Notes: generated from the letters alone by a model not told the origin. Shown: positions 1 through 11,161, counted from the stretch's first letter. The stretch: 11,161 bases of DNA from Candidatus Uhrbacteria bacterium (GCA_027330985.1 DAHVZI010000002.1:1-11161), one strand, 5' to 3'. A program made the numbers and translations.

Positions 1-581
<581 letters not shown>

Positions 582-634
582 TAGGGAGAATATTTATCTC
601 GAATTTATTCGGGATTAGATTCCCAGGTCGATTA

Positions 635-652
635 CTTTGCAGCAATGCAAAG
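635..652 (+). other. 7-bp hairpin with GCAA (GNRA) tetraloop in the 16S 3' trailer (CTTTGCA-GCAA-TGCAAAG). Possible precursor-rRNA processing or structural element.
   Basis: Perfect inverted repeat ~55 nt after the mature 16S 3' end. Confidence 0.3.
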
Positions 653-696
653 AGTCACCCCGGTGTGGTCATAGTCACTTTTCTGTTGTTGTCCCC

Positions 697-755
697 GCCA
701 CAGGCGGGTGCGCCTGTGGCGCAGAAACAAGACATCCGCGTAAGCGGGTGTTTTT
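697..755 (+). terminator. Possible rRNA transcript terminator region. A perfect 10-bp hairpin (GCCACAGGCG-GGTG-CGCCTGTGGC, 697-720) is followed by a short GC stem with GTAA loop (736-747) and a T5 run (751-755).
   Basis: Inverted repeats and T-run read from the sequence. No 23S follows, so the rRNA transcript must end in this region. Confidence 0.3.
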
Positions 756-811
756 GGTATAAAAAATCGTACCGCGTACTGCGTACCGCGTGCTTCGTGG
801 AGGCTGGGACG

Positions 812-839
812 TTGACAGCACAAGCGAAACTGCTATATA
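812..839 (+). promoter_or_regulatory. Sigma70-like promoter: TTGACA (812-817), 16-nt spacer, TGcTATATA extended -10 (831-839)
   Basis: Consensus -35 hexamer and TG-extended -10 with 16-nt spacing. They sit ~30 nt upstream of the GGAGG SD (856-860) and ATG 868. Confidence 0.5.
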
Positions 840-867
840 TAATGCGAGTTCTTTTGGAGGGCTGAGC

Positions 868-1164
868 ATGGAAGACGAGGATCTCTACAGGGCGATCGAA
901 TTTTTGGAACGCGGACAGGCGCTGGTGACTCCGGCACACGCCGTGATAAAGAAATTCGGTGGCCAGTTGGTGGCCGTGCGTGTGGGTTGTGGCGAGCCTG
1001 TAGTCTACGAGCTCCGTAGCTCGTGGCACGCCGTGGAGTGGATGAACCGTTGGGATATGCGGCTCTGGCCGACGGTCGAGGCTATAACCAAACAGCTGCC
1101 GAATGACATGGATGAGGTCCATTATGTAATCCGGTTATTGCTCGACCAGCCGACACTCGGCTAG
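868..1164 (+). CDS. Hypothetical small protein (98 aa), no recognisable family
   Basis: ATG at 868 is preceded by GGAGG at 7-nt spacing and by the promoter above. The ORF runs to TAG 1162-1164. The ORF-track start at 790 is an upstream in-frame alternative, but the SD supports 868. An overlapping minus-strand ORF (655-1122) lacks such signals. Confidence 0.55.
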   Translation: MEDEDLYRAIEFLERGQALVTPAHAVIKKFGGQLVAVRVGCGEPVVYELRSSWHAVEWMNRWDMRLWPTVEAITKQLPNDMDEVHYVIRLLLDQPTLG

Positions 1165-1310
1165 GCTCAAGGAGCCCCTGCATCGCTGAGGATACGACCA
1201 TCGGTCGCTCCTTGCGGTGCTTTTCGTTTGTTAATAAGAAAGACGCACCGGAAAGACTGGCAGTAACGGGCGTTTTTGTTTTTCGGGTCGGTTGGATATG
1301 ATGTGGCAGT

Positions 1311-2468
1311 ATGGATTTTAATAGACCCACAATACGCAAAGAATATGTACCCAAGATGGGTAACCGCTTGGCGGGAGGGGATACGGTACGGACACCAGAC
1401 AGGGTGCCTTCGGGAGTCGAGGTTTCTTTGGAGATGGCGCTTAAGGCGTTGCTTGCGCGGGCCGAGAAGGAAAATCCGCATATCGCAAGGCTGTCTTTGC
1501 GTCTTCTTTCCAAGGGGGGAGAGAACATAGTGCTTGAATCCAGTGGTGCGAAGCACAAGGGTACGGTGTATAAGTTCAATTTCTTGAATTCATGGCCGGT
1601 CCTGATAGCGTCGAGCATGGGGCAAGAGGCGTTTGATGCGGCGGTCTCTGCGATGAAGGAGAAACAATCTACGCGAGAAGCCGACAATAAGGAGTTGCGT
1701 CAGTATTTCGGCGACACGGCGGTCATCCCGCAACGGTCTTTCGTCTGGAATGTGCCGGTCAGCTTCGATTTGGCGAAAAGCCTGATGCCAAAGCAGAAAC
1801 TCCACGCAGTCGGGGCAGCCGAATCGATACCTGTTTGGGTGACGATGCAGCGCAAGATGGATCTGAGAAGTGATGACGTGCTTTCGGTGACCGGATACTA
1901 TCCTGAGGATCAGTACAACCGGCCGCCGGGCGAAAAGCCTACAATATCCGACGAAGCCTATGATTTGGCTCACGAGATCCTGATCGGGCACGAACCGTTC
2001 GGTACGATGGACCATGAAAAGATGGATGCGATCGTCGCCATGTACCCTGATCTCGGGACATTAAATATGATGTGCCATGAGAGCCCGGCTTTCAGGGACA
2101 GATTGGCTGATTTGACGTCACGCTTGATCTCTTATGCCAAGGAGACAGGCAAGGTGCTGGATCTTGCCGGGGATAACAACCTATTGTTGGAGAGGAAAGA
2201 AAAAGGGTGGAAGACCATATTGCTGGATGTGTTGCCAGGCATAGACATAAAATTCGATGATATCCTGCCTGTGTTAGAGAAATACAAGACGGCGGATGGC
2301 CCCTCAAGGATGCGCTTGGGATATGCCTTGAATGTCTTGAATACGGTCAGGTTCAGTAATGCACTCGCGGAGATAAGCGGAGTCAGGGAACGAATTACGA
2401 TCGACGGTTTGGAGCAAGTCCCGGCAGCTTACTGGCGAGAGAATCTGCCGCCTTTGCTGCAAAGATGA
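1311..2468 (+). CDS. Hypothetical protein, paralog A (385 aa). Possible protein-kinase-like fold.
   Basis: Long ORF starting at ATG. It is clearly homologous to the next ORF along its full length (VYKFNFLNSWP/VYKVSYFESLP, YFGDTAVIPQRSF/YFGFNAVPPQRFV, IPVWVTMQRK/LPVWVCVQRK, GYYPE, SYAKETGKVLDLAGDNNLLLERKEKGW/TYTKETGELMELAGEENAVLLKEKAGW, LNTVRFSNALAEI/LNTLRFINALALI). This divergence between copies supports + strand coding. The kinase-like motifs are: Gly-rich KGGENIVL; VYK (K at nt 1572-1574); LDLAGDNNLLL (D at 2160-2162), which fits the HxDhxxxNhh catalytic loop; and ILLDVLP (D at 2226-2228), which is DFG-like. Confidence 0.8.
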   Translation: MDFNRPTIRKEYVPKMGNRLAGGDTVRTPDRVPSGVEVSLEMALKALLARAEKENPHIARLSLRLLSKGGENIVLESSGAKHKGTVYKFNFLNSWPVLIASSMGQEAFDAAVSAMKEKQSTREADNKELRQYFGDTAVIPQRSFVWNVPVSFDLAKSLMPKQKLHAVGAAESIPVWVTMQRKMDLRSDDVLSVTGYYPEDQYNRPPGEKPTISDEAYDLAHEILIGHEPFGTMDHEKMDAIVAMYPDLGTLNMMCHESPAFRDRLADLTSRLISYAKETGKVLDLAGDNNLLLERKEKGWKTILLDVLPGIDIKFDDILPVLEKYKTADGPSRMRLGYALNVLNTVRFSNALAEISGVRERITIDGLEQVPAAYWRENLPPLLQR

Positions 2469-2469
2469 T

Positions 2470-3585
2470 ATGGGAAGAATAGAGAAAATGTTCAGAGAGA
2501 CCAAAGTCGCGGCGAAAGCCACCTTCAATAGGGCGAAGCGCGGTTTTTCTCCGATCGAGCCCGCGATGGCGGCAGCCGTGGATACTGCGCTGACGAACCA
2601 GAAACATTGGCCGTATCTGGCGGCGAGAGGCGGGGAGCATCTGGTTTTTTCGTTCGATGATCCACGCTTGCAGGGCATAGTCTATAAGGTGAGCTATTTC
2701 GAGAGCTTGCCGATTTTGAGCGCTTGGTATGAGGGCGAAGATGCCGTTGAACGAAAATTGGAGTCCATGCATGAGGAGATGGACCAGCGTACGGCGAAAC
2801 TCAAACGGATGCGTGAATATTTCGGTTTCAACGCTGTGCCGCCGCAGCGTTTTGTGATCAAAAAATTGCCGGTGACCCATGCGTTGATCATGGCTCTGAA
2901 AGCGGAACATCTAGTGCAGGGAATGGATTTGCCTAAAGAGCTGCCGGTTTGGGTGTGCGTCCAAAGAAAAATCAAGAAACCTGAAGGGCAGACCTATCCT
3001 TTGAACGGATATTATCCGGAAAGCAAGAAAAGGCTTGGCAGGTCTTGGAGCAAGGAGGATATCGAGACTTATGACGCAGCGCATGATGTATTGTTCGGTG
3101 GTCCGTTGAGTGGGATGGATCAAGCGTCGCAGGAGCGATGGGTATTGTTGGAATATCCGGAGCTTCTTCCATTGTGGCAGGCGATGATAGGAGATCCGGC
3201 CCTCAAGAAAGAATTGCAGGATGTCGTCAAGAAGCTCATCACTTATACTAAAGAAACTGGTGAGTTGATGGAGTTGGCTGGGGAAGAGAATGCGGTTCTG
3301 CTTAAGGAGAAAGCCGGGTGGCAGGTCAAGTTGTTCGACGCTTTGCCCACGAAGGGCTTAAATCTTGAGAGATTCAGGGAAGTAACGGCGAAGTTAAAGT
3401 CCGGTAGGTCTTTGACGATGCCACAGAGATATGTGGCGATGAATGGTCTGAATACCTTGCGTTTCATCAACGCTTTGGCGCTGATCGCGGAAGTCCCGGA
3501 GAGGATGGTAGAGCCTGATGTATTATCCGTACCAGCTGAGACTTGGCGGCAAGAGATATCTAAAATCTTCAAAGACAAGACATAA
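2470..3585 (+). CDS. Hypothetical protein, paralog B (371 aa). Kinase-like fold with acidic substitutions in the catalytic-loop motif.
   Basis: ATG 2470 lies 1 nt after TGA 2466-2468 of paralog A (translational coupling). It has the same motif set: RGGEHLVF, IVYKV, MELAGEENAVLL (D->E at both Asp positions, Asn kept), KLFDALP (Asp kept). The gene ends at TAA 3583-3585, directly followed by a hairpin terminator. Confidence 0.8.
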   Translation: MGRIEKMFRETKVAAKATFNRAKRGFSPIEPAMAAAVDTALTNQKHWPYLAARGGEHLVFSFDDPRLQGIVYKVSYFESLPILSAWYEGEDAVERKLESMHEEMDQRTAKLKRMREYFGFNAVPPQRFVIKKLPVTHALIMALKAEHLVQGMDLPKELPVWVCVQRKIKKPEGQTYPLNGYYPESKKRLGRSWSKEDIETYDAAHDVLFGGPLSGMDQASQERWVLLEYPELLPLWQAMIGDPALKKELQDVVKKLITYTKETGELMELAGEENAVLLKEKAGWQVKLFDALPTKGLNLERFREVTAKLKSGRSLTMPQRYVAMNGLNTLRFINALALIAEVPERMVEPDVLSVPAETWRQEISKIFKDKT

Positions 3586-3647
3586 CAAAACATCCTCTTG
3601 CGAGGATGTCTTGTATGGTGGACGGCAGAGGAGTCGAACCTCTGACC
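3582..3647. repeat. Direct repeat copy 1 (66 nt; terminator hairpin plus 32 nt of tRNA 3' end). It matches copy 2 except for differences within GTCTTGTA/GTTTTGCA.
   Basis: ATAACAAAACATCCTCTTGCGAGGATGTCTTGTATGGTGGACGGCAGAGGAGTCGAACCTCTGACC compared directly with 3971-4036. Confidence 0.9.
3591..3615. terminator. Rho-independent terminator, bidirectional. Hairpin CATCCTC-TTGC-GAGGATG flanked by A-rich 5' and TCTTGT 3' sequence.
   Basis: 7-bp perfect stem with U-rich tails on both strands. It sits immediately after the paralog B stop (+ strand) and immediately after the CCA end of the tRNA-like fragment (minus strand). Confidence 0.6.
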
Positions 3648-3678
3648 TCCCCGGTGTCCACCGGGGCGCTCTAATCAA
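3616..3678 (-). pseudogene. Degenerate tRNA fragment (D-loop to CCA, ~63 nt). The acceptor 5' strand and D-stem 5' strand are missing, and the anticodon arm is non-canonical.
   Basis: The minus-strand sequence reads ..TTGATTAGAGCG-CCCCGG-TGGACA-CCGGGG-AGGTC-AGAGG-TTCGACT-CCTCT-GCCGTCC-A-CCA. From the variable loop to CCA it is identical to tRNA-Val at 4005-4081, and the D-loop is 11/12 identical. The anticodon arm is replaced by a 6-bp GC stem with a 6-nt loop still centred on GAC. No 5' acceptor strand (GGACGGC) lies upstream, because the GIY-YIG stop codon is at 3690. Confidence 0.6.
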
Positions 3679-3689
3679 TCATCTTTTTG

Positions 3690-3956
3690 TTAATTCGAAT
3701 CGATGAAAATCTTTTTTTCTTTGATGATTCGTTTAATCAAGCTCCTATCTTTCCAAGATTTAATTCTATATTCTAACCGTCTCGCTTGAAGTAAGGTCTT
3801 AGTTTCACGATAGAATTCACATGACCATGGTCGTCCCGAGGCTGTGGACTTAGTCATCCCTGTATTGTGTTCGTGTAAGCGTCGGTTTAGATTATCGGTC
3901 GATCCGATATAAAAGCGATTTCGTGTTTTTGAAAATAAGATGTAACAGTAGGCCAT
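3690..3956 (-). CDS. GIY-YIG nuclease family protein (small, 88 aa, URI-domain only)
   Basis: The N-terminus MAYCYILFSKTRNRFYIGSTDNLNRRLHEHN matches the GIY-YIG signature (YILxS...YIGxTxNLxxRLxxHN). ATG on minus strand at 3954-3956, stop at 3690-3692. Confidence 0.8.
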   Translation of the reverse strand: MAYCYILFSKTRNRFYIGSTDNLNRRLHEHNTGMTKSTASGRPWSCEFYRETKTLLQARRLEYRIKSWKDRSLIKRIIKEKKIFIDSN

Positions 3957-3970
3957 GCTCCAGAGCTAAT

Positions 3971-4036
3971 ATAACAAAACATCCTCTTGCGAGGATGTTT
4001 TGCATGGTGGACGGCAGAGGAGTCGAACCTCTGACC
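3971..4036. repeat. Direct repeat copy 2 (66 nt), overlapping the terminator and the 3' 32 nt of tRNA-Val
   Basis: See copy 1. Confidence 0.9.
3981..4004. terminator. Rho-independent terminator downstream of tRNA-Val (same hairpin as 3591-3608, followed by TTTTG on + and preceded by AACAAAA)
   Basis: CATCCTC-TTGC-GAGGATG-TTTTG. On the minus strand the tRNA CCA end is followed by the hairpin and a TTTTGTT run. Confidence 0.6.
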
Positions 4037-4081
4037 TTCACAATGTCAATGTGACGCTCTAACCAACTGAGCTAGCCGTCC
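4005..4081 (-). tRNA. tRNA-Val (anticodon GAC), CCA encoded
   Basis: The minus-strand sequence is GGACGGC-TA-GCTC-AGTTGGTTA-GAGC-G-TCACA-TTGACAT-TGTGA-AGGTC-AGAGG-TTCGACT-CCTCT-GCCGTCC-A-CCA. This gives a 7-bp acceptor stem, 4-bp D stem, 5-bp anticodon stem with 7-nt loop (T-T-GAC-A-T), 5-nt variable loop and 5-bp T stem with TTCGA. Confidence 0.9.
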
Positions 4082-4182
4082 GGACTTAGTCATTTTTAGT
4101 GTCTAAAATGCGGTGCAAATTTAGCCGAAAAGATGGAATATGTCAAACAGGTCTGGAGACCGTAGGTTGGTGCGTGTGATAC

Positions 4183-4204
4183 TTGTCTCGGGATGTGCTA
4201 TAAT
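4183..4204 (+). promoter_or_regulatory. Candidate promoter with extended -10 (TGcTATAAT, 4196-4204) and a weak -35-like TTGTCT (4183-4188) at suboptimal 10-nt spacing
   Basis: Perfect TATAAT with upstream TG, ~38 nt before ATG 4242. Confidence 0.4.
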
Positions 4205-4241
4205 CAAACGGACATTAATCATTTCCTAATATCCTCATTTT

Positions 4242-4814
4242 ATGGAGGCGAAAAGACCAAAACAAAAACGTACTGTTAGAAAGACACCAAAAGCATCGGG
4301 TTCACCGATCCCTTGCGGTCCTACTGGCGGCTCCATGGAAGACATGCCGAGTACATGCGGGCATTATGGTTGTACCGGTGGTACATGCAACGTCAGGTAT
4401 GTCGGTCCGACGACACATATCCGTGATCATCACATCGTACATGCAGCGAGGGGCGCCTCCAATGTCTGGACGGCCGCAATCGTAGCTGGTTTGGCGGTGG
4501 TGTTGACTGGCGCGATCGCCTATACCGCACTAGGCGCTGATTATAACCAACCGGCGATCAATAACATGGGTGGTCAATTCAGCTTGATCAACCAAAGGCT
4601 TGATCGCATGGAAGATATGATGCAGGCAGTGATGGACAAGCAGCAACAACCCGTCGTGACACAGAATCCAGCGCCTACCCAATCGAGCAATGATGCATGT
4701 CTGTCGACCTGTTCGGATGCGACGCTGGCATGTTTCGATAAAGCCGGAGATGACGTGCCTGCAAGGCAGGATTGTTTGGCTACGGACAGGGCCTGCAGGG
4801 CAGCTTGTAAGTGA
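4242..4814 (+). CDS. Hypothetical single-pass membrane protein (190 aa) with a basic, Cys/His-rich cytoplasmic N-terminus and a 6-Cys C-terminal domain
   Basis: ORF with ATG start. The hydrophobic segment VWTAAIVAGLAVVLTGAIAYTAL is a predicted TM helix. The N-terminal part carries CGPTGG...CGHYGCTGGTC and HIRDHHIVH. The C-terminus carries CLSTCSDATLACFD...CLATDRACRAAC. No strong SD; the start could alternatively be the internal Met at ~4335. Confidence 0.55.
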   Translation: MEAKRPKQKRTVRKTPKASGSPIPCGPTGGSMEDMPSTCGHYGCTGGTCNVRYVGPTTHIRDHHIVHAARGASNVWTAAIVAGLAVVLTGAIAYTALGADYNQPAINNMGGQFSLINQRLDRMEDMMQAVMDKQQQPVVTQNPAPTQSSNDACLSTCSDATLACFDKAGDDVPARQDCLATDRACRAACK

Positions 4815-4832
4815 TTAACGAGGACATAAAAC

Positions 4833-4860
4833 AAAAACTTCCCGACATGGGAAGTTTTTG
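4833..4860. terminator. Bidirectional rho-independent terminator between convergent genes (AAAACTTCCC-GACAT-GGGAAGTTTTT)
   Basis: 8-bp stem flanked by A-run on the 5' side and T5 on the 3' side. It lies between stop 4814 (+) and stop 4862 (-). Confidence 0.65.
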
Positions 4861-4861
4861 T

Positions 4862-6007
4862 TCAGGTGCGCGTGTTCTTCAGCGCTGACATGGTCTGTTT
4901 AAGCTTGTCGATTATCTGATGGCTCGTCGTCACGATATCGCCGCCGGGCGGGAAATCGAGTTCCGCATATTCACGCGTACCTGTCGCGCCGAACGGGCGG
5001 GCCAGTTCCGCGGCGGAAAGCGTGCCATTGGCATGGATCATGGCTTTTCCGGATTCGGAGATCAATACGATGACTTTAGCCTCAGGGGCATAAGAGATGA
5101 GTTCTTTGGCGACTCCGTTCAGGTCGTCCAATCCGGTGCCGGTCTCTACGGCGTCTTGGTTGGTCAGGATGCTCCAGACCAAGCCGAGGTCGCGGTCCTG
5201 CTCCAGATGCGTAAGCGCTTTGCCCCAAAGTTTGAGCGTCGGGACTGTGCGTGTCCGCCAGATGCCATGTACTATCTCTTCGCGGCGCGCTCCGATGGCC
5301 AAGAGTTCGGAAGCCTTACCAAGGGTCAGGGGGGTCACGTTGGACGAGCGGAAAGATTGGGTGCGATAGATCATGCCGCTCAAAAGCGCGGTCGCGACGT
5401 CTTCATCTATCAGGTTCTTGTTCCATTCCTTGAACAGGTCGAAGAGTATCTCCGTGCTGGATGACGCATTCAGGTCCACGAGATTGATTTGGCCCCAGTG
5501 TTCGTTCGCGGGATTGCAGTCGATGTTTATGATCGGTAGACGATAGATGAAATCTGCGTGGTCGCGGAAGAGCGCACCAAGCGAATGGATATCCGGGCAG
5601 TCCAGCGCGATGATGAGGTCGAAACGGTCTTCGCCATGGCGGAAGCTTACGTCGCGCGGGGACCACTCTCCGGCTTTGGGTATGAGCGTGACGGTCAGTT
5701 GGCCGTCCTTCACGTCATAGTGCAATTCCTCTAGAGGGTTATGCGAAACGTCTAAAGATATCTCAAAAGCCCGTACTGCGCCCATGGTGTCTTTCGTCTT
5801 ATCCAGGCCCGGTAAGAAGTGCGGTTTGTTTTCCGTAGTAAGTCCCTTGGCCACCGTTTCGTATTGTTTGTTAAGTTTGGCCAAAAACAGCCCTAATGCG
5901 GCTGCGGCAGACAAACTGTCCGTTGTCCAGGGCTCTTGGGTGACGATGAGGGTCCGTTTAGAGCGGGAAATCGCCTCAATCACTTGTCTTTTTACTTCGA
6001 AACCCAT
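4862..6007 (-). CDS. DHH/DHHA1-family phosphoesterase homolog (NrnA-like, 381 aa) with apparently degenerate catalytic motifs
   Basis: The architecture and spacing match NrnA-type DHH proteins: LIVTQEPWTTDSLSAAAALGLFL (motif I region), LIIALDCPD (motif II), NIDCNPANEHWGQINLVDLNASSSTEILFDLF (motif III region; the canonical IDHHPN reads IDCNPA), and C-terminal FGATGTRE where DHHA1 normally has GGGH. The start is set at the ATG whose complement lies at 6005-6007. The ORF-track start at 6061 is a TTG 18 codons upstream. Confidence 0.6.
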   Translation of the reverse strand: MGFEVKRQVIEAISRSKRTLIVTQEPWTTDSLSAAAALGLFLAKLNKQYETVAKGLTTENKPHFLPGLDKTKDTMGAVRAFEISLDVSHNPLEELHYDVKDGQLTVTLIPKAGEWSPRDVSFRHGEDRFDLIIALDCPDIHSLGALFRDHADFIYRLPIINIDCNPANEHWGQINLVDLNASSSTEILFDLFKEWNKNLIDEDVATALLSGMIYRTQSFRSSNVTPLTLGKASELLAIGARREEIVHGIWRTRTVPTLKLWGKALTHLEQDRDLGLVWSILTNQDAVETGTGLDDLNGVAKELISYAPEAKVIVLISESGKAMIHANGTLSAAELARPFGATGTREYAELDFPPGGDIVTTSHQIIDKLKQTMSALKNTRT

Positions 6008-6142
6008 GTTCAGATAGATTAGATGATTGGCTAGCTTACATTTTGTTCGGCATAAGGTCAAGGGTTTTTTGAAGTAAAATAGGGGTTTTTTGTAAATAAT
6101 AGGTTTTACATGATTAAAGCCTCAAATAGGCAAATAATCAGG

Positions 6143-6171
6143 TTGCAGTAATGGCATAAAGCCAGTAATAT
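6143..6171 (+). promoter_or_regulatory. Sigma70-like promoter for valS: TTGCAG (6143-6148), 17-nt spacer, TAATAT (6166-6171)
   Basis: Hexamers with ideal spacing in an AT-rich divergent intergenic region. The predicted TSS is only ~6 nt before ATG 6184 (short or leaderless 5'UTR, no SD). Confidence 0.35.
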
Positions 6172-6183
6172 CCATTGGTTGAT

Positions 6184-8862
6184 ATGCAAGAAAACGAAAA
6201 ATGGCCAAAAGCCTACGATTCCTCGCAAGTGGAGAAGGATATCTATAAACACTGGGAAGAAAGCGGCTATTTTAACCCGGATACGCTACCGGAACGGAAT
6301 CGTGGTGGAGAGATGTATAGCATCATGATGCCGCCGCCAAATGTCACGGGAGTCTTACATTTGGGCCATGCGATGGAGGATACGATCATGGACATCGCTG
6401 TCAGATTTCAGAGGATGCGCGGTAAGAAGGCGTTGTTGTTGCCAGGTACCGATCATGCGGCCATCGCGACGCAATCAAAAGTAGAAAAGTTATTGATGAA
6501 GGAGGGCGTCAAATATCCACGCGAGGAATTGGGGCGTGAGAAACTGGTGGAGAAGATCAGGGAATTCGCGGAGAACTCCAAGTCCACAATCTTGAGTCAG
6601 ATCAGGGTAATGGGCACAAGCTGTGATTGGTCGCGTTTAGCCTACACGCTTGATGAAGCGAGGAATCGAGCGGTCAACGAATTATTCGTCAGGATGTACA
6701 AGGATGGTTTGATTTATCGGGGATATAGAGTGGTCAATTGGTCCATCAAGGGTCAGATCACCTGTTCAGATGACGAAATCGTTTACATAGAAAGACCGGC
6801 TAAACTTTATACATTCAAATACAGCAAGGATTTCCCTATAACGATTGCGACTACTCGTCCAGAGACGAAATTAGGGGACACGGCAGTGGCGGTGCATCCG
6901 GATGATGAACGTTATAAAAAATACGTTGGTCAGACGTTCACTGTCGATATAGGCGCAGCGAAACCATTATTGATAAAGATCATCGCAGACGAAAGCGTAG
7001 AAAAGGATTTTATGACTGGAGCTTTAGGGGTGACTCCTGCTCACAGCGCGGTAGATTTTACGATGTATGAAAAACAGAAAGCCAAGAATGATCCTATCGG
7101 TATCGTACCTGTGATTGGTACGGACGGCAGGATGACAGAAGCGGCAGGCAAGGATTATGTCGGCTTGACCGTTGAAGAAGCCAGGGAAAAATTCGTGTCT
7201 TGGCTGAAGACGCGGGGTTTACTGGAGAGCGAAGAAGATATCACACAAAACGTCGGCACGTCTGATCGTTATGAGGACGTCGTGGAATCTTTGCCCATGA
7301 CGCAGTGGTGGCTGGATATGAACAGGGAGATTCCAGGGCGTGGAAAGAGTTTACGCGACCTGATGCGCGAAGCCGTAACCACGGGATTAGACGGAAGTGC
7401 GGAGAAGAAAATCAGGATCATGCCTGAACGTATCGTCAAGGAGTACTTGGATCGCATTGATAATTTGCGCGATTGGTGTTTGTCTAGGCAGTTGTGGTGG
7501 GGGCATCGGATCCCGGTCTGGTACAAAAAACAACCCGCCGTTACGAACGACGAATCTAGCGAGAAGGAGATGTATGTCGGAGCAGTTGCTCCCGAAGGAG
7601 AAGGGTGGGAACAGGATCCGGACACGTTGGATACGTGGTTTTCGTCAGGTTCTTGGACTTTTTCGACTTTGGGCTGGCCAGAAATAACGGAAGATCTGAA
7701 GCGCTATCAACCGACAAGCTGGATGCAGATGGGTTATGAATTGAGATATTTATGGATGATGAGGATGATTTTGATGCATACCTACGTGCTAGAAGAGATT
7801 CCGTTCAAGGATTGCTATATCCATGGACTATTGAAGGATGAACATGGCAAGAAATTCTCGAAGTCTTCCGGCAACGGCATCGACCCGATCGAAGTCGTGG
7901 AGAGGTATGGATGCGACGCGCTTAGATTGAGTTTGATTTTGGGGATTTCACCAGGAAATGATTCCAAGTTCTATCTGGAGAAGGTAGAGGCAAATAGGAA
8001 TCTGGTGAATAAGATTTGGAATATTTCGAGATTCATCGTGTCATCGACTCAGGATACCGACTCCGCTTCGCGTGTGGAGGCAAAAACCCTGGCGGACAAA
8101 TGGCTGTTGGCGAGACTCGCAGAGATAGAGTCTAGGGTAACGGAGATGCTTGAGAGCTATCAGTTTTCACAGGCGGGCGAGATGTTGCGCGACTTTACCT
8201 GGAGCGACTTAGCGGATTGGTACTTGGAGATTGCGAAAATCGAGAAGGGCAAGGAAGCGATATTGCGTCACATCCTCGAGACGGTTTTGAAATTATGGCA
8301 TCCGTTCATGCCGTTCGTGACGGAATACATCTGGGGATTGATGGGGAATAAGGATTTGATAGTGGCGGAGTGGCCAAAGGATGACGTACTGCGTACCGAG
8401 TACCGCGAAACGGCAGAATTCGAAACAGTCCGCAATCTGGTGACCGATATTCGTAGATTGCGGGCGGAGCAGGGAGTCGAACCGGCGAAATTTATAGAAG
8501 CTGGCGTGGCAGCAAGCGGTGACGATCAGCAGCGTCTGGAAGAAAACGTTGAAGTAATCAAACACTTGGCGCGTCTGTCGGAAATGAAATTAGTCGCGAC
8601 AGTGCCGGAAGGTTGGGCGACTACCGTTTCCGGTGTGATGACTGTCGGCATAAACGTCGCAGGTACGGTCGATAAGGAGAAGGAGAGAGCTAAAGCGGAA
8701 AAGGAAATCTTAGAGCTCAAGCCGTATATCGAAGCGACCCGGGCAAAATTAGCGAACCAGGAATTCGTGTCAAAAGCTCCGGAGAAGGTTGTGCAGGGGA
8801 TGAAAGACAAGTTGGCGGAGGCGGAGGCTAAGCTTAAGGCGCTTGAAGATACGTCGACTTAG
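6184..8862 (+). CDS. valS: Valine--tRNA ligase (valyl-tRNA synthetase), 892 aa
   Basis: Class I aaRS HIGH motif PPNVTGVLHLGHAME, KMSKS motif KFSKSSGN, editing and anticodon-binding regions, and the ValRS-specific C-terminal coiled-coil (KEKERAKAEKEILELK...KLAEAEAKLKALE). The track start at 6175 is TTG; the first ATG is 6184. Confidence 0.9.
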   Translation: MQENEKWPKAYDSSQVEKDIYKHWEESGYFNPDTLPERNRGGEMYSIMMPPPNVTGVLHLGHAMEDTIMDIAVRFQRMRGKKALLLPGTDHAAIATQSKVEKLLMKEGVKYPREELGREKLVEKIREFAENSKSTILSQIRVMGTSCDWSRLAYTLDEARNRAVNELFVRMYKDGLIYRGYRVVNWSIKGQITCSDDEIVYIERPAKLYTFKYSKDFPITIATTRPETKLGDTAVAVHPDDERYKKYVGQTFTVDIGAAKPLLIKIIADESVEKDFMTGALGVTPAHSAVDFTMYEKQKAKNDPIGIVPVIGTDGRMTEAAGKDYVGLTVEEAREKFVSWLKTRGLLESEEDITQNVGTSDRYEDVVESLPMTQWWLDMNREIPGRGKSLRDLMREAVTTGLDGSAEKKIRIMPERIVKEYLDRIDNLRDWCLSRQLWWGHRIPVWYKKQPAVTNDESSEKEMYVGAVAPEGEGWEQDPDTLDTWFSSGSWTFSTLGWPEITEDLKRYQPTSWMQMGYELRYLWMMRMILMHTYVLEEIPFKDCYIHGLLKDEHGKKFSKSSGNGIDPIEVVERYGCDALRLSLILGISPGNDSKFYLEKVEANRNLVNKIWNISRFIVSSTQDTDSASRVEAKTLADKWLLARLAEIESRVTEMLESYQFSQAGEMLRDFTWSDLADWYLEIAKIEKGKEAILRHILETVLKLWHPFMPFVTEYIWGLMGNKDLIVAEWPKDDVLRTEYRETAEFETVRNLVTDIRRLRAEQGVEPAKFIEAGVAASGDDQQRLEENVEVIKHLARLSEMKLVATVPEGWATTVSGVMTVGINVAGTVDKEKERAKAEKEILELKPYIEATRAKLANQEFVSKAPEKVVQGMKDKLAEAEAKLKALEDTST

Positions 8863-8979
8863 GGTTAAAAAGATAAGCTGTAGGTCATTATGTTGCTAAA
8901 TAAATTACGTATGACTTGGTCAAGTTATAACGAGCTGACTGCCTGACTCAGAGACCAGGGCAACTTAATTTTGTAATCA

Positions 8980-9005
8980 AAATCCGCCCTGGTGGCGGAT
9001 TTTGC
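8980..9005 (+). terminator. Rho-independent terminator after valS (AAATCCGCC-CTGGT-GGCGGATTT-TGCGTT)
   Basis: 9-bp stem plus U-rich tail. It lies 118 nt after the valS stop and 12 nt before ATG 9017. Confidence 0.55.
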
Positions 9006-9016
9006 GTTAAAAAAAT

Positions 9017-10537
9017 ATGATAAAACAGACCAGGCTTTATCAGCCGGAGAAATATAAGGTCTTCGTAGGCGAAGGGACGGGTGCGGCGTTATGCACTGTT
9101 TGGAATAATCCAGAGATCCTACATAGACAATCGGCCGTGGTCCGGAAAAGGTGCCATTTGGTGGGTTCGCTATACAGCCGTTTCGGGGTGAATGTCCTAC
9201 TACGTAACTTGGCCCTGAATCCGCAAATCAGGAAATTATATCTTTGGGGCCATGGTCCGTTGTCCAACACGGCGTATGGTCGGCCGGGCGCTGAAATCCT
9301 ACGTACCTTGTGGCAGCGTGGACCCCGGTCTGACGGCGGCGTTGAGGGCCTGGATTGGAAAATGGAGAAAGAAATGCCAGCGGATTTGGTCCGGGAGATA
9401 ATAAGACATGTCGAGCTCCAAGATATCAGCCCAGAAGACTTCGGAGTCTTGGAGCGAAGAATCGAGAGTGAACAGACCACTGGAGAAGCATACATGAGCC
9501 CGATTTCCCTGCCGGAACCTAAGCTAGAGCAGGGCGCGAGTTTCCCTTCGGAGGAGATAGGCTGGCTTTTGCGTGACCGTAAAACGATTCAGGTCTGGAG
9601 TCGAGTGGTCGAGCGCGTAATGCGTTTCGGCACGGTAAAAGGCACGCAATACGGTTATCAGCAAAAGGAACTACTGGATGTCGACTGGATCGTGGAAGAT
9701 GAGGATCCGTTGGAGCCGGACCTGATTCTCGCTCAAGATTGGCCAGAAGGAATGAAGGAAATAACAGGGGCGCGACATGAATCAATACTTGAATATCAGC
9801 GTGCGTTCCTTTCGCCCGAAGCCCTACCACAACTTTCGTATACCTATGGTAATCACCTGCAGAGATATCCGAACGATACTGGAGGCATCGATCAGATACG
9901 CGAATCCATCATAGCGCAACTTAAATCTTCATCGGATTCACGACGCGCTGTTGCCATCACGCTGTACCCGCCACAAGACGCCTACTCGCGTGAACCGCCG
10001 TGTCTAATCCTGGTCCAAACTCTGCAGAGTCGGAAACATCTGCATCTGATCGCGACTTTTCGTAGTCATGATGTATTCAAGGCTGCCATACCGAATGCCT
10101 TTGCCCTGAGACTGCTGCAGCAGAATATTGCCGATGAGCTCGAGATGGAATTGGGTCGGCTTGCCATACATTCTCAGTCAGCACATATCTATGAGCAGGA
10201 TTGGGCTCAGGCTAATGATTTGGCGGCCTGTTTCTTTTGGCAGCGCGAGGCAGGGGCGACATTTTGCCCGGAAGCGGAGGCTGATCCACGCGGTGTGGTC
10301 ATAATCTCTGTGGAAGACGGGGCTATAAATGTCAGATTGCGCGATACGGATGGCCATGATCTCGTCAGCCTGTACGATAAGACTGCGAATAAGATAGCGC
10401 GGCAAATAAGCCATCTGGAATTGCTGAGCAAAAGCAGCCATCAAATTTATATCGGTATGGAGCTACAGAAGGCAGAGCTGGCTTTGATCAATGGTTGGCA
10501 TTATGTACAGGATAAGCCTTTGGCGATTGAGAGATAA
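9017..10537 (+). CDS. Thymidylate synthase (ThyA/dCMP-hydroxymethylase) family protein, 506 aa, with a large internal insertion and a C-terminal extension
   Basis: ThyA landmarks are collinear. The N-terminus has GEGTGAALCTVW...VVRKRCHL (E. coli ThyA DRTGTGTLSIFG...TTKRCHL). After a ~190-aa insertion come YGNHLQRYPNDTGGIDQIRESIIAQLKSSSDSRRAVAITLYPP (YGKQWRAWP..DGRHIDQI..LKNDPDSRRIIVSAWNP) and REPPCLILVQ (catalytic Cys of the PCH motif). Further ThyA blocks are FRSHDVFKAAIPNAFALRLL ([21 protein letters not shown], Asn kept) and SAHIYE (GDTHLY). About 100 aa follow with no ThyA counterpart. Confidence 0.7.
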   Translation: MIKQTRLYQPEKYKVFVGEGTGAALCTVWNNPEILHRQSAVVRKRCHLVGSLYSRFGVNVLLRNLALNPQIRKLYLWGHGPLSNTAYGRPGAEILRTLWQRGPRSDGGVEGLDWKMEKEMPADLVREIIRHVELQDISPEDFGVLERRIESEQTTGEAYMSPISLPEPKLEQGASFPSEEIGWLLRDRKTIQVWSRVVERVMRFGTVKGTQYGYQQKELLDVDWIVEDEDPLEPDLILAQDWPEGMKEITGARHESILEYQRAFLSPEALPQLSYTYGNHLQRYPNDTGGIDQIRESIIAQLKSSSDSRRAVAITLYPPQDAYSREPPCLILVQTLQSRKHLHLIATFRSHDVFKAAIPNAFALRLLQQNIADELEMELGRLAIHSQSAHIYEQDWAQANDLAACFFWQREAGATFCPEAEADPRGVVIISVEDGAINVRLRDTDGHDLVSLYDKTANKIARQISHLELLSKSSHQIYIGMELQKAELALINGWHYVQDKPLAIER

Positions 10538-10610
10538 ATGAAGAAAAATTGAAGAGATAGCGGGAACTGAAGACCTTAGGGGATGAATGTTTGTTATTTG
10601 AAGATTGATT

Positions 10611-10640
10611 AAGCGTCGGACGTTGACGCCGGTGTTTTTG
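10611..10640 (+). terminator. Possible rho-independent terminator (GCGTC-GGACGTT-GACGC then CGGTGTTTTTGG)
   Basis: Short GC stem followed by T5, located between the ThyA-like stop and the next gene's SD. Confidence 0.35.
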
Positions 10641-10681
10641 GTTGTTAGGGTAAAACTTGCGTTCCTTGAAAGGAGGACCGG

Positions 10682-11161
10682 ATGATCGAAGTCCATGGTC
10701 GCATGGTTTCCTTGAGCGCCGAGCGCGGGATAGATCTGGAAGAAGTCATTTCATCTCCGCGTTTCAAGCAGTGGGCGGAGCGTCTGGACCCCGAGATGAA
10801 GGTCAGACATGTCCACGTGAAGTCGGCCGACAGCTTCGGCGGACGTGTGGCTTTCATCCACCTGAGGATAAACGTCGTGGATCCGAAAGGCGCAGAAGCC
10901 ATCAGGTTCCTTTTCCTGCGCGGGAATTCCGTCGCGCTTTTGGTGGTATTCCTGTGCGAAGGAAGGGAATATGCCGCGATGATCGTGCAGCCGCGCGAAG
11001 CCGAAGGCGCGAGCGAATGCAAGGAGGTCGTAGGCGGCATGTGCGATAAGGGCTCGGATTATCCGACCGTCGCAGCACGTGAACTGCAGGAAGAGCTGGG
11101 GATCCAGGTGAGTCCGGAGGAACTCATCGACATGACGGAGCGCATGGCAAAGATCAAACGC
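10682..11161 (+). CDS. Nudix hydrolase (ADP-ribose pyrophosphatase-like), 5' partial; continues beyond the window end
   Basis: Strong SD AGGAGG (10671-10676) sits 5 nt before ATG 10682. The frame is open with no stop to 11161 (hand-translated: MIEVHGRMVSLSAERGIDLEEVISSPRFKQW...). A Nudix-box-like segment GGMCDKGSDYPTVAARELQEELGIQV matches REUxEExGU. The track misses it because it has no stop; the two listed ORFs 10657-11049(+) and 10645-11040(-) are out-of-frame or antisense artefacts of this GC-rich gene. Confidence 0.65.
   Translation, partial: MIEVHGRMVSLSAERGIDLEEVISSPRFKQWAERLDPEMKVRHVHVKSADSFGGRVAFIHLRINVVDPKGAEAIRFLFLRGNSVALLVVFLCEGREYAAMIVQPREAEGASECKEVVGGMCDKGSDYPTVAARELQEELGIQVSPEELIDMTERMAKIKR

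Follow-up and report, generated by a model that had tools for sequence, protein, structure and literature searches.

The locus lies in a stretch of 11,161 nt from Candidatus Uhrbacteria bacterium (GCA_027330985.1 DAHVZI010000002.1:1-11161), the whole of which is hereafter called the window. Read on the minus strand, it comprises a tRNA-Val(GAC) gene, a hairpin, an open reading frame for an 88-residue GIY-YIG protein, a tRNA fragment extending from the D-loop to the CCA, and that hairpin a second time. This order, first given in a preliminary description of the DNA, was reproduced in every detail by ARAGORN, Rfam, the PF01541 profile and repeat alignment. The features are as follows.

4118..4146, minus strand: sigma-70-like promoter of tRNA-Val (TTGACA, 17 nt, TAAATT), matching the consensus at 10/12 positions and conserved in the related locus L001
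4005..4081, minus strand: intact tRNA-Val(GAC) with encoded CCA (ARAGORN; Rfam RF00005, 70.6 bits), 77/77 identical to the tRNA of L001
3971..4047, no strand: direct repeat copy 1, consisting of the tRNA 3′ part from the variable loop, the hairpin and a T-run (repeat analysis)
3975..4002, minus strand: hairpin 1, terminator-like, directly 3′ of the intact tRNA, with a perfect 12-bp stem, a GCAA loop and a T-rich tail
3957..3970, minus strand: 14-nt leader of the cassette, ATTAGCTCTGGAGC, which separates the repeat from the ATG (from the sequence)
3690..3956, minus strand: GIY-YIG nuclease gene, 88 aa, catalytic domain only, Slx1/UPF0213-like (PF01541, structure model)
3616..3678, minus strand: disabled copy of tRNA-Val, with a D-loop remnant, hairpin, variable loop, T arm, 3′ acceptor strand and CCA (sequence, repeat alignment)
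3649..3666, minus strand: conserved hairpin CCCCGG-TGGACA-CCGGGG in the place of the anticodon arm of the disabled copy, the window variant of a family motif
3582..3658, no strand: direct repeat copy 2, contiguous with a flank orthologous to the empty-site flank (repeat analysis; comparison with L001)
3585..3614, minus strand: hairpin 2, intrinsic-terminator-like, with a 13-bp stem (terminator scoring)
3582..3970, minus strand: 389-bp block absent from related genomes (repeat spacing of 389; intergenic lengths compared with L001 and L138)

ARAGORN called tRNA-Val(gac) at 4005-4081 on the minus strand as the sole tRNA of the window. Its promoter is the host's own and presumably the source of read-through transcription for the cassette. 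The 267-nt open reading frame (stop included) is preceded by a leader whose core, TTAGCTCTGGA, is common to the window cassette and a tRNA-Arg-linked cassette in L010. The nuclease gene itself has next to no leader, and its expression probably depends on transcription that starts at the tRNA promoter and reads through.

The two direct repeats (3582-3658 and 3971-4047) are 77 nt long and 92% identical, and start 389 nt apart; because the repeat makes the ends of the 389-bp block ambiguous, 3659-4047 is an equally valid description of it. When the replaced anticodon arm is left out, the repeat has 67 nt with 2 mismatches, in line with the near-perfect repeat of hairpin and tRNA 3′ end noted earlier around the nuclease gene, and the D-loop similarity of the second copy (3667-3678 against 4055-4066) is 11/12, as then reported. 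The disabled copy has neither the 5′ acceptor strand nor the 5′ strand of the D-stem, and the fragment 3616-3678 was not called as a tRNA by ARAGORN, nor was it matched by Rfam at E ≤ 1. The hairpin within it can also be read as a 7-bp stem, CCCCGGT-GGAC-ACCGGGG. The repeat analysis of the window revealed no terminal inverted repeats of the IS/MITE type. Nor do the direct repeats resemble the fixed short target duplications of such elements: they are derived from the tRNA, include the terminator, and vary across loci from about 50 to more than 115 nt. Separately, a 12-nt exact repeat, ATGACTAAGTCC, found 5′ of the tRNA and inside the open reading frame, was judged coincidental; the leader of the tRNA can be aligned to its orthologue in L001.

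The same layout recurs, at 99.8% identity, in two independent long MAG contigs, JAJYXM01 and DAIBWE01, showing that the locus is not an assembly artefact. In short-read data from two further runs, three contigs end precisely where the repeat begins or ends.

Relatives with the same flanking genes provide the empty-site comparison that the preliminary description had called for. L001, whose flanking protein is 84% identical, has the identical 77-nt tRNA-Val followed by a single hairpin, and its intergenic region measures 272 bp against 656 bp in the window. L138 (flanking protein 78% identical; intergenic region 264 bp) and L003 (40%) carry nothing but the tRNA between the same flanking genes; L133 and L139 were left out of the comparison as too short. 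The 389-bp block is thus missing in related Patescibacteria that have the same flanking genes and the identical tRNA-Val. The difference holds between species only: a search via the two flanking proteins found no empty allele within the species, conspecific contigs being occupied or broken at the repeat. With L001, L138 and L003 empty and the tRNA and its promoter conserved, an insertion is supported. The presence of the same terminator in both repeat copies fits duplication in situ as well as import. Since the tRNA-Val of the occupied allele is unaltered, the host would not be immune if the target lies in the tRNA, and protection through an altered target is not evident.

These comparisons bear on an alternative raised at the outset, in which a tandem duplication of tRNA-Val decayed: the GIY-YIG gene would be a housekeeping gene long resident at the site, next to which the second tRNA shed its 5′ half and picked up chance mutations in its anticodon arm. 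Tandem tRNA genes are common in bacteria and the 5′ part of the copy is indeed degenerate, but both the gene and a second tRNA are missing from the relatives that share the flanks. Further evidence against decay comes from the replaced arm itself (see below).

The survey covered 77 loci from other species and, in a count by gene, 99 GIY-YIG genes. A bona fide tRNA gene lay within 200 bp of a GIY-YIG gene in 58 of the 77 loci, and upstream of it in 54 of these 58. When counted by gene, 58/99 had a co-directional bona fide tRNA no more than 200 bp upstream, at a median gap of 54 nt, and the remaining genes were mostly inner members of arrays or located at contig ends. The gene and its neighbouring tRNA were co-oriented in every case. 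The tRNA neighbour is therefore systematic, most loci also having a partial copy of that tRNA 3′ of the stop codon, and the earlier proposal that small GIY-YIG genes are, or were, mobile with a preference for sites near tRNAs is supported. The conserved hairpin occurred within 200 bp in 54 of the 77 loci, with about 2.6 such hairpins expected by chance. An independent, hairpin-centred sample of 39 metagenome loci included 31 with an adjoining bona fide tRNA and 17 with a GIY-YIG gene. In Patescibacteria and Bacteroidota, the design was seen next to no fewer than ten kinds of tRNA. Sixteen of the 77 loci are tandem arrays, some of them containing decayed (frameshifted) gene copies, and solo fragments were also seen. 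We also observed a mirror-image layout, absent from the preliminary description, in which a disabled 5′ part is followed by the GIY-YIG gene and then by the intact tRNA.

The family shows a tRNA preference: in 25 cases the nearest GIY-YIG relative adjoins a tRNA of the same type, in 12 cases one of a different type. The closest relative of the window cassette, in L112 (64-66% identical), likewise adjoins an identical tRNA-Val(GAC), and its hairpin shows the rare stem variant of the window. Two loci, L094 and L098, have a disabled copy that mismatches the adjacent tRNA and so contains foreign tRNA parts. Some pairs of tRNA and GIY-YIG gene, such as Gly-Leu(taa)-GIY, are kept across families of Flavobacteriales, a conservation that could mean long vertical retention and hence some benefit to the host.

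The 6-bp GC stem of the disabled copy had been taken for degeneration. Instead, it proved to represent a conserved hairpin, (T/C)CCCGAT-N3-6-ATCGGG(A/G), with a loop of 3 to 6 nt, that is found across tRNA types and in two phyla. In copies of Ala, Arg, Asp, Lys, Pro and Val tRNAs, it takes exactly positions 28-42 and the closing pair (27-43), a swap that preserves the length of the arm (17 nt replaced with 16-18 nt). This replacement of the anticodon arm is common to Patescibacteria and Bacteroidota; in other lineages the hairpin sits inside the T, D or anticodon loop of the disabled copy. The GAC at the centre of the window loop is present as noted earlier, but it is no relic of the Val anticodon: the GGAC loop is shared by disabled copies derived from Arg, Pro, Ala, Asp and Ile tRNAs. 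The search required perfect pairing of the six inner pairs, so that only the seventh pair gives unbiased evidence of covariation, and this pair covaries (UA 28, CG 9, UG 2, unpaired 2). Imperfect hairpins, compared for a strand asymmetry that would point to RNA or to DNA, contained 7 sense-strand G:U (G:T) against 4 A:C mismatches, which favours neither.

For the decay of a tandem tRNA-Val, these observations are hard to accommodate: what stands in place of the arm is conserved in sequence among the disabled copies of over ten further tRNA types from two phyla, its GGAC loop turns up with Arg, Pro and Ala tRNAs as well, and its stem is perfectly paired and shows no drift. We consider that explanation very improbable.

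In a test for asymmetry, we compared the two flanks of 183 hairpins with the host tRNA, scoring a flank as host-like when it was at least 90% identical. Where the disabled copy lies downstream of the tRNA, the 3′ flank was host-like in 32/69 cases and the 5′ flank in 7/69; where it lies upstream, the 5′ flank was host-like in 44/63 cases and the 3′ flank in 0/63. These results show that the half of the disabled copy that faces away from the intact tRNA is host-like, whereas the hairpin and the half nearer the intact tRNA act like DNA of the cassette. The original reading of the locus as an insertion footprint at a tRNA 3′ end stands as regards insertion, given the empty relatives, but the junction is at the anticodon arm and not simply at the 3′ end.

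Foreign DNA bracketed by a direct repeat of a tRNA 3′ part is the textbook sign that an element has integrated into a tRNA gene, and the locus might accordingly be the remnant of an integrase-mediated island or prophage in the tRNA-Val 3′ end of which one gene is left. The sublocation of integration sites within tRNA genes was reportedly treated by Williams in 2002; the classic sublocations are the anticodon arm and the T loop. As in such islands, an intact tRNA is regenerated, the displaced fragment forms a direct repeat on the far side, and the junction falls at the anticodon arm or T loop. Several features, however, distinguish the cassette from them. The insert is only 389 bp with a single 88-aa open reading frame, and the 11-kb window contains no integrase. 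A nuclease gene is the sole cargo, and the same compact unit without other cargo was found in about 100 loci. The repeat spans the terminator and is variable in length, at the attR-like junction the anticodon arm of the tRNA has given way to a conserved hairpin of foreign origin, and a mirror layout with a 5′ repeat exists. We consider an island remnant very improbable as well.

The encoded protein matched the PF01541 GIY-YIG profile at 58.7 bits against a cut-off of 22.6 (E = 7e-16), and the family-conserved residues Y5, Y16, G18, R26, H30 and E62, invariant or nearly so among 43 homologues and including the catalytic Tyr pair, Arg, His and Glu, are intact in it. An AF2 model (pLDDT 93.6) with the alpha/beta fold of the superfamily gave the best Foldseek matches to 7cq3, 4xlg and 1zg2 (the Slx1 nuclease domain and UPF0213 BH0048), with further matches to the nuclease domains of I-TevI and UvrC; sequence matches in the PDB were to SLX1 only, and weak (E = 0.0016 and 0.005). 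TIGR01453 covers residues 4-37 only and scores below its cut-off. A search with Pfam and NCBIfam for a C-terminal DNA-binding module found none, and the protein ends 8-10 residues past the catalytic domain. The 88-aa protein, which has no auxiliary domain and is closer to Slx1 than to UvrC or the homing endonucleases, belongs to the stand-alone Slx1/UPF0213 minimal subgroup of GIY-YIG proteins. Lack of a DNA-binding domain makes sequence-specific homing hard to picture.

An exact-sequence look-up of the 88-aa protein returned no record. Homologues were collected by exhaustive HMMER search, a word-indexed search having given only two proteins. Phage and plasmid collections contained no homologues, leaving no evident vehicle for horizontal spread, and viral contigs gave six partial N-terminal matches only. 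A phage or plasmid as the general carrier was rejected, these six being the only matches.

Among known systems, SegB of phages T4 and T6 is a free-standing GIY-YIG homing endonuclease encoded in a tRNA gene cluster, with a statistical enrichment near tRNAs; its cuts fall within tRNA genes, at the motif RAWTSGAAC, the complement of the conserved T-arm sequence, and it has been shown experimentally to drive recombination-dependent tandem amplification of tRNA and nuclease genes, truncated copies included (PMC13096335). The cassette resembles this system in having a GIY-YIG gene among tRNA genes, and the amplification by SegB resembles the cassette arrays. The cassette, however, is chromosomal, without homologues in phage or plasmid collections, whereas SegB is phage-borne, and no hairpin-substituted tRNA copy has been described for SegB. 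The cassette protein is a catalytic domain only, of 80-95 aa, and is closest to Slx1/UPF0213 rather than to the Seg/I-TevI group; SegB has roughly 220 aa and includes a DNA-binding part.

A second parallel is a mitochondrial atp6 element of Allomyces, said to contain a GIY-YIG open reading frame (Paquin and colleagues, 1994). In elements of this type, as in the cassette, an incoming gene end keeps the host gene functional, the resident end is pushed downstream, where it persists as a pseudogene fragment, and the cargo is a GIY-YIG gene. They differ in having protein-coding organellar hosts, larger endonucleases with demonstrated site specificity, and no hairpin at the junction. The yeast mitochondrial GC clusters and Allomyces double-hairpin elements are likewise tiny GC-rich hairpins found at new sites without flanking homology, sometimes adjoining endonuclease genes, but they are organellar, have other sequences, and are not confined to tRNA-gene loops.

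The best matches in both sequence and fold are Slx1 and UPF0213 (YhbQ, BH0048), which are stand-alone proteins of about 90 aa. Slx1 is structure-specific, not sequence-specific, and such specificity would suit the targeting of stem-loops in tRNA genes. Prokaryotic Slx1-like proteins have been described as stand-alone and without auxiliary domains (Dunin-Horkawicz et al. 2006; PMC1564403); that work treats them as vertically inherited and makes no mention of a link to tRNA genes, of repeats or of arrays.

The cassette consists of three parts, namely a GIY-YIG gene of 80-95 codons, a disabled copy of the neighbouring tRNA and a conserved GC-rich hairpin. We propose, with a probability of about 60% and from comparison of sequences, that the block is an inserted selfish cassette with an Slx1/UPF0213-type nuclease that uses the tRNA halves as homology arms. 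The unit, ordered as 5′ part, hairpin, 3′ part, terminator and nuclease gene, would be copied beside a cognate tRNA gene by homology-dependent recombination in which the tRNA halves serve as the arms. Exchange 3′ of the hairpin would yield the window layout (intact tRNA, terminator, nuclease gene, hairpin-bearing 3′ fragment, terminator), and exchange 5′ of it the mirror layout. The nuclease may make the initiating break in the DNA of the tRNA gene, and repeated breaks could lead to recombination-dependent tandem amplification by analogy with phage SegB. The hairpin would be a selected cis element. Most likely it would either render the second tRNA copy uncuttable and non-functional, which would spare the cassette from deletion between its own repeats, or be a handle recognised by the nuclease; what the nuclease targets and what the hairpin does are both inferred.

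The shape of the hairpin also admits a different explanation, in which the locus is a functional RNA-protein module and not a mobile element, the tRNA body being the scaffold on which the conserved hairpin is displayed in RNA form. The RNA could regulate or neutralise the nuclease (as an RNA antitoxin or a translational operator), guide it, or provide a processing or stability signal for a tRNA-embedded mRNA. The swap keeps the arm length, 16-18 nt for 17 nt at exactly positions 27-43, hairpin insertions fall in the loops of the cloverleaf, and a covarying stem with a loop of 3 to 6 nt suits a folded single strand better than a dimer-bound duplex site. The gene is always co-oriented with the tRNA and almost leaderless, and the order tRNA, terminator, nuclease recalls type III toxin-antitoxin loci, which are arranged as RNA, terminator and toxin. 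Full-length disabled copies in Bacteroidota still score 30-46 bits on the tRNA model RF00005; this family, at such reduced scores in 8 loci, is the only one in Rfam 15 to match the hairpin-bearing copy, apart from one sub-threshold match to YrlA. Against such a module, many disabled copies, including that of the window, are without the 5′ acceptor strand or are reduced to the T arm, so that no tRNA-like fold is conserved, and acceptor pairing is lost even in the full-length copies of L018 and L026. Furthermore, the frameshifted copies in arrays, the solo fragments and the presence/absence differences between relatives look selfish, not regulated. We regard a module of this kind as unlikely on balance, while noting that it is compatible with mobility and does not exclude it.

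Homology-dependent copying of a selfish cassette would account for spread beside cognate tRNA genes. Simple crossovers in the conserved tRNA arms would give chimeric acceptor stems, however, so the cassette cannot reach a new tRNA type in that way, and the hairpin insertions in T and D loops without flanking homology mean that a second mechanism must exist. As a speculative extension, to which we assign rather low odds, the GIY-YIG protein might recognise the hairpin, as folded single-stranded DNA or as RNA on a tRNA scaffold, and move it into the stem-loops of tRNA genes. The hairpin would then be the working end of a previously unknown insertion system, with targeting guided by structure or by the disabled copy and unrelated to known transposases, integrases or RNA-guided nucleases, and the nuclease gene would spread by linkage.

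We found no description of the cassette in the full-text literature searched, hairpin sequences included, a scope that leaves out most subscription journals. The hairpin-bearing tRNA copies can exceed the Rfam tRNA threshold and may therefore be annotated as tRNAs, and short-read assemblies break at cassette loci. A catalytic domain of fewer than 100 residues, a 16-18-nt hairpin and portable tRNA arms together offer a very small model for targeting without a DNA-binding domain, and the cassette might be adapted for insertion adjoining tRNA genes. The proposed mechanism would extend to cellular chromosomes the finding in phages that a GIY-YIG nuclease amplifies tRNA genes and, if true, would explain the many paralogous "GIY-YIG nuclease family protein" genes in Bacteroidota genomes. 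If confirmed, the cassette would be a selfish element of wide distribution, remodelling tRNA loci across two large phyla, including the ultra-small Patescibacteria, where 400 bp counts.

Minus-strand elements around the tRNA-Val gene had been listed in a preliminary description of the window, and ARAGORN, Rfam and the repeat and ORF analyses located every one of them at the positions claimed.

Elements of the tRNA-Val locus in the window
4005-4081, minus strand: tRNA-Val(gac), the sole tRNA called by ARAGORN in the window (Rfam, 70.6 bits)
4002-3975, minus strand: 12-bp perfect hairpin after the intact tRNA-Val
3956-3690, minus strand: GIY-YIG ORF of 267 nt with an 88-aa product (PF01541, E = 7e-16)
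3678-3616, minus strand: second copy of tRNA-Val, from the D-loop onward
3666-3649, minus strand: substituted anticodon arm in this copy (CCCCGG-TGGACA-CCGGGG)
3614-3585, minus strand: repeat of the tRNA-Val hairpin, with a terminator-like score

The two tRNA-Val copies form a direct repeat of 77 nt (92% identity, 389-nt spacing) or, with the replaced arm left out, of 67 nt with 2 mismatches. The second copy lacks the 5′ acceptor strand and, when folded as RNA, gave three separate hairpins; neither ARAGORN nor Rfam (E <= 1) called it a tRNA, as had been anticipated for this fragment. The same layout is present in two independent long MAG contigs with 99.8% identity, which rule out an assembly artefact, and in two further sequencing runs the short-read contigs end exactly at the repeat edges. 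The 12-nt sequence ATGACTAAGTCC (minus strand) is repeated exactly, within the GIY-YIG ORF (3846-3857) and directly 5′ of the tRNA (4082-4093); chance is the probable cause, since the tRNA leader can be aligned with its orthologue in the related locus L001.

The two genes flanking the tRNA locus also flank it in three relatives, and these provided the empty sites that the preliminary description had proposed to look for. In L001 (flanking protein 84% identical), tRNA-Val is identical at 77/77 positions, the TTGACA-17-TAAATT promoter is kept, and the tRNA is followed by one hairpin and then by the orthologous flank, the intergenic region being 272 bp as compared with 656 bp in the window. L138 (78% identical) has a 264-bp intergenic region with tRNA-Val only, and L003 (40% identical) likewise has the tRNA only. 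Since three relatives with the same flanking genes hold tRNA-Val without the 389-bp block, the block, hereafter the cassette, is an insertion gained in the lineage of the window, where the occupied allele retains an unaltered tRNA-Val. The opposite history, an ancestral block lost independently three or more times, would produce the same distribution but is less economical than a single gain. We found no empty allele inside the window's own species. The whole tRNA-Val(GAC) unit, consisting of promoter, tRNA and terminator, is inverted in L138 (1-370) and in another related locus, L133 (1250-1440), relative to the window (3586-4241) and L001. Both have the window's two flanking genes, and the locus rearranges even without the cassette.

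Flanking proteins and the source contig assign the window to Patescibacteria. Elsewhere in it, the valyl-tRNA synthetase gene (6175-8862) lies 2 kb from tRNA-Val(GAC), a neighbourhood kept in L001 and L003. A 506-aa ORF (9017-10537) has a partial thymidylate-synthase match (residues 272-400) and a C-terminal pterin-binding DUF4346. The window starts with the last 580 nt (1-580) of a 16S rRNA gene, in which two helices are shorter than in the bacterial model. There is neither a spacer tRNA after it nor a 23S rRNA gene in the remaining 10.5 kb, so that the rRNA genes appear unlinked.

The preliminary description had also suggested that small GIY-YIG genes might lie systematically next to tRNA genes. 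The minimal GIY-YIG family is very large: an exhaustive search gave 3853 representatives at E <= 1e-3, none of them more than 55% identical to the window's protein. A three-sequence profile applied to one genome per species yielded 80 loci, which apart from that of the source genome belong to other Patescibacteria and many Bacteroidota, and to which we added three short metagenome contigs carrying the earliest homologues found (L005-L007); this sample was picked by likeness to the window's protein, and the hairpin sample described below by sequence pattern, and neither is an unbiased census. For 58 of the 99 GIY-YIG genes, a bona fide tRNA in the same orientation lay upstream within 200 bp (median gap, 54 nt), and a tRNA within 200 bp was present at 58 of 77 loci, bearing out the suggestion. 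For a random gene, the corresponding frequency would be roughly 1%, as estimated from typical tRNA gene densities. The genes without such a tRNA were mostly inner members of arrays or at contig ends. The partners include tRNAs for Lys(ttt), Leu(taa, caa, tag), Met, Val(tac, gac, aac), Arg(four anticodons), Ala, Pro and Glu. The stop codon is usually followed by a copy of part of the partner tRNA with its terminator, the repeat length ranging from about 50 to more than 115 nt. Multiple gene copies are present at 16 loci. In L069 there are five, repeated every 394 nt, and in L036 there are at least six, of which several are frameshifted. At one tRNA cluster, the copy number varies between species of the Bacteroidota genus Algoriphagus, from one to at least three. 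Gene, hairpin and tRNA copy are systematically linked, and the loci include tandem arrays, decayed copies and solo fragments. Some tRNA/GIY-YIG pairs persist across families, which could mean long retention.

The GC stem in the anticodon arm had been read as degeneration, a reading that did not hold when the downstream tRNA copies were compared side by side: locus after locus, the arm is replaced by (T/C)CCCGAT-N3-6-ATCGGG(A/G). The GAC at the loop centre is not the Val anticodon either, as the window's GGAC loop is also found in copies of Arg, Pro, Ala, Asp and Ile tRNAs. Scanning of all loci gave 183 hairpins of this kind that are not part of bona fide tRNAs, a few being expected by chance (about 2.6 in the 344-kb genome sample); the stem is CCCGAT in 144 of them, and the variants are CCCGAC, CCCGAA, CCCGGT (window) and CCCGCA. 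Because the search demanded perfect pairing of the six inner pairs, the seventh pair is the sole unbiased test, and it was formed in 39 of 41 distinct sequences (U-A in 28, C-G in 9). Mapping of the flanks onto the cognate tRNA showed that exactly 15 nt (positions 28-42) and the closing pair are swapped out, in Ala, Arg(acg, ccg, gcg, tct), Asp, Lys, Pro(cgg, tgg) and Val(cac, gac, tac). In other lineages, the hairpin replaces 1-5 nt of the T loop (Leu-taa, Leu-caa, Val-tac, Lys, Arg), the D loop (Leu-caa, Leu-tag) or the anticodon loop (Met, Leu-tag).

Conservation of the stem between phyla whose nuclease proteins share only 35-50% identity suggests that the hairpin is under selection. The varying loop length and the covariation of the closing pair fit a folded single strand, which may be either DNA or RNA, better than a dimer-bound duplex palindrome. 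One disabled tRNA-Arg copy in L009 (2264-2312 and 2770-2818) carries two hairpins, of which one takes the place of the anticodon arm and the other lies in the T loop; upstream of the intact tRNA-Arg, the locus has more fragments with the hairpin. In L122 (about 880-900) and L112, a reverse-oriented hairpin of the family (loop GTCC or degenerate) lies just past the tRNA-Val terminator, outside any tRNA-like context. No Rfam family besides tRNA matched the hairpin-bearing copies. Full-length copies scored 30-46 bits on RF00005 (gathering score, 29) and were reported by ARAGORN as tRNA-??? with 2-nt or 4-nt anticodons, so that annotation pipelines may list them as tRNAs or pseudo-tRNAs.

Full-length hairpin-bearing tRNA copies
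L036, 2394-4025
L014, 2743-2816
L018, 2743-2816
L067, 2743-2819

A metagenome scan with the Patescibacteria form of the hairpin and its 3′ variable-loop flank gave a second, independent sample of 39 loci, with a bona fide tRNA beside the hairpin in 31 and a GIY-YIG gene in 17. Among the eight without a tRNA, the hairpin lay at most about 120 nt from a contig end in five and beside a GIY-YIG gene in two. A mirror layout was common in this sample: a hairpin-bearing 5′ tRNA part, the GIY-YIG gene and then the intact tRNA, the ORF ending 0-10 nt before the first base of the tRNA or overlapping it. About half of the hairpin-bearing fragments were solo, with no nuclease gene nearby. In Algoriphagus, L014 (1850-1920, 2175-2230 and 2275-2330) contains hairpin-bearing 5′ fragments of tRNA-Lys and tRNA-Pro with a truncated T arm, situated upstream of the intact tRNAs and not accompanied by a nuclease gene; similar fragments are present in L018, L019 and L023. 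They have the look of a mirror layout reduced to solo fragments. L112, the closest relative of the window (64-66% identical), is likewise found beside an identical tRNA-Val(GAC) and shares the rare stem variant, though there in a 5′ fragment upstream. At least four states were observed at tRNA-Val(GAC) loci.

States of tRNA-Val(GAC) loci
Empty: L001, L003, L138
Solo 5′ fragment: L106, L122
5′ fragment and downstream nuclease gene: L112
Window's layout: window

Flank identity is asymmetric in the two mirror layouts. When the copy was downstream of its tRNA (n = 69), the 5′ flank of the hairpin was at least 90% identical to the tRNA in 7 cases and the 3′ flank in 32; when it was upstream (n = 63), the numbers were 44 and 0, respectively. 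In both layouts, the half pointing away from the intact tRNA is host-like, and the gene-side half and the hairpin are not. Taken alone, the asymmetry is also compatible with in-situ duplication and later decay of the gene-proximal half. The disabled copies in L094 and L098 fail to match the tRNA next to them; thus, parts of disabled copies can be foreign to the locus. The overall interpretation of a tRNA-associated insertion is supported, and the conserved hairpin and the mirror layout sharpen it.

In the window's protein, the residues conserved family-wide (Y5, Y16, G18, R26, H30 and E62) are all intact. Its AlphaFold model is confident (pLDDT 93.6) and best matches the Slx1 nuclease domain (7cq3, 4xlg) and UPF0213 BH0048 (1zg2), with I-TevI and UvrC weaker; the PDB sequence matches were to Slx1 alone, and no DNA-binding extension is present. 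Stand-alone prokaryotic Slx1-like proteins have been described as a vertically inherited minimal form of the fold, with tRNA genes unmentioned in that context (Dunin-Horkawicz et al. 2006; PMC1564403).

As the likeliest mechanism, we propose a selfish cassette that would use tRNA halves as portable homology arms. The nuclease would make a break in tRNA-gene DNA and, being Slx1-like and without a binding domain, may recognise structure over sequence. The unit, comprising 5′ part, hairpin, 3′ part, terminator and nuclease gene, would recombine with a chromosomal tRNA on either side of the hairpin, which predicts the flank asymmetry of both layouts; copying from an occupied allele after a tRNA break would give it as well. 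Repeated breaks and unequal repair would build the arrays. The hairpin could render the second tRNA copy uncuttable and non-functional, sparing the cassette from loss via its own repeats, or could alternatively be the recognition site of the nuclease. Expression would start at the tRNA promoter; gene and tRNA invariably share their orientation, and the ATG lies 0-60 nt after the terminator T-run. An 11-nt core, TTAGCTCTGGA, in the spacer just before the ATG (window, 3957-3970) is common to the cassettes of the window (tRNA-Val) and L010 (tRNA-Arg), whose proteins share no more than 50% identity; it has similarity to a shortened tRNA D-arm (TAGCTC..TGG..AGC). A change of tRNA type cannot be accounted for by simple crossovers, and the loop insertions of the hairpin, which lack flanking homology, require a second mechanism. 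No plasmid or phage carrier of the cassette was found.

We group the cassette with free-standing nuclease elements of the homing type and with tRNA-targeted insertions. A precedent is phage SegB, which is enriched close to tRNA genes and cleaves within them, its motif being complementary to the T-arm consensus; it brings about recombination-dependent tandem amplification of tRNA plus segB, truncated copies included (PMC13096335). In the full-text literature, mostly of non-subscription journals, we found no description of minimal GIY-YIG genes linked with tRNA genes of bacteria or, with the hairpin sequences queried too, of hairpin-substituted tRNA copies. Should the hairpin prove to act as the active end in an insertion system guided by structure, it would be categorically new.
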